Shown here: piece after piece, positions 1 to 64,000 of the stretch
How the letters are laid out: every line of letters starts with the position of its first letter
Position numbering within the stretch: position 1 is the stretch's first letter
DNA from: Eledone cirrhosa
Taxonomy: Eukaryota
Assembly (NCBI GenBank): GCA_964016885.1
Contig: OZ024759.1
Location: 7,006,001 to 7,070,000 of the forward strand
DNA length: 64,000 nucleotides
Reading direction: 5' to 3'
Translations under genes and position numbers: made by a program
The notes under the pieces: model-generated
Told to the model about the DNA's origin: nothing
Database searches by the model: none
What the model saw: only the letters and a program-made list of their open reading frames with translations

Positions 1-278
1 TAAACATTAAAAAAAACCCATAAATTCCCCAAATGTGAGGAGACTCCGAGGTTCACTTGTGGAGAAAGCCCACAAAAACCATGGTCACCCTGACCACTAT
101 GGCAAAGTACCCTCTCCCAGTTGTCCTCCCTTACTACTACAGGCACACACTCAAGGTAGGGTCATTCTTGCCTCTCTCACCTTTCTTTATTGATAAAGAT
201 ATTTCATCTGTTAGAATCGGCTGACTCCGCCAAACCTTGCGTAATGGAATAATTATATTGTATTGTTTATTACATAAT

Positions 279-346
<68 letters not shown>

Positions 347-1263
347 AAAAGAGTCAGGACTCCCACGGCTGAGCTCCGGCCGTTTCGACAGCTAGATCCG
401 AACTAAACTAATATATATATATATGTGTGTGTGCGTGTGTGTAGATATGTATGCACGTATGTCTGCATCTGTGTGTGTGTTTATTTATAGTCTATTCAAA
501 CACTAACCACAACCCTTAATTCTCTCCAGTACAAAAACCCCTTTAAGTATATAGATAGTTTACACCCCTAACCTAGGCTAACCTTCTTCCCTTATCTTTT
601 TTCCTTTTTCTTTTTATTTTAATCCTCTTCGGCAAACCCCCACCCCAGTACAGCACCGCGCTCTTTCATCTCCCATCATACATAGCCCTACCACCTCCAC
701 ACCCAGTACCCTCATAACATACACGCCACAATGTCTTGTTCTTCTTTTTGGTAAATATCATCTTGGTTAAGAGAATGGGACTGGCTTTGTGCAGTGCCTT
801 TGCTCACTATAAAAGCTTCACGGCACAGGCATTGCTTTGTATCTGGAGATCTCTCTGCACTTGTCGTCACATGGTGCCATGGGCCCAGCACTATGTGTCA
901 ATAATTGTCACAGGTGTAGTGTTTGTACCAGAGTTTTCAAGTCGCTGGCTGGACTAAAAAGTCACTTGTTTAGCGCATCGGTAGGGGTTCTCCTACATGG
1001 ATATAAAGTAGTGGCCGTACTCGAAAACGAGTTGGCAGCCACCATATATCTATATATATAAAACTGATGTTGTCTGTGTGTGTGTCCTCATTTTTACAAA
1101 GTCTATACAAATCCACATTTCTACTCCGACTTCAAACTTTATATATTCCTTGCGATCTAAAGATATTAACTGCAGCTTTTATTTTTCAATAATATCTGTC
1201 TGTATGTCTAGCTGTCTGCATAACGGCATTCTGACGAACATTGATGACGTATTATCTTCGCTA

Positions 1264-1358
<95 letters not shown>

Positions 1359-1394
1359 CCTAGATAAATATTGGTTGGCTGGTTTGCACGAAAA

Positions 1395-1471
<77 letters not shown>

Positions 1472-1938
1472 CATATACATCTAAAGAGAGAAAGGGAGAT
1501 GTAGAGAGAGAGTGAGATAGGTCGTTATACAGAGAGAAGTACAAGATATTCAGATAGAGAAAGAGAAAGAGAGAAAGAGAATGGCGAAGAACGCTGGTTC
1601 ACACACACACAAACACATATATATATAAAGACAGTGAGAGAGAGAGGGGGTGAGATCTGCGTGTTCTTTATTGTTCTCCATTCTGTAGAGGAAAAGAGAG
1701 AGGGTATTAGAAAAAAGGGAGAGAGGGGTTGAGAAAGAAAGAAAGAGAGTGAGGAACTTTAACTTTTATTTATTTATCTATTCTTTACACACTGTTCAAC
1801 TCTCGCCTTTCCTCAACCTTACGTCTCTTTCTCTCTTTCACACAACACGTACTGTGACTGTGTGTGTTATATATATTTATGTCCGCGCGCACACACACAC
1901 ACACACACACAAAGACGCATCTCTCTCCCTCTCTCTCT

Positions 1939-1978
<40 letters not shown>

Positions 1979-2329
1979 TCAAAGGGTGTATATATATACT
2001 TAGGCATAGTCACAGATACCTACATGAGTTTGGCAACCATTCACGGTGTGGCTCAATGAAGAATTAATTAAATAATTATTAATCAGAGCTATATATAAAA
2101 ATGTAAGTCCAAAGAATCATTAGATAAAATATATACAGTATTTCCTCTCCCAATCAGTATAAGTTAACCACATAAAAAAATAATTTAAAGAAGGCTATAA
2201 GTTTAAAATGTACTTATGAAGAAACAATAGACAAATAATACAGATTCTTTTCCGCGATGTTCAGCCATATGACACTTATCTAATTTTTTCTTCTAGCTTG
2301 TAAAAATTGACTAGACAAATAGTTAACTA

Positions 2330-2645
2330 CACAGAATTAGGTACAAAATAGAAGTTTGAAGAAAAAATGCACATATTTAAACACCCTGAAAAAAGAACAT
2401 CAACGGCGCTGGCAAATAAAGTATAGGAGTTTAAAGACAGAAACATTCCATACTCTATTGATTGGTCAATTTTAGACCACTCCAGAGAATACCTAAGGGC
2501 CACAAAGAAATGTTCTTTGTGTACAACGGAAAAATTGAGAATTCTTCAAAATCTGAAAACCCCTCCCACTTGCCTCAATTCTAAGACTGAGATCTTCAGA
2601 AGTTGTCCGCACCTGAAATCACACCTCCTTTTTAGCTGTATTAAC
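2330..2645 (+). mobile_element. Penelope-like element C-terminal fragment (decayed)
   Basis: Reads FKHPEKRTSTALANKV*EFKD..IDWSILD..CSLCTTEKLRI..LNSKTEIFRSCPH, typical of PLE GIY-YIG C-termini. Confidence 0.7.
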
Positions 2646-3442
2646 ACAACAACGATCATTCAACCACCTTCAGGTTCCTCTTTACATTTAACCCTTCCAC
2701 TCCCTGCCAATATCATCACTTTATGAACATTACATCTTACCCAGTCCATTATATAAACACATACTTTCTACCAATATATACATTTTTCTCCCTCATGTTT
2801 ATTTATTTATTTCATTTGATTTATAGTTAACGCCCCCCTTTTTTCTACCATACTTCTAACATATACACACCCACCACCTTCATTCTGTCCTCTACTTTTA
2901 GCCAGATCACTTTATAACCACATACCTTTATCCAGACCTGTGTACAAACATTTACTTTCCACCACAATTTATACACCCCTTTTTCCCCCTCACCTGTTCA
3001 TTTTATTTTATTTTAATTATATTCCTCCATGTCCTTACATACCCACCATGTTTTTAAGTGTACTCACAATTGGTTGTATGTGGGTGCATGTGTGTGCGAA
3101 CATATGTGTACATACATATATATATGTGCATATATATATATGTATGTATGTATATGCATGTATGTATGTGCGTGTGTGTTATGCATATATATCTATGCAT
3201 AACTGTGTGTGTGTGTGTATGTACTTTATATATATATATATATTGTTATACTTGGGGAGGCTCATATTGTTGTTATAATATTGCCAGAAATAATAACAGA
3301 ACACACTCACTGTTTGGTTGGTTTTCGCTTCTGTATCTTTTATATCGGTTAATTTAATTCATTTGGTCCTCAATGTTGCCATTGACTGACCAACGGTCAA
3401 AAATACAGATATAATATAGATATAAACACATATATATAGTCT

Positions 3443-3484
3443 AACAAAGTTCTTTCGTTGCACATCTGCAACATCATCAGTGGT
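3443..3484 (-). ncRNA. Degenerate hammerhead, family C (relative at 44941-44980, -)
   Basis: CUGAUGA U GUUGCA-GAUG-UGCAAC GAAAG; the relative has a covarying stem II GUCACA-GAUG-UGUGAC. Confidence 0.55.
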
Positions 3485-3636
3485 ACTATTATGTTCCTCC
3501 TGTTGTATTGTATGTCTACGCCATTTTTATTTTATCTGTTTATGTGCATATATACACCTACCTGCGTGTATGAGTGTGTATATAGTATGTCTACCTATAT
3601 GTATCTACACATACACGCCTGAGCGTGTATGTGTAG

Positions 3637-3686
<50 letters not shown>

Positions 3687-3934
3687 TATGTATATATATA
3701 TATATATGTGTGTGTGTTTATGTGTGTATATATATATATATGTACATGTGTGTATATATATATGTGTGTGTAAATATATATATTTATGTGTGTGTGTGGA
3801 GATTTTCTATTGTGTGTGTTTGTGTGTATGTACGTTTGTTATGTCCCCCCACACTTATTTCGTGTACTTGTATTTGCGGGTAAACGCATATACATATATA
3901 TATATATATGTGTGTATATATATATTTATATATA

Positions 3935-4029
<95 letters not shown>

Positions 4030-4030
4030 A

Positions 4031-4118
<88 letters not shown>

Positions 4119-4710
4119 CATGTTGGCGCGTGTATTTGTATGTATGTATGCGAGGGGGGGGGGGGCTGTACGTATATTATATCCTCATCCTTTTGTTGCG
4201 TACGTGCGTCCGTATATCTGAATGTGTATATGTATATATATATATAAATATATATGTGTGTGTGTGTGTGTGTGGTGTGTGTGTGTATTTGTTTGTGTAT
4301 GTATATATATAAATATATGCATATTGTGTGTGTGTTTGTATGTATACGTTTTTACGTATGTTTATTAATATATACATCTTTTTATACATTTATTTATTCC
4401 CCCACCACCAACACCTTTCGTTTCAACACGTCCCTTTATGCTTTTATTTATAATTTTATATTTGTTTGGGTGGGATTTTATTTATTCATATCTGTTCCCC
4501 TACTACCCCCTCCCCCCAATGTCCCTTGTAGTACCATGCCTTACGTGTGATTAAGCGTAGGTGTGCGTGTGTCTGAACTTTTGTACATCTGTGTATACTT
4601 GCGTACATAGGCAGACATGCGTGTGTATGTTTACACATGTTTGTATGTGGATGAGTAGATATATGTATGTGTGTATGTATGTATGTATATATATACACAA
4701 ATATATACAA

Positions 4711-5122
4711 AAGGCAAAGAGCTCTTAAGAGTCAATGGCCATCCAAAATCACCGGGAGAGATGACCCCTTAGCCTTTGTCAAGGCAGAATTCTAGAAGGA
4801 AAACTCTGATATAACACCTGCAACTCTGATGGTATCCAATGATGTTGACTTGTTCTTCTTTTTGGTAAATATCATCTTGGTTAAGAGAGTGGGACTGGCT
4901 TTGTGCAGTGCCTTTATATCTGGAGATCTCTCTGCACTTGTCGTCACATGTTACCATGGGCCCAGCACTATGTGACAATAATTGTCACAGGTGTAGTGTT
5001 TGTACCAGAGTTTTCAAGTCGCTCGCTGGACTAAAAATCACACTTGTTCAGCGCATCGGTAGGAGTTCTCCTACATGGATATAAAGTAGTGGCCGTACTC
5101 GAAAACGAGTTGGCAGCCGCCA
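4711..5122 (+). mobile_element. Non-autonomous bipartite RTE derivative (other copies at 733-1043 +, 33641-34097 -; related 5' part at 8268-8527)
   Basis: 5' part shares GAGTCAAYGGCCATCCAAA with the RTE 5' UTR at about 16205-16224; 3' part reads CSVCTRVFKSLAGLKSH like the RTE C-terminal finger. Confidence 0.8.
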
Positions 5123-5379
5123 TATATATACACACATATATGTATATATATATATATATATGTATATACAATGATATTATATAAATGGAAACTATATTTA
5201 TAAAACCATATTTATTCTATTATATATATTTCAAGGGTGCCAACAATTTTTGGTACGCTTTCATCAGATAAAATACAAAATGTTTTATAAATATTTGACA
5301 TAACCAAGGATGATATACCTTAACTGTTCAAGTTATCCCTGGAAAATTAAATATCCCCAACAAATTAAATATCTCTTAT

Positions 5380-5454
<75 letters not shown>

Positions 5455-5456
5455 CA

Positions 5457-6113
5457 TAGGTTAAGTTTAACGTCCTCGAAAATGAAAGTGGATTTTCTGA
5501 CAAGTGAATGTTATTTTTGTTTTTTTTACAGTGAAATTTACGATACACTCTTTGTTTATTTACAACAGGTCTCTATAGTGATATGGTGTTAATTAGTATT
5601 GCGTGTGTGATTATTTTCTCTTATATATATATGTGTGGGTGTGTATATGTGTGTATATATATGTGTGTCTGTATGTATATATATATGTGTATTTGTATAT
5701 ATATATATCTGTTTGTGTCATCATCATCGTTTAGATGTTTTTACCCAAATCCCTTATCATTCTCTGTCCTTCTTATGACCCGGCCTTAATTTGTTTATAG
5801 TTGGTGCCAACTTTGGCAAGATATTACAAAAACATCTAAACGATGATGATGACACAAACACATATATATATACAAACACACATATATATATACATACAGG
5901 CACACATATATATACACACATATACACACCCACACATATATATATAAGAGAAAATAATCACACACGCAATACTAATTAACACCATATCACTATAGAGACC
6001 TGTTGTAAATAAACAAAGAGTGTATCGTAAATTTCACTGTAAAAAAAAAGAACAAACACATTCACTTGTCAGAAAATCCACTTTCATTTTCGAGGACGTT
6101 AAACTTAACCTAT
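5457..6113. repeat. Fold-back: about 285-bp inverted repeat with an ~85-bp spacer, between (TA)n tracts
   Basis: 5457-5742 is the reverse complement of 5829-6113. Confidence 0.9.
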
Positions 6114-6206
6114 CCCATATATATATATATATAATTTAATGATATAAACGTTTGAATATGTGTAATAAGGCCAAAACAATTTAATGTATAATAAACAATA
6201 CAATAT

Positions 6207-6284
6207 AATTACCTCATTACCAGAGGTTTCCCGAATAAGACGAATACAAGAAACGTCCTCATTCGTTCGTCAGACAAGGCAATT
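6207..6284 (-). ncRNA. Type I hammerhead ribozyme
   Basis: 11-bp stem I AAUUGCCUUGU/AUGAGGUAAUU, CUGACGA, long stem II CGAAUGAGGACG/CGUCUUAUUCG, GAAAC-CUCUG-GUA. Confidence 0.85.
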
Positions 6285-6537
6285 TAAAACATAGTGAAAT
6301 ATTTGAAAAATCTCCTCAAGAAAGGCAAAAGTTTAACGGGCAAAAAAATATATAAATAAAAGTAATGCAAGAGATATATAAAAATAAAATAAGGAAATAT
6401 AGTAAGGGTATGTGTATAAATGTGTGTATATTCACTCACAAATGTACATATGTGTGTATGTACAAATGGATGTGTATAGTGAAAAAATGTGTGCGTAAGT
6501 ACATATATGAGGGCAAGCATATCAGTGTATGTGTGAC

Positions 6538-6592
<55 letters not shown>

Positions 6593-6632
6593 GATATTAA
6601 TAAATGGAAACTATATTTATAAAACCATATTT

Positions 6633-6695
6633 ATTTCATTATACATATTTCAGGGATACCAAATTAAAATATGGTATGCCTTCATCAGACAAAAT
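6633..6695 (-). ncRNA. Hammerhead, family A (related copy at 5214-5274, -)
   Basis: AUUUUGU CUGAUGA AGGCAUACCA..UGGUAUCCCU GAAA UAUGUA UA AUGAAAU. Confidence 0.75.
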
Positions 6696-6816
6696 ACAAT
6701 ATATAAACAGTTTTATAAATAATTTTGACGTACCCTATTAGATGCAACCATTATTTTTGGAAGCTGTCATCTAATAGGGTACGTCAAAATTATTTATAAA
6801 ACTGTTTATATATTGT

Positions 6817-6879
6817 ATTTTGTCTGAGGAAGGCATACCATATTTTAATTTGGTATCCCTGAAATATGGATAATGAAAT
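6817..6879 (+). ncRNA. Hammerhead, family A, inverted partner of 6633-6695
   Basis: CUGAGGA core with the same stems; right arm of a fold-back at about 6590-6922. Confidence 0.7.
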
Positions 6880-7010
6880 AAATATGGTTTTATAAATATA
6901 GTTTCCATTTATTAATATCGTATATCTACTCCAAAAACTTGTCGAGTGCTTTATATCAGTTATAAAATATTTACTTGTTGTATCCCAACAATTTTAAATA
7001 GAACTTTTGC

Positions 7011-7084
<74 letters not shown>

Positions 7085-7167
7085 CCAATTTTTCACACAA
7101 TACAATTAGTTAGCACCCCCGAACGTTTAATTAGGAATATACTCAGGTATAGAGGATTGTGTATGTG

Positions 7168-7224
<57 letters not shown>

Positions 7225-8576
7225 ATATATATGTATATACAGGCACACAGCAGTCAACTTTCTGCTACCAAGATGAAAACTACTATGAAATCCCACACTG
7301 AATTTTATACTTGAATTTTCAAATCTCAAATTTTAACTCTTCTTATTATTAATTTTTCTTAATATTAATCAACATTTGAAAAGATGGCTTTTGCATCGAA
7401 ACCGGTCATTTTTTATACCCTTTATTCTTTCCTTACCTTATAAAATTATATGTTTTTTCACAAAAAAGTATTCTGTCTCTTATATATTCCATGTGCCATT
7501 ACCAACCTCAATTTTCTCTATAACCTTCGTTTTGTGTAGAAACTTACACTTTTCATATATATGTATGTATATATGTATATATATATATATATGTATGTAT
7601 ATATATGTATATATATATATTTATGTAATCTTGTATCAGTAATGACGGTAATATATATATATATATATATTGCCGAACCCCACGTGGGGTCAGTAATAGC
7701 CATTCCTTGTATTAGCATTGAACAAAAACCTGTTGAAAAAGGGGCTTCCTTGTTCAATCATCTTACCAGAAGCCTGACATTTTTTATGTAAGCGGACAGT
7801 ACTTGATTTAGGAGTCGCAGAAACCCAAATGCTGGATTTTACCAACCTTCCAGGGGTCCGGGTAAATTTTCAATCACAGATATTTTTATATGTTTGACCC
7901 GAATTACTTGATCGTTTCTTTTGGCTGTGCGGATGATTGTTTAACCATCGTCTCGGTGTGTTTGGCCTTTAACGTATGTTGTAGCTCTGGTTCATCTGAA
8001 CCATTGAGCACTTGCCACATATCTCGGAGGTTGTTTTTCGTTATTTCATTGGCCGAAATACGATTCTCGATAATTTATATTTGTATTTATATATATATAT
8101 ATATATGTTTGTGTGTGTGTGTGGGTGTTTGTTTGTATGCATGAGTGTTGGTGTGTGCGCGTGTATGTATGTGTGTCTTGTGCGCGTGTGTATGTCGTAC
8201 GTATGAGTGTCAATAAGTGAGTTTTTTTTTGTTTTGTTTTTCTGTATTCGCGGGGACATAGAAAATAGTCGGGCTGGATATCCGATGGCGCGGTTAAACC
8301 ACTGGGAGTGAAGGACCCCTAGCCCTTGTCAGGGCATTCTCCTAGGAGAAGGCGCATCAGGAAACTGGGATAACTCCGATATAAAACCTGCGGCTCAGTA
8401 GTTACCGATGATGTTGATCTTTTCTTCTTTTCGGGTTATAGCTACTGTTGCTCAGAGAGTGGGATTGGCTCAGTGCACAGTCTTTCCTCGCTTTAAAAAT
8501 ATTCTTCACGCACAGGCATTGCACGATAGAATTAATTAATAATTATTAATAGTGTATTATTATTATTATATATATA

Positions 8577-8770
8577 GGGCGGTGGATTGGCAGTATCGGT
8601 AGAGGGTCGGACGCCATGCTTTGACGTATAGAGTTACGGCCCTTGCCATTCTGAGTTCAAATCCCGCCGAGGTTAACTTTACCTTTCATCCTTACGGGGT
8701 CGATAAAATAAAGTATCAGTAATGCACTGGGTAATTGCTGGCCTTGTGCCAAACGTAGAAACAATTATTG
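8577..8770 (+). mobile_element. tRNA-derived SINE (relatives at about 37230-37420 -, 59740-59920 +)
   Basis: A-box-like TGGCAGTATCGG, B-box GAGTTCAAATCC, conserved CTTTCATCCTTACGGGGTCGATAAAATAAAGTA.CAG body. Confidence 0.8.
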
Positions 8771-8966
8771 GCATTTTTATTTTCTTTCATTATTGTTTCT
8801 GAGATATATACCGAGTGTCTTCCTAACACCTAGGGCAAATAAATTCGCAGTGTGCATTGGTAAGCCACTTAATACAGCACATTGATTATAATTTAAAAAA
8901 ACAAAAACAGTATACATATATACACATGTGCATATACATATGTAAATCGAAGGAGGGTTATCAATC

Positions 8967-9495
8967 TTACAGAGATAGTGCTCTTCTCAATACGTGTGCA
9001 GTACCAGTCAAAACAATTTTTTGCACCTCGTGTAGAGATGGTAAACGAGGAATCATTCTCAAATACTGTTCTGTTCCTTTCTTGATCATTCCCAGTCCTC
9101 CCACAATCACTGGTATTGTAACGGCCTTGAGGTGCCACATTTTCTCAATTTTAATAAGCAGATCTTTATATTTTCGTAGCTTGTCAAATTCTTTTGTCGC
9201 GATATTGTGATCACATGGGATGCTCATATCAATCAATAAACAGACCTTGTTATGTTGGTCTTTTACAATGATATCTGGTCTATTAGCTTTTATGGTCCGG
9301 TCAGTATGTACAGGAAGATCCCAAAGAATTGTTACTTTTCCTCCTTCAGTTACAGCCTCAGGGTGATGATTGTACCACTTGTCTTCAGCTTTGATTTAAT
9401 AATGCCGACATATTACCCAGTGTAGATATTGGCCAACTCTGTCATGTCTATATTTGTACTCTACTTGTACTCTACATCCAGAAACAAAGTGGTCC
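8967..9495 (-). mobile_element. R4/Dong-like non-LTR retrotransposon 3' fragment (restriction-like endonuclease)
   Basis: RHDRVGQYLHW..ILWDLPVHTDRTIKANRPDIIV..LIDMSIPCD..K..KYKDL; 5' junction abuts a TAA/ATT tract. Confidence 0.85.
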
Positions 9496-9639
9496 ATTAT
9501 TATTATTGTTACTATTATTATTACTTTTTTTTTCTTTTCCCAATTCAATGATGTTCCAAAACAATATAAAAGAGATAATTGGCAATAAAGGTTCTGGAAC
9601 AAAAGAGATAATTGGTAATAAGGGCAAGGGCCCCATGTT

Positions 9640-11427
9640 ATCACAGCCTGGGCCCGCTCGTCAACGTGCCATTGTAATAGAGCCAAACAAGGCATTTGGT
9701 CTTGGCTGCTGGAACGTACGGACACTGCTTAACAGGGATTCCTTGGAACGTCCTGAACGAAGGACCGCTCTTGTTGCAAAGGAGCTTCGATGTTACGATC
9801 TTGACATCGTGGCTTTATCTGAGACGAGGTTAGCTGGAGATGGTCATCTTACAGAATTTTGTGGAGAATATACATTCTCCTGGAAAGGAAGAGATGAAGG
9901 AACCAGAAGAGAGGCTGGGGTAGCATTTGCTGTTTAGACTGTTCTTGTGAATAAATTAGAAGAACTCCCAGTAGGGATTAGTGAGCATCTTATGTCCATG
10001 AGAATTCCGCTAGACAAAGGAAGATATGTGACTCTGGTGAGTGCGTATGCTCCAACTATGAATTCTGTCGATGAAGAAAAAGTGTCCTTTTACCATCCCT
10101 TGAAAGGTGTTTTAAGAAATATCCCTCAGGCAGACAAATTCATCGTGCTTGGTGACTTTAATGCTAGAGTGGGTAGGGATTTTAACACATGGAATGTAAT
10201 CGGAAGACATGGGGTGGGAAAGTGTAACAACAATTGTATACTTCTGCTGCAGATGTGTGAGGAGCTGGATCTGTGTGTTACCAACACTATGTTCCAACAA
10301 AAGAACAAATTTAAGACCACATGGATGCATCCTGCATCTAAGGAATGGCATCTTTTGGACTACGTTCTAGTCAGGATGCGTGACAGACAGGATGTGCAGT
10401 GTGTTCGTGCTCTTCGTGGAGCTGAGTGCTGGACGGACCACCGCTTGGTATGCACAAAAGTGAAACTAATCACTAAACGTAAAATCCGGGCTCCTGGTGT
10501 TGCCCTGCCCAAAAGATTGAATGCTACTAGTCTTAGGGATAAAAATGTGAAGAGGGCATTGCGAGAAGAGATGCAGGTTGCAGATCTTGGTGAGGATTGG
10601 CCGACCCTTAAAAAGTCGGTTTATGATGTAGGCAGACGTGTTCTGGGATTGGTGTAGAGAAAACATCAGGACTGGTTTAATGAGAATGATGTACATATAG
10701 AAGACTTGTTGGCTGATAAGAGGCGTGCTCTGTCACGCTACTTGACGGCAAAACCACAGGAGAGGAATACGTTGCATGAGGAACTGAAGGATGTAAAATC
10801 ACGTGTTAGGCGGAGTCTTTCTCAGATGAAGGATCAGTGGTGGAGTGAGAAGGCTGATGAGATACAAACTGCGTCAGATTCCAATAACACAAAGCTGTTG
10901 TACAGTCTCTTGCGTGAAGTTTATGGACCATCTTCTTCTTTGATGACACCACTTCACAGCAAGGATGGCAAAGAACTGCTTCGTGACTCACAAGGAATTC
11001 TACGAAGGTGGCGAGAGCACTTTCAAGAGCTTTGAATCAGCCGTCTGTCGTCAGTGAAGATTTCCTCAATCTCATTCCAGAAAGTCCTGTGAAAGTAGCT
11101 CTCGCAGAACCTCCGACGTTTGTGGAGATTGCAGTGGCTATCTCGAAGCTGAACAGTGGAAGGTCTCCATACATTCAGAGCTCCTACAATGCAGAGCTCC
11201 TACAATATGGTGGTGAGAGACTCCTGCAACATCTTCACTCTTTGTTTGGCAGGATATGGGATAATGAATCCGTACCTGAGGACTGGAGAGATGCAGTAAT
11301 GGTGGTCTTGTACAAGGGAAAGGGTAACAGGAATGATTGTGGGAACTACAGAGGTATATCATTGCTTTCTGTCGTAGGGAAAGTTTTATGTAGGGTGCTT
11401 CATAAAACTTTTCTTTGCTCACGGTAA
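9640..11427 (+). mobile_element. RTE-clade LINE fragment (AP endonuclease plus RT N-terminus) with stop codons
   Basis: GCWNVRTL, DIVALSETR, SAYAPT, LGDFNARVG, WHLLDY, TDH, LYKGKG..CGNYRGISLL. Confidence 0.93.
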
Positions 11428-11439
11428 GAAGAAGAGACT

Positions 11440-11659
11440 GACTAATACATAGTTACAATTTCAAGGAAATCGGTCTGACGTAACGCCTCTAAAAAACCCC
11501 TAAAAATCTTTAAAAACGCAGTTTTTCACCTAATGCGAGCCCTAGGGGATCAAAAAGTTGAATTCTTGTATGTGTATAACACCCCCTGAAACATAAGTAA
11601 TACACATGTAAAGTTTGAAAAAAGTCGGTTGGGTATTTTTCGAGTTTTAGGGATTCAAA

Positions 11660-11738
<79 letters not shown>

Positions 11739-11760
11739 ACAGACATCCTCAGGGAAGTGA
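11440..11760 (+). mobile_element. Probable non-autonomous Helitron/Helentron-like repeat (second copy at 12567-12687; similar at 34195-34350, -)
   Basis: Repeated CCCTGAAACATAAGT..AAAGTTTGAAAA..GTCGGTTGGGT..(CA)n(CAGA)n..TTTTATATATATAGAT layout; classification by resemblance only. Confidence 0.45.
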
Positions 11761-11933
11761 TGTAATGCAGACAGTCAGACATACAGACAGATAGTATAAG
11801 GGCGCGACGTTATATGTATGTATCTATCTAAAAAGAGAAAGACTAAGAATTATAGAGAGAGATCGCTAAATCGCCTAATGCGGTCCCTAGGGCATTGAAA
11901 ATTTGAAATTGTTTTTGCTCAGAACACTCAGAC

Positions 11934-12560
11934 TCAGAAGCTCCCGAGTCTTGCAACGCATGAGGCAATCACAGTGTTCCATTGCGTTCGGTCAGCAGCC
12001 AGTTGCACAGCGTCCCGCCATTGTCTGTTTGTCGCTCGCAGGTCCCTCTCAACTGTCTGGCGCCAGTTCATATTGGGTCGCCCTCTCCGTCTGCTTCCCT
12101 GCGGGCTCCATTTAAGAACTTGGTTCACCAGTCTCTCCGGGGGAAGTCTCAAAGCGTGCCCAAACCAGCCCAGGCGTCGCTTGCAGATGGTAGAAGAGAC
12201 TAGCTGCTGGTTGGTGCGGTTCCTGACTTCCTGGATTGTTACATGGTCACTCCATTTAATCCCCAGGATCTTTCGCAGACATCTGGAATCGAATGCGTCC
12301 AACTTCTTCTCTTGGGTGGTCTTAAGGTGCCATGTTTCACTTCCGTACAAGAGTGTGGACAGCACGTTGCTGTTGTAGAATCTCATTTTTGTTTTGAGGG
12401 TGAACTTCCTGCTCTTCCAGATCTTGTCAAGCTGGTTAAATGCTGCTGAAGCCTTTCCCATTCTACATTGCAGTTCACTGTCCATGGTGCCCTCATTGCT
12501 AATGGAGCTTCCTAGGTAGGTGAAGTTGTCCACTATCTCCACCTCCCCCTGTTCAATGAA
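11934..12560 (-). mobile_element. RTE-like LINE 3' fragment
   Basis: FTYLGS..LLYGSETW..RRLGWFGH..RRRGRP. Confidence 0.9.
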
Positions 12561-13074
12561 GACACTCCCTGAAACATAAGTATTACATGTGTAAAGTTTG
12601 AAAACAGTCGGTTGGGTGTTTCTCGAGTTTTAGGGATTCAAACTCGCACACACACAGACAGACATCCTCAGTTTTATATATATAGATGACCTGTTAACGA
12701 CTACAAAAGCGGGCGGAAATTACCGAAGTCGTTGTTTATGATTTACATAGTAAGCTATGTACCTAAGACGAAGGTGGGCTGTAAATAAAATAAGAATAAG
12801 AAAAAATAGTAATAATAAGTTAACCACAATATACAGTTGTACTTATGTACCATAATTATAAATCGTTATTATAACCACATAAGTTTGGTTGGCTGGACAC
12901 ATACATGAGTGCATATATACATACACACGCATACACATAGCTACATTACATACATATAAATACATATACATTCACACACATAGATGAGTGCATACATACA
13001 TACACACGCATAAACATATGTACATATACATACATAGAAATACATATACTTTTACACACATACAAGAGTGCATA

Positions 13075-13899
13075 CATACATATGATGACATATATACATA
13101 CATATGATGACATATATACATACATATGATGACATATATACATGCATATGATGACATATATACATGCATATGATGACATATATACATGCATATGATGACA
13201 TATATACATACATATGATGACATATATACATACATATGATGACATATATACATACATATGATGACATATATACATACATATGATGACATATATACATACA
13301 TATGATGACATATATACATACATATGATGACATATATACATACATATGATGACATATATACATACATATGATGACATATATACATACATATGATGACATA
13401 CATACATATGATGACATATATACATGCATATGATGACATATATACATACATATGATGACATATATACATGCATATGATGACATATATACATGCATATGAT
13501 GACATATATACATACATATGATGACATATATACATACATATGATGACATATATACATACATATGATGACATATATACATGCATATGATGACATATATACA
13601 TACATATGATGACATATATACATACATATGATGACATATATACATACATATGATGACATATATACATGCATATGATGACATATATACATACATATGATGA
13701 CATATATACATACATATGATGACATATATACATACATATGATGACATATATACATACATATGATGACATATATACATGCATATGATGACATATATACATA
13801 CATATGATGACATATATACATACATATGATGACATATATACATACATATGATGACATATATACATGCATATGATGACATATATACATGCATATGATGAT
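13075..13899. repeat. 22-bp minisatellite (TATGATGACATATATACATRCA), about 37 copies
   Basis: Direct reading; abuts the RTE 3' end. Confidence 0.95.
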
Positions 13900-16260
13900 G
13901 GCTGCAAACTCTGCCAAGAGTATTGCAATTGCTTGTCAGATTCAGATGTGTGACGCTCGGATATGGCTTTTCAAGCCTGCTACAGACTTGCACTCCTTCA
14001 CACACTGACGACAACTATGGATCTCCTTGGCTTGAAGTCCTGCATCAGGTTGCCTGTGAACCTTCACAACACCGTGGAGATCATAGTTCACTGGTTCTCT
14101 TTGAACATGGCTGTGACTGTGGCTCCCGAGACCAGATTTGCTCAAGCAAATTTTTCCACACTCAGGCCACTCAATGGAGACACCGATAGTTTCGAGAGAT
14201 ACACCAGGGCATTGCTTACGCACATCCCGTTTGATCTTCTCGTGCTCTAAGCGTCTGTCCTCAAAATTATGGACCCCATCATTCACCATTCCACGCCAAA
14301 TTTCTCTTCCAAGAGTTTCTATCTCCCAGTCAGCCATCATCAAACCAGTTTTTTTCGATGAGTCCTTTACACAATCCTTGATTCGGAGCCTTGGCTTGAG
14401 ATGTGGTCTCTTACCCTCACAAAGCTCGCCATACAAGAGTTGTTTTGGGATTCGATCATCTTCCATTCTGCAGAGGTGTCCGGTCCATCGCAAACGCCGT
14501 TGGTGGATGATACTCTCAATGCTCCGACACTCACTTCTCTCAAGGACCTCAACATCACTCACATGCATCTGCCACTTGTTACCGAGTATCTTTCTGAGAC
14601 ACTGTTGGTGAAACCGCTCCAGTCTGTGGATATGCCGTTTGTAGGCAACCCATGTCTCAAATGCATACAGCAAAGCTGACAGTACATATGCAGCATACAC
14701 TCTCACCTTGGTCCACATTGTGATTCCTCGCCTGCACTAAAGACGGTGGTTGACCCTCCAAATGACTCACTTGCTTTACTAACACGTAGACCAACTTCTG
14801 GATCCAGAGAGCAGGCCACACTCAGAGTACTCCCCAAATACACAAATGTGTCAGCAGCCTTCAGCTTTTGACCGTATACGTCTATGGAGGGTTCATTGAA
14901 AGCTTTATCCGGAGCAGGTTGGTACATGACGACAGTCTTCTTCAGACTGATTGTCAGTCCCAAAGCACTGCACACATTGGAAAAAGAATCCTTAAGGTGT
15001 TGCATGTCACTCTGGGAGTGTGCAAAGAGATCACAATCATCTGCATATAAAAATTCTCTGATCAAGGTACTCAGTACCTTAGTGTTGGCAGTGAGACGCC
15101 TAAGGTTTAACAGCTTGCCGGAAGTGCTATATCTGGGATAGATACCATGTTGACAATCCTTGAAGGCCATGAAGAACACCATTGCGAAATACAAGGCAAA
15201 CAAAGTTGGTGCAGGTATATCACTCTGCTTGACACCATTTTCAACCGAGATTGGCTCAGACAGTTTACCTCCAACATTCACCCATGCCTCCATGTCACCA
15301 TGGAAAAGTTTCAGAATGTTGACAAACTTTTCAGGACAGCCCAATCTCTCCAAAATACCCCACAAAGCCTTCCGATTAATGGTGTCAAATGCCTTGGTCA
15401 GATCGACAAAAACTTGGTATAAGTCCATGCACTGCTCAATTCATTTCTCTTGAAGTTGTTTGGACGAGAAGATCATGTCAACAGTGCCTCTGCCATTCCT
15501 AAAGCCACAGTGGGGCTCAGTAAGTACCTTAACAGCGATGTGCTGTATCAATCTGTCCAATAAAATACTGCACAAGATCTTCCCAGCCACAAATAGCAGT
15601 GAAATACCTCTGTAGTTGCCACAGTCATCTTTGGCTCCCTTTCCTTTGTAAAGTACCACCATCAATGCATCTGTCCAGTCCTGTGGCACATCTTCAATCC
15701 AAACATTCACAAAGAGATCAGTGACGTGGTTAAAGAAGTTATCACCAGCACAGTTGAAAATCTCGGCACTCAGTCTATCCATTCCAGGTGACTTGCCGCT
15801 GTTTAATTTGGCAATGGCCTTCGCCACCTCATCAAATGAAGGAGGATCAGCCATTGCCAACTTTTTAGGGCTGGATGGAATCGACCGCATGAACTCATCA
15901 TCAATTTCTGATGGTCTGTTGAGGAGCTCATCAAAGTGGTCATGCCACCTGATCAGGATTTCCTTCGGATCTTTGAGCAATTTCTTGCCTGTGCTTTGAA
16001 GGTTTTTTAAGTGGGGAAAGGCCTTGCACGCGACCAATGCCACTCGCTGAGCATCGAAAACACTACCCGAAAAGGAGAACTGGTCAACATCATCGGATGC
16101 TTCCGAAGCCGCACGTTTTTTTTTTTCGGAGTTTGCCTTTCCTAGAAAGGCGTTGTGACAACAACTAGGGGCCCTTCACTCCCAGGTAAAAAAGAAAAGT
16201 ACTATTTGGATGGCCGTTGACTCCGCCCTTTGTCGGGTCTTGTATTTCATCCCGCAGGTT
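13900..16260 (-). mobile_element. RTE-clade LINE with internal deletion (5' UTR joined to RT; C-terminal C2H2 fingers)
   Basis: [47 protein letters not shown]; frameshifts; endonuclease missing between about 16000 and the UTR. Confidence 0.92.
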
Positions 16261-16499
16261 GTCCAAATATCACCCTCCTCACTATGTAAGTTTGGTGGGG
16301 TTGCCGGTTTAGTCACCGACGATCCGACCATGAGACAGGTAGTACTGGGTTACATGTTACCAGAGCAACCTTACATATACATATACATACATACGTACAC
16401 ACACATATACATATATATACACAGACACAGACACACACATGCATACAGAATACAGGAAACACCTGGAGAAATGTAAAAACATCAACAAAAACATAATAG

Positions 16500-16990
16500 T
16501 TAGGAGAGAAGCTAAGGAAAGAAACCTCGGCATCTTAGAATTAAAGAAGCACTAATTATAGACAAAACGCAACCACCAATCAATAATAGATTAGAACTAA
16601 ACACCCAATGTTTAACATGATAGAGCATCTAGCCCCCATATGTACATCTCCACGTATCCCCACACACACACACACGCGCGCATGCTTACACCTTTACGTA
16701 TTTTCTCTCACACACACTTAGACATACATGTCCAAACCCTTTAAAGGGAGACAACTCTTTATCCACTTGACCTGCACATACCGCCACTCTTTGACATTAG
16801 AAGTAGAATGGAATTTTATACTACTTCCGGTCAGCTTGACTTGGCAACCCACTTCGAACACTGGATTAACCCCTTTACTTTCCTCAGACGAAGAGATATT
16901 ATCTCGAAATATCAGGATATACTAATAAATTAAGGTAAAAGACTAATTGTCAGCGTTATCTTTTGCATTTATATTCTATCTCCAAACCTG
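16500..16990 (+). mobile_element. Penelope-like 3' remnant with pLTR
   Basis: LRIKEALIIDKTQPPINNR followed by a near-hammerhead UCCU CAGACGA AGAGAU..AUCUC GAAA UAUC AGGA at 16881-16917 and AATAAA. Confidence 0.55.
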
Positions 16991-17017
16991 CGTAGTTCTG
17001 GCCTTCTAACTCCAAAC

Positions 17018-17080
<63 letters not shown>

Positions 17081-17089
<9 letters not shown>

Positions 17090-17752
17090 AGTATTTTTGG
17101 CAATATACCGTATGTTTAATTAAAAACATTTAGAAGACCATACGCTATCGGTTTTAAAGTAAAGACTATGCCAATTACTTCTTTTCGGCGAAAGAACGGG
17201 GAGAAGCTTACAGTCTGTTTCACGCTGTTTTGGCAATCATCAGAGCCACGCACCCCCTGCTTCCGCCGAAAATTATAAAAGCTGGATTCTTATAGAATTC
17301 CAGTAATAATCAGGGGCTGATTATACAGAGCGATTGCCGGTCCAGCAAAAATTAGGTATTAGAATTGGTGCTCTGAAATAGCGATGTATACATGAATGTA
17401 TGTATAGTATATTTGGCACTATACTGTATGTTTAATTAAAAACATTTAGAAGACCATACGCTATCGGTTTTAAAGTAGTGACTTACTTCTTTTCGTCGAA
17501 AGAAGAGAGAGAAGCTAACAGTCTGTTTCATGTTGTTTGGCGATCATCAGAGCCACGCACCCCCTACTTGGCTCTGATGAAACAGACTGTTAGCTTCTCT
17601 CTCTTCTTTCGCCGAAAAGAGTAAGTGACGTAGTCACTACTTTAAAACCGATAGCGTAAGGTCATCTGAATGTTTTTAATTAAACATACAGTATAGTGTC
17701 AAATATACTATACATACATTCATGTATACATTGCTATTTCAGAGCACCAATC
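17081..17752. mobile_element. PLE-type pLTR cluster: two tandem copies plus one inverted copy
   Basis: Direct repeats at about 17081 and 17396, inverted copy at 17570-17752; hammerhead motifs inside; same family at about 29050-29455 and 42700-42900. Confidence 0.7.
17205..17247 (-). ncRNA. Hammerhead, family B, canonical core (second copy at 17513-17554, -)
   Basis: GGCU CUGAUGA U-UGC..GCG-U GAAAC AGACU GUA AGCU inside an outer TTTTCGGCG/CGCCGAAAA stem. Confidence 0.65.
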
Positions 17753-17879
17753 CTAGTAATCCTAGTAATCAGACTAAAACACCTAAATCAGTTAATCTAA
17801 CTCAACCTATATATAATAAATTCACTAATAGTAACTCTCTTAGTAAACATCCTGATACATCGTATAAATATAAAAAACA

Positions 17880-18065
17880 ATATCGAAACCGTAATAGACG
17901 AGGTACTTGGTATAATGCTCCATTTACTCTACAAATTAAAGATAATATCCCTAAAAAAATGTTTACTATCCTAGAGAAAAACTTCCCACCAAACCATAAA
18001 TACCATCAAATTTTAAATAGATCAACTGTAAAATTTTCCTACTCCACTACCAAAAATATACAACA
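17880..18065 (+). mobile_element. Penelope-like element internal fragment
   Basis: TWYNAPFTLQIKDNIPKKMFTILEKNFPPNHKYHQILNRSTVKFSYSTTKNI matches the PLE W.NPP..F...HK...I.NR.T.K.SYS linker pattern. Confidence 0.7.
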
Positions 18066-18767
18066 GAAATTCCTTGTAATTTATATAAGATTGGTATTTC
18101 TCACATCTACCCATGTCCCAAAATTTTACTTTCATTCGTTTTTAACTACCCTCTTTAATAACATCTAATTCTTATTTATCACATTCATACGAATTAATAT
18201 AAATTTATCCCTGTAAGTATACCTATCAATTAATTTAATTTCTTGTTAATAGATCTAGATTCCTTGTGGTTTAAATAAGATTGGTATTTCTCACTAATAC
18301 CTTTACCCTAAAATTTTATTTTCCTTCGTTTTTTATCATTATTCTTTAATAACATCAAATTTTCATGTACACTTCACTGGCTTGACCTCTTTTCATCCCC
18401 AAAGTATTCTTTTCATTCAAAACTGAAGTCTGCACTCCTCTAACTATAAATTATATTTCCACTACCACTATTCTATCAACTTGACCTCTAACTACTTTTC
18501 TATTGGTCAATTCAAAACCTGTTCCCAAACAGACCTTTTATTTTAAATCTTTGTTGTATTTTTACAATAAACAAATCTCATCATTTCTTAAGACAGCATG
18601 TATATGTGAAGGTATGTATATTTCCTCTGATAATTTGTAATATTTTTACATGGATCGATATGATATACATACCAATACACATATATATCCTAGAAACGAT
18701 CGTAAAATGATGAATTTTTTAATATAAGGAACTTGTTCTTTGTTTTTATTTCATTGTTTTAATTAAT

Positions 18768-21081
<2,314 letters not shown>

Positions 21082-21316
21082 TAAACAATTAAGTTAAAGA
21101 TGTACATCCATATCATATATGTATACTGAAATACTAGTATGTATATGAATACACACACGTATACATATGTAGATGTACCAAGTTTTTTTTTCACTGGTCA
21201 CTTTACTGTGAGTGGCCAGCTATTCTGTATGTAAACACACAGACAAACCGGTTTTTAGAGTCATACTGGTTTTTGAGGAAACACCTTTCCTCTATTCTCC
21301 AGAAAGCCAGACAAGG

Positions 21317-21361
21317 AATATTGAACTAGTTTCGTTGTTGTTACAACTCATCAGCAATATT
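21317..21361 (-). ncRNA. Type I hammerhead ribozyme, left-arm array copy (also 21787-21831 and 22257-22301)
   Basis: Exact reverse complement of the right-arm motif; the third copy has only a stem II loop change. Confidence 0.9.
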
Positions 21362-22707
21362 TACCTATCTTCCGGCCTCTCTAGAGAATCGTAAAAGCAC
21401 ATATCGTTATATGCTTTTTCTATGAAAATTAGTAGTGGGCAGACTAATTTGCATAGAGTGTGAGTAAGTACCGGTTCAACGGAGACGATAAAAACAAATA
21501 ACGAAACGAAATTAAATTTCGTTTCGTTTGTAACTCACTTTTGTATGACTGACGCTTAAACAATTAAGTTAAAGATGTACATCCATATATGTATACTGAA
21601 ATACTAGTATGTATATGAATACACACACGTATACATATGTAGATGTACCAAGTTTTTTTTTCACTGGTCACTTTACTGTGAGTGGCCAGCTATTCTGTAT
21701 GTAAACACACAGACAAACCGGTTTTTAGAGTCATACTGGTTTTTGAGGAAACACCTTTCCTCTATTCTCCAGAAAGCCAGACAAGGAATATTGAACTAGT
21801 TTCGTTGTTGTTACAACTCATCAGCAATATTTACCTATCTTCCGGCCTCTCTAGAGAATCGTAAAAGTACATATCGTTATATGCTTTTTCTATGAAAATT
21901 AGTAGTGGGCAGACTAATTTGCATAGAGTGTGAGTAAGTACCGGTTCAACGGAGACGATAAAAACAAATAACGAAACGAAATTAAATTTCGTTTTGTTTG
22001 TAACTCACTTTTGTATGACTGACGCTTAAACAATTAAGTTAAAGATGTACATCCATATATGTATACTGAAATACTAGTATGTATATGAATACACACACGT
22101 ATACATATGTAGATGTACCAAGTTTTTTTTTCACTGGTCACTTTACTGTGAGTGGCCAGCTATTCTGTATGTAAACACACAGACAAACCGGTTTTTAGAG
22201 TCATACTGGTTTTTGAGGAAACACCTTTCCTCTATTCTCCAGAAAGCCAGACAAGGAATATTGAACTAGTTTCGTTGTGGTTACAACTCATCAGCAATAT
22301 TTACCTATCTTCCGGCCTCTCTAGAGAATCGTAAAAGCACATATCGTTATATGCTTTTTCTATGAAAATTAGTAGTGGGCAGACTAATTTGCATAGAGTG
22401 TGAGTAAGTACCGGTTCAACGGAGACGATAAAAACAAATAACGAAACTAAATTAAATTTCGTTTCGTTTGTAACTCACTTTTGTATGACTGACGCTTAAA
22501 CAATTAAGTTAAAGATGTACATCCATATATGTATACTGAAATACTAGTATGTATATGAATACACACACGTATACATATGTAGATGTACCAAGTTTTTTTT
22601 TCACTGGTCACTTTACTGTAATTAGTCTGCCCACTACTAATTTTCATAGAAAAAGCATATAACGATATGTGCTTTTACGATTCTCTAGAGAGGCCGGAAG
22701 ATAGGTA

Positions 22708-22752
22708 AATATTGCTGATGAGTTGTAACAACAACGAAACTAGTTCAATATT
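22708..22752 (+). ncRNA. Type I hammerhead ribozyme, representative array copy (other + copies start at 23178, 23648, 24091, 24560, 25030, 25499, 25969, 26439, 26909, 27379, 27849)
   Basis: Stem I AAUAUUG/CAAUAUU, core CUGAUGA and GAAA, stem II GUUGU/ACAAC, palindromic CUAG stem III; predicted cut after GUU at 22745. Confidence 0.9.
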
Positions 22753-25700
22753 CCTTGTCTGGCTTTCTGGAGAATAGAGGAAAGGTGTTTCCTCAAAAAC
22801 CAGTATGACTCTAAAAACCGGTTTGTCTGTGTGTTTACATACAGAATAGCTGGCCACTCACAGTAAAGTGACCAGTGAAAAAAAAACTTGGTACATCTAC
22901 ATATGTATACGTGTGTGTATTCATATACATACTAGTATTTCAGTATACATATATGGATGTACATCTTTAACTTAATTGTTTAAGCGTCAGTCATACAAAA
23001 GTGAGTTACAAACGAAACGAAATTTAATTTCGTTTCGTTATTTGTTTTTATCGTCTCCGTTGAACCGGTACTTACTCACACTCTATGCAAATTAGTCTGC
23101 CCACTACTAATTTTCATAGAAAAAGCAAATAACGATATGTGCTTTTACGATTCTCTAGAGAGGCCGGAAGATAGGTAAATATTGCTGATGAGTTGTAACA
23201 ACAACGGAACTAGTTCAATATTCCTTGTCTGGCTTTCTGGAGAATAGAGGAAAGGTGTTTCCTCAAAAACCAGTATGACTCTAAAAACCGGTTTGTCTGT
23301 GTGTTTACATACAGAATAGCTGGCCACTCACAGTAAAGTGACCAGTGAAAAAAAAACTTGGTACATCTACATATGTATACGTGTGTGTATTCATATACAT
23401 ACTAGTATTTCAGTATACATATATGGATGTACATCTTTAACTTAATTGTTTAAGCGTCAGTCATACAAAAGTGAGTTACAAACGAAACGAAATTTAATTT
23501 CGTTTCGTTATTTGTTTTTATCGTCTCCGTTGAACCGGTACTTACTCACACTCTATGCAAATTAGTCTGCCCACTACTAATTTTCATAGAAAAAGCATAT
23601 AACGATATGTGCTTTTACGATTCTCTAGAGAGGCCGGAAGATAGGTAAATATTGCTGATGAGTTGTAACAACAACGAAACTAGTTCAATATTCCTTGTCT
23701 GGCTTTCTGGAGAATAGAGGAAAGGTGTTTCCTCAAAAACCAGTATGACTCTAAAAACCGGTTTGTCTGTGTGTTTACATACAGAATAGCTGGCCACTCA
23801 CAGTAAAGTGACCAGTGAAAAAAAAACTTGGTACATCTACATATGTATACGTGTGTGTATTCATATACATACTAGTATTTCAGTATACATATATGGATGT
23901 ACATCTTTAACTTAATTGTTTAAGCGTCAGTCATACAAAAGTGAGTTACAAACGAAACGAAATTTAATTTCGTTTCGTTATTTGTTTTTATCGTCTCCGT
24001 TGAACCGGTACTTACTCACACTCTATGCAAATTAAAAGCATATAACGATATGTGCTTTTACGATTCTCTAGAGAGGCCGGAAGATAGGTAAATATTGCTG
24101 ATGAGTTGTAACAACAACGAAACTAGTTCAATATTCCTTGTCTGGCTTTCTGGAGAATAGAGGAAAGGTGTTTCCTCAAAAACCAGTATGACTCTAAAAA
24201 CCGGTTTGTCTGTGTGTTTACATACAGAATAGCTGGCCACTCACAGTAAAGTGACCAGTGAAAAAAAACTTGGTACATCTACATATGTATACGTGTGTGT
24301 ATTCATATACATACTAGTATTTCAGTATACATATATGGATGTACATCTTTAACTTAATTGTTTAAGCGTCAGTCATACAAAAGTGAGTTACAAACGAAAC
24401 GAAATTTAATTTCGTTTCGTTATTTGTTTTTATCGTCTCCGTTGAACCGGTACTTACTCACACTCTATGCAAATTAGTCTGCCCACTACTAATTTTCATA
24501 GAAAAAGCATATAACGATATGTGCTTTTACGATTCTCTAGAGAGGCCGGAAGATAGGTAAATATTGCTGATGAGTTGTAACAACAACGAAACTAGTTCAA
24601 TATTCCTTGTCTGGCTTTCTGGAGAATAGAGGAAAGGTGTTTCCTCAAAAACCAGTATGACTCTAAAAACCGGTTTGTCTGTGTGTTTACATACAGAATA
24701 GCTGGCCACTCACAGTAAAGTGACCAGTGAAAAAAAAACTTGGTACATCTACATATGTATACGTGTGTGTATTCATATACATACTAGTATTTCAGTATAC
24801 ATATATGGATGTACATCTTTAACTTAATTGTTTAAGCGTCAGTCATACAAAAGTGAGTTACAAACGAAACGAAATTTAATTTCGTTTCGTTATTTGTTTT
24901 TATCGTCTCCGTTGAACCGGTACTTACTCACACTCTATGCAAATTAGTCTGCCCACTACTAATTTTCATAGAAAAAGCATATAACGATATGTGCTTTTAC
25001 GATTCTCTAGAGAGGCCGGAAGATAGGTAAATATTGCTGATGAGTTGTAACAACAACGAAACTAGTTCAATATTCCTTGTCTGGCTTTCTGGAGAATAGA
25101 GGAAAGGTGTTTCCTCAAAAACCAGTATGACTCTAAAAACCGGTTTGTCTGTGTGTTTACATACAGAATAGCTGGCCACTCACAGTAAAGTGACCAGTGA
25201 AAAAAAACTTGGTACATCTACATATGTATACGTGTGTGTATTCATATACATACTAGTATTTCAGTATACATATATGGATGTACATCTTTAACTTAATTGT
25301 TTAAGCGTCAGTCATACAAAAGTGAGTTACAAACGAAACGAAATTTAATTTCGTTTCGTTATTTGTTTTTATCGTCTCCGTTGAACCGGTACTTACTCAC
25401 ACTCTATGCAAATTAGTCTGCCCACTACTAATTTTCATAGAAAAAGCATATAACGATATGTGCTTTTACGATTCTCTAGAGAGGCCGGAAGATAGGTAAA
25501 TATTGCTGATGAGTTGTAACAACAACGAAACTAGTTCAATATTCCTTGTCTGGCTTTCTGGAGAATAGAGGAAAGGTGTTTCCTCAAAAACCAGTATGAC
25601 TCTAAAAACCGGTTTGTCTGTGTGTTTACATACAGAATAGCTGGCCACTCACAGTAAAGTGACCAGTGAAAAAAAAACTTGGTACATCTACATATGTATA

Positions 25701-28184
25701 CGTGTGTGTATTCATATACATACTAGTATTTCAGTATACATATATGGATGTACATCTTTAACTTAATTGTTTAAGCGTCAGTCATACAAAAGTGAGTTAC
25801 AAACGAAACGAAATTTAATTTCGTTTCGTTATTTGTTTTTATCGTCTCCGTTGAACCGGTACTTACTCACACTCTATGCAAATTAGTCTGCCCACTACTA
25901 ATTTTCATAGAAAAAGCATATAACGATATGTGCTTTTACGATTCTCTAGAGAGGCCGGAAGATAGGTAAATATTGCTGATGAGTTGTAACAACAACGAAA
26001 CTAGTTCAATATTCCTTGTCTGGCTTTCTGGAGAATAGAGGAAAGGTGTTTCCTCAAAAACCAGTATGACTCTAAAAACCGGTTTGTCTGTGTGTTTACA
26101 TACAGAATAGCTGGCCACTCACAGTAAAGTGACCAGTGAAAAAAAAACTTGGTACATCTACATATGTATACGTGTGTGTATTCATATACATACTAGTATT
26201 TCAGTATACATATATGGATGTACATCTTTAACTTAATTGTTTAAGCGTCAGTCATACAAAAGTGAGTTACAAACGAAACGAAATTTAATTTCGTTTCGTT
26301 ATTTGTTTTTATCGTCTCCGTTGAACCGGTACTTACTCACACTCTATGCAAATTAGTCTGCCCACTACTAATTTTCATAGAAAAAGCATATAACGATATG
26401 TGCTTTTACGATTCTCTAGAGAGGCCGGAAGATAGGTAAATATTGCTGATGAGTTGTAACAACAACGAAACTAGTTCAATATTCCTTGTCTGGCTTTCTG
26501 GAGAATAGAGGAAAGGTGTTTCCTCAAAAACCAGTATGACTCTAAAAACCGGTTTGTCTGTGTGTTTACATACAGAATAGCTGGCCACTCACAGTAAAGT
26601 GACCAGTGAAAAAAAAACTTGGTACATCTACATATGTATACGTGTGTGTATTCATATACATACTAGTATTTCAGTATACATATATGGATGTACATCTTTA
26701 ACTTAATTGTTTAAGCGTCAGTCATACAAAAGTGAGTTACAAACGAAACGAAATTTAATTTCGTTTCGTTATTTGTTTTTATCGTCTCCGTTGAACCGGT
26801 ACTTACTCACACTCTATGCAAATTAGTCTGCCCACTACTAATTTTCATAGAAAAAGCATATAACGATATGTGCTTTTACGATTCTCTAGAGAGGCCGGAA
26901 GATAGGTAAATATTGCTGATGAGTTGTAACAACAACGAAACTAGTTCAATATTCCTTGTCTGGCTTTCTGGAGAATAGAGGAAAGGTGTTTCCTCAAAAA
27001 CCAGTATGACTCTAAAAACCGGTTTGTCTGTGTGTTTACATACAGAATAGCTGGCCACTCACAGTAAAGTGACCAGTGAAAAAAAAACTTGGTACATCTA
27101 CATATGTATACGTGTGTGTATTCATATACATACTAGTATTTCAGTATACATATATGGATGTACATCTTTAACTTAATTGTTTAAGCGTCAGTCATACAAA
27201 AGTGAGTTACAAACGAAACGAAATTTAATTTCGTTTCGTTATTTGTTTTTATCGTCTCCGTTGAACCGGTACTTACTCACACTCTATGCAAATTAGTCTG
27301 CCCACTACTAATTTTCATAGAAAAAGCATATAACGATATGTGCTTTTACGATTCTCTAGAGAGGCCGGAAGATAGGTAAATATTGCTGATGAGTTGTAAC
27401 AACAACGAAACTAGTTCAATATTCCTTGTCTGGCTTTCTGGAGAATAGAGGAAAGGTGTTTCCTCAAAAACCAGTATGACTCTAAAAACCGGTTTGTCTG
27501 TGTGTTTACATACAGAATAGCTGGCCACTCACAGTAAAGTGACCAGTGAAAAAAAAACTTGGTACATCTACATATGTATACGTGTGTGTATTCATATACA
27601 TACTAGTATTTCAGTATACATATATGGATGTACATCTTTAACTTAATTGTTTAAGCGTCAGTCATACAAAAGTGAGTTACAAACGAAACGAAATTTAATT
27701 TCGTTTCGTTATTTGTTTTTATCGTCTCCGTTGAACCGGTACTTACTCACACTCTATGCAAATTAGTCTGCCCACTACTAATTTTCATAGAAAAAGCATA
27801 TAACGATATGTGCTTTTACGATTCTCTAGAGAGGCCGGAAGATAGGTAAATATTGCTGATGAGTTGTAACAACAACGAAACTAGTTCAATATTCCTTGTC
27901 TGGCTTTCTGGAGAATAGAGGAAAGGTGTTTCCTCAAAAACCAGTATGACTCTAAAAACCGGTTTGTCTGTGTGTTTACATACAGAATAGCTGGCCACTC
28001 ACAGTAAAGTGACCAGTGAAAAAAAACTTGGTACATCTACATATGTATACGTGTGTGTATTCATATACATACTAGTATTTCAGTATACATATATGGATGT
28101 ACATCTTTAACTTAATTGTTTAAGCGTCAGTCATACAAAAGTGAGTTACAAACGAAACGAAATTTAATTTCGTTTCGTTATTTG

Positions 28185-28566
<382 letters not shown>

Positions 28567-28586
28567 TGTATATGTATATATATATG

Positions 28587-28717
<131 letters not shown>

Positions 28718-28742
28718 GTGTATATATATATATATGTATATA

Positions 28743-28779
<37 letters not shown>

Positions 28780-28854
28780 ATATATATATATATGTATATA
28801 TATATGTATATATATATATATGTGTATATATATATGTATATATATATATATGTG

Positions 28855-29062
<208 letters not shown>

Positions 29063-29193
29063 TATGGATGTATATATAATGTATTTTGCAATACACTTTA
29101 TGCTTAATTAAAAGCATTTTGAAGACCGTAAGCTATTGTTTTTTAGAGTAGTGACAAATTCACTTACTTTGATCTCAGCAAACAGGGGAGATA

Positions 29194-29238
29194 AGCCGAC
29201 AAGGCCTTGTTTTGCTTTTGTTGAAGCTTATCAAGGCT
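29194..29238 (-). ncRNA. Hammerhead-like fold, family B, U3-A8 plus A12 core
   Basis: AGCC UUGAUAA GCUU-CAACAA-AAGC AAAA C AAGGCCUU GUC GGCU. Confidence 0.6.
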
Positions 29239-29453
29239 AACTACTCCCACCTGTCTACCGAGATCACTAATGTTATATTCTTATGGAATTCTAGTAAATA
29301 ATCAGGAGCTGATTATGCTGATTAGCTAGAATTTGTCACTACTCTAAAAAACAATAGCTTACGGTCTTCAAAATGCTTTTAATTAAGCATAAAGTGTATT
29401 GCAAAATACATTATATATACATCCATATATATATTGCTATTTCAGAGCTCCAA

Positions 29454-29497
<44 letters not shown>

Positions 29498-29540
29498 TAA
29501 CAGATTAAAGTTTAAGCAAAGAATCGCTGCTTTCACCCTG

Positions 29541-29672
<132 letters not shown>

Positions 29673-29680
29673 CATATATG

Positions 29681-29793
<113 letters not shown>

Positions 29794-29798
29794 GTATA

Positions 29799-29853
<55 letters not shown>

Positions 29854-29864
29854 GTATATATATG

Positions 29865-29929
<65 letters not shown>

Positions 29930-30098
29930 CGAAGGAAATGTGGTAAGGAACCAGGTGGTCCATAACGCACCAAAGTACTCAATACTTGAGGTAGTAGAGT
30001 GGGTAATAGGAACCAGTAAGACCCCGACAGCTGAGCTCAAGCCGTTTCGAATTAGCCGTCGAAACGGCTTGAGCTCAGCTGTCGGGGTCTTACTGGTT

Positions 30099-30139
<41 letters not shown>

Positions 30140-30193
30140 TATATATGTATATATATATATGTATGTATATATATATATGTATATATATATATG

Positions 30194-30374
<181 letters not shown>

Positions 30375-30375
30375 G

Positions 30376-30458
<83 letters not shown>

Positions 30459-30473
30459 GTATATATATATATG

Positions 30474-30544
<71 letters not shown>

Positions 30545-30693
30545 GTATATATATGTATATATATATATATATGTATTAATAAGAGGAATTCCAACTTTGT
30601 CTGATTTATTCGTTTTATTTACAATCCTTTAAAATATATATAATGGTATTATAATGAAATAGTATGATAGAATATTAGATTCTAAGTGTTAAT

Positions 30694-30732
30694 TGAACAA
30701 GTACTTTCATGCTTTCGCAATCTTCAGGTTCA
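30694..30732 (-). ncRNA. Minimal hammerhead in Penelope pLTR
   Basis: UGAAC CUGAAGA U-UGC-GAAA-GCA-U GAAA GUAC UU GUUCA; perfect 5-bp stem I, palindromic stem III. Confidence 0.85.
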
Positions 30733-32030
30733 TGATATGTGGTGACAGTCGAGTTTGCAATTTTCAACTGCAATGAGATGGGTAAATTTCCTACCTTTTA
30801 ATACATTTTATACAGAGAAAAGTGGCTCCAGAATGCAAAGCCCTGTAAACTGTATTTCGACCAATCAGTGTGTAGTTTCACTGAATTACTACAGCTGATT
30901 GGTTTAAGCGTCACGGCTGGTTGAGCATGCTAACGACCAATAGTCATATCCAACGTATCAATTGTTTTGCTTCTTTTGAAATGATGAAAATAGTATTTTC
31001 TATTAATCATCACCATCAACATCACTTTTATTATTATTATTATTATTGTTGTTGTTGTTGTTGTTAGTGGTCGTGGTCATAGTGGTAGTAGAAGTAATAC
31101 CCCTAGGCGTTATTATTATTCATTTAGCTTGGGTTTGAATTTATCAATAAAATTCTTTTCTTTGATTTTTCTCTTGATTTCACTTGGGCTGTGTAATTTG
31201 TAGAATGGGAATATTATAAATATTCCCTGACCACATGTTGCCAGGTGGCCGCTTAAGAGTATCTGACGGACATTTGGGTCTCTGATTTGTTGACGGTGTA
31301 CCCGTGCACGTTCCGATAGTGCATTTCCAGTTTGACCGACATATAGTTCTTCACAATTCGGGCATTTAATGCAGTAAATTAGATTTCTGCTTTTGCAGTT
31401 CATATTTGCATTTGGGAATATTTTTCCAGTTTTTGTTTTCATATATTGACTGGCGTGTATGGATTGACATGTGCCGCATCGATTATCATTGCATTTAGAT
31501 ACAGTGAATGATTGGTCTTTGTTGTTAAGGTCAAACTTTGCTTTTGTTAGCAATTGCTTCAAATTTTTTGGCTGTCTTTTACTAAGAGTCAAAGATCGAT
31601 CTGTGATTAAGCCTTTTAATTCATTACTTTGAGCAATGATCGGTAGGTTTGCTTTGGCAGTGTTGAAGATATTCTGGTGACATGGGTTGTGTGTCATTAT
31701 AAATGGTATGACCAGTTCTTGGTTTCTTCTTCCTTGGGTTGTCCTAAGTTGTATAGGTATTTTTATAGCCCGCTCTATGCCATTTTCTATAAGTAGAGAT
31801 GGGTATTTTTGTTTGAGCAAAAATTCTCTTAGTTCTGTTATAATCGATGCGGCACTGATAATCGATGCGGCACATGTCAATCCATACACGCCGGTCAATA
31901 TATGAAAACAAAAACTGGAAAAATATTCACAAATGCAAATATGAACTGCAAAAGCAGAAATATAAAAGGTAGGAAATTTACCCATCTCATTACAGTTGAA
32001 AATTGCAAACTCGACTGTCACCACATATCA

Positions 32031-32069
32031 TGAACCTGAAGATTGCGAAAGCATGAAAGTACTTGTTCA
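32031..32069 (+). ncRNA. Minimal hammerhead in the inverted Penelope pLTR
   Basis: Same motif as 30694-30732 on the opposite strand. Confidence 0.85.
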
Positions 32070-32297
32070 ATTAACACTTAGAATTTAATATTCTATCATA
32101 CTATTTCATTATAATACCATTATATATATTTTAAAGGATTGTAAATAAAACGAGTAAATCAGACAAAGTTGGAATTCCTCTTATTAATATAATCTTCTAT
32201 ACACAATCATACACACCCGTGTATATTTACCTATCTATATCTATATATATATGTATATATATATATATGTATATATATATATGTATATATATATATG

Positions 32298-32394
<97 letters not shown>

Positions 32395-32403
32395 GTGTGT
32401 ATA

Positions 32404-32448
<45 letters not shown>

Positions 32449-32464
32449 ATATATATATATGTAC

Positions 32465-32496
<32 letters not shown>

Positions 32497-32537
32497 GTAT
32501 ATATATATATATGTATATATATATGTATATATATATG

Positions 32538-32674
<137 letters not shown>

Positions 32675-32731
32675 GTATATATATATATGTATATATATAT
32701 ATGTATATATATATATGTATATATATATATG

Positions 32732-32814
<83 letters not shown>

Positions 32815-32815
32815 G

Positions 32816-32908
<93 letters not shown>

Positions 32909-32965
32909 GTATATATATATATGTATATATATATATGTATATATATATATATGTATATATATATG

Positions 32966-33050
<85 letters not shown>

Positions 33051-33079
33051 GTATATATATATATGTATATATATATATG

Positions 33080-33112
<33 letters not shown>

Positions 33113-33233
33113 GTATATATATATGTATATATATGTATATATATATGTATATATGTATATATATGTATATATGTATATATATATATGTATATATATATAT
33201 ATGTATATATATATGTATATATATGTATATATG

Positions 33234-33264
<31 letters not shown>

Positions 33265-33361
33265 GTATATATATATGTATATATATATGTATATATGTAT
33301 ATATATGTATATATGTATATATGTATATATATATGTATATATGTATATATATGTATATATG

Positions 33362-33643
<282 letters not shown>

Positions 33644-34103
33644 TGGCTGCCAACTCGTTTTCGAGTACGGCCACTACTTTATATCCATGTAGGAGAACCC
33701 CTACCGATGCGCTGAACGAGTGTGACTTTTTAGTCCAGCCACCGACTTGAAAACTCTAGCACAAACACCCCACTTGTGACCATTATTGACATATAGTGCT
33801 GGGCCCATGGTATATGTGATGACAAGTGCAGAGATATCTCCAGATATAAAGCAATGCCTGTGCCGTGAAGCTTTTATAGTGAGCAAAGGCACTGCACAAA
33901 GCCAGTCCCACTCTCTTAACCAAGATGATATTTACCAAAAAGAAGAACAAGTCAACATCATTGGATACCATCAGGGTTGCAGGTGTTATATCAGAGTTTT
34001 CCTTCTCCTAGAATTCTGCCTTGACAAAGGCTAAGAGGTCATCTCTCCCTGTGATTTTGGATGGCCATTGACTCTTAAGAGCTCCTTTGCCCCTTGTAAA
34101 TGT

Positions 34104-34142
<39 letters not shown>

Positions 34143-35320
34143 AACCAGTAAGACCCCGACAGCTGAGCTCAAGCCGTTTCGACGGCTAATTTACATAACT
34201 ACTATATAAATGTCAATTTCTGTCTGTCTGTGTATCTGTGTAAAACCAGTTGGCTCCTACACCAGAGATCCGATCCTGATGAAACTTTACAAACATGTTA
34301 AGCTAGTATTCAGAAACAGGACTGGCTAATTGGGTTTCAATAAAAATAATGGAACCCCTGGGGACATCTTTACAATGGAGGAGGAAAGAGAAGACTTTCG
34401 GTGAGAGAGGGGAAAGAGATACTACTACTGTATATTAAACCCTTCCTCCCACTACTCCCCTTTCTTCTACCACAACTCAATCCTCCAAAACAACATAATA
34501 AAACCTAAATCATATGTTGACGAATATTCCTACTCCCGGCATGTTAATTGTAACATGGCGTCTTTGAGAGTAGAGTTTATTTCGTCGATATTTCGATGTG
34601 TTGGATCGTGGGTAGATTAACACGAATTAAGAAGATGTAACTTCTCCCCCATTATTGACACTTTGCAACAGTGAATGTTACAAGGCCCTCTTTAGGGCCA
34701 ACACTTCTGATTGTTTATCCTACTTATTATGGTGTGTTTTATGTCTACTATAGGGGGAAAATGGGATGGTTTTATTGAATTGCTCCAGTCATTCGAAGGG
34801 TCTTACAAATGGTGATATACAGGGTGCTTGAACAGTAACTGAATATGTTCACTCGGTTATAATGTCTTCAATGACTTCCTCAATTGTTCTGTGTTTGTTC
34901 TTGAGTGCTAAGGCAGTAAGTTTGCTATTCTTATACATAAGTTTGTTGAATAAGTTCAATACTCTTCTAGCTCAAACTTCCATGGCTTATTCACTCTGAA
35001 TGAAGAAAGCTGGATGGAAAAAGGACTAAAACAGCTATTGATAGTTCCACATAAAAAAATTGATCTGCCATATACACACCTAGCAAAGGTTGCTATTGAA
35101 AATCCAGTATGGGCACCCAGGGTCGCTAGCATTTTCAGGCGTACTCTGGGAACTGTGAATAACCACGCCTTTTCTGGGTATCACCAGGTACTGCAACTAG
35201 TATATATGTATATGTATGTATGTATGTGTGTGTACAGTATATATATATATATGTATATGTATGTATGTATGTGTGTGTACAGTATATATATATGACAGCA
35301 ACTTTATGGAAGGTCAACTA

Positions 35321-35363
<43 letters not shown>

Positions 35364-35498
35364 TGAATCAAAAGAATACAAATATAACTTCGTCCTATAT
35401 ATATACACTCTACCATTGTGTGTGTATATATATAAGTATGTTTATATATATATGTATGTATATAAATGTATATATATATGTCTATGTAAGTATATATG

Positions 35499-35529
<31 letters not shown>

Positions 35530-36275
35530 ATATATATGTTTATGTATATGTATGTATATATATATATGTGTGTGTGTGTGTATATAAATATGTGCATATA
35601 TGTATGTATGTATGTGTATATATGTATGTGTATGTATGTATGTGTATATGTGTATGTATGTGTATATATGTATATATATATATGCATGTATGTATGTATA
35701 TATATATATGTATGTATATATATATATATGTATGTATATCTATGTATGTATGTATATCTATGTATGTATATATATATATGTATGTATGTGTGTATATGTT
35801 TATATATATATATTTATATGTATTTATGGGTGTATATACATGTATATATGTATATTGTATTTATATATGTAAGTATATATATATGTATATATATATGTAT
35901 GTAAATATATGTATATATACATATATTTGTTGGAATGTGAATGTATGTATGTATAAATGTACACACGTACACATATACACACCCACATTTTAAGTTGATA
36001 TTTGTTTCAGGCGTGTATAGATATGTAAATAAATATACACACACACATACACACATACACACATACACACATACACACATACACACATACACACGTACAC
36101 ACACACAAACACACACATACACTTAGATAGCATTGTCATTTATGTCCGGTTGCGTATATACATATATGTTTGTATATACATGTATATGCATATGTATGTA
36201 TTCATACATATGTAACCCCCCCACCCATATATATATATATGTGTGTGTGTGTGGGGGCGGGGGGGTGTTTGCGTA

Positions 36276-36309
<34 letters not shown>

Positions 36310-36549
36310 TACGCAAACAAACACACACACACACACACACACACACATATGTGTGGGGGGTGTTTGCGTACTTATATATATATATATATATATATATATA
36401 AGTACGCAAACACACACACACACCCACACACACACACACACACACGTGTGTGTGGGTGTGGGTGTTTGCGTACTTATATAAATACCTGAACTGCCGGTAG
36501 AAAACCCGTATATGCTCGTTGTAGATCTGAAGAACCAGACAGGAGAAAA

Positions 36550-36576
36550 CAGAGAGAGATAGAGAGAGAGACAACG

Positions 36577-36615
<39 letters not shown>

Positions 36616-36687
36616 ACGACAGCGAGAGAGAGAGAGACAACGACAGCGAGAGAGGGAGAGAGAGAGAGAGAGAGAGACAACGACAGC

Positions 36688-36719
<32 letters not shown>

Positions 36720-36777
36720 CAGCGAGAGAGAGAGAGATAAAGAGAGAGACAAGGACAGCGAGAGAGGGAGAGATAGA

Positions 36778-36829
<52 letters not shown>

Positions 36830-36937
36830 CAGCGAGAGAGAGAGAGATAAAGAGAGAGACAAGGACAGCGAGAGAGAGAGAGAGAGAGAGATAGAGAGAG
36901 AGACAAGGACAACGAGAGAGAGAGAGATAGAGAGAGA
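36550..36937 (+). repeat. Compound (GA)n repeat immediately 5' of the ferroxidase ATG
   Basis: GA runs interrupted by ACAACGACAGC/ACAAGGACAGC units, ending 11 bp before the ATG. Confidence 0.9.
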
Positions 36938-36948
36938 TTGGAAGCATC

Positions 36949-37139
36949 ATGCCTGGGATCGTTACTTGGTGTGGCCTGCTCCCGCTTCTGGCCCTTACCG
37001 TCTGGTCCCCAAACAGCGTCCAAGGATGGTGGTGGAAACGTACAATGCCTATCGTCCGGGTATACTATATAGGGGCCGTAGAAATGATGTGGGATTTTGC
37101 TCCTTCTGGGCGTGACCTGGTATTCGCCTCAAAACACAG
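36949..37139 (+). CDS. Exon 1 of ceruloplasmin/hephaestin-like multicopper ferroxidase (signal peptide plus start of cupredoxin domain 1)
   Basis: ATG at 36949; hydrophobic leader MPGIVTWCGLLPLLALTVWS; RVYYIGAVEMMWDFAP resembles the ceruloplasmin-family YYI.....WDYAP motif; donor CAG|GTAAAT, phase 2. Confidence 0.88.
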
Positions 37140-37558
37140 GTAAATAGTATTTATATTTTGTTCGTTGCTCTACCCACTCTGCCGCCATTCCACCGCCATA
37201 ATTCTGCTATAATAATAATTATTATTTTTACTTTAGGCACAAGGCCAGCAATTTGGGGAGGGGGGGGTCGATTAAATTGAACCAGTACATTACTGGTATT
37301 TCATTTTATTGACCCTGTAAGGATGAAAGGCAAAACTAACCTAGGCTGGATTTGCACTCAGAACGTATAGGGCCGTTACTCTATACTGCAAAGCATGGTG
37401 TCCGACGCTCTACCAATTGTGCTAATAATATTTATAATAATTGTTTCTACTTTTGGCACAAGGCCAGCAATTACCCCAATGCATTACTGGTATTTCAGAC
37501 ACTGGAGCCTGTAAACAGGAATTCTACCTAAACTATATCACTTCATATTTAACATATA

Positions 37559-39174
37559 CAGTGCCCCGCAAAAGTTTACAACACATTAGGAAAAGTGTGG
37601 TTTTAGGTATTTTTAATAAAGTTAGGGTAATGAAAATTTAACTACTGATAGAACATATAATGAGGCATTTAATGATATAATCATATTTAAAAAAAAATAA
37701 CAAGGAAATAACTCATTAAGAAAAATCAATATTTTTATAACGCAAAAGTTTACAACACATTTATTAAATCATCTCTTAATATTTCGTAGCGTAACCTTTG
37801 TTGCTAATTATAGCCTGTAGGCGTTTGGAGTAGCCTCCTACAAACTTCTTGCATGTTTCTTGGCTAATATTTTTCCATTCTTCACTACAAATTTTCTTTA
37901 GTTCAGGGATATTTTGGGGTTTCCTTTTTTGAATTCTGAGTTTCAGTTCTCTCCACAAATTTTCGATCGGGTTAAGATCTGGAGACTGACTTGGCCATTT
38001 TAGAACATTTATTCCATTCGTACTTAACCAAGATTGTGTTAGCTTTGCAGTATGCTTTGGATCGTTATCTTGTTGAAAAAACCAACCTGGCTTTAAGCTG
38101 AGAGAATGTGCACTTTGATGTAAATTCCTTTGCAAAATACCTCAATAATAAGTGCCACCCATTCTTCCTTCTATTATTTCAATATTTCCTACTCCTGTGG
38201 CGCTAAAGCAACCCCAGACCATGATTGATCCACCTCCAAATTTTACAGTTGGAATAGTATTCTTCGGCGAATATTCAGTACCTTTCTTTCTCCAGACTTT
38301 TGCCACAGCATTTCGACCAAAAAAGTTCAATTTTTGTTTCGTCCGACTAAAATATGTCTTCCCAAAATGACGCAGGTTTGATGAGATGCTCATTTGCAAA
38401 GTTTAATCGACGAAGAACGTGTTTCCTAGTAAGAAGTGGTGTTTTCCTTGGAGACCTCGAGAAGATATTATATCGACGAAGTGAACGACTAATTGTATCT
38501 GTGCTCACTTTTACTCCACTTTCTTCTAGGTCATCCTGAAGATTTTAAAGAGTACACCGGGGTTCGTTGCCAACCTTTCTCATCAATAACCGAGCTGCAC
38601 GTTCCGTTATCTTTCTAGGACGACCAGAACTAATTAGAGGACAGATGGAATGATGAGATTTCCAGTGACGAATTATAGTACCAACTGAACTCAATGGTAC
38701 ATTTAACTGACAAGATATCTTTCTATAACTAACACCATTTGTATGAAGGTCTACAATGCTTTTACGGAGGTCTTGATCAATCAGTTTATTTTTCCCCATA
38801 TTGTCAATGTTTACAGGATGGTTGTCAATGTTTACAGGATGGTTGTCAGACAAATAATGACGTAATGTTTTTAATAGTCCTTAGAAGTTACCTTAAACCT
38901 AATCTAGAACATTCTACTGAATTTTAAATCTGAAATTTTAAGAATTTTCTTGAAAAAAAGCGATAAATATAAAATGTGTTGTAAACTTTTGCGTTATAAA
39001 AATATTGATTTTTCTTCATGAGTTATTTCCTTGTTATTTTAAAAAAATATGATTGTATCATTAAATGCCTCATTATATGTTCTATCAGTAGTTAAATTTT
39101 CATTACCCTAACTTTATTAAAAATACCTAAAACCGCATTTTTCCTAATGTGTTGTAAACTTTTGCGGGGCACTG
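37559..39174 (-). mobile_element. Tc1/mariner DNA transposon, IR/DR type, frameshifted transposase
   Basis: TA|CAGTGCCCC...GGGGCACTG|TA; about 204-bp TIRs, each with two CGCAAAAGTTTACAACACATT repeats; transposase 38799-37776 with [39 protein letters not shown]. Confidence 0.96.
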
Positions 39175-39787
39175 TATGCATGTATATATGTATGTGTGTG
39201 TGTATATATATATATATATATACATATGGAATGCACCTCAGTCTGTGTTTGTGCGTGTGTGCTTGCAACGATGTGCGTTGACATACACGCATATGTACTC
39301 TATGCCGAAATAGGAACTGTAGTCCTTTGCATTTCCGGATTTTGACACTCAGGTTGTTGGTGTTTTACACTCCACTGTTACCTCATTGGATCTTAAAACG
39401 CACAATTCGATGATAGTGTAAGAATTGTAATTCCTTACACTTCTCGATTCTAACACACAGCCTTTCTACTTCAGTCAATGTTTTCCAAATCTTTCAAACT
39501 TTGATAAAACATTTTATTTTATTTTATTTTTTTATTGAAATGGTGGCAGGATAGATGCTAACCCACACACACAAATTCTTCCGAACATAGCAGCAGCAAA
39601 CCAAAGCTGACCTGCCAGCTGACCCCTTTTTTTGGGGGGTCTTTACTGGACCTTTTTTGTGTTTCTCCATTGTGATCCTGTCTCTGTACCCTGAAGAAGG
39701 GCTGACATGTCCAACTTTCTTTCCTCTTTCCAATATGAAACGTGAAACTAATGAGACTTTTTGTACCTCTGTTTGTTGTCTCCTTCA

Positions 39788-39896
<109 letters not shown>

Positions 39897-40763
39897 TAAG
39901 TATTTCCGTAGAAAAGGTAAAGGAAATAAGAGTGCTCTATATATAGTACAGAGCTATTTCATTATGTAATAAACAACACAATATAACTATTTCATGTGAT
40001 AAAATAACTATCTATAACTATATATATATATATATACATTAAATCTATAACTATATATATATATACATTAAATAATATATATATTATTTAATGTATATAT
40101 ATATATATATATACATTAAATAATATATATATTATTTTTAAAAAGCCTTCGTGAGCCCCTTTTTTTTTAAGTAAAAAGAAATTCAAACACACAACACACA
40201 CAACACACGCACACACACACACACACACAAGCACACAAATAAACATACATATCTTGACTTTCTTTATTCAATAGAAAATCTAAATTCTGACACCCCAGCG
40301 AACTAACCATATTCACTGAACCAGAACAATTCTCCCATCCCATTTCTCTTGACCATTATCTTTTGCTTGTCATAAAATTCTCTAAAACAGCTACAGAATA
40401 GATTTCCAAATAAGGGCGCGAAAATTTAATGAAAACTTGTTCACGTGACAGCCATAATTTATTTTATAACCAATCAAATTACGTTTATTTAAAAAAAAGC
40501 CTTCGTGGGCCCCCTTTTTTTTAAGTAAAAAGAAATTCAAAGACTCATATATGAAAAAAAACAACCTGTGACCCCCCCCCCCCCCCTTGTTTGAAGAACT
40601 TTGTAACGCGAACTGGCGCGAAATTTATTATAATTATTGACCAACCAATCAAATTACTTCTCTAAAAACCTGGCATTTCGAGCCACTTTTTTCAATATAA
40701 AACAAGTAACATTCAGAGACCAACCAGATGTGAGAAAAACCACAGACCCTCCATCTCAACTCA

Positions 40764-40801
40764 CCTTTTGAAAAGCAGAAGAACTGCGAAACCGGTAAAG
40801 G
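40764..40801 (+). ncRNA. Minimal hammerhead with U3-A8 core (related copies at 47277-47312 -, 48431-48466 +, 48751-48794 -)
   Basis: CCUU UUGAAAA GCAG-AAGAA-CUGC GAAA CCGG UA AAGG. Confidence 0.75.
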
Positions 40802-40941
40802 AACCAAATAAATATATATATTTTTTTTTAAATAAGACTCCAGTTGCATTTTCGATTTCATCTTTTTTTCTTTATACTTTCACTCGTGTAGGACACCTCA
40901 GTTATTTTTCATTTTGTAAAAAAAAACCTTACTTTCTAATT

Positions 40942-40989
<48 letters not shown>

Positions 40990-41529
40990 AAAGTTTTATT
41001 TAAAATTGTTGGGTTACAACAAGTAAATATTTTATAACTGATATAAAGCACTCGACAAGTTTTTGGAGTAAATATACGATATTAAACAAATGGAAACTAT
41101 ATTTATAAAACCATATTTATTTCATTATACATATTTCAGGGATACCATATTAAAAATATTTTAATATTTTTATATTTTTAATATTTTTCTCTCCGTTTCT
41201 TCTGTAACTGTGCTTAACACTATAACTAAATAATTACCGTACTCCCTCCCTCTTAAATCTCTCAATTTGTATGATGAATTATTATTATTCATCTGTTACC
41301 TTCGGTTGCCTCTCTTTTTTCACCTCCTCCCTATTTCTCTCTCCCCTATCTCTCTCTATTTCTCTCTGTTTTTCTTTACACACATTTCTTCTTTTTCCCC
41401 GTCTTTCTTTATAACTGTGCTTAACACTAAATATTTATAAACACTTCACTACCAAGCCAGCTTCCTACCTTAATGGGCGCTTATATTTATGGTACGTCAA
41501 AATTATTTATAAAATTGTTTATATATTGT

Positions 41530-41593
41530 ATTTTATCTGACGAATGCATGCCATATTTCTAATATGGTATCCCTGAAATATGTATAATGAAAT
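41530..41593 (+). ncRNA. Hammerhead, family A (intron 1)
   Basis: AUUUUAU CUGACGA..GAAA UAUGUA UA AUGAAAU; stem II partly mismatched; truncated inverted partner near 41040-41160. Confidence 0.6.
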
Positions 41594-41634
41594 AAATATG
41601 GTTTTATAAATATAGTTTCCATTTGTTTAATATC

Positions 41635-41687
<53 letters not shown>

Positions 41688-41891
41688 AACCGGTAAGACC
41701 CCGACAGCTGAGCTCAAGCCGTTTCGACGGCTAATTCTGGACTAAATGAAAATTTATCCTGGTATTTAAATAGCCGATCTTCTCAAGGGGTAATTCCATA
41801 TATGGTCAAAGTGATTGTCAAAAATCAGTAGTAATTCTGTGGTTGCAAATTAGTAGGGGAGATGGTGGCTAAACCTGCCATATATGGAATT

Positions 41892-41985
41892 ACCCCTTGA
41901 GAAGATCGGCTATTTAAATACCAGGATAAATTTTCATTTAGTCCAGAATTAGCCGTCGAAACGGCTTGAGCTCAGCTGTCGGGGT
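41892..41985 (+). ncRNA. Hammerhead with U3-A8 core (inverted copy at 41698-41791, -)
   Basis: ACCCC UUGAGAA GA-U-CGGCUA..UAGCCG-UC GAAA CGGCU-UGAGCUC-AGCU GUC GGGGU. Confidence 0.75.
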
Positions 41986-42076
41986 CTTACTGGTTCCTAT
42001 TACCCACTCTACTACCTCAAGTATTGAGTACTTTGGTGCGTTATGGTCCACCTGGTTCCTTACCACATTTCCTTCG

Positions 42077-42151
<75 letters not shown>

Positions 42152-42828
42152 CAGAGTACCCGACCTCCCATGGGTACAAGCTGAAGCATATAGACAATAT
42201 GCCCCCACTCCCCCCACCGCAAGGTGGTCCTGGAGGTGCCACGGCAAAAAAGCACCCAGCCCACACTGTAAAGTGGACGTGTAGGCGCCACGGAAAAAGC
42301 ACCCAGCACTCACTGTAAATGAGGTTGGTGTTAGGAAGGGCATCCAGCTGTAGAAATCAAGCCAAAATCAGTTCCTGTATGAGCAAGGCATGGTCAGCCG
42401 ACCAGACACTGCCCACAATAGGACAACCCGTCTAACCCATGCTAGCATGGAAGAACGGACGTAAAACGGTGATGATGATGATATTAATAAAAGATCAGAG
42501 GCCATATTCAGTTGATTCAGGTTCATTTAAAACTCTGTTCCACATATTTCACTGAGGATTATTAGTTAAGACAGTCTGAGCTCTTCAGACGGCAAAACCT
42601 AAAATAAACATTGAAAGTTCTTAAGAAGCCTTTCAGTTTGGAAAAATCCAATAATTTTCCCGAAAAAGATTTTCTTTTCGTGATACAAAGGTTGGCCTGC
42701 CCCTGTATACATACATATATATATACGAATGTATATATAGTGTATTTTACAATACACTGTATGCTTAATTATAAGCATTTTGAAGACCATACGTTATTGT
42801 TTTAAATTTTCGGCAGACGGGGGGAGAT

Positions 42829-42873
42829 AAGTTGACAGCGCTGTTTTGTACTAATTGGTACTTGTCAAAACTC
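42829..42873 (-). ncRNA. Hammerhead-like fold, family B, U3-A8 plus A12 core
   Basis: GAGUU UUGACAA GUAC-CAAUUA-GUAC AAAA C AGCGCU GUC AACUU, enclosed by a long outer stem (about 42805-42899). Confidence 0.6.
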
Positions 42874-43862
42874 AGTACTCTCCCCGTCTGCCGAAAATTA
42901 TGAGTTCAGTTCTCAGACCGGGTGATGTGTTGTTTCCTTGAGCAAGATACTTTATTTCACATTGCTCCAGTTTACTCAGCTGTAGAAATGAGATGATAGG
43001 GACTAGGGTCCCTATCATACCACTGCAAAGTGGTCATGTAGGCGCCACGGTAAAAAAGTCATGGTCAAATTGACTAACTACTTCTACCTTCATCTCCACA
43101 CCGATGCATGTTTGCCTTTCTCATATATATTTTTTCTCATACTTTTTCTCATACATGTTCCCTCTCTCATTTTGCATCTATGTCCCTTTCCTTTGGTTTT
43201 GTTTTGATTCATGTGCTAGAAGATATCAACTAATTGTTTACCTAATTACTACGTTTCATACCTTAATTTATCTTCTGTTCTACTATACGGTACTATCGTT
43301 CAATATATGGATAATATATCTGAAGTATTCAATATTGACCCGCTTTTCTAAACTTCTTACTTTAATTTAAACATCTCCCTATTTACTCTTTATAAATATT
43401 TTTTTTTATTCACTTCAATCAAGTTTTTAACGTTTAATTTTTAATTTCCACTGTGAAACCATAATATCTAGAATTAAGTTTATATTCACATAGCGGGGAT
43501 GGTCAACCCCATTGTCCAGGCAGAGATTATGGGTAGTATTGAAACCTATTGAAACTCATACTCTGCCATCACCACCTGACTTTGGCTAGCTGTCATTCAC
43601 AGCATAATTTAACAGTGGTCATATTACAAACCTGGACGGAGTGGTCGTTTGGTTGGCTGGGGGGAGGGTCATGCCTAGGGTAGTTTTTGGTGAGTTTGGT
43701 GTAGTGGATGACCAGCTTTCGTTTGCGCCTGCGCAGACTTGCGGAGGTGAATTGTTGACCACAAAGGAACGGACAGGTGAACGGGCAAGAACACACGCCT
43801 TGTCCGTTCCCTTGTCGGTTCTGTTTGGATTGCCTTGAGAACGTAACCTTATTATATAAGAA

Positions 43863-43937
43863 GCTGTCTGATGAGGTCACGGCACTGGGTACACGGAATC
43901 GTGTGGCCACTGTCGTCATTGAAATATATATCACAGC
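43863..43937 (+). ncRNA. Type I hammerhead ribozyme (intron 1, sense strand)
   Basis: GCUGU/ACAGC stem I, CUGAUGA, long stem II (ACGGCA/UGUCGU, UGG/CCA, UACACG/CGUGUG), GAAA UAUAUA UC; predicted cut after 43932; AATAAA follows. Confidence 0.85.
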
Positions 43938-44077
43938 ATTACCAATAAAGGACTTTAATATCTGAAACTACGCATTTTCTCATTCTATATATATATGAGA
44001 GAGAGAGAGACACTTCCTGCATATTTAACATCAAGTCATATATATATATATATGACTTGATATATATATATATATAT

Positions 44078-44455
44078 CATCATCACAGTTTTACGTCCGT
44101 TCTTCCACGATAGCATGGGTTAGACGGGTTGTCCTGTTGTGGGCAGTGTCCGGTCGGCTGATCTTGTTTTGCTCATACGGGAACTCATCCTGGCTTGATT
44201 TCTACAGCTGGATGCCCTTCCTAACACCAACCTCATTTACAGTGAGTGCTGGGTGCTTTTTTGCCGTGGCACCTCCACGACCACTTTGCAGTGGAATGAT
44301 AGGGACCCCAGTCCCTATCATCTCATTTCTACAGCTGAGTAAACTGGAGCAATGTGAAATAAAGTGTCTTGCTCAAGGAAACAACACATCACCCGGTCCG
44401 AGAATTGAACTCACAACCTTTCGATTGCAAGCTCAATGCTCTAACTCAATAGCCA
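44078..44455 (-). mobile_element. Second SINE family with (GAT)n tail (+ copies at about 42230-42482, 42900-43060, 46532-46930)
   Basis: Shared TTCCTTGAGCAAGACACTTTATTTCACATTGCTCCAG core and GGTGTTAGGAAGGGCATCCAGCTGTAGAAA..GGACGTAAAAC tail. Confidence 0.8.
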
Positions 44456-45481
44456 CCATACTGCTATTAACTGTGCACTCTGAATGAGCTATTTGCATTA
44501 CTGCAATTTCGGCAGATTCAATGAGTGAGCTAGGCGTTGGCCGGGAACCATTGACATATCAGCAAGTCAGAAGCAGGGAAAAAGCGGACGTAAAATGAAA
44601 TGATATGATATATATATATATATCAATTTTTAAGGGGAAACCTTAAAAAAATTATATAAAATACAAATACAAACGAAGGACATAGTACTCCATAGCCATT
44701 GGCTGCTGAGGTGGACTTGGGCAGTTTCGACCCCTATCAGCTGCTGGCCGGGGTCATGGCATCTGATACAAGTCAAACGCTGTCCAGTGGCATAAGAGAC
44801 GAGACATTGATTTATAGCAATTAAGCTACAATATATATATATTGTTATACTTTGGTAGGGTCATGCTGCGAATAAAAACACATACCTGTTGGTTTTCACT
44901 TCAATTTATTATAAATTTCCGGGTGGTTGTTTGTATATTGTCACAGCTCTTTCGTCACACATCTGTGACCTCCTCATTGACTGATTTCTTATTTTGTGTT
45001 TCTCCTTTCTTCTGCTCTACACCTCAAACCATATATATTTTTCTATAAATAAGGTGATTTTCTACAATCCCTCTACAGGTAAATGGAAGCAATTATTCAG
45101 TCCCTTTCTTTGGCCCCAGCTAATACGACAAACGATTGTATGAAACCTACAATAACTTTGGATTTTTCTTTATAAGTCCTTCAACAATATTTAGGGTTTA
45201 TATTGTGAAAAATAAAGTTTAGGGTTCTTTATAAGGTCCATGGTGATATTTGGGGTTTGTAAAATAATCCTATTTTCCCCCACTAAAAGTTTCATCAATT
45301 TTAAAACCAATGGAAACATTGTTTCCTTGGTCCAATCTAACAATCAACTCCTTTTTGTTCTTTATTCTTCTTTTCAATAATCTTTCTTATTCAATTTTTT
45401 TTGTTTTTTTACATTAATTAAATCATTAATTAATTAATTAATTCTGCTTCTTTCTTTCTTCTCATTCAACCGGTTTTACAG

Positions 45482-45720
45482 TGAAAAATACTTGGTTACT
45501 AAGGACAACAGAATCGGCAGAAAATATAAAAAAGTTGTTTATGAAGAATTTACAGATGAACACTTTAACAAGAAAAAGCCGAAACCCGCTTGGCTGGGAA
45601 TCCTGGGACCAATTGTTAGAGCAGAGGTGGGTGATACTATCATCATTCATTTCAAAAACATGGCGTCACATGAATTCTCTGTCCATCCCCACGGTGTGAG
45701 ATATACAAAGGAAAACGAAG
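45482..45720 (+). CDS. Exon 2 of multicopper ferroxidase
   Basis: Pyrimidine tract plus TTTTACAG| acceptor, phase matches exon 1 (AG+T=Ser); RIGRKYKKVVYEEFTD..WLGILGPIVRAEVGDTIIIHFKNMASHEFSVHPHGV with the HxH copper ligands; donor AAG|GTTTGT, phase 1. Confidence 0.95.
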
Positions 45721-46418
45721 GTTTGTACTGCTATTTCTAATTTCGGATGCGTTTTCTATTTTCAATTTGTTCTAACGATTGACTCTTTATATTTTCTTTC
45801 CTTTATGTGTATATATATATATATTAGAGGTCAGATCTAGCTGTCGAAACGGCCGGAGCTCAGCTGTCGGGGTCCTATATATATATATATATATATATAT
45901 AGTAATAATAATAAATTTGAAGACTAAAATCCAAAGAGGGTCGATAAGGATAAATATATATCAAATATATAAGAACCGTAGAGCAAATATTTATTAAAAT
46001 AACAGATTAAAGTTTAAGCAAAGAATCGCTGCTTTCACTCTTAACGGGATCTTCTGAAACTAACAAAGTCAATCTGTAAACGCAGAAGTGAATATTTCAA
46101 AAAACGTTGCAACTGGAGGAAGACAGGAAGACGATACTTTGGTTCGTGGAAACGTTCCCTGGCAAAGAACGGGAAAAAACGAATATAATACGTCATTATT
46201 TGGAGCGGTGAAAAACAATTACACGCAAAGACAGAACCACGTTTATGGTATAAAGTCCAGAATTAGCCGTCGAAACGGCTTGAGCTCAGCCGTCGGGGTC
46301 CTACTCGTTCCTATTACCCACTCTACTACCCTAAGTATTGAGTACTTTGGTGCGTTATGGTCCACCTGGTTCCTTACCACATTTCCTTCGTTATATATAT
46401 GTATATATATATATGTAT

Positions 46419-46492
<74 letters not shown>

Positions 46493-46990
46493 ATATATCT
46501 TGCTCAACGAAACAACACATCACCCGGTCTGTGAGTTCAATTCTCAGACCGGGTGATGTTTTGTTTCCTTGAGCAAGACACTTTATTTCACATTGCTCCA
46601 GTTTACTCAGCTGTAGAAATGAGATGATAGGGACTAGGGTCCCTATTATTCCACTGCAAAGTGGTCGTGGAGGTGCCACAGCAAAAAAGCACCCAGCCCT
46701 CACTGTAAAGTGGACATGTAGGCGTCATGGAAACAAAAGCACCCACCACTCACTGTAAATGAGGTTGGTGTTAGGAAGGGCAGCATCCAGCTGTAGAAAT
46801 CAAGCCAGAATCAGTTCACGTATGAGCAAGACAAGGTCAGCCGACCGGACACTGCCCACAACAGGTCAACCCGTCTAACCCATGCTAGCGTGGAAGAACG
46901 GACGTAAAACGATGATGATGATGATGATGATATATATATATATATGTATATATGTATATATATGTATATATATATATGTATATATATATG

Positions 46991-47025
<35 letters not shown>

Positions 47026-47114
47026 GTATATATATATATATGTATATATATATGTATATATATGTATATATATATGTATATATATGTATATATATATGTA
47101 TATATATGTATATA

Positions 47115-47207
<93 letters not shown>

Positions 47208-47210
<3 letters not shown>

Positions 47211-48600
47211 GAAAAAAGATGAAATCGAAAATGCAACTGGAGTCTTTTTTTTTTTAATATATATATTTATTGGTTCCTTTACCGGTTTCGCAGTTCTTCT
47301 GCTTTTCAAAAGTAGAGTTGAGATGGAGGGTTTGCGGTTTTTCTCACATCTGGTTGGTCTTTGAATGTTACTTGTTTTATATGGAAAAAGTGACTCGAAA
47401 TGCTAGGTTTTTAGAGAAGTAATTTGATTGGTTGGTGAATAAGTATAATACATTTCGCGCCAGTTGGCGTTACAAAGTTCTTCAAACAAAGTGGGGTGCT
47501 GCTCAGTTTGTTTTTTCATATATGAGTGAAGTTTGGTTGGTTGATGCAGTCACGTGAATAAGCACATCAGCTTTCGCGCCAGTTTGTGTTTGAATTTCTT
47601 TTTACTTAAAAAAAAATGGCTCAGAAAGGCTTTTTTTTTTAAATGTAATTTGATTGGTTATAAATGAAATTATTACTGTCACGTGAACAAGTTCATTAAA
47701 TTTCGCGCCCGTATTTGGGAATTTATTTTGTAGCCATTTAGAGAATTTTGTGCCAAACAAAAGATAATGGTCAAGAAAAACGGGATGAGGAGAATTGTTC
47801 TGGTTCGGTGAATATGGCTGATTCGCTGGGTGTCAGAATTCAGACTTTCTATTGAAATAAAGAAAGTAGAGATGTGTATGTTTATTTGTGTGTGTGTGTG
47901 TGTGTAGGAAGATGATTCTATTAGTAGAAATGGGAGAGGGAGTTGTGTCTGTGTGTTTGTGTGTGTGGGAGTATGGTTAGCATGTTAAGATGGAGAGAAT
48001 ATATATATTTTGTGTGTGTGTGTGTGTAGGAAAATAATTCCGTTAATAGAAATGGGGTAGGGAGTTATGTGTGTATGGGGTGTGGTTAGCATGTTAAGGT
48101 GTTAGAGTATTAAAAAGCCTTCGTGAGCCACTTTTTTTAAGTAAAAAGAAATTCAAACACAAACTGGCGCGAAAGCTGATGTGCTTATTCACGTGACTGC
48201 ATCAACCAACCAAACTTCACTCATATATGAAAAAACAACCTGAGCACCCCCTTTGTTTGAAGACAAATATAAGAATTTTGAACGCAAAATTTATTATACT
48301 TATTCACCAACCAACCAAATTACTTCTATAAAAACCTGGTATTTTGAGCCACTTTTTTCCATATAAAACAAGTAACATTCAAAGACCAACCAGATGTGAG
48401 AAAAACCACAGACCCTCCATCTCAACTCTACTTTTGAAAAGCAGAAAAACTGCGAAACCGGTATAGAAACCAAATAAATATATATTTAAAAAAAAAAGAC
48501 TCCAGTTGCATTTTCGAATTCATCTTTTTTCCTTATACTTTCACTCGTGTAGGACACCTCGGTTATTTTTCATTTTGTTAAAAAAAAACCTCACTTTCTA
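47208..48600. mobile_element. Inverted pair of a hammerhead-bearing PLE-like repeat (another copy at about 40140-40940, +)
   Basis: 47208-47620 is the reverse complement of 48115-48600; the outer ends run into (TA)n. Confidence 0.75.
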
Positions 48601-49082
48601 ATATATATATATATATAAATGAGCAGAACAAGTAAACATTAAACAAACTTTTAAATGAATTAAAATATGATTTAAATATTCACCTGGATGAAAGTATAAA
48701 AAAAAAAGAAATTCAAAATACAAATTGAGTCTTTTAAGAATATTTATTTATTTACTTTACCGGTTTCACAGTTCTTATGATTTTCAAAAGTAAAATTGAG
48801 ATGGAGGTTTGTGATTGCGCTTTGTGTTGCGTGAACCTTGCTCCAGTTCACTCAGCTGTAGAGATGAGTTGCAATGTCACTGGTGCCATGTTATATCGGC
48901 CATTTCGTTTATGTTTGACAACATCGGTGACGTGGAGAGGGGAGACTGGTATACATGGGAGACTGCTAATCTTCCACAAACAACGTTGTCTTGACTTGTG
49001 CATCGGAGAGGAACGTTCTAGGTGTAAATCGTATGGTCACTCGTGACCAAATAGGGACTTTACTTTTACCTATATATATATA

Positions 49083-52000
49083 AGACTTTGGGAATAAACC
49101 CTGAGGATTAATCCAGACCCAGAGTCCCTACGGCAACCTTGTTCTTGCAACACCTGCCATGCCACCAGTGCCAAATTGTACTGGCCTCTGTCCTTCCCTG
49201 GTGGTGCCACATGAGCAACTGCTGATCTCCCATAAATCAATGCGCAGTCCCTCCAACGTCGCCTCACATTGGCGGCAAAACACAGAAAGCATCAATCTAC
49301 CAGTTATAAGTCTGCACATGATTGGCGTCTGAGCAAGGTATCAAGGGCTGCTTTCGATGCAGGGAGAGGCCATTGTGCTTCACTAGACAGCTACCACCTG
49401 CCTAAAGCTGGGCAGCCCCCAACCAGTTAGGTGCTGTCCCGTCACAGCCCAAGTACTCCAGTGGGTGTGTGGGGCCTAATATACTGAACCTTGGGCTGTA
49501 AACACTGCAATAAGAAAATCAATGAACAAACAATGTAAGAAACTGGTAGTGAGACTTGGATGTTGGAATATAAGGACCCTGACTACTGGTCAACACACTG
49601 ACCCTGACTCCTGGTCAACACACTGACCCTGACTCCTGGTCAACACGCTGACCCTGACTCCTGGTCAACACGCTGACCCTGACTACTGGTCAACACACTG
49701 ACCCTGACTACTGGTCAACACACTGACCCTGACTCCTGGTCAACACGCTGACCCTGACTCCTGGTCAACACACTGACCCTGACTCCTGGTCAACACACTG
49801 ACCCTGACTACTGGTCAACACACTGACCCTGACTCCTGGTCAACACACTGACCCTGACTACTGGTCAACACACTGACCCTGACTACTAGTCAACACACTG
49901 ACCCTGACTACTGGTCAACACACTGACCCTGACTCCTGGTCAACACACTGACCCTGACTACTGGTCAACACACTGACCCTGACTACTAGTCAACACACTG
50001 ACCCTGACTACTGGTCAACACACTGACCCTGACTCCTGGTCAACACACTGACCCTGACTCCTGGTCAACACACTGACCCTGACTCCTGGTCAACACGCTG
50101 ACCCTGACTACTGGTCAACACACTGACCCTGACTACTGGTCAACACACTGACCCTGACTACTAGTCAACACACTGACCCTGACTACTGGTCAACACACTG
50201 ACCCTGACTCCTGGTCAACACGCTGACCCTGACTCCTGGTCAACACGCTGACCCTGACTACTGGTCAACACACTGACCCTGACTCCTGGTCAACACGCTG
50301 ACCCTGACTCCTGGTCAACACGCTGACCCTGACTCCTGGTCAACACGCTGACCCTGACTCCTGGTCAACACGCTGACCCTGACTACTGGTCAACACGCTG
50401 ACCCTGACTCCTGGTCAACACACTGACCCTGACTCCTGGTCAACACGCTGACCCTGACTCCTGGTCAACACGCTGACCCTGACTCCTGGTCAACACGCTG
50501 ACCCTGACTCCTGGTCAACACACTGACCCTGACTCCTGGTCAACACGCTGACCCTGACTCCTGGTCAACACACTGACCCTGACTCCTGGTCAACACGCTG
50601 ACCCTGACTCCTGGTCAACACGCTGACCCTGACTCCTGGTCAACACGCTGACCCTGACTACTGGTCAACACACTGACCCTGACTACTGGTCAACACACTG
50701 ACCCTGACTACTAGTCAACACACTGACCCTGACTACTGGTCGACACACTGACCCTGACTACTGGTCAACACACTGACCCTGACTACTAGTCAACACACTG
50801 ACCCTGACTACTGGTCAACACACTGACCCTGACTACTGGTCAACACACTGACCCTGACTACTGGTCAACACACTGACACTGACTACTGGTCGACACACTG
50901 ACCCTGACTACTGGTCAACACACTGACCCTGACTACTGGTCGACACACTGACCCTGACTACTGGTCGACACACTGACCCTGACTACTGGTCAACACACTG
51001 ACCCTGACTCCTGGTCAACACACTGACCCTGACTCCTGGTCAACACGCTGACCCTGACTCCTGGTCAACACACTGACCCTGACTACTGGTCAACACACTG
51101 ACCCTGACTCCTGGTCAACACGCTGACCCTGACTCCTGGTCAACACGCTGACCCTGACTCCTGGTCAACACACTGACCCTGACTCCTGGTCAACACACTG
51201 ACCCTGACTCCTGGTCAACACGCTGACCCTGACTCCTGGTCAACACGCTGACCCTGACTACTGGTCAACACACTGACCCTGACTACTGGTCAACACACTG
51301 ACCCTGACTACTAGTCTGTCAGAGGATCAGCAACACCTGCAAAACAGCAGACATCAACAATGAACTGCTATGACTTTGAGGGGACATTGCAGTGCTGCAG
51401 GAGACATGGCTCCCAGATCTGGGGGCCCTTCGTGTGATAGAGGAACGGCATAGATGAAGCCAGAGAGCATGGTGTCGGATTACCGTTAGAAACTCACTGT
51501 TGAGTATGGTAGGACTTGGTAGTGACGGGATCCTCTCACTCTAAGTGCACACTTCGGATGGGTCTGTCAGCCTTGTCCGTGCTTATGCCCTAACCCTCTA
51601 TTCCACACAAGATGACAAGGATATGTTTTACCATCAGCCCTCCAGAAAAATACAGGTGATCCCAATTGGTGAACAGCTGGTGCTGCTTGGCGACTTCAAT
51701 GCCAGAGTGGGAGCTGACCACAACTCCTGGACAGGGTGTCTGGGACGTGAATGACAATGAACAAAGACTGCTTGAGCTCTGTATGTTCCATGAACTATGT
51801 GTCACCGACACCTACTTTCAGGCCAAATCTCAGCACAAATTTTCTTGGTGTCATCCTCACTCAGGGCCCTGGCACCAGTTAGATCTGATCCTCAGAAGAC
51901 ACAACCACCTGATAATGTACTCCTGACTCGATCCTTTCACTGCTGACTGTGACACAGATCACTCCCTCGTTTGCTGCAATCACAAAACTCTAATTAAAAA

Positions 52001-54287
52001 AATGATGCACTATGCCAAGCCTCCGGGCAGGCAGCATATCAACACTACTGCGACCCAGCAGTCAGCCAAAGTAGCTGCATTCCACAAGTCAGTGGAAGAT
52101 GCCCTCATTGTAGACCCACCAGAAGATGATGGTCAGCAAAGATGGGATTCTTTCAGGGACATCATACATGACACTGCGTTGAAGACCTTCGGGAAGAAGC
52201 AAACAATGACATATGACTAGTTTGAAGCGAGTGTGGATGAGCTCAATGTGACCATGGAGGAGAAGCGCGCTGTCCTGTTGAAGCACAAGCACCAACCCAC
52301 CAGGGCAACGCTATGAGCATTGTGCAAATGACTACTGGTTACAGCTATGCGAAGGCACCCAGCTGTCATTCGAAACAGGTAATATTTGAGGAATGTATGA
52401 GGGCATCAAGAAAGCCATCGGTCCTGCCCAGAGCAACACAGCTCCACTCAAATCCAGAACATGTGAGGTCATCAAAGGCAAAAGAGAGCAGTTGGAAAGA
52501 TGAGTAGATTATTACTCCAAACACTACGACAGGGAAAACAGTATCTCTAACAACACACTAGACACCGTGGAATACCTACCTGTCATGGAGGAGTTATATG
52601 TATTGCCGACTGCTGGAGAACTGTGCAGAGCTATTGATGGCTTACCTGCTGGGAAGGCACCAGGATCAGACGGCATCCCCCAGAGGTGATCAGGTGTGCA
52701 AAGGAAGAGCTACTTAGTCACTTGTTGAAACTACTGTGTCAGTGCTGGGAAGAGGGAACAATCCTGCAAGACATGAGAGACTGCAACATTGTCACCATCT
52801 ATAAGAAAAAAGGGGACAGAATGTTACTGTAAGTGTTGTTGAGAAGGTCTTCGCCCACGTGGTCTTGAACAGACTACAAAAAATCGCTGAAAATCTCAGT
52901 GTGGTTTCAAGATCAGAACACTCCACTGTCAACATATCTTCTCCCTTCGATAGCTACAGGAGAAGTGCTGAGAGCAAAGGCAACCACTCTACATCACCGT
53001 CATCGACCTCATTCTAAGGCATTCGATCTAGGTTGTAGAGACAGACTGTTCAATAATCTTGCCAAGATTGGTTGTCCTGCAATATTTCTTAGGACAGTCC
53101 AGTTGTTTCGTGTAGATATGAATGGTGTCGTTCAATTTGAGGGCTCTTCTTCGGAGGCATTTAAGATATGCTGTGCTGTGAAGCAGGGCTGCATGCTAGC
53201 CCCTACTCTGTTGGCATCTTTTTCATGGTCATGCTAAACATTCATTTGGAGAGTCAACTGAGGATGTCTACCTCCACACTAGATGGGAAGATGTTTAGTC
53301 TGTCAAGGCTGAAAGAGAAATCCAAGGTTCACCATCAGAGAAATGCTGATTGTGGATGACGCTGCACTGGCAGCGTACCCTGAGAAGCAAATGCAACACC
53401 TCATGAACAAACTCTCGAGGGCCTTTCAGCAATGACCATTAGTCTGAAGAAAACCAATGTACTGGGCCAAAGTGTCAAGCACTCCCCTACCATCACTGTC
53501 AACAACTACGAGCTGGAGGTGGTCCACAAATTCATATACCTTGGCCCCCACCATCACTGACACCCTCTCCCTGAGATCAGCAGGAGAGTTGGACGAGCAA
53601 CCTCCACATTTGCCAGGTTGATGAAGAGAGTCTGGGAGAACAGAAAACTAACCACATACATCAAGATTGATGTCTACAAGGTGTGTATCGTCAGCACACT
53701 ACTTCACAGCAGCGACACATGGAACCTCTACCCAGTCAGGAGTGAGTGGCGTCTCAATGTCTTCTACCTTCGTTGCCCGAGACGCATTTTGCTTATCAAG
53801 TGGACCGACTGGGTCACCAACACTGAAGTCCTTAACCGCACCAAGATACCTAGCATATACACTCTGCTTAAACTGCGTCCTCTACGCTGGCTTCGTCACA
53901 TATATCGTATGCCAGACGGGAGGGTCCCAAAAGACCTACTCTATGGAGAACTGGTACAAGAGCACAAGGACAACCTTGTTTTCATTTCAAAGACGTCTGC
54001 AGGGGGGGATATGAAGTCATTAGACTTGGACACCCAGAGAGGGGAGGAAGTCGCTAATGATCGACCACGATGGATGACTTGAGAGGAGGAGAAATTGAAA
54101 TTTCCCTCTGAGAAAAAGTGAGCTTGAAAGAATAACAAGACATTGGCACAGGAGGAGAGTATCTTCCAATGCCATTGCTGTAGATAGGACTGCTGCTCCT
54201 GTGAGGCCCTGTACAGCAGACACTGCACCACCATCAGCAGCTGACACAAAATTCTTCAGGTGCAGATCCATGGCCTTTCGAGACTGA
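49083..54287 (+). mobile_element. Nearly full-length decayed RTE LINE in intron 2, interrupted by a 25-bp minisatellite
   Basis: LGCWNIRTL, LGDFNARVG, WHQLDL, VKQGCMLAPTL, LRWLRHI.RMPDGRVPKDLLYGEL; many stops and frameshifts. Confidence 0.9.
49575..51316. repeat. 25-bp minisatellite (GACCCTGACTMCTGGTCAACACRCT), about 69 copies
   Basis: Direct reading. Confidence 0.95.
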
Positions 54288-54322
54288 TGAGTCCTTATTA
54301 ATGGGACGAAACATTGTTGGCT
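54284..54322 (+). ncRNA. Hammerhead core lacking its 5' stem I strand
   Basis: CUGAUGA GUCCU..GGGAC GAAAC AUU GUU GGCU then AATAAA; the upstream bases belong to an RTE 3' end. Confidence 0.6.
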
Positions 54323-54469
54323 AATAAAGACTTTTGATGTATTGAAAGCCTCTTTGTTTATTTTTTATAATTTTTCGGCTCTCTTATATTACATTGAGCT
54401 ATATCTTATACTGTCATTTCTATAATACGACGAGTGTGTTTAACTCCAACGCACTCTAGTATTTTAATT

Positions 54470-54536
<67 letters not shown>

Positions 54537-54939
54537 GTGTGTGTGTCGAAAGAGAGAGAGAGAGAGAGAGAGAGGGGGAGAGAGAGAAATGGCTTCTACA
54601 GGACTAGAAGTGTTTCATTTGAAGGAAATCATCGGGGCTTTCCTAATGATTTCCTTCGAATGAAACAGTTCTAGTCCTGTAGAAGCCATTTCTATATTAA
54701 ATATTATATACACTCTATGTATTGAGTACCTTACTTACGGTGGTTACCTCTGATTGAACCCGGGATACATACATGTGTGTGTGAGTGTATGTCTCTGTGC
54801 ATGTGTGTGTATGTATGTGTGTATTGCTGCCAGGTGTTGCGACTGGCAGAAAATAAGTGACAGAAAGGCCAATGGGAACACCGTTTCCCTGGTCCAGTTA
54901 TTACCATTTCCTTATTAATTATTCATAAATTATTTGCAG

Positions 54940-55149
54940 GTGCATTATACCAGGATAATACCTTTGGCGCTTTGAGGAAGGACGAGCATGTCAAACCGGG
55001 AGAGACCTACAAATATACATGGAATATCACTAATGAATTTGCCCCTCAGGGAGATGCAGCATGCATCTCCTGGGTTTACCATTCCCATATTAACACACCT
55101 ATGGACACCAACTCGGGACTTATAGGTCCAATTATTACCTGTAAAAGAG
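54940..55149 (+). CDS. Exon 3 of multicopper ferroxidase
   Basis: TTTGCAG| acceptor; GALYQD..VKPGETYKYTW..CISWVYHSHINTPMDTNSGLIGPIITCKRG with the second HxH motif; donor GAG|GTGAGT; phase 1-1. Confidence 0.95.
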
Positions 55150-55175
55150 GTGAGTCTTTCAAAGTCGACATTGGG

Positions 55176-56120
55176 GTATTTAGCATCTTAGACTAGCTCT
55201 ACAATGTGTACCTGTGTATTTAGCACCCTAGACTAGCTCTACAATGTGTACCTGTGTATTTAGCACCCTAGACTAGCTCTACAATGTGTACCTGGGTATT
55301 TAACACCCTAGACTAGCTCTACAATGTGTACCTGTGTATTTAGCACCCTAGACTAGCTCTACAATGTGTACCTGGGTATTTAACACCCTAGAATAGCTCT
55401 ACAATGTGTACCTGGGTATTTAACACCCTAGACTAGCTCTACAATGTGTACCTGGGTATTTAGCACACTAGACTAGCTCTACAATGTGTACTGGGGTATT
55501 TAACACCCTAGAATAGCTCTACAATGTGTACTGGGTATTTAGCACCCTAGACTAGCTCTACGATGTGTACTGGGGTATTTAACACCCTAGAATAGCTCTA
55601 CGATGTGTACCTGGGTATTTGGCACACTAGACTAGCTCTACAATGTGTACCTGGGTATTTAGCACCCTAGACTAGCTCTACAATGTGTACCTGGATATTT
55701 AGCACCCTAGACTAGCTCTACAATGTGTACCTGGGTATTTAGCACCCTAGACTAGCTCTACAATGTGTACCTGGATATTTAGCACCCTAGACTAGCTCTA
55801 CGATGTGTACCTGGGTATTTAGCACCCTAGACTAGCTCTACAATGTGTACTGGGTATTTAGCACACTAGACTAGCTCTACAATGTGTACCTGGATATTTA
55901 GCACACTAGACTAGCTCTACAATGTGTACCTGGGTATTTAGCACCCTAGACTAGCTCTACAATGTGTACCTGGATATTTAGCACCCTAGACTAGCTCTAC
56001 AATGTGTACCTGGATATTTAGCACCCTAGACTAGCTCTACAATGTGTACCTGGATATTTAGCACACTAGACTAGCTCTACAATGTGTACCTGGGTATTTA
56101 GCACCCTAGACTAGCTCTAC
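55176..56120. repeat. 40-bp minisatellite, about 23 copies
   Basis: Unit GTATTTAGCACCCTAGACTAGCTCTACAATGTGTACCTGG; starts 26 bp after the exon 3 donor. Confidence 0.95.
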
Positions 56121-56409
56121 TTCTTCAAATTTCCCTTCTAGGTGGAAAGGGAAGTGCTGCCTTCTCAACTATTTGTTGAAAGGTGGGTGATAGAGGTGAG
56201 CATGGCCAGAGTGAATGGGTCCACTCTGAGCGTAACCCTGTAGATTGGAGGAGTACAACTGGGACAGGGTACTTACCCTAAAGATCAGGGTACCTGTGGT
56301 TTTATGGGGGTTTTTCCATGAATGCCCCTCAAACATCTCCCTATTGAGGAACCTTGTTTTAATTTTATTATCTTTTTTTTAACATTGTTAAAATTTGTTT
56401 ACATGCAAA

Positions 56410-57808
56410 ACCCACACACTAACACACCAATACACACACTAACACACACACCAACACACACACACCACCACACACACACCACCACACACACACCAACACA
56501 CACACACACCACCACACACAAACCAACACACACACCAACACACACACACCACCACACACACTAACACACACACCAACACACACACCAACACACACACTAA
56601 CACACACACCAACACACACACCAACACACACACCAACACACACACCAACACACACACTAACACACACACTAACACACACACCAACACACACACCAACACA
56701 CACACACCAACACACACACTAACACACACACTAACACACACACCAACACACACACCAACACACACACACCACCACACACACACTAACACACACACACCAA
56801 CACACACACCAACACACACACCAACACACACACTAACACACACACACAACAACACACACACACCAACACACACACCAACACACACACACCAACACACACA
56901 CACACTAACACACCAACACACACACTAACACACACACCAACATATACACACTAACACACACACTAACACACTCAGCAACACACACACTAACACACACACT
57001 AACATACACACACACACACATATACCAACACACACACCAACATACACACCAACACACACACCAACACACATACACAAACACACACACCAACACACATACA
57101 CAAACACACACACACACATACACCAACACACACACCAACACACACACCAACACACATACACAAACACACACACACACATACACCAACACACACACCAACA
57201 CACACACTAATACATAGACACCAACACACCCACACCAACACACATACCCACACACACACACCACACACCAACACACTCATACACCAACACACACACTAAC
57301 ACACACACCAACACACACACCAACACACACACCAACACACACACCTACAGACACACACCAACAAACACACACACTCCAACACACACCAACACACACACCA
57401 ACACAGACCAACACACACACACTAACACACACACCAACACACACACACTAACACACACACACACCAACACACCAACACACACACCTACAGACACACACCA
57501 ACAAACACACACACTCCAACACACACCAACACACACACACCAACACACACACCTACAGACACACACCAACAAACACACACACTCCAACACACACCAACAC
57601 ACACACACCAACACACACCAACACACACACACACCAACACACACCAACACACACACACCAACACACACCAACACACACACACACCAACACACACCAACAC
57701 ACACACACACCAACACACACCAACTCGCACACACCAACACACACACACCAACACACACACCAACACACACCAACACACATATACCAACACACACCAACAC
57801 ACACACTC
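56410..57808. repeat. Compound CA-rich microsatellite (CYAACACACA..)
   Basis: Direct reading. Confidence 0.9.
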
Positions 57809-57931
57809 TATGTTGTCGTCCTGTACTGTCATAATGTTTTTCTTGGTGTAAACCCTTTGTGGTTAATAAAGAAACCATTATTATTATTAACACACTAGCA
57901 GAAAAACCATCCCCGGGTGTTTTTCTGCTAG

Positions 57932-58146
57932 CATGTGTAGTGTGTATATTGATATTATACGCAGGTATATATACATGTAGATATGATACATGTGTAGTGT
58001 GTATATTATACACAGGTATATATATACATGTAGATATGATACATGTGTAGTGTGTATATTATACACAGGTATATATACATGTAGATATGATACATGTGTA
58101 GTGTGTATAATATACGCAGGTATATATACATGTAGATATGATACAT
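57932..58146. repeat. About 51-bp tandem repeat, ~4 copies
   Basis: CATGTGTAGTGTGTATATTATACRCAGGTATATATACATGTAGATATGATA. Confidence 0.85.
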
Positions 58147-58599
58147 CACATAACATCGTAATTGACAATATACACAGAAATTGAACGAAGACTGTGTTAC
58201 ACTGTCTTATGTAATCAGTAACGTAATCCATGATACATTAAATAAGACGATATTATATATAAACTGCATTAGGAGAAAATTAGTGACGGAAATATATGAA
58301 TATTTATTTAAGCGATCGCTAACCGGAAGTGTTGACATTTGAAAATTTTAAAGAAGTGAATCTTAAAATAAGCAACAAAATTATTTGTATTTAATCAAGA
58401 ATAACGAAATTTAGTAGATAAATTATGTAATATTCATTCATTATTTATTCAAATAAAATAAAGTACCAGTAATGTACTGGGTAATTGATGGCCTTGTGCC
58501 AAAAGTAGAAACAATTATTTATTCAAAGTAATCCAACTTATTTTACTAATGGGATAAAAAAAATATATTCTGGAAGCAGTCCCGCACTCCTTACTTTAT

Positions 58600-59670
58600 T
58601 ATAGTTTAGATTCTTGGGGTCTCAGTCATTATTTAGTTTGCATAGGTGCCAGTGAATCACTTTTCCTATTATATCATGTCTCCAGCCTTTAAAGTGAGTC
58701 TGGGCTAGGTGTTTCCACTCGGATACAATGTGAGCCACAGTCTCCTCTCTCTCACCACAGATCCTACACAGTGAGCTAGCCTCCTCCTTGTCAATATGGT
58801 GTTTCACCCACTTGCTCTTGTGCAGCCATTAGCATTCGTTCTGTAGCTTTTTTAAGGTCCCCTCTTTTTAACCAGTTCCATGTCTGTGGATCTCTGAATT
58901 CTGTTTTCTTAAAGAAGGTGCTATGAAGGGATTTTTCATGAAGGCTGTTCTTTGTCTTTGTTGTTATTTCCTCCTTGGACATCCCCTGGTCTATTGTCTT
59001 CTCCTTCAGTACAACTTTGAGCATTGGCTCCCTACTGTCAGACACATATTTGTGCAGACTGTTTTTCTCCATCTGAACAAAGTCCTCTATGCTGATAAGA
59101 TCTCTTCCACCTTCAGATCTCTTTAAGTAGAGTCTATCAACATCGCTCCTCTTGTGGAACATGCTGTAGATAATCATTAGCTTCCTAGTCTTTCTATCCA
59201 TTTCTTTTTGTTCAGCAACATTCAATTTCAGAATTCCTGCACTGTACCTAATAATAGACACAACTCGGGAATTCACTACACTTATGACATGCTTACTATT
59301 TAGATGTGATTTTAGTATGTTCCTTACTCTCCTTGTGTATTCAGATCTTATCAATTCCTTCATTTTATTGTTCTTGATGTCATCTGCCTCCAGAACACCC
59401 ATACACATTTGTATCCCTCTTCAGTGTCAATTTCTTTTATCATCTCACCTGTTGGTACCTGGATTCCGTTGCTTCTGCTCAATTTACCCCTATTCATCAC
59501 TAGGACTCCACACTTATTAACATCAAATTCCATACATATATCATTACTGAAAATACGGACAGTGTTAACAAGTACGTCCAACTTTTTCTCACTTCCCCCC
59601 AAAGAATTTTAGATCGTCCATGAAGAGGGGGTGGTTGATGGTAAGCTTTCCTCTTCCTAGCTTGTATCCT
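58600..59670 (-). mobile_element. R4/Dong-like non-LTR retrotransposon fragment (RT C-terminus and CCHC finger), frameshifted
   Basis: MDRKTRKLM..HKRSDVDRLYLKRSEGGR..LKKATE..LMAAQEQ and CRICGEREETVAHIVSE..RHD; abuts (ATT)n at 59672-59725. Confidence 0.85.
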
Positions 59671-59671
59671 G

Positions 59672-59727
<56 letters not shown>

Positions 59728-59974
59728 GTGGAGTGGTTGAGTGTCGAACATCTTGCTTGTGACATATAGTTACGGCCCTTTATGTTCTGAGTCCAAATTT
59801 CACCGAAGTTAGCTTTGAACGCACTGTGGACGATTTAATAAAGTACCAGTAATGCACTGGGGACGATTTAAACAACTTTCCCCTCCCCAAAATTGTTGGC
59901 CTTCTCTCTAAATCAGAAACCATTATTTTCTTTTTTTCTTTCTTAACATCACCACTGCCACCTTTCGAAATCAA

Positions 59975-62200
59975 CTGCCACCGTCAACCGCCACCGTCAA
60001 CCGCCACGTCAACCGCCACCGTCAACCGCCACCGTCAACCGCCACCGTCAACCGCCACCGTCAACCGCCACCGTCAACCGCCACCGTCAACCGCCACCGT
60101 TAACTACCACCGTCAACCACCACCGTCACCTACCACCGTCAACCACCACCGTCAACTACCACACCACCGTCAACCATCGCCGTCACCTACCACCGTCAAC
60201 CCCCGCCGTCAACCACCACCGTCATCCACCACCGTCAACCACCACCGTCACCTACCACCGTCAACCACCGCCGTCAACCACCACCGTCATCCACCACCGT
60301 CAACCACCACCGTCACCTACCACCGTCAACCACCACCGTCAACCACCACCGTCAACCACCACCGTCTCCTACCACCGTCACCTACCACCGTCATCCACCA
60401 CCGTCAACCACCACCGTCACCTACCACCGTCAACCACCACCGTCAACCACCCCCGTCACCTACCACCGTCACCTACCACCGTCATCCACCACCGTCAACC
60501 ACCACCGTCAACCACCACCGTCAACCACCACCGTCACCTACCACCGTCAACCACCACCGTCAACCACCACCGTCAACCACCACCGTCAACCAACACCGTC
60601 ACCTACCACCGTCAACCACCACCGTCAACCACCACCGTCAACTACCACCGTCACCTACCACCGTCAACCACCACCGTCAACCACCACCGTCACCTACCAC
60701 CGTCACCTACCACCGTCATCTACCACCGTCAACCACCACCGTCAACCACCACCGTCAACCACCACCGTCACCTACCACCGTCAACAACCACCGTCACCTA
60801 CCACCGTCAACCACCACCGTCACCTACCACCGTCAACCACCACCGTCAACCACCACCGTCAACCACCACCGTCAACAACCACCGTCACCTACCACCGTCA
60901 ACCACCACCGTCAACCACAACCGTCAACGACCAACAATAACCACCACCGTCACCTACCACCGTCACCTACCACCATCAACCACCACCGTCAACCACCACC
61001 GTCAACCACCACCGTCAACCACCACCGTCACCTACCACCGTCAACCACCACCGTCAACCACCACCGTCAACCACCACCGTCAACCACCACCGTCAACCAC
61101 CACCGTCAACCACCACCGTCAACCACCACCGTCAACCACCACCGTCACCTACCACCGTCAACCACCACCGTCAACCACCACCGTCAACCACCACCGTCAA
61201 CCAACACCGTCACCTACCACCGTCAACCACCACCGTCAACCACCACCGTCAACTACCACCGTCACCTACCACCGTCAACCACCACCGTCAACCACCACCG
61301 TCACCTACCACCGTCACCTACCACCGTCATCTACCACCGTCAACCACCACCGTCAACCACCACCGTCAACCACCACCGTCACCTACCACCGTCAACAACC
61401 ACCGTCACCTACCACCGTCAACCACCACCGTCACCTACCACCGTCAACCACCACCGTCAACCACCACCGTCAACCACCACCGTCAACAACCACCGTCACC
61501 TACCACCGTCAACCACCACCGTCAACCACAACCGTCAACGACCAACAACAACCACCACCGTCACCTACCACCGTCACCTACCACCGTCAACCACCACCGT
61601 CAACCACCACCGTCAACCACCACCGTCAACCACCACCGTCACCTACCATCGCTAACCACCACCGTCAACCACCACCGTGAACCACCACCGTGAACCACCA
61701 CCGTCACCTACCACCGTCAACCACCACCGTCAACCACTATCGTCATCACCACCGTCATCCACCACCATCAACCACCACCGTCAACCACCACCGTCAACCA
61801 CCACCGTCAACCACCACCGTCACCTACCACCGTCAACCACCACCGTCAACCACCACCGTCACCTACCACCGTCAACCACCACCGTCAACCACCACCGTCA
61901 ACCACCACCGTCAACCACCACCGTCAACCACCACCGTCAACCACTATCGTCATCACCACCGTCATCCACCACCATCAACCACCACCGTCAACCACCACCG
62001 TCAACCACCACCGTCAACCACCACCGTCACCTACCACCGTCAACCACCACCGTCAACCACCACCGTCAACCACCACCGTCAACCACCACCGTCAACCACC
62101 ACCGTCAACCACCACCGTCAACCACCACCGTCAACCACCACCGTCAACCACCACCGTCACCTACCACCGTCAACCACCACCGTCAACCACCACCACCACT
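59975..62200. repeat. 12-bp minisatellite (ACCACCGTCAMC) directly upstream of exon 4
   Basis: Direct reading; variants CCT, ATC and ACA; higher-order duplication visible. Confidence 0.95.
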
Positions 62201-62229
62201 GTCATCTTGCAATGCCGACATCAACGCAG

Positions 62230-62563
62230 GTACGTTGACCAACAACGGCAACCGCCGTGACAAAAAAAGAGAGTTGATTCTACTTGCCAAGACGTATGAT
62301 GAGAATATGAGTTTTTACAGCGACCAGAACAGAAAACTGTGTGGTGTGCCGCAGCAATGTGATAAACTAGCTGAAGGCGAGGATGAAGAGTATATGGACA
62401 GTAACCAAATGAGATCTTTTAACGGTTATGTTTACGGCAACGGCCCACCATTTGTTCTGCGAGCACACGAGTCTGTTGTCTGGTATGTGTTAGGGATGGG
62501 CAACGAAGCTGGCATCCACGGGGTCCAGTTTGCTGGACAGCAGTTGATAGTTGACGGACAACC
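62230..62563 (+). CDS. Exon 4 of multicopper ferroxidase (domain 2)
   Basis: GCAG| acceptor in matching phase; GTL..RELILLAKTYDENMSFY..SNQMRSFNGYVYGN..VVWYVLGMGNEAGIHGVQFAGQ; donor ACC|GTAAGT, phase 2. Confidence 0.9.
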
Positions 62564-62603
62564 GTAAGTTGACCTTGTTCTTAACATTATTATTACTAAC
62601 ATT

Positions 62604-63380
62604 GCGGTGGATTGGCAGTATCGGTAGAGGGTCGGACGCCATGCTAGGGTGGTGGAGTGGCAGTATCGGTAGAGGGTCGGACGCCATGCTTTCCAGCATA
62701 ATTACGTCCCTTTACGATCTGAGTTCAAATCCCGCCGAGGTTGACTTTGCCTTTCATCCTTACGGGGTCGATAAAATAAAGTACCAGTAATGCACTGGGT
62801 GATTGCTGGCCTTGTGCCTAAAGTAGAAACAATTATTACTAACATTGCTGGCAGAATCGGTAGAACGTCAGACACCATGCTTTTTTAGCATGGGGTTATG
62901 GCCCTTTACGTTCTGAATTCAAATCCCGCTGAAGTTAGCTTTACTTTTCATCCTTACGTGGTCAATAAAATAAAGTACCAGTCACGTACTGGGGTCAATT
63001 TAGTTGACTTTAACTTGCCCAAAATTGTTGGCTTTCTGCCTATATCAGATTGGCAGTATCGGTAGAGCATCGGACAACATACTTCGCGGCATAGAGTTAC
63101 GGCCCTTTACCGTTCATGCTTATAGGGTCGTTAAAATAAAGTACCAGTAATGCACTGGGTCAATTTAATCGACTTTCCCCTCTTCTCAAAATTGTTGTCC
63201 TTACGTCTAAATCAGAAACAATAATAATAACCAAGGCAGTGATTGGCTGAATTGGTAGAGCGTCGACAAAATGCGGGATTCAATTACGACTTTCTACATT
63301 TTCAGTTCAAATCCCGCCCAGTTTAGTTTTACGTCCTTTCTCGATTGATAAACAAAAGTACCAGTAACGTACTGGGTCAA
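62604..63380 (+). mobile_element. Cluster of about 4 tandem, partial copies of the same tRNA-derived SINE filling intron 4
   Basis: Repeated TGGCAG.ATCGGTAGA heads, TTCAAATCCCGC B-boxes and AAAGTACCAGT bodies. Confidence 0.8.
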
Positions 63381-63547
63381 TTCTTCCTTTATATCTCTTT
63401 CTCACTAACTCTGTATCTATCACTCACTCCTCTCTCTCTCTCTCACTCCTCTCTCTCTCTCTCTCTCTCTCACTCTTCTCTTTCTCTTCCCCTCTCTCTT
63501 TCTCCTTCGTTTTTATACTTTTCAAGAATGCCTTGCTATATTTTCAG

Positions 63548-63654
63548 AACCAGCACAATAAAAGCGATGCAGGCATCATTTACATCAGCCACGATGTGTC
63601 CCACCTATTCCGGAAGATGGTTAATTAGCTGCGCTGTGACAGAGCACTACAATG
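63548..63654 (+). CDS. Exon 5 of multicopper ferroxidase (gene continues beyond the window)
   Basis: TTTTCAG| acceptor; GRWLISCAVTEHYN gives the CxxxxH type-1 copper ligands of domain 2; donor ATG|GTAAGC. Confidence 0.9.
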
Positions 63655-63958
63655 GTAAGCTTTTTTCAGCTATTCCCCTCATCTTTCTATGGTCAGGGAC
63701 GTCGTCAGGTTCTCAGTGGTATCTATTTACGTATATACTCCAGGAGATACACACCCTGCACTTCTGAAAATACCCTAATCCTCATAGGTTGAAAAACTTC
63801 AAGTGATTGTATAAAGTCCAGGGGCGAAATATTCACTTCTTCGTCTTCTTCTCCTTCTTCTCCTCCTTCTCCTCCTCCTCCTCCCCCTTCTTTTTCTACC
63901 CCTCCTTTTTATTCTTTTTCTTATTCTCCTCCTCTTTCTTCTACTTCTTTATGTATGC

Positions 63959-63992
<34 letters not shown>

Positions 63993-64000
63993 TTCTAGAT

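Follow-up and report, generated by a model that had tools for sequence, protein, structure and literature searches.

The window, the whole 64,000-nucleotide stretch of Eledone cirrhosa contig OZ024759.1 analysed here, contains a 470-bp tandem array lying in a (TA)n microsatellite and divided into two arms of opposite orientation (Table 1). Hammerhead motifs recur at a spacing of 443-470 bp across the 15 copies, one unit of the main arm (22620-28191) carries a 27-bp deletion, and the GC content of the array is 0.34-0.35, under 50%. No stop-free frame of 150 aa occurs within the array, which has no coding capacity and contains no ORF combining reverse transcriptase (RT) and GIY-YIG domains. No target-site duplication is readable at the insertion because (TA)n flanks it on both sides. 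The repeat unit is the non-coding monomer of a type I hammerhead non-LTR retrozyme, a new element of an already known class.

Table 1. Features of the insertion and of the first unit of its + arm, in window coordinates (folding energies in kcal/mol, + strand first).
Feature	Position	Strand	Energy, basis or remark
Left (TA)n target microsatellite	18841..21083	.	sequence
Whole insertion	21082..28191	.	two tail-out arms built of the 470-bp monomer; hammerhead present 15 times, 12 on + and 3 on -
Inverted arm (approximately 3.3 units)	21082..22619	-	3' end at 21082, corresponding to monomer position 237
Main arm (approximately 11.9 units)	22620..28191	+	3' end at 28191, corresponding to monomer position 306
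Right (TA)n target microsatellite	28189..30576	.	sequence
Monomer as cut at the predicted cleavage site	22746..23215	+	position 1 is 22746
Type I hammerhead	22697..22768	+	sequence; Rfam RF02275, E = 6.5e-08, 37.7 bits, under the gathering score of 52
Hairpin, 11 bp, one U-G pair	22651..22676	+	-9.3 vs -5.9
Extended stem I, with G-U pairs at 22760-22696, 22765-22690 and 22769-22686	22681..22774	+	-34.0 vs -19.5
Perfect hairpin, 7 bp	22777..22794	+	-7.5 vs -6.6
Long TA-rich hairpin	22891..22962	+	-28.7 vs -22.4
Perfect 13-bp hairpin	23011..23039	+	-13.2 on both strands
CTGGCCACT hairpin	22851..22876	+	-6.3 vs -12.2; minus strand more stable in the window subfamily
Hairpin with recurrent A>G site 22624 (UAG; monomer 349)	22620..22642	+	variants, 4/4 A subfamilies
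Long-range helix 22803-10/22989-96	22803..22996	+	closes the central domain; missed by the sequence-only reading
Tail, bounded by the fixed 3' ends at monomer 232/237 and at 306	22977..23051	+	contains the 13-bp hairpin 23011-23039

The hammerhead comprises, on the + strand, stem I (AAUAUUG at 22708-14 paired with CAAUAUU at 22746-52), the core CUGAUGA (22715-21), stem II (22722-35), the GAA (22736-38) and a palindromic stem III, ACUAGU (22739-44), with cleavage predicted after GUU (22745). GUU, the cleavage triplet of the window subfamily, is a weak one; the triplet is GUC in A2 and GUA in B, relatives introduced below. One copy (23207) reads GGAA in place of GAAA. At the gathering threshold, Rfam returned no match for the unit, and the miRNA and sRNA matches seen at E-value level were discarded as generic hairpins lying far under their cut-offs. 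The minus strand of the unit bears no hammerhead, and the ribozyme is thus confined to one polarity. The motif has 23,418 matches in the 3.0-Gb genome compared to none for a reversed-pattern control. Searching the genome with the monomer gave 269 matches among 38 scored candidates and located 99-100% identical arrays dispersed over at least 14 contigs. The loci that we fetched include subfamilies A1 (that of the window), A1o, A2 and A3, at approximately 90-97% identity, as well as two families, B and C, at approximately 63% to A. Near-identical sequence was also present at low depth in runs X4-X6, which are labelled as other organisms; we did not take it as evidence.

A sequence-only reading of the first unit of the + arm had proposed that the monomer folds almost entirely into hairpins, and all five hairpins that it named were located at the positions given and their energies computed on both strands (Table 1). 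Folded as linear RNA, the + strand reached -151.5 kcal/mol (z = -10.0) and the minus strand -127.2 kcal/mol (z = -6.2); for neither strand was any of 100 dinucleotide shuffles as stable. "Almost entirely" was an overstatement, as 66% of the bases are paired in the circular minimum free energy (MFE) structure, whereas 30 shuffles gave 59% ± 3%, with 68% as the highest value. The folding signal resides in long, stable helices rather than in the paired fraction. One register proposed for stem I, AGAUAGG/CCUUGUCU, is neither part of the MFE structure nor kept by related families, which instead retain CCU/(A,G)GG, then an internal loop and another helix.

The same reading held that G-U pairs mostly favour the ribozyme strand. 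In energetic terms they do: the circular folds of the + and minus strands reached -151.1 and -125.8 kcal/mol, respectively, and none of 40 shuffles attained this gap of -25.3 kcal/mol. By simple count within the single unit, the 11 G-U pairs on the + strand and 5 on the minus strand do not differ significantly (binomial P = 0.21). With the 16 wobble sites flipped at random, one trial in 60 matched the gap, setting these sites to Watson-Crick pairs abolished it (-170.7 vs -169.5 kcal/mol), and DNA parameters left the strands nearly equal (-72.9 vs -69.9, 3 kcal/mol apart), indicating that the wobbles cause the gap and that it is specific to RNA. The one exception that had been pointed out, the CTGGCCACT hairpin, does favour the minus strand but is not alone, since the C/A mismatch 22900/22953 becomes a G-U pair there.

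The proposed likeness to viroids raises the possibility of a true replicon copied from RNA to RNA and only occasionally captured in the genome. The size, branched fold and hammerhead of the unit resemble those of Avsunviroidae-type RNAs. RNA-RNA replication is also named, in the available part of PMC7229834, as a possible source of circRNA heterogeneity. A minus strand that lacks a hammerhead and folds worse, together with more than 23,000 genomic copies bearing retrotransposon ends, makes such a replicon extremely improbable. "Viroid-like" holds in the sense in which the available text of PMC7229834 applies it to retrozyme circRNAs, but not beyond it, as the present element is genomic, reverse-transcribed and endowed with a ribozyme of one polarity.

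Stem conservation between families was assessed by aligning 20 monomers from sequence alone, the window unit having 122 confident pairs. Of these, 24 were altered on both sides, a number reached in 1 of 500 shuffles, compared to 5-8 in slid controls. Between the majority states of A1 and C, 20 compensatory pairs were found versus 7.5 simulated, and 19 broken pairs versus 45.2 under random placement. A1 and B differ by 13 compensatory pairs versus 8.3 expected (P = 0.05), and A1 and A2 by 1 compensatory pair versus 0.7 and by 4 broken pairs versus 14.4. Covariation is clearest in stem I, stem II and the long-range helix 22803-10/22989-96, two pairs of which are altered on both sides between families, and three deep lineages contribute all of it. 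Low pair counts in extended stem I result from the alignment, which misplaces this element between A and B/C. Stems are thus constrained across diverged families. As Watson-Crick covariation is present on the minus strand as well, it is evidence for hairpins and not for polarity. In all four majority states (A1, A2, B and C), the + strand folds more stably than the minus strand, by 17-36 kcal/mol; the gap in one old C copy did not exceed that of shuffles, and that of one A2 copy was matched by 3 of 40.

To trace the origin of the G-U pairs, we gathered variants from 177 loci (1,040 units or fragments) and distinguished array-wide variants, considered as template-level, from single-unit variants, considered as later DNA changes or errors. 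Among low-frequency array-wide variants (n = 176), 49 A>G and 23 T>C were counted (P = 0.001), compared to 62 and 82, respectively, among single-unit variants (n = 666; Fisher P = 0.0006 for the contrast), where C>T and G>A were the commonest changes (111 and 105 of 666). Limiting the set to a 1% share left 6 variants and gained nothing. Array-wide transversions were not significantly depleted from stems (21 paired and 22 unpaired vs 138 and 104, P = 0.32).

These observations bear on whether the unit might be a DNA satellite whose inverted repeats were made and perfected in DNA by template switching and conversion, with no RNA phase at all. Both strands and single-stranded DNA fold well, Watson-Crick covariation does not tell RNA from DNA, and a microsatellite readily yields TA-rich hairpins. 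However, near-identical insertions with fixed ends are dispersed over the contigs mentioned above, the catalytic core is conserved, and variants are strand-biased when array-wide but symmetric when confined to single units, which together render a DNA satellite highly improbable. The near-equality of the strands under DNA parameters, the presence of a ribozyme on one strand only and the restriction of strand asymmetry to template-level variants argue for RNA rather than DNA, and an RNA phase of the element is well supported.

Outgroup polarisation resolved 176 of 213 variants, 37 being dropped, and yielded 51 A>G versus 24 T>C. Within stems, 33 polarised changes turned A-U into G-U compared to 7 of the mirror type (A-U to A-C), while G-C became G-U in 4 cases compared to 9 for the mirror G-C to A-C. 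If selection alone were responsible, mutation would be strand-symmetric, and only changes that keep ribozyme-strand stems paired, as G-U, would survive in replicating RNA. Such an account agrees with the depletion of broken pairs between families, with the greater stability of the ribozyme strand in all four, and with the rank of A>G opposite U as the top template-level change. However, C>T opposite G should gain equally, which the 4 versus 9 above contradicts. Both routes to G-U, by A>G as well as by C>T, should become more frequent if wobbles are tolerated, and single units show C>T often, which makes selection alone a poor fit; it does not predict the sequence context of the changes either. 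We consider it decidedly unlikely.

A 5' U precedes 29 of the 51 polarised A>G sites (background 36%, P = 0.0015) and 7 of the 51 lie in a UAG context (P = 0.007); a 5' G occurs at 4 of the 51, a depletion that is not significant (P = 0.09). Both 5' U and UAG are preferred contexts of ADAR, and genes with an A_deamin domain are found at four places in this genome. With the TA hairpin left aside, the excess of A>G persists (36 vs 18), as it does when only one-locus variants are counted (32 vs 16); in A1 and A2, the youngest subfamilies, it amounts to 9 vs 0. Sites changed recurrently lie at monomer positions 98 and 340-349. Six of the 11 window wobbles correspond to a Watson-Crick pair in at least one relative, through four purine-side and two pyrimidine-side differences; 22690, one of the four, is part of a C-G pair in A2, and the U-G pair 22898-22955 is U-A in A2 and A3.

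Errors of transcription or reverse transcription biased toward purines (on the RNA strand, A>G as well as G>A), or deamination of cytidines in first-strand cDNA (G>A), could have produced such a spectrum with no need for ADAR. Polarised G>A indeed exceeds C>T (30 vs 14, P = 0.02), which ADAR does not explain, so that both purine transitions outnumber their pyrimidine counterparts, as they do in tree counts (45 vs 26). Parsimony on trees gave a weaker excess of A>G over T>C, 24 vs 14, and 11 vs 9 in family A alone; A1o shows none (11 vs 11). Fixed differences are close to even (16 A/G and 16 C/T between A1 and A2, 26 and 20 between B and C), which makes the A>G bias faint on long time scales. 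Rate matrices under the UNREST model were set aside because they depend on an arbitrary root. Weak tree counts, the even A1o counts, even fixed differences and the G>A excess keep a purine bias of RT or cDNA alive as a rival. Against it stand the recurrent A>G mutation of one UAG site, monomer position 349 (window 22624), in all four A subfamilies, the triple A340G/A344G/A345G, linked in three loci and confined to a 6-nt stretch of one helix, and the enrichment of 5' U. On balance, we find a purine bias without ADAR unlikely.

The G-U bias thus most likely reflects editing combined with tolerance of wobbles, not selection alone. We consider it fairly probable that the element is a retrozyme with conserved stems in which most of the G-U excess arose by ADAR-mediated A-to-I editing, fixed as A>G by reverse transcription. 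The sequence-only reading had concluded that selection acted on RNA rather than on DNA; RNA and constraint on helices were both upheld, but the G-U bias on which it had leaned is poor evidence for selection.

The layout of the insertions suggests how the element moves. Among the A-family loci (n = 118), a two-armed, tail-out layout like that of the window insertion is found at 76, a single orientation at 41 and a compound structure at 1. The outer ends of 64 of the 76 comprise one of the 232-238 type and one of the 306 type, each running into (TA)n; families B and C have equivalent ends, 57-59 nt apart, and contigs of run X1 contain TA loose ends at both end sites. At 43 A1 or A2 loci with two orientations, 25 variants (17 loci) were common to every unit, whichever the arm, and none was restricted to one arm, which points to a single template for the two, although a homogeneous source array would look alike. 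Such a template was probably circular.

A young family resembling Penelope-like elements (PLEs) in this genome, with intact 719-aa ORFs, has the same arrangement of two arms and two ends, also within (TA)n. Pfam named only one of eight PLE-like ORFs (GIY-YIG); L283 is presumably a PLE on account of its RT motifs, beside its layout. Neighbouring retrozyme fragments aside, no homology between retrozyme and PLE pLTRs was detected in 31 loci of three PLE-like families. An ACTTA motif common to PLE and retrozyme ends was rejected, as it precedes different ends. Two internal RT starts, cleavage and extension of both strands and AT-rich targets form the signature of PLEs in the available portions of PMC8557442 (Craig et al. 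2021) and PMC11167929 (Frangieh et al. 2024), a signature that the layout of the retrozyme insertions matches.

Taken together, these results are compatible with a cycle in which arrays would be transcribed and hammerheads, pairing through their palindromic stem III, would cut monomers that are then ligated into circles. Host ADAR may edit A to I in the predicted RNA stems. A Penelope-like RT/endonuclease would nick both strands within (TA)n, and the RT would begin copying at two internal sites of a single, probably circular, template. Changes from A-U to G-U would persist, the stems still pairing, while those that break stems would be purged. More tentatively, with the odds a little short of even, we propose the whole of this scheme: an ADAR-edited ribozyme circle copied round from both sides of the break by a Penelope enzyme, with editing acting as a strand-specific mutator and the G-U bias being a fossil record of editing rather than of selection.

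Metazoan non-LTR retrozymes, as described in the available part of PMC7229834 (Cervera and de la Pena 2020), give rise to highly self-paired circRNAs, and hammerheads with a one-pair palindromic stem III cleave as dimers; editing is listed there merely as one possible cause of RNA heterogeneity. Self-paired retrozyme monomers being already known, the hairpins of the present unit are in themselves ordinary. Our element shares with these retrozymes (PMC7229834; Li, Clavereau and Pollet 2026, bioRxiv 10.64898/2026.07.22.740005, both as far as available) non-coding tandems with one type I hammerhead per unit, a GC content below 50%, thousands of copies, a highly self-paired predicted circRNA and the presence of PLEs in the host genome. 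Its stem III, one pair plus a palindromic tetraloop, is like that of the axolotl HHR_Amex1, a dimer cleaver (PMC7229834, available part). At 470 nt, the unit exceeds the 170-400 nt given in the available text of PMC7229834 but falls inside the 51-972 bp range found in that of the preprint. Unlike the retrozymes covered in the accessible parts of these sources, it inserts into (TA)n as inverted pairs of arms whose ends are fixed, and its genomic copies bear A>G scars. Within the largely open-access literature that we searched, we found no published account of retrozyme editing scars, G-U strand bias or PLE-type two-armed ends.

With PLEs, as portrayed in the available portions of PMC8557442 and PMC11167929, the element shares partial tandems, an inverted 5'-truncated copy and a tail at one end, together with (TA)n targets and, presumably, two internal RT starts and cleavage and extension of both strands. 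It differs from them by the lack of an ORF, by arms that are both multimers of a small unit, by a tail of 57-74 nt compared to the 30-40 bp reported there for PLEs, and by the lack of sequence homology to the pLTRs of the three PLE families tested. The copies supply genomic evidence for an RNA intermediate and for a Penelope-type mobilisation that the accessible text of PMC7229834 and of the preprint proposes but does not demonstrate, and they point to its substrate, its two start sites and its target. A G-U strand bias is easily taken for selection on RNA structure; here it appears largely mutational, a caution that applies wherever a structured animal repeat is reverse-transcribed. Small, branched, hammerhead-bearing molecules are also found among hammerhead viroids, which have ribozymes in both polarities, and among viroid-like satellite RNAs. 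The retrozyme unit resembles them in size, in branching, in bearing a hammerhead and in its probable, predicted circularity, but it departs from them in having a ribozyme of one polarity and genomic DNA copies with retrotransposon ends.

At locus L053 of the same genome (L053:4394-6910; G000:C3:124.40 Mb), the arms of a single insertion change from retrozyme family A to family B, two families that are 63% identical. The switch from A to B sits in the region just upstream of the distal 3' end, whereas the insertion terminates on either side at the proximal site. This chimeric structure suggests template switching between retrozyme families inside one complex.

Successive units of the array at a second locus (L038:3174-6876) measure 470, 469, 443, 470, 469, 443, 469 and 470 bp, with the 27-bp-deleted unit (443 bp) coming back after three units. 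Such a three-unit periodicity would be given by a trimeric template or by local duplication. The array of the window contains a single 443-bp unit. Near-identical monomers were also observed at low depth in sequencing runs X4, X5 and X6, which are labelled as three other organisms, and their contigs connect end to start.

Among array-wide variants, i.e. those found in all units of one insertion, G>A changes outnumbered C>T changes on the ribozyme strand across all families (30 vs 14) and lay mainly at non-CpG positions. This excess could be caused by wobble errors of the reverse transcriptase or by deamination of the cDNA. The predicted cleavage triplet is GUU in the window's young subfamily A1, GUC in A2 and A3, and GUA in families B and C, and the hammerhead core of one window unit reads GGAA where the conserved form is GAAA. 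Elsewhere in the window, isolated CUGAUGA...GAAA motifs look, from their sequence, like minimal hammerheads of other families.

The genome also carries a young PLE-like family (L283-L292, e.g. G000:C5:96.82 Mb) with many intact 719-aa ORFs, which Pfam did not recognise, at 95-98% identity. Its members have a terminal repeat with a hammerhead-like motif and a tail of ~78 nt, and fragments akin to this autonomous family occur in the window.

Features of the window (minus strand in brackets)
Feature	Position	Detail
Single 443-bp unit	23686-24128	
Predicted GUU triplet	22745	
GGAA core	23207	
Isolated hammerhead-like motifs	54284, 3480(-), 5267(-), 6688(-)	
Fragments akin to L283 family	2310-2669, 6179-6516, 17878-18075	tblastn E 6e-32, 5e-12; blastn 75%/344 bp
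Homogeneous minisatellites, periods 22, 25, 40, 13	13072-13898, 49575-51316, 55174-56120, 59978-62194	unrelated

Follow-up and report, generated by a model that had tools for sequence, protein, structure and literature searches.

Metazoan non-LTR retrozymes have been proposed to move as RNA circles that are turned into tandem cDNA by a Penelope enzyme (Cervera and de la Pena 2020, PMC7229834). Retrozymes have since been tied to Penelope repeats by phylogeny, and in the available text of that study the arrays are explained by local amplification via unequal crossover, with cleavage found in one of the nine elements tested (Li, Clavereau and Pollet 2026, 10.64898/2026.07.22.740005). Penelope elements themselves are described as having inverted arms, a one-sided tail of 30–40 nt and target duplications of 8–12 nt (PMC3846280, PMC8557442). 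In vitro, Poseidon of Anolis cuts and extends both target strands, with two internal starts that define the tail (Frangieh et al. 2024, PMC11167929). Both the mobility of retrozymes and the origin of the inverted repeats and one-sided tail of Penelope elements are posed as open in the parts of this literature that were available.

The window, which is the whole stretch of 64,000 nucleotides that was analysed, contains two arrays with a period of 470 nt found by Tandem Repeats Finder (21082–22619, 3.3 copies, and 22620–28191, 11.9 copies). They are in opposite orientation to each other and are flanked by long interrupted (TA)n tracts. Unit positions are counted from the base directly downstream of the predicted GUU cut, which is position 1. 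The features of the array and its surroundings are as follows.

18841..21081, no strand: left part of the (TA)n target tract, an interrupted microsatellite
21082..22619, minus strand: left arm (A arm), 1,538 nt, 3.3 units, from unit position 115 round to 237
21082..21090, minus strand: site A end, unit position 237, a putative start of reverse transcription
22257..22301, minus strand: hammerhead motif of the innermost left-arm unit, a core match
22619..22620, no strand: 5'-to-5' junction of the arms, blunt, with no shared or added base
22620..28191, plus strand: right arm (B arm), 5,572 nt, 11.9 units, from unit position 345 round to 306
22708..22752, plus strand: hammerhead motif of the first right-arm unit, type I, predicted cut at 22745/22746
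28181..28191, plus strand: site B end, unit position 306, a putative start of reverse transcription
28192..30576, no strand: right part of the (TA)n target tract, with the polarity of the left part and more small insertions
30577..32244, no strand: Penelope-like neighbour outside the array, two-armed, 5'-truncated, with a GIY-YIG-end frame, 96% to locus L218

The preliminary description placed a flip of orientation at 22619/22620, and this is borne out both by Tandem Repeats Finder and by the strands of the 15 hammerhead cores, of which three precede 22620 on the minus strand and 12 follow it on the plus strand. The ends had been put at about 240 and 305 nt past the cut; the exact values are 237 and 306, and the 2 and 3 bases that the ends have in common with (TA)n stand as described. 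Site B is immediately 3' of a 13-bp hairpin, and the 5' end of the left arm, at unit position 115, is one of 15 (of 164) arm 5' ends that cluster at 108–122. The units of the window array are nearly identical: 17 pieces show a 27-nt deletion (part of a hairpin, missing from one right-arm unit, 23686–24128), a 5-nt insertion, three changes in A runs and six substitutions limited to single units.

The TA tract of the window also carries short inserts at 29050–29430, 29492–29540, 29930–30100 and 20250–20370. All of them recur, each in 8–48 of the 271 loci retrieved, one contains an inverted repeat of 77 nt without a mismatch, and they are probably the ends of other TA-targeting elements. Unrelated minisatellites with periods of 12–40 nt are found in the window at 13072–13898, 49575–51316, 55174–56120, 56422–57806 and 59978–62194.

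The 470-nt unit is about 35% GC and non-coding. Its longest ORF, of 60 aa, is antisense, and the RT-endonuclease ORF of an autonomous Penelope-like element is absent from 21082–28191. The fold of the unit is much stronger than that of shuffled sequences (z = -8.65) and includes one predicted type I hammerhead per unit, whose stems I and II have 7 and 4 bp and whose stem III is a palindrome of 2 bp. Stem III is lengthened in the predicted dimer fold, and hammerheads with such a short stem III are reported to act as dimers (PMC4209133). Across subfamilies, stem II has a compensatory pair and the cut triplet is GUU, GUC or GUA. An Rfam gathering search of window positions 20000–29500 gave no match, and the 41-nt ribozyme core has 4,898 exact matches in the genome. 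Judged by its sequence features, which are tandem type I hammerheads, a short, low-GC, non-coding unit, dispersal and a target duplication of more than 4 bp, the repeat is a non-LTR retrozyme, and self-cleavage of its RNA is predicted.

Near-identical units are present in all four sequencing runs whose contigs were compared, and the stretch is partly present in 20 of the 24 runs listed (17 studies); no RNA run is among those listed as containing it, which counts neither for nor against expression. In runs X4, X5 and X6, from three other organisms and studies, the near-identical units may be due to close relationship, to horizontal transfer or to carry-over. A second retrozyme family has a 491-nt unit that is about 66% alike in part and has a GUA cut triplet; it was found at L225 (7579–10000) and L271, and also at L131, L125, L197 and L268. 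Its arms terminate at 276 and 335, 59 nt apart, and its B end aligns with site B.

The two-armed anatomy of the window array is the rule for the 470-nt family. We compared 126 loci, of which 27 were taken in order along one chromosome by ribozyme core, 24 came from a DNA search (the window included), 46 were picked by or next to an A end, and 29 remained from 60 short loci picked by a B end after 31 had been dropped as duplicates, edge-cut or belonging to another family. One A end and one B end were present at 96 loci, 81 of them paired by automatic calling and 15 by inspection (very short partner arm, misplaced end or longer fetch). The remainder consisted of one A/A, one B/B, seven with one end elsewhere, 19 with a single arm, one nested and one with no match; the 19 and the seven of the 126 count against the insertion model set out below. 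Among the 51 loci that were not picked by their ends there were 41 A/B, one A/A, one B/B, three with one end elsewhere and five with a single arm, and by hand calculation the excess of A/B over independent choice of ends has a p of about 1e-10.

Genome-wide, site B joined to the microsatellite occurs 2,179 times, and on such sequence matches the 470-base repeat has more than 2,000 genomic insertions. Site A gave 833 forward matches, its reverse matches being multiply counted. Ends at the cut site occurred 0 and 1 times with the patterns of two subfamilies, against the 2,179 site-B ends, which agrees with the earlier view that neither end of the array is the ribozyme cut site; other arrays likewise do not end there. 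A table of end registers across other arrays, suggested as a check in the preliminary description, gave 232, 234 and 236/237 for site A and mostly 306, with minor 300 and 302, for site B, so that the two sites are 69–74 nt apart on the unit. Slipped registers of this kind are what a primer ending in TA should produce when it shifts along a U-rich template. The 236/237 register was seen in 0/9 of the 237G haplotype and 22/83 of the others, a difference that is not significant (p=0.11).

Three other arrangements were observed among the arrays. Locus L190 (6744–9483) has four arms of two subfamilies and a tail-to-tail joint at the 13-bp hairpin before site B, and possibly represents two insertions recombined at that hairpin. 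L269–L270 is an old array in one orientation, with more than 40 diverged units and a higher-order duplication, and is a satellite-like fate of an arm. At L210 and L122 the 5' end of an arm adjoins one other repeat that also borders the Penelope copies L216 and L221, and which is possibly another element inserting into TA sites.

In targets other than pure (TA)n, the target duplication measured 12 nt at 16 of the 31 informative loci and 12–14 nt at 22 of them, and this direct duplication spans both ends of the array. Both arms of a locus share one haplotype: the median difference between arms was 0.27% within a locus versus 3.7% between loci, and the closest arm was the locus's own partner in 63 of 76 cases. 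The longer arm was A in 31 and B in 50 of 81 loci, the longest A arm has 31 units, and arm lengths correlate at 0.51 overall, a value inflated by sampling, and at 0.35 in 46 less biased loci. The predicted cut site is crossed by 64 of 81 A arms and by 64 of 81 B arms. Taken together, the 12-nt duplication, the slipped registers at U-rich sites, the independent arm lengths and the shared haplotype support two-ended internal priming. This part of the original proposal, that both ends of a break primed at internal UA sites, is supported, while the sites have turned out to be fixed, one per arm, and not free.

We consider it fairly likely that a single insertion event gave rise to the array, through a Penelope-like RT-endonuclease acting in trans, probably on circular RNA. 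The endonuclease would cut (TA)n and leave 3' overhangs of about 12 nt, both of which would pair over 1–3 bases with one RNA, the first at site A and the second at site B; the 69–74 nt between A and B may be the distance at which a protein dimer would place them. Each overhang would prime a cDNA that goes round the unit for a varying number of turns. The 3' ends of the two cDNAs would be joined by microhomology, bluntly or with short fillers, and each cDNA would be the template for the second strand of the other. Some arms grew later by local duplication. Bases have been added at 25 of 82 central junctions. In favour of the model, 23 of the 57 junctions without added bases have microhomology of at least 3 nt versus 6.6% by chance, and B arms often stop at site A (9 of 82 in 233–250, an interval picked post hoc, versus 3.1 expected, p=0.004).

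As to the template, which the preliminary description left as circular or multimeric, the evidence leans towards a circle, a reasonably probable form for this RNA. Some changes occur at one locus only and yet are fixed in as many as 24 units and through both arms, for which a one-unit bottleneck is needed, and there are arrays of 16–22 units without substitutions. In 40 young loci, 26 derived substitutions (outgroup-polarised) are fixed in all covering units. On the ribozyme strand of this young subset, which was selected after looking, the fixed changes include 11 A>G versus 1 T>C (p=0.003) and the single-unit changes 4 versus 5; over all loci the A>G bias is not significant (25 versus 20). 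Five of the 11 fixed A>G changes lie at 340–349, in one hairpin arm, and some of the fixed changes are on differing haplotype backgrounds. A>G is the signature of A-to-I RNA editing, and the fixed changes fit editing of one monomer followed by its amplification, although selection on RNA structure could be another source of the excess. In the same young loci, single-unit changes show more G>A than C>T on the ribozyme strand (18 versus 6, p=0.02), a bias that would be compatible with mistakes or deamination affecting single-stranded cDNA one unit at a time.

The alternative that survives best, and which we regard as unlikely but still of appreciable weight, is that the two-ended priming at A and B took place on a linear multimer, transcribed from a source array and left uncleaved, the long uniform arms being due to young, uniform sources and later unequal exchange. 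At 5 of 34 longer loci the two arms have in common a variant that is not fixed, at different offsets or in terminal units only; such variants point to mixed multimers, which a monomer circle does not give. Blocks of period 3, 4 and 6 inside arms are also on the side of a multimer, as are the local amplification of the model of Li et al. 2026 (10.64898/2026.07.22.740005) and the finding that unprocessed RNA is the main substrate of the anole protein (PMC11167929). It is harder to reconcile a linear multimer with the locus-private changes, with A>G changes that are fixed and not mosaic, and with the failure of any single-unit variant to recur among eight loci of one haplotype group. Nor are the 5' ends of the arms piled up at the cut site: they are scattered round the unit, with 8 of 164 at the cut site versus 7.3 expected. 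An excess of arm 5' ends at the cut site had been considered and was an artefact of unit borders that vanished with exact end calling.

Returning to two-ended priming on a circle, periodic variants confined to one arm (S56, L037, L234 and S175) imply later local duplication, and arm length is therefore not a pure count of turns. The preliminary description had read the array as about 3.3 and 11.9 turns of the template; as copy numbers these figures are right, but they need not equal the turns made at insertion.

A second alternative is that priming took place at one end only; the other arm would then come from fold-back or from antisense self-priming, and the second end would be trimmed by the endonuclease. 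Fold-back or self-priming, or endonuclease trimming, is the reading offered for inverted Penelope repeats (PMC3846280, PMC8557442), and it gains some ground here from 8 of 81 junctions that overlap by at least 10 nt at natural hairpins and 11 of 81 in which both 5' ends lie within 10 nt of each other. We nevertheless think it improbable, since fold-back can make an arm no longer than its template, whereas A was the longer arm in 31 and B in 50 of 81 loci. Unrelated positions are joined at most junctions, slipped registers like those of a primer occur at both ends, and the window junction mirrors 1 base.

The preliminary description had also raised the possibility of an assembly artefact produced by fold-back chimeric long reads, to which we give even less credence. 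The 22619/22620 junction is bridged by none of the pieces listed from the contigs of four sequencing runs, as an artefact would have it. However, mirrored sequence at the join is limited to 1 base, the TATG-interrupted microsatellite has equal polarity on both flanks (84:2 and 88:0), and the anatomy recurs at 96 of 126 loci, all of which makes such an artefact unlikely. The end registers of the two arms differ as well, and the contigs of run X1 contain six other head-to-head joints and 12 loose site-B ends in (TA)n. Least credible of all is an ordinary satellite array with a later inversion: local duplication does occur in arrays, but inversion leaves no fixed pair of outer ends with a 12-nt duplication at scores of dispersed loci, and it is refuted by the one-A-one-B rule unless the loci are copies of one event, whereas their junctions differ.

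Penelope-like elements that could supply the enzyme for two-ended priming are present in the genome. A search for GIY-YIG gave 150 scored matches among 10,597 candidates, and the GIY-YIG loci with long frames encode RT and GIY-YIG with a CX4CX2C linker, which has been ascribed to Neptune and Nematis (PMC8557442). One family in (TA)n, that of L215, has inverted arms with one end site each, about 60–68 nt apart, and the neighbour at 30577–32244 has head-to-head arms in the array's own TA tract, with ends (the tail) about 55–60 nt apart. Among 44 GIY-YIG loci there was no Penelope element with sequence common to the 470-nt unit, only retrozyme copies being matched, and the exact A–B spacing of the unit was found in no Penelope family examined in the genome. 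The local RT and GIY-YIG families have the same target and the same two-site anatomy, and they are candidate partners of the 470-nt repeat.

A wider reading can be put forward tentatively. A dimeric Penelope enzyme would bind, at two fixed sites, a single circular retrozyme RNA that had undergone A-to-I editing, and from the 12-nt overhangs of a staggered cut it would run two rolling-circle reverse transcriptions, each insertion being a clonal two-armed record of a single circle. The same two-primer step might explain the inverted repeat, the one-sided tail and the second-strand synthesis of all endonuclease-bearing Penelope elements. With the one-A-one-B rule, the 12-nt stagger, the shared haplotype and the fixed A>G changes, two standing hypotheses become exact predictions, and the family offers thousands of young insertions with testable rules, namely two starts, one per arm, a 12-nt stagger and one haplotype. 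For rolling-circle target-primed reverse transcription in vitro, the RNA, the start nucleotides and candidate enzymes, from the L215, L217 and L218 families, can be named. The arrays suggest that nature has an enzyme able to write several kilobases of DNA starting at the two sides of a break and, if the reading is true, the fixed A>G changes would preserve in the genome a record that the mobile RNA itself had been edited.

In L1 twin priming, both target ends prime on one RNA, the inverted 5' part is joined by microhomology, the position of the second primer is variable, and the arms are adjacent and non-overlapping. Unlike this, both sites of the array are fixed and both arms repeat the same sequence many times. 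The array resembles metazoan retrozymes in its non-coding tandem unit of less than 50% GC, a type I hammerhead in each unit, thousands of copies, a strongly self-paired fold, a target duplication of more than 4 bp and the presence of Penelope elements in the genome (PMC7229834, 10.64898/2026.07.22.740005), and its unit of 470 nt is slightly above the range of 150–450 nt given in PMC7229834. The available text of these retrozyme papers describes tandem arrays only, whereas inverted arms, fixed internal ends and paired starts are found here; in PMC7229834, as far as its available text goes, the copying of circles was proposed without insertion-level evidence. Inverted arms are not mentioned in the available text of PMC8490949, and two-armed retrozyme arrays with paired fixed starts were not found in a literature search whose coverage lay outside subscription journals and supplements.

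With endonuclease-bearing Penelope elements that have the Neptune/Nematis-type linker, the array has in common a head-to-head 5'-truncated arm, a tail at one end, a target duplication (8–12 nt in those elements) and a preference for (TA)n (PMC3846280, PMC8557442). It differs from the Penelope elements described in these sources in that it has no ORF, a tail of 69–74 nt and two multi-unit arms, and its data favour two-ended priming over the self-priming or trimming suggested there. Poseidon shares with the array an AT-rich target and two internal starts, and a dimer is predicted for it (PMC11167929). The starts of Poseidon are described in the available text without a difference between strands or homology to the target, whereas the array has one site per arm and 1–3 shared bases, and the template of the array, unlike Poseidon's, is non-coding and repeated. 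The parts of this arrangement are thus known separately, with inverted arms, tail and two starts all familiar from Penelope elements, and their use in a retrozyme array was not found in the literature covered.
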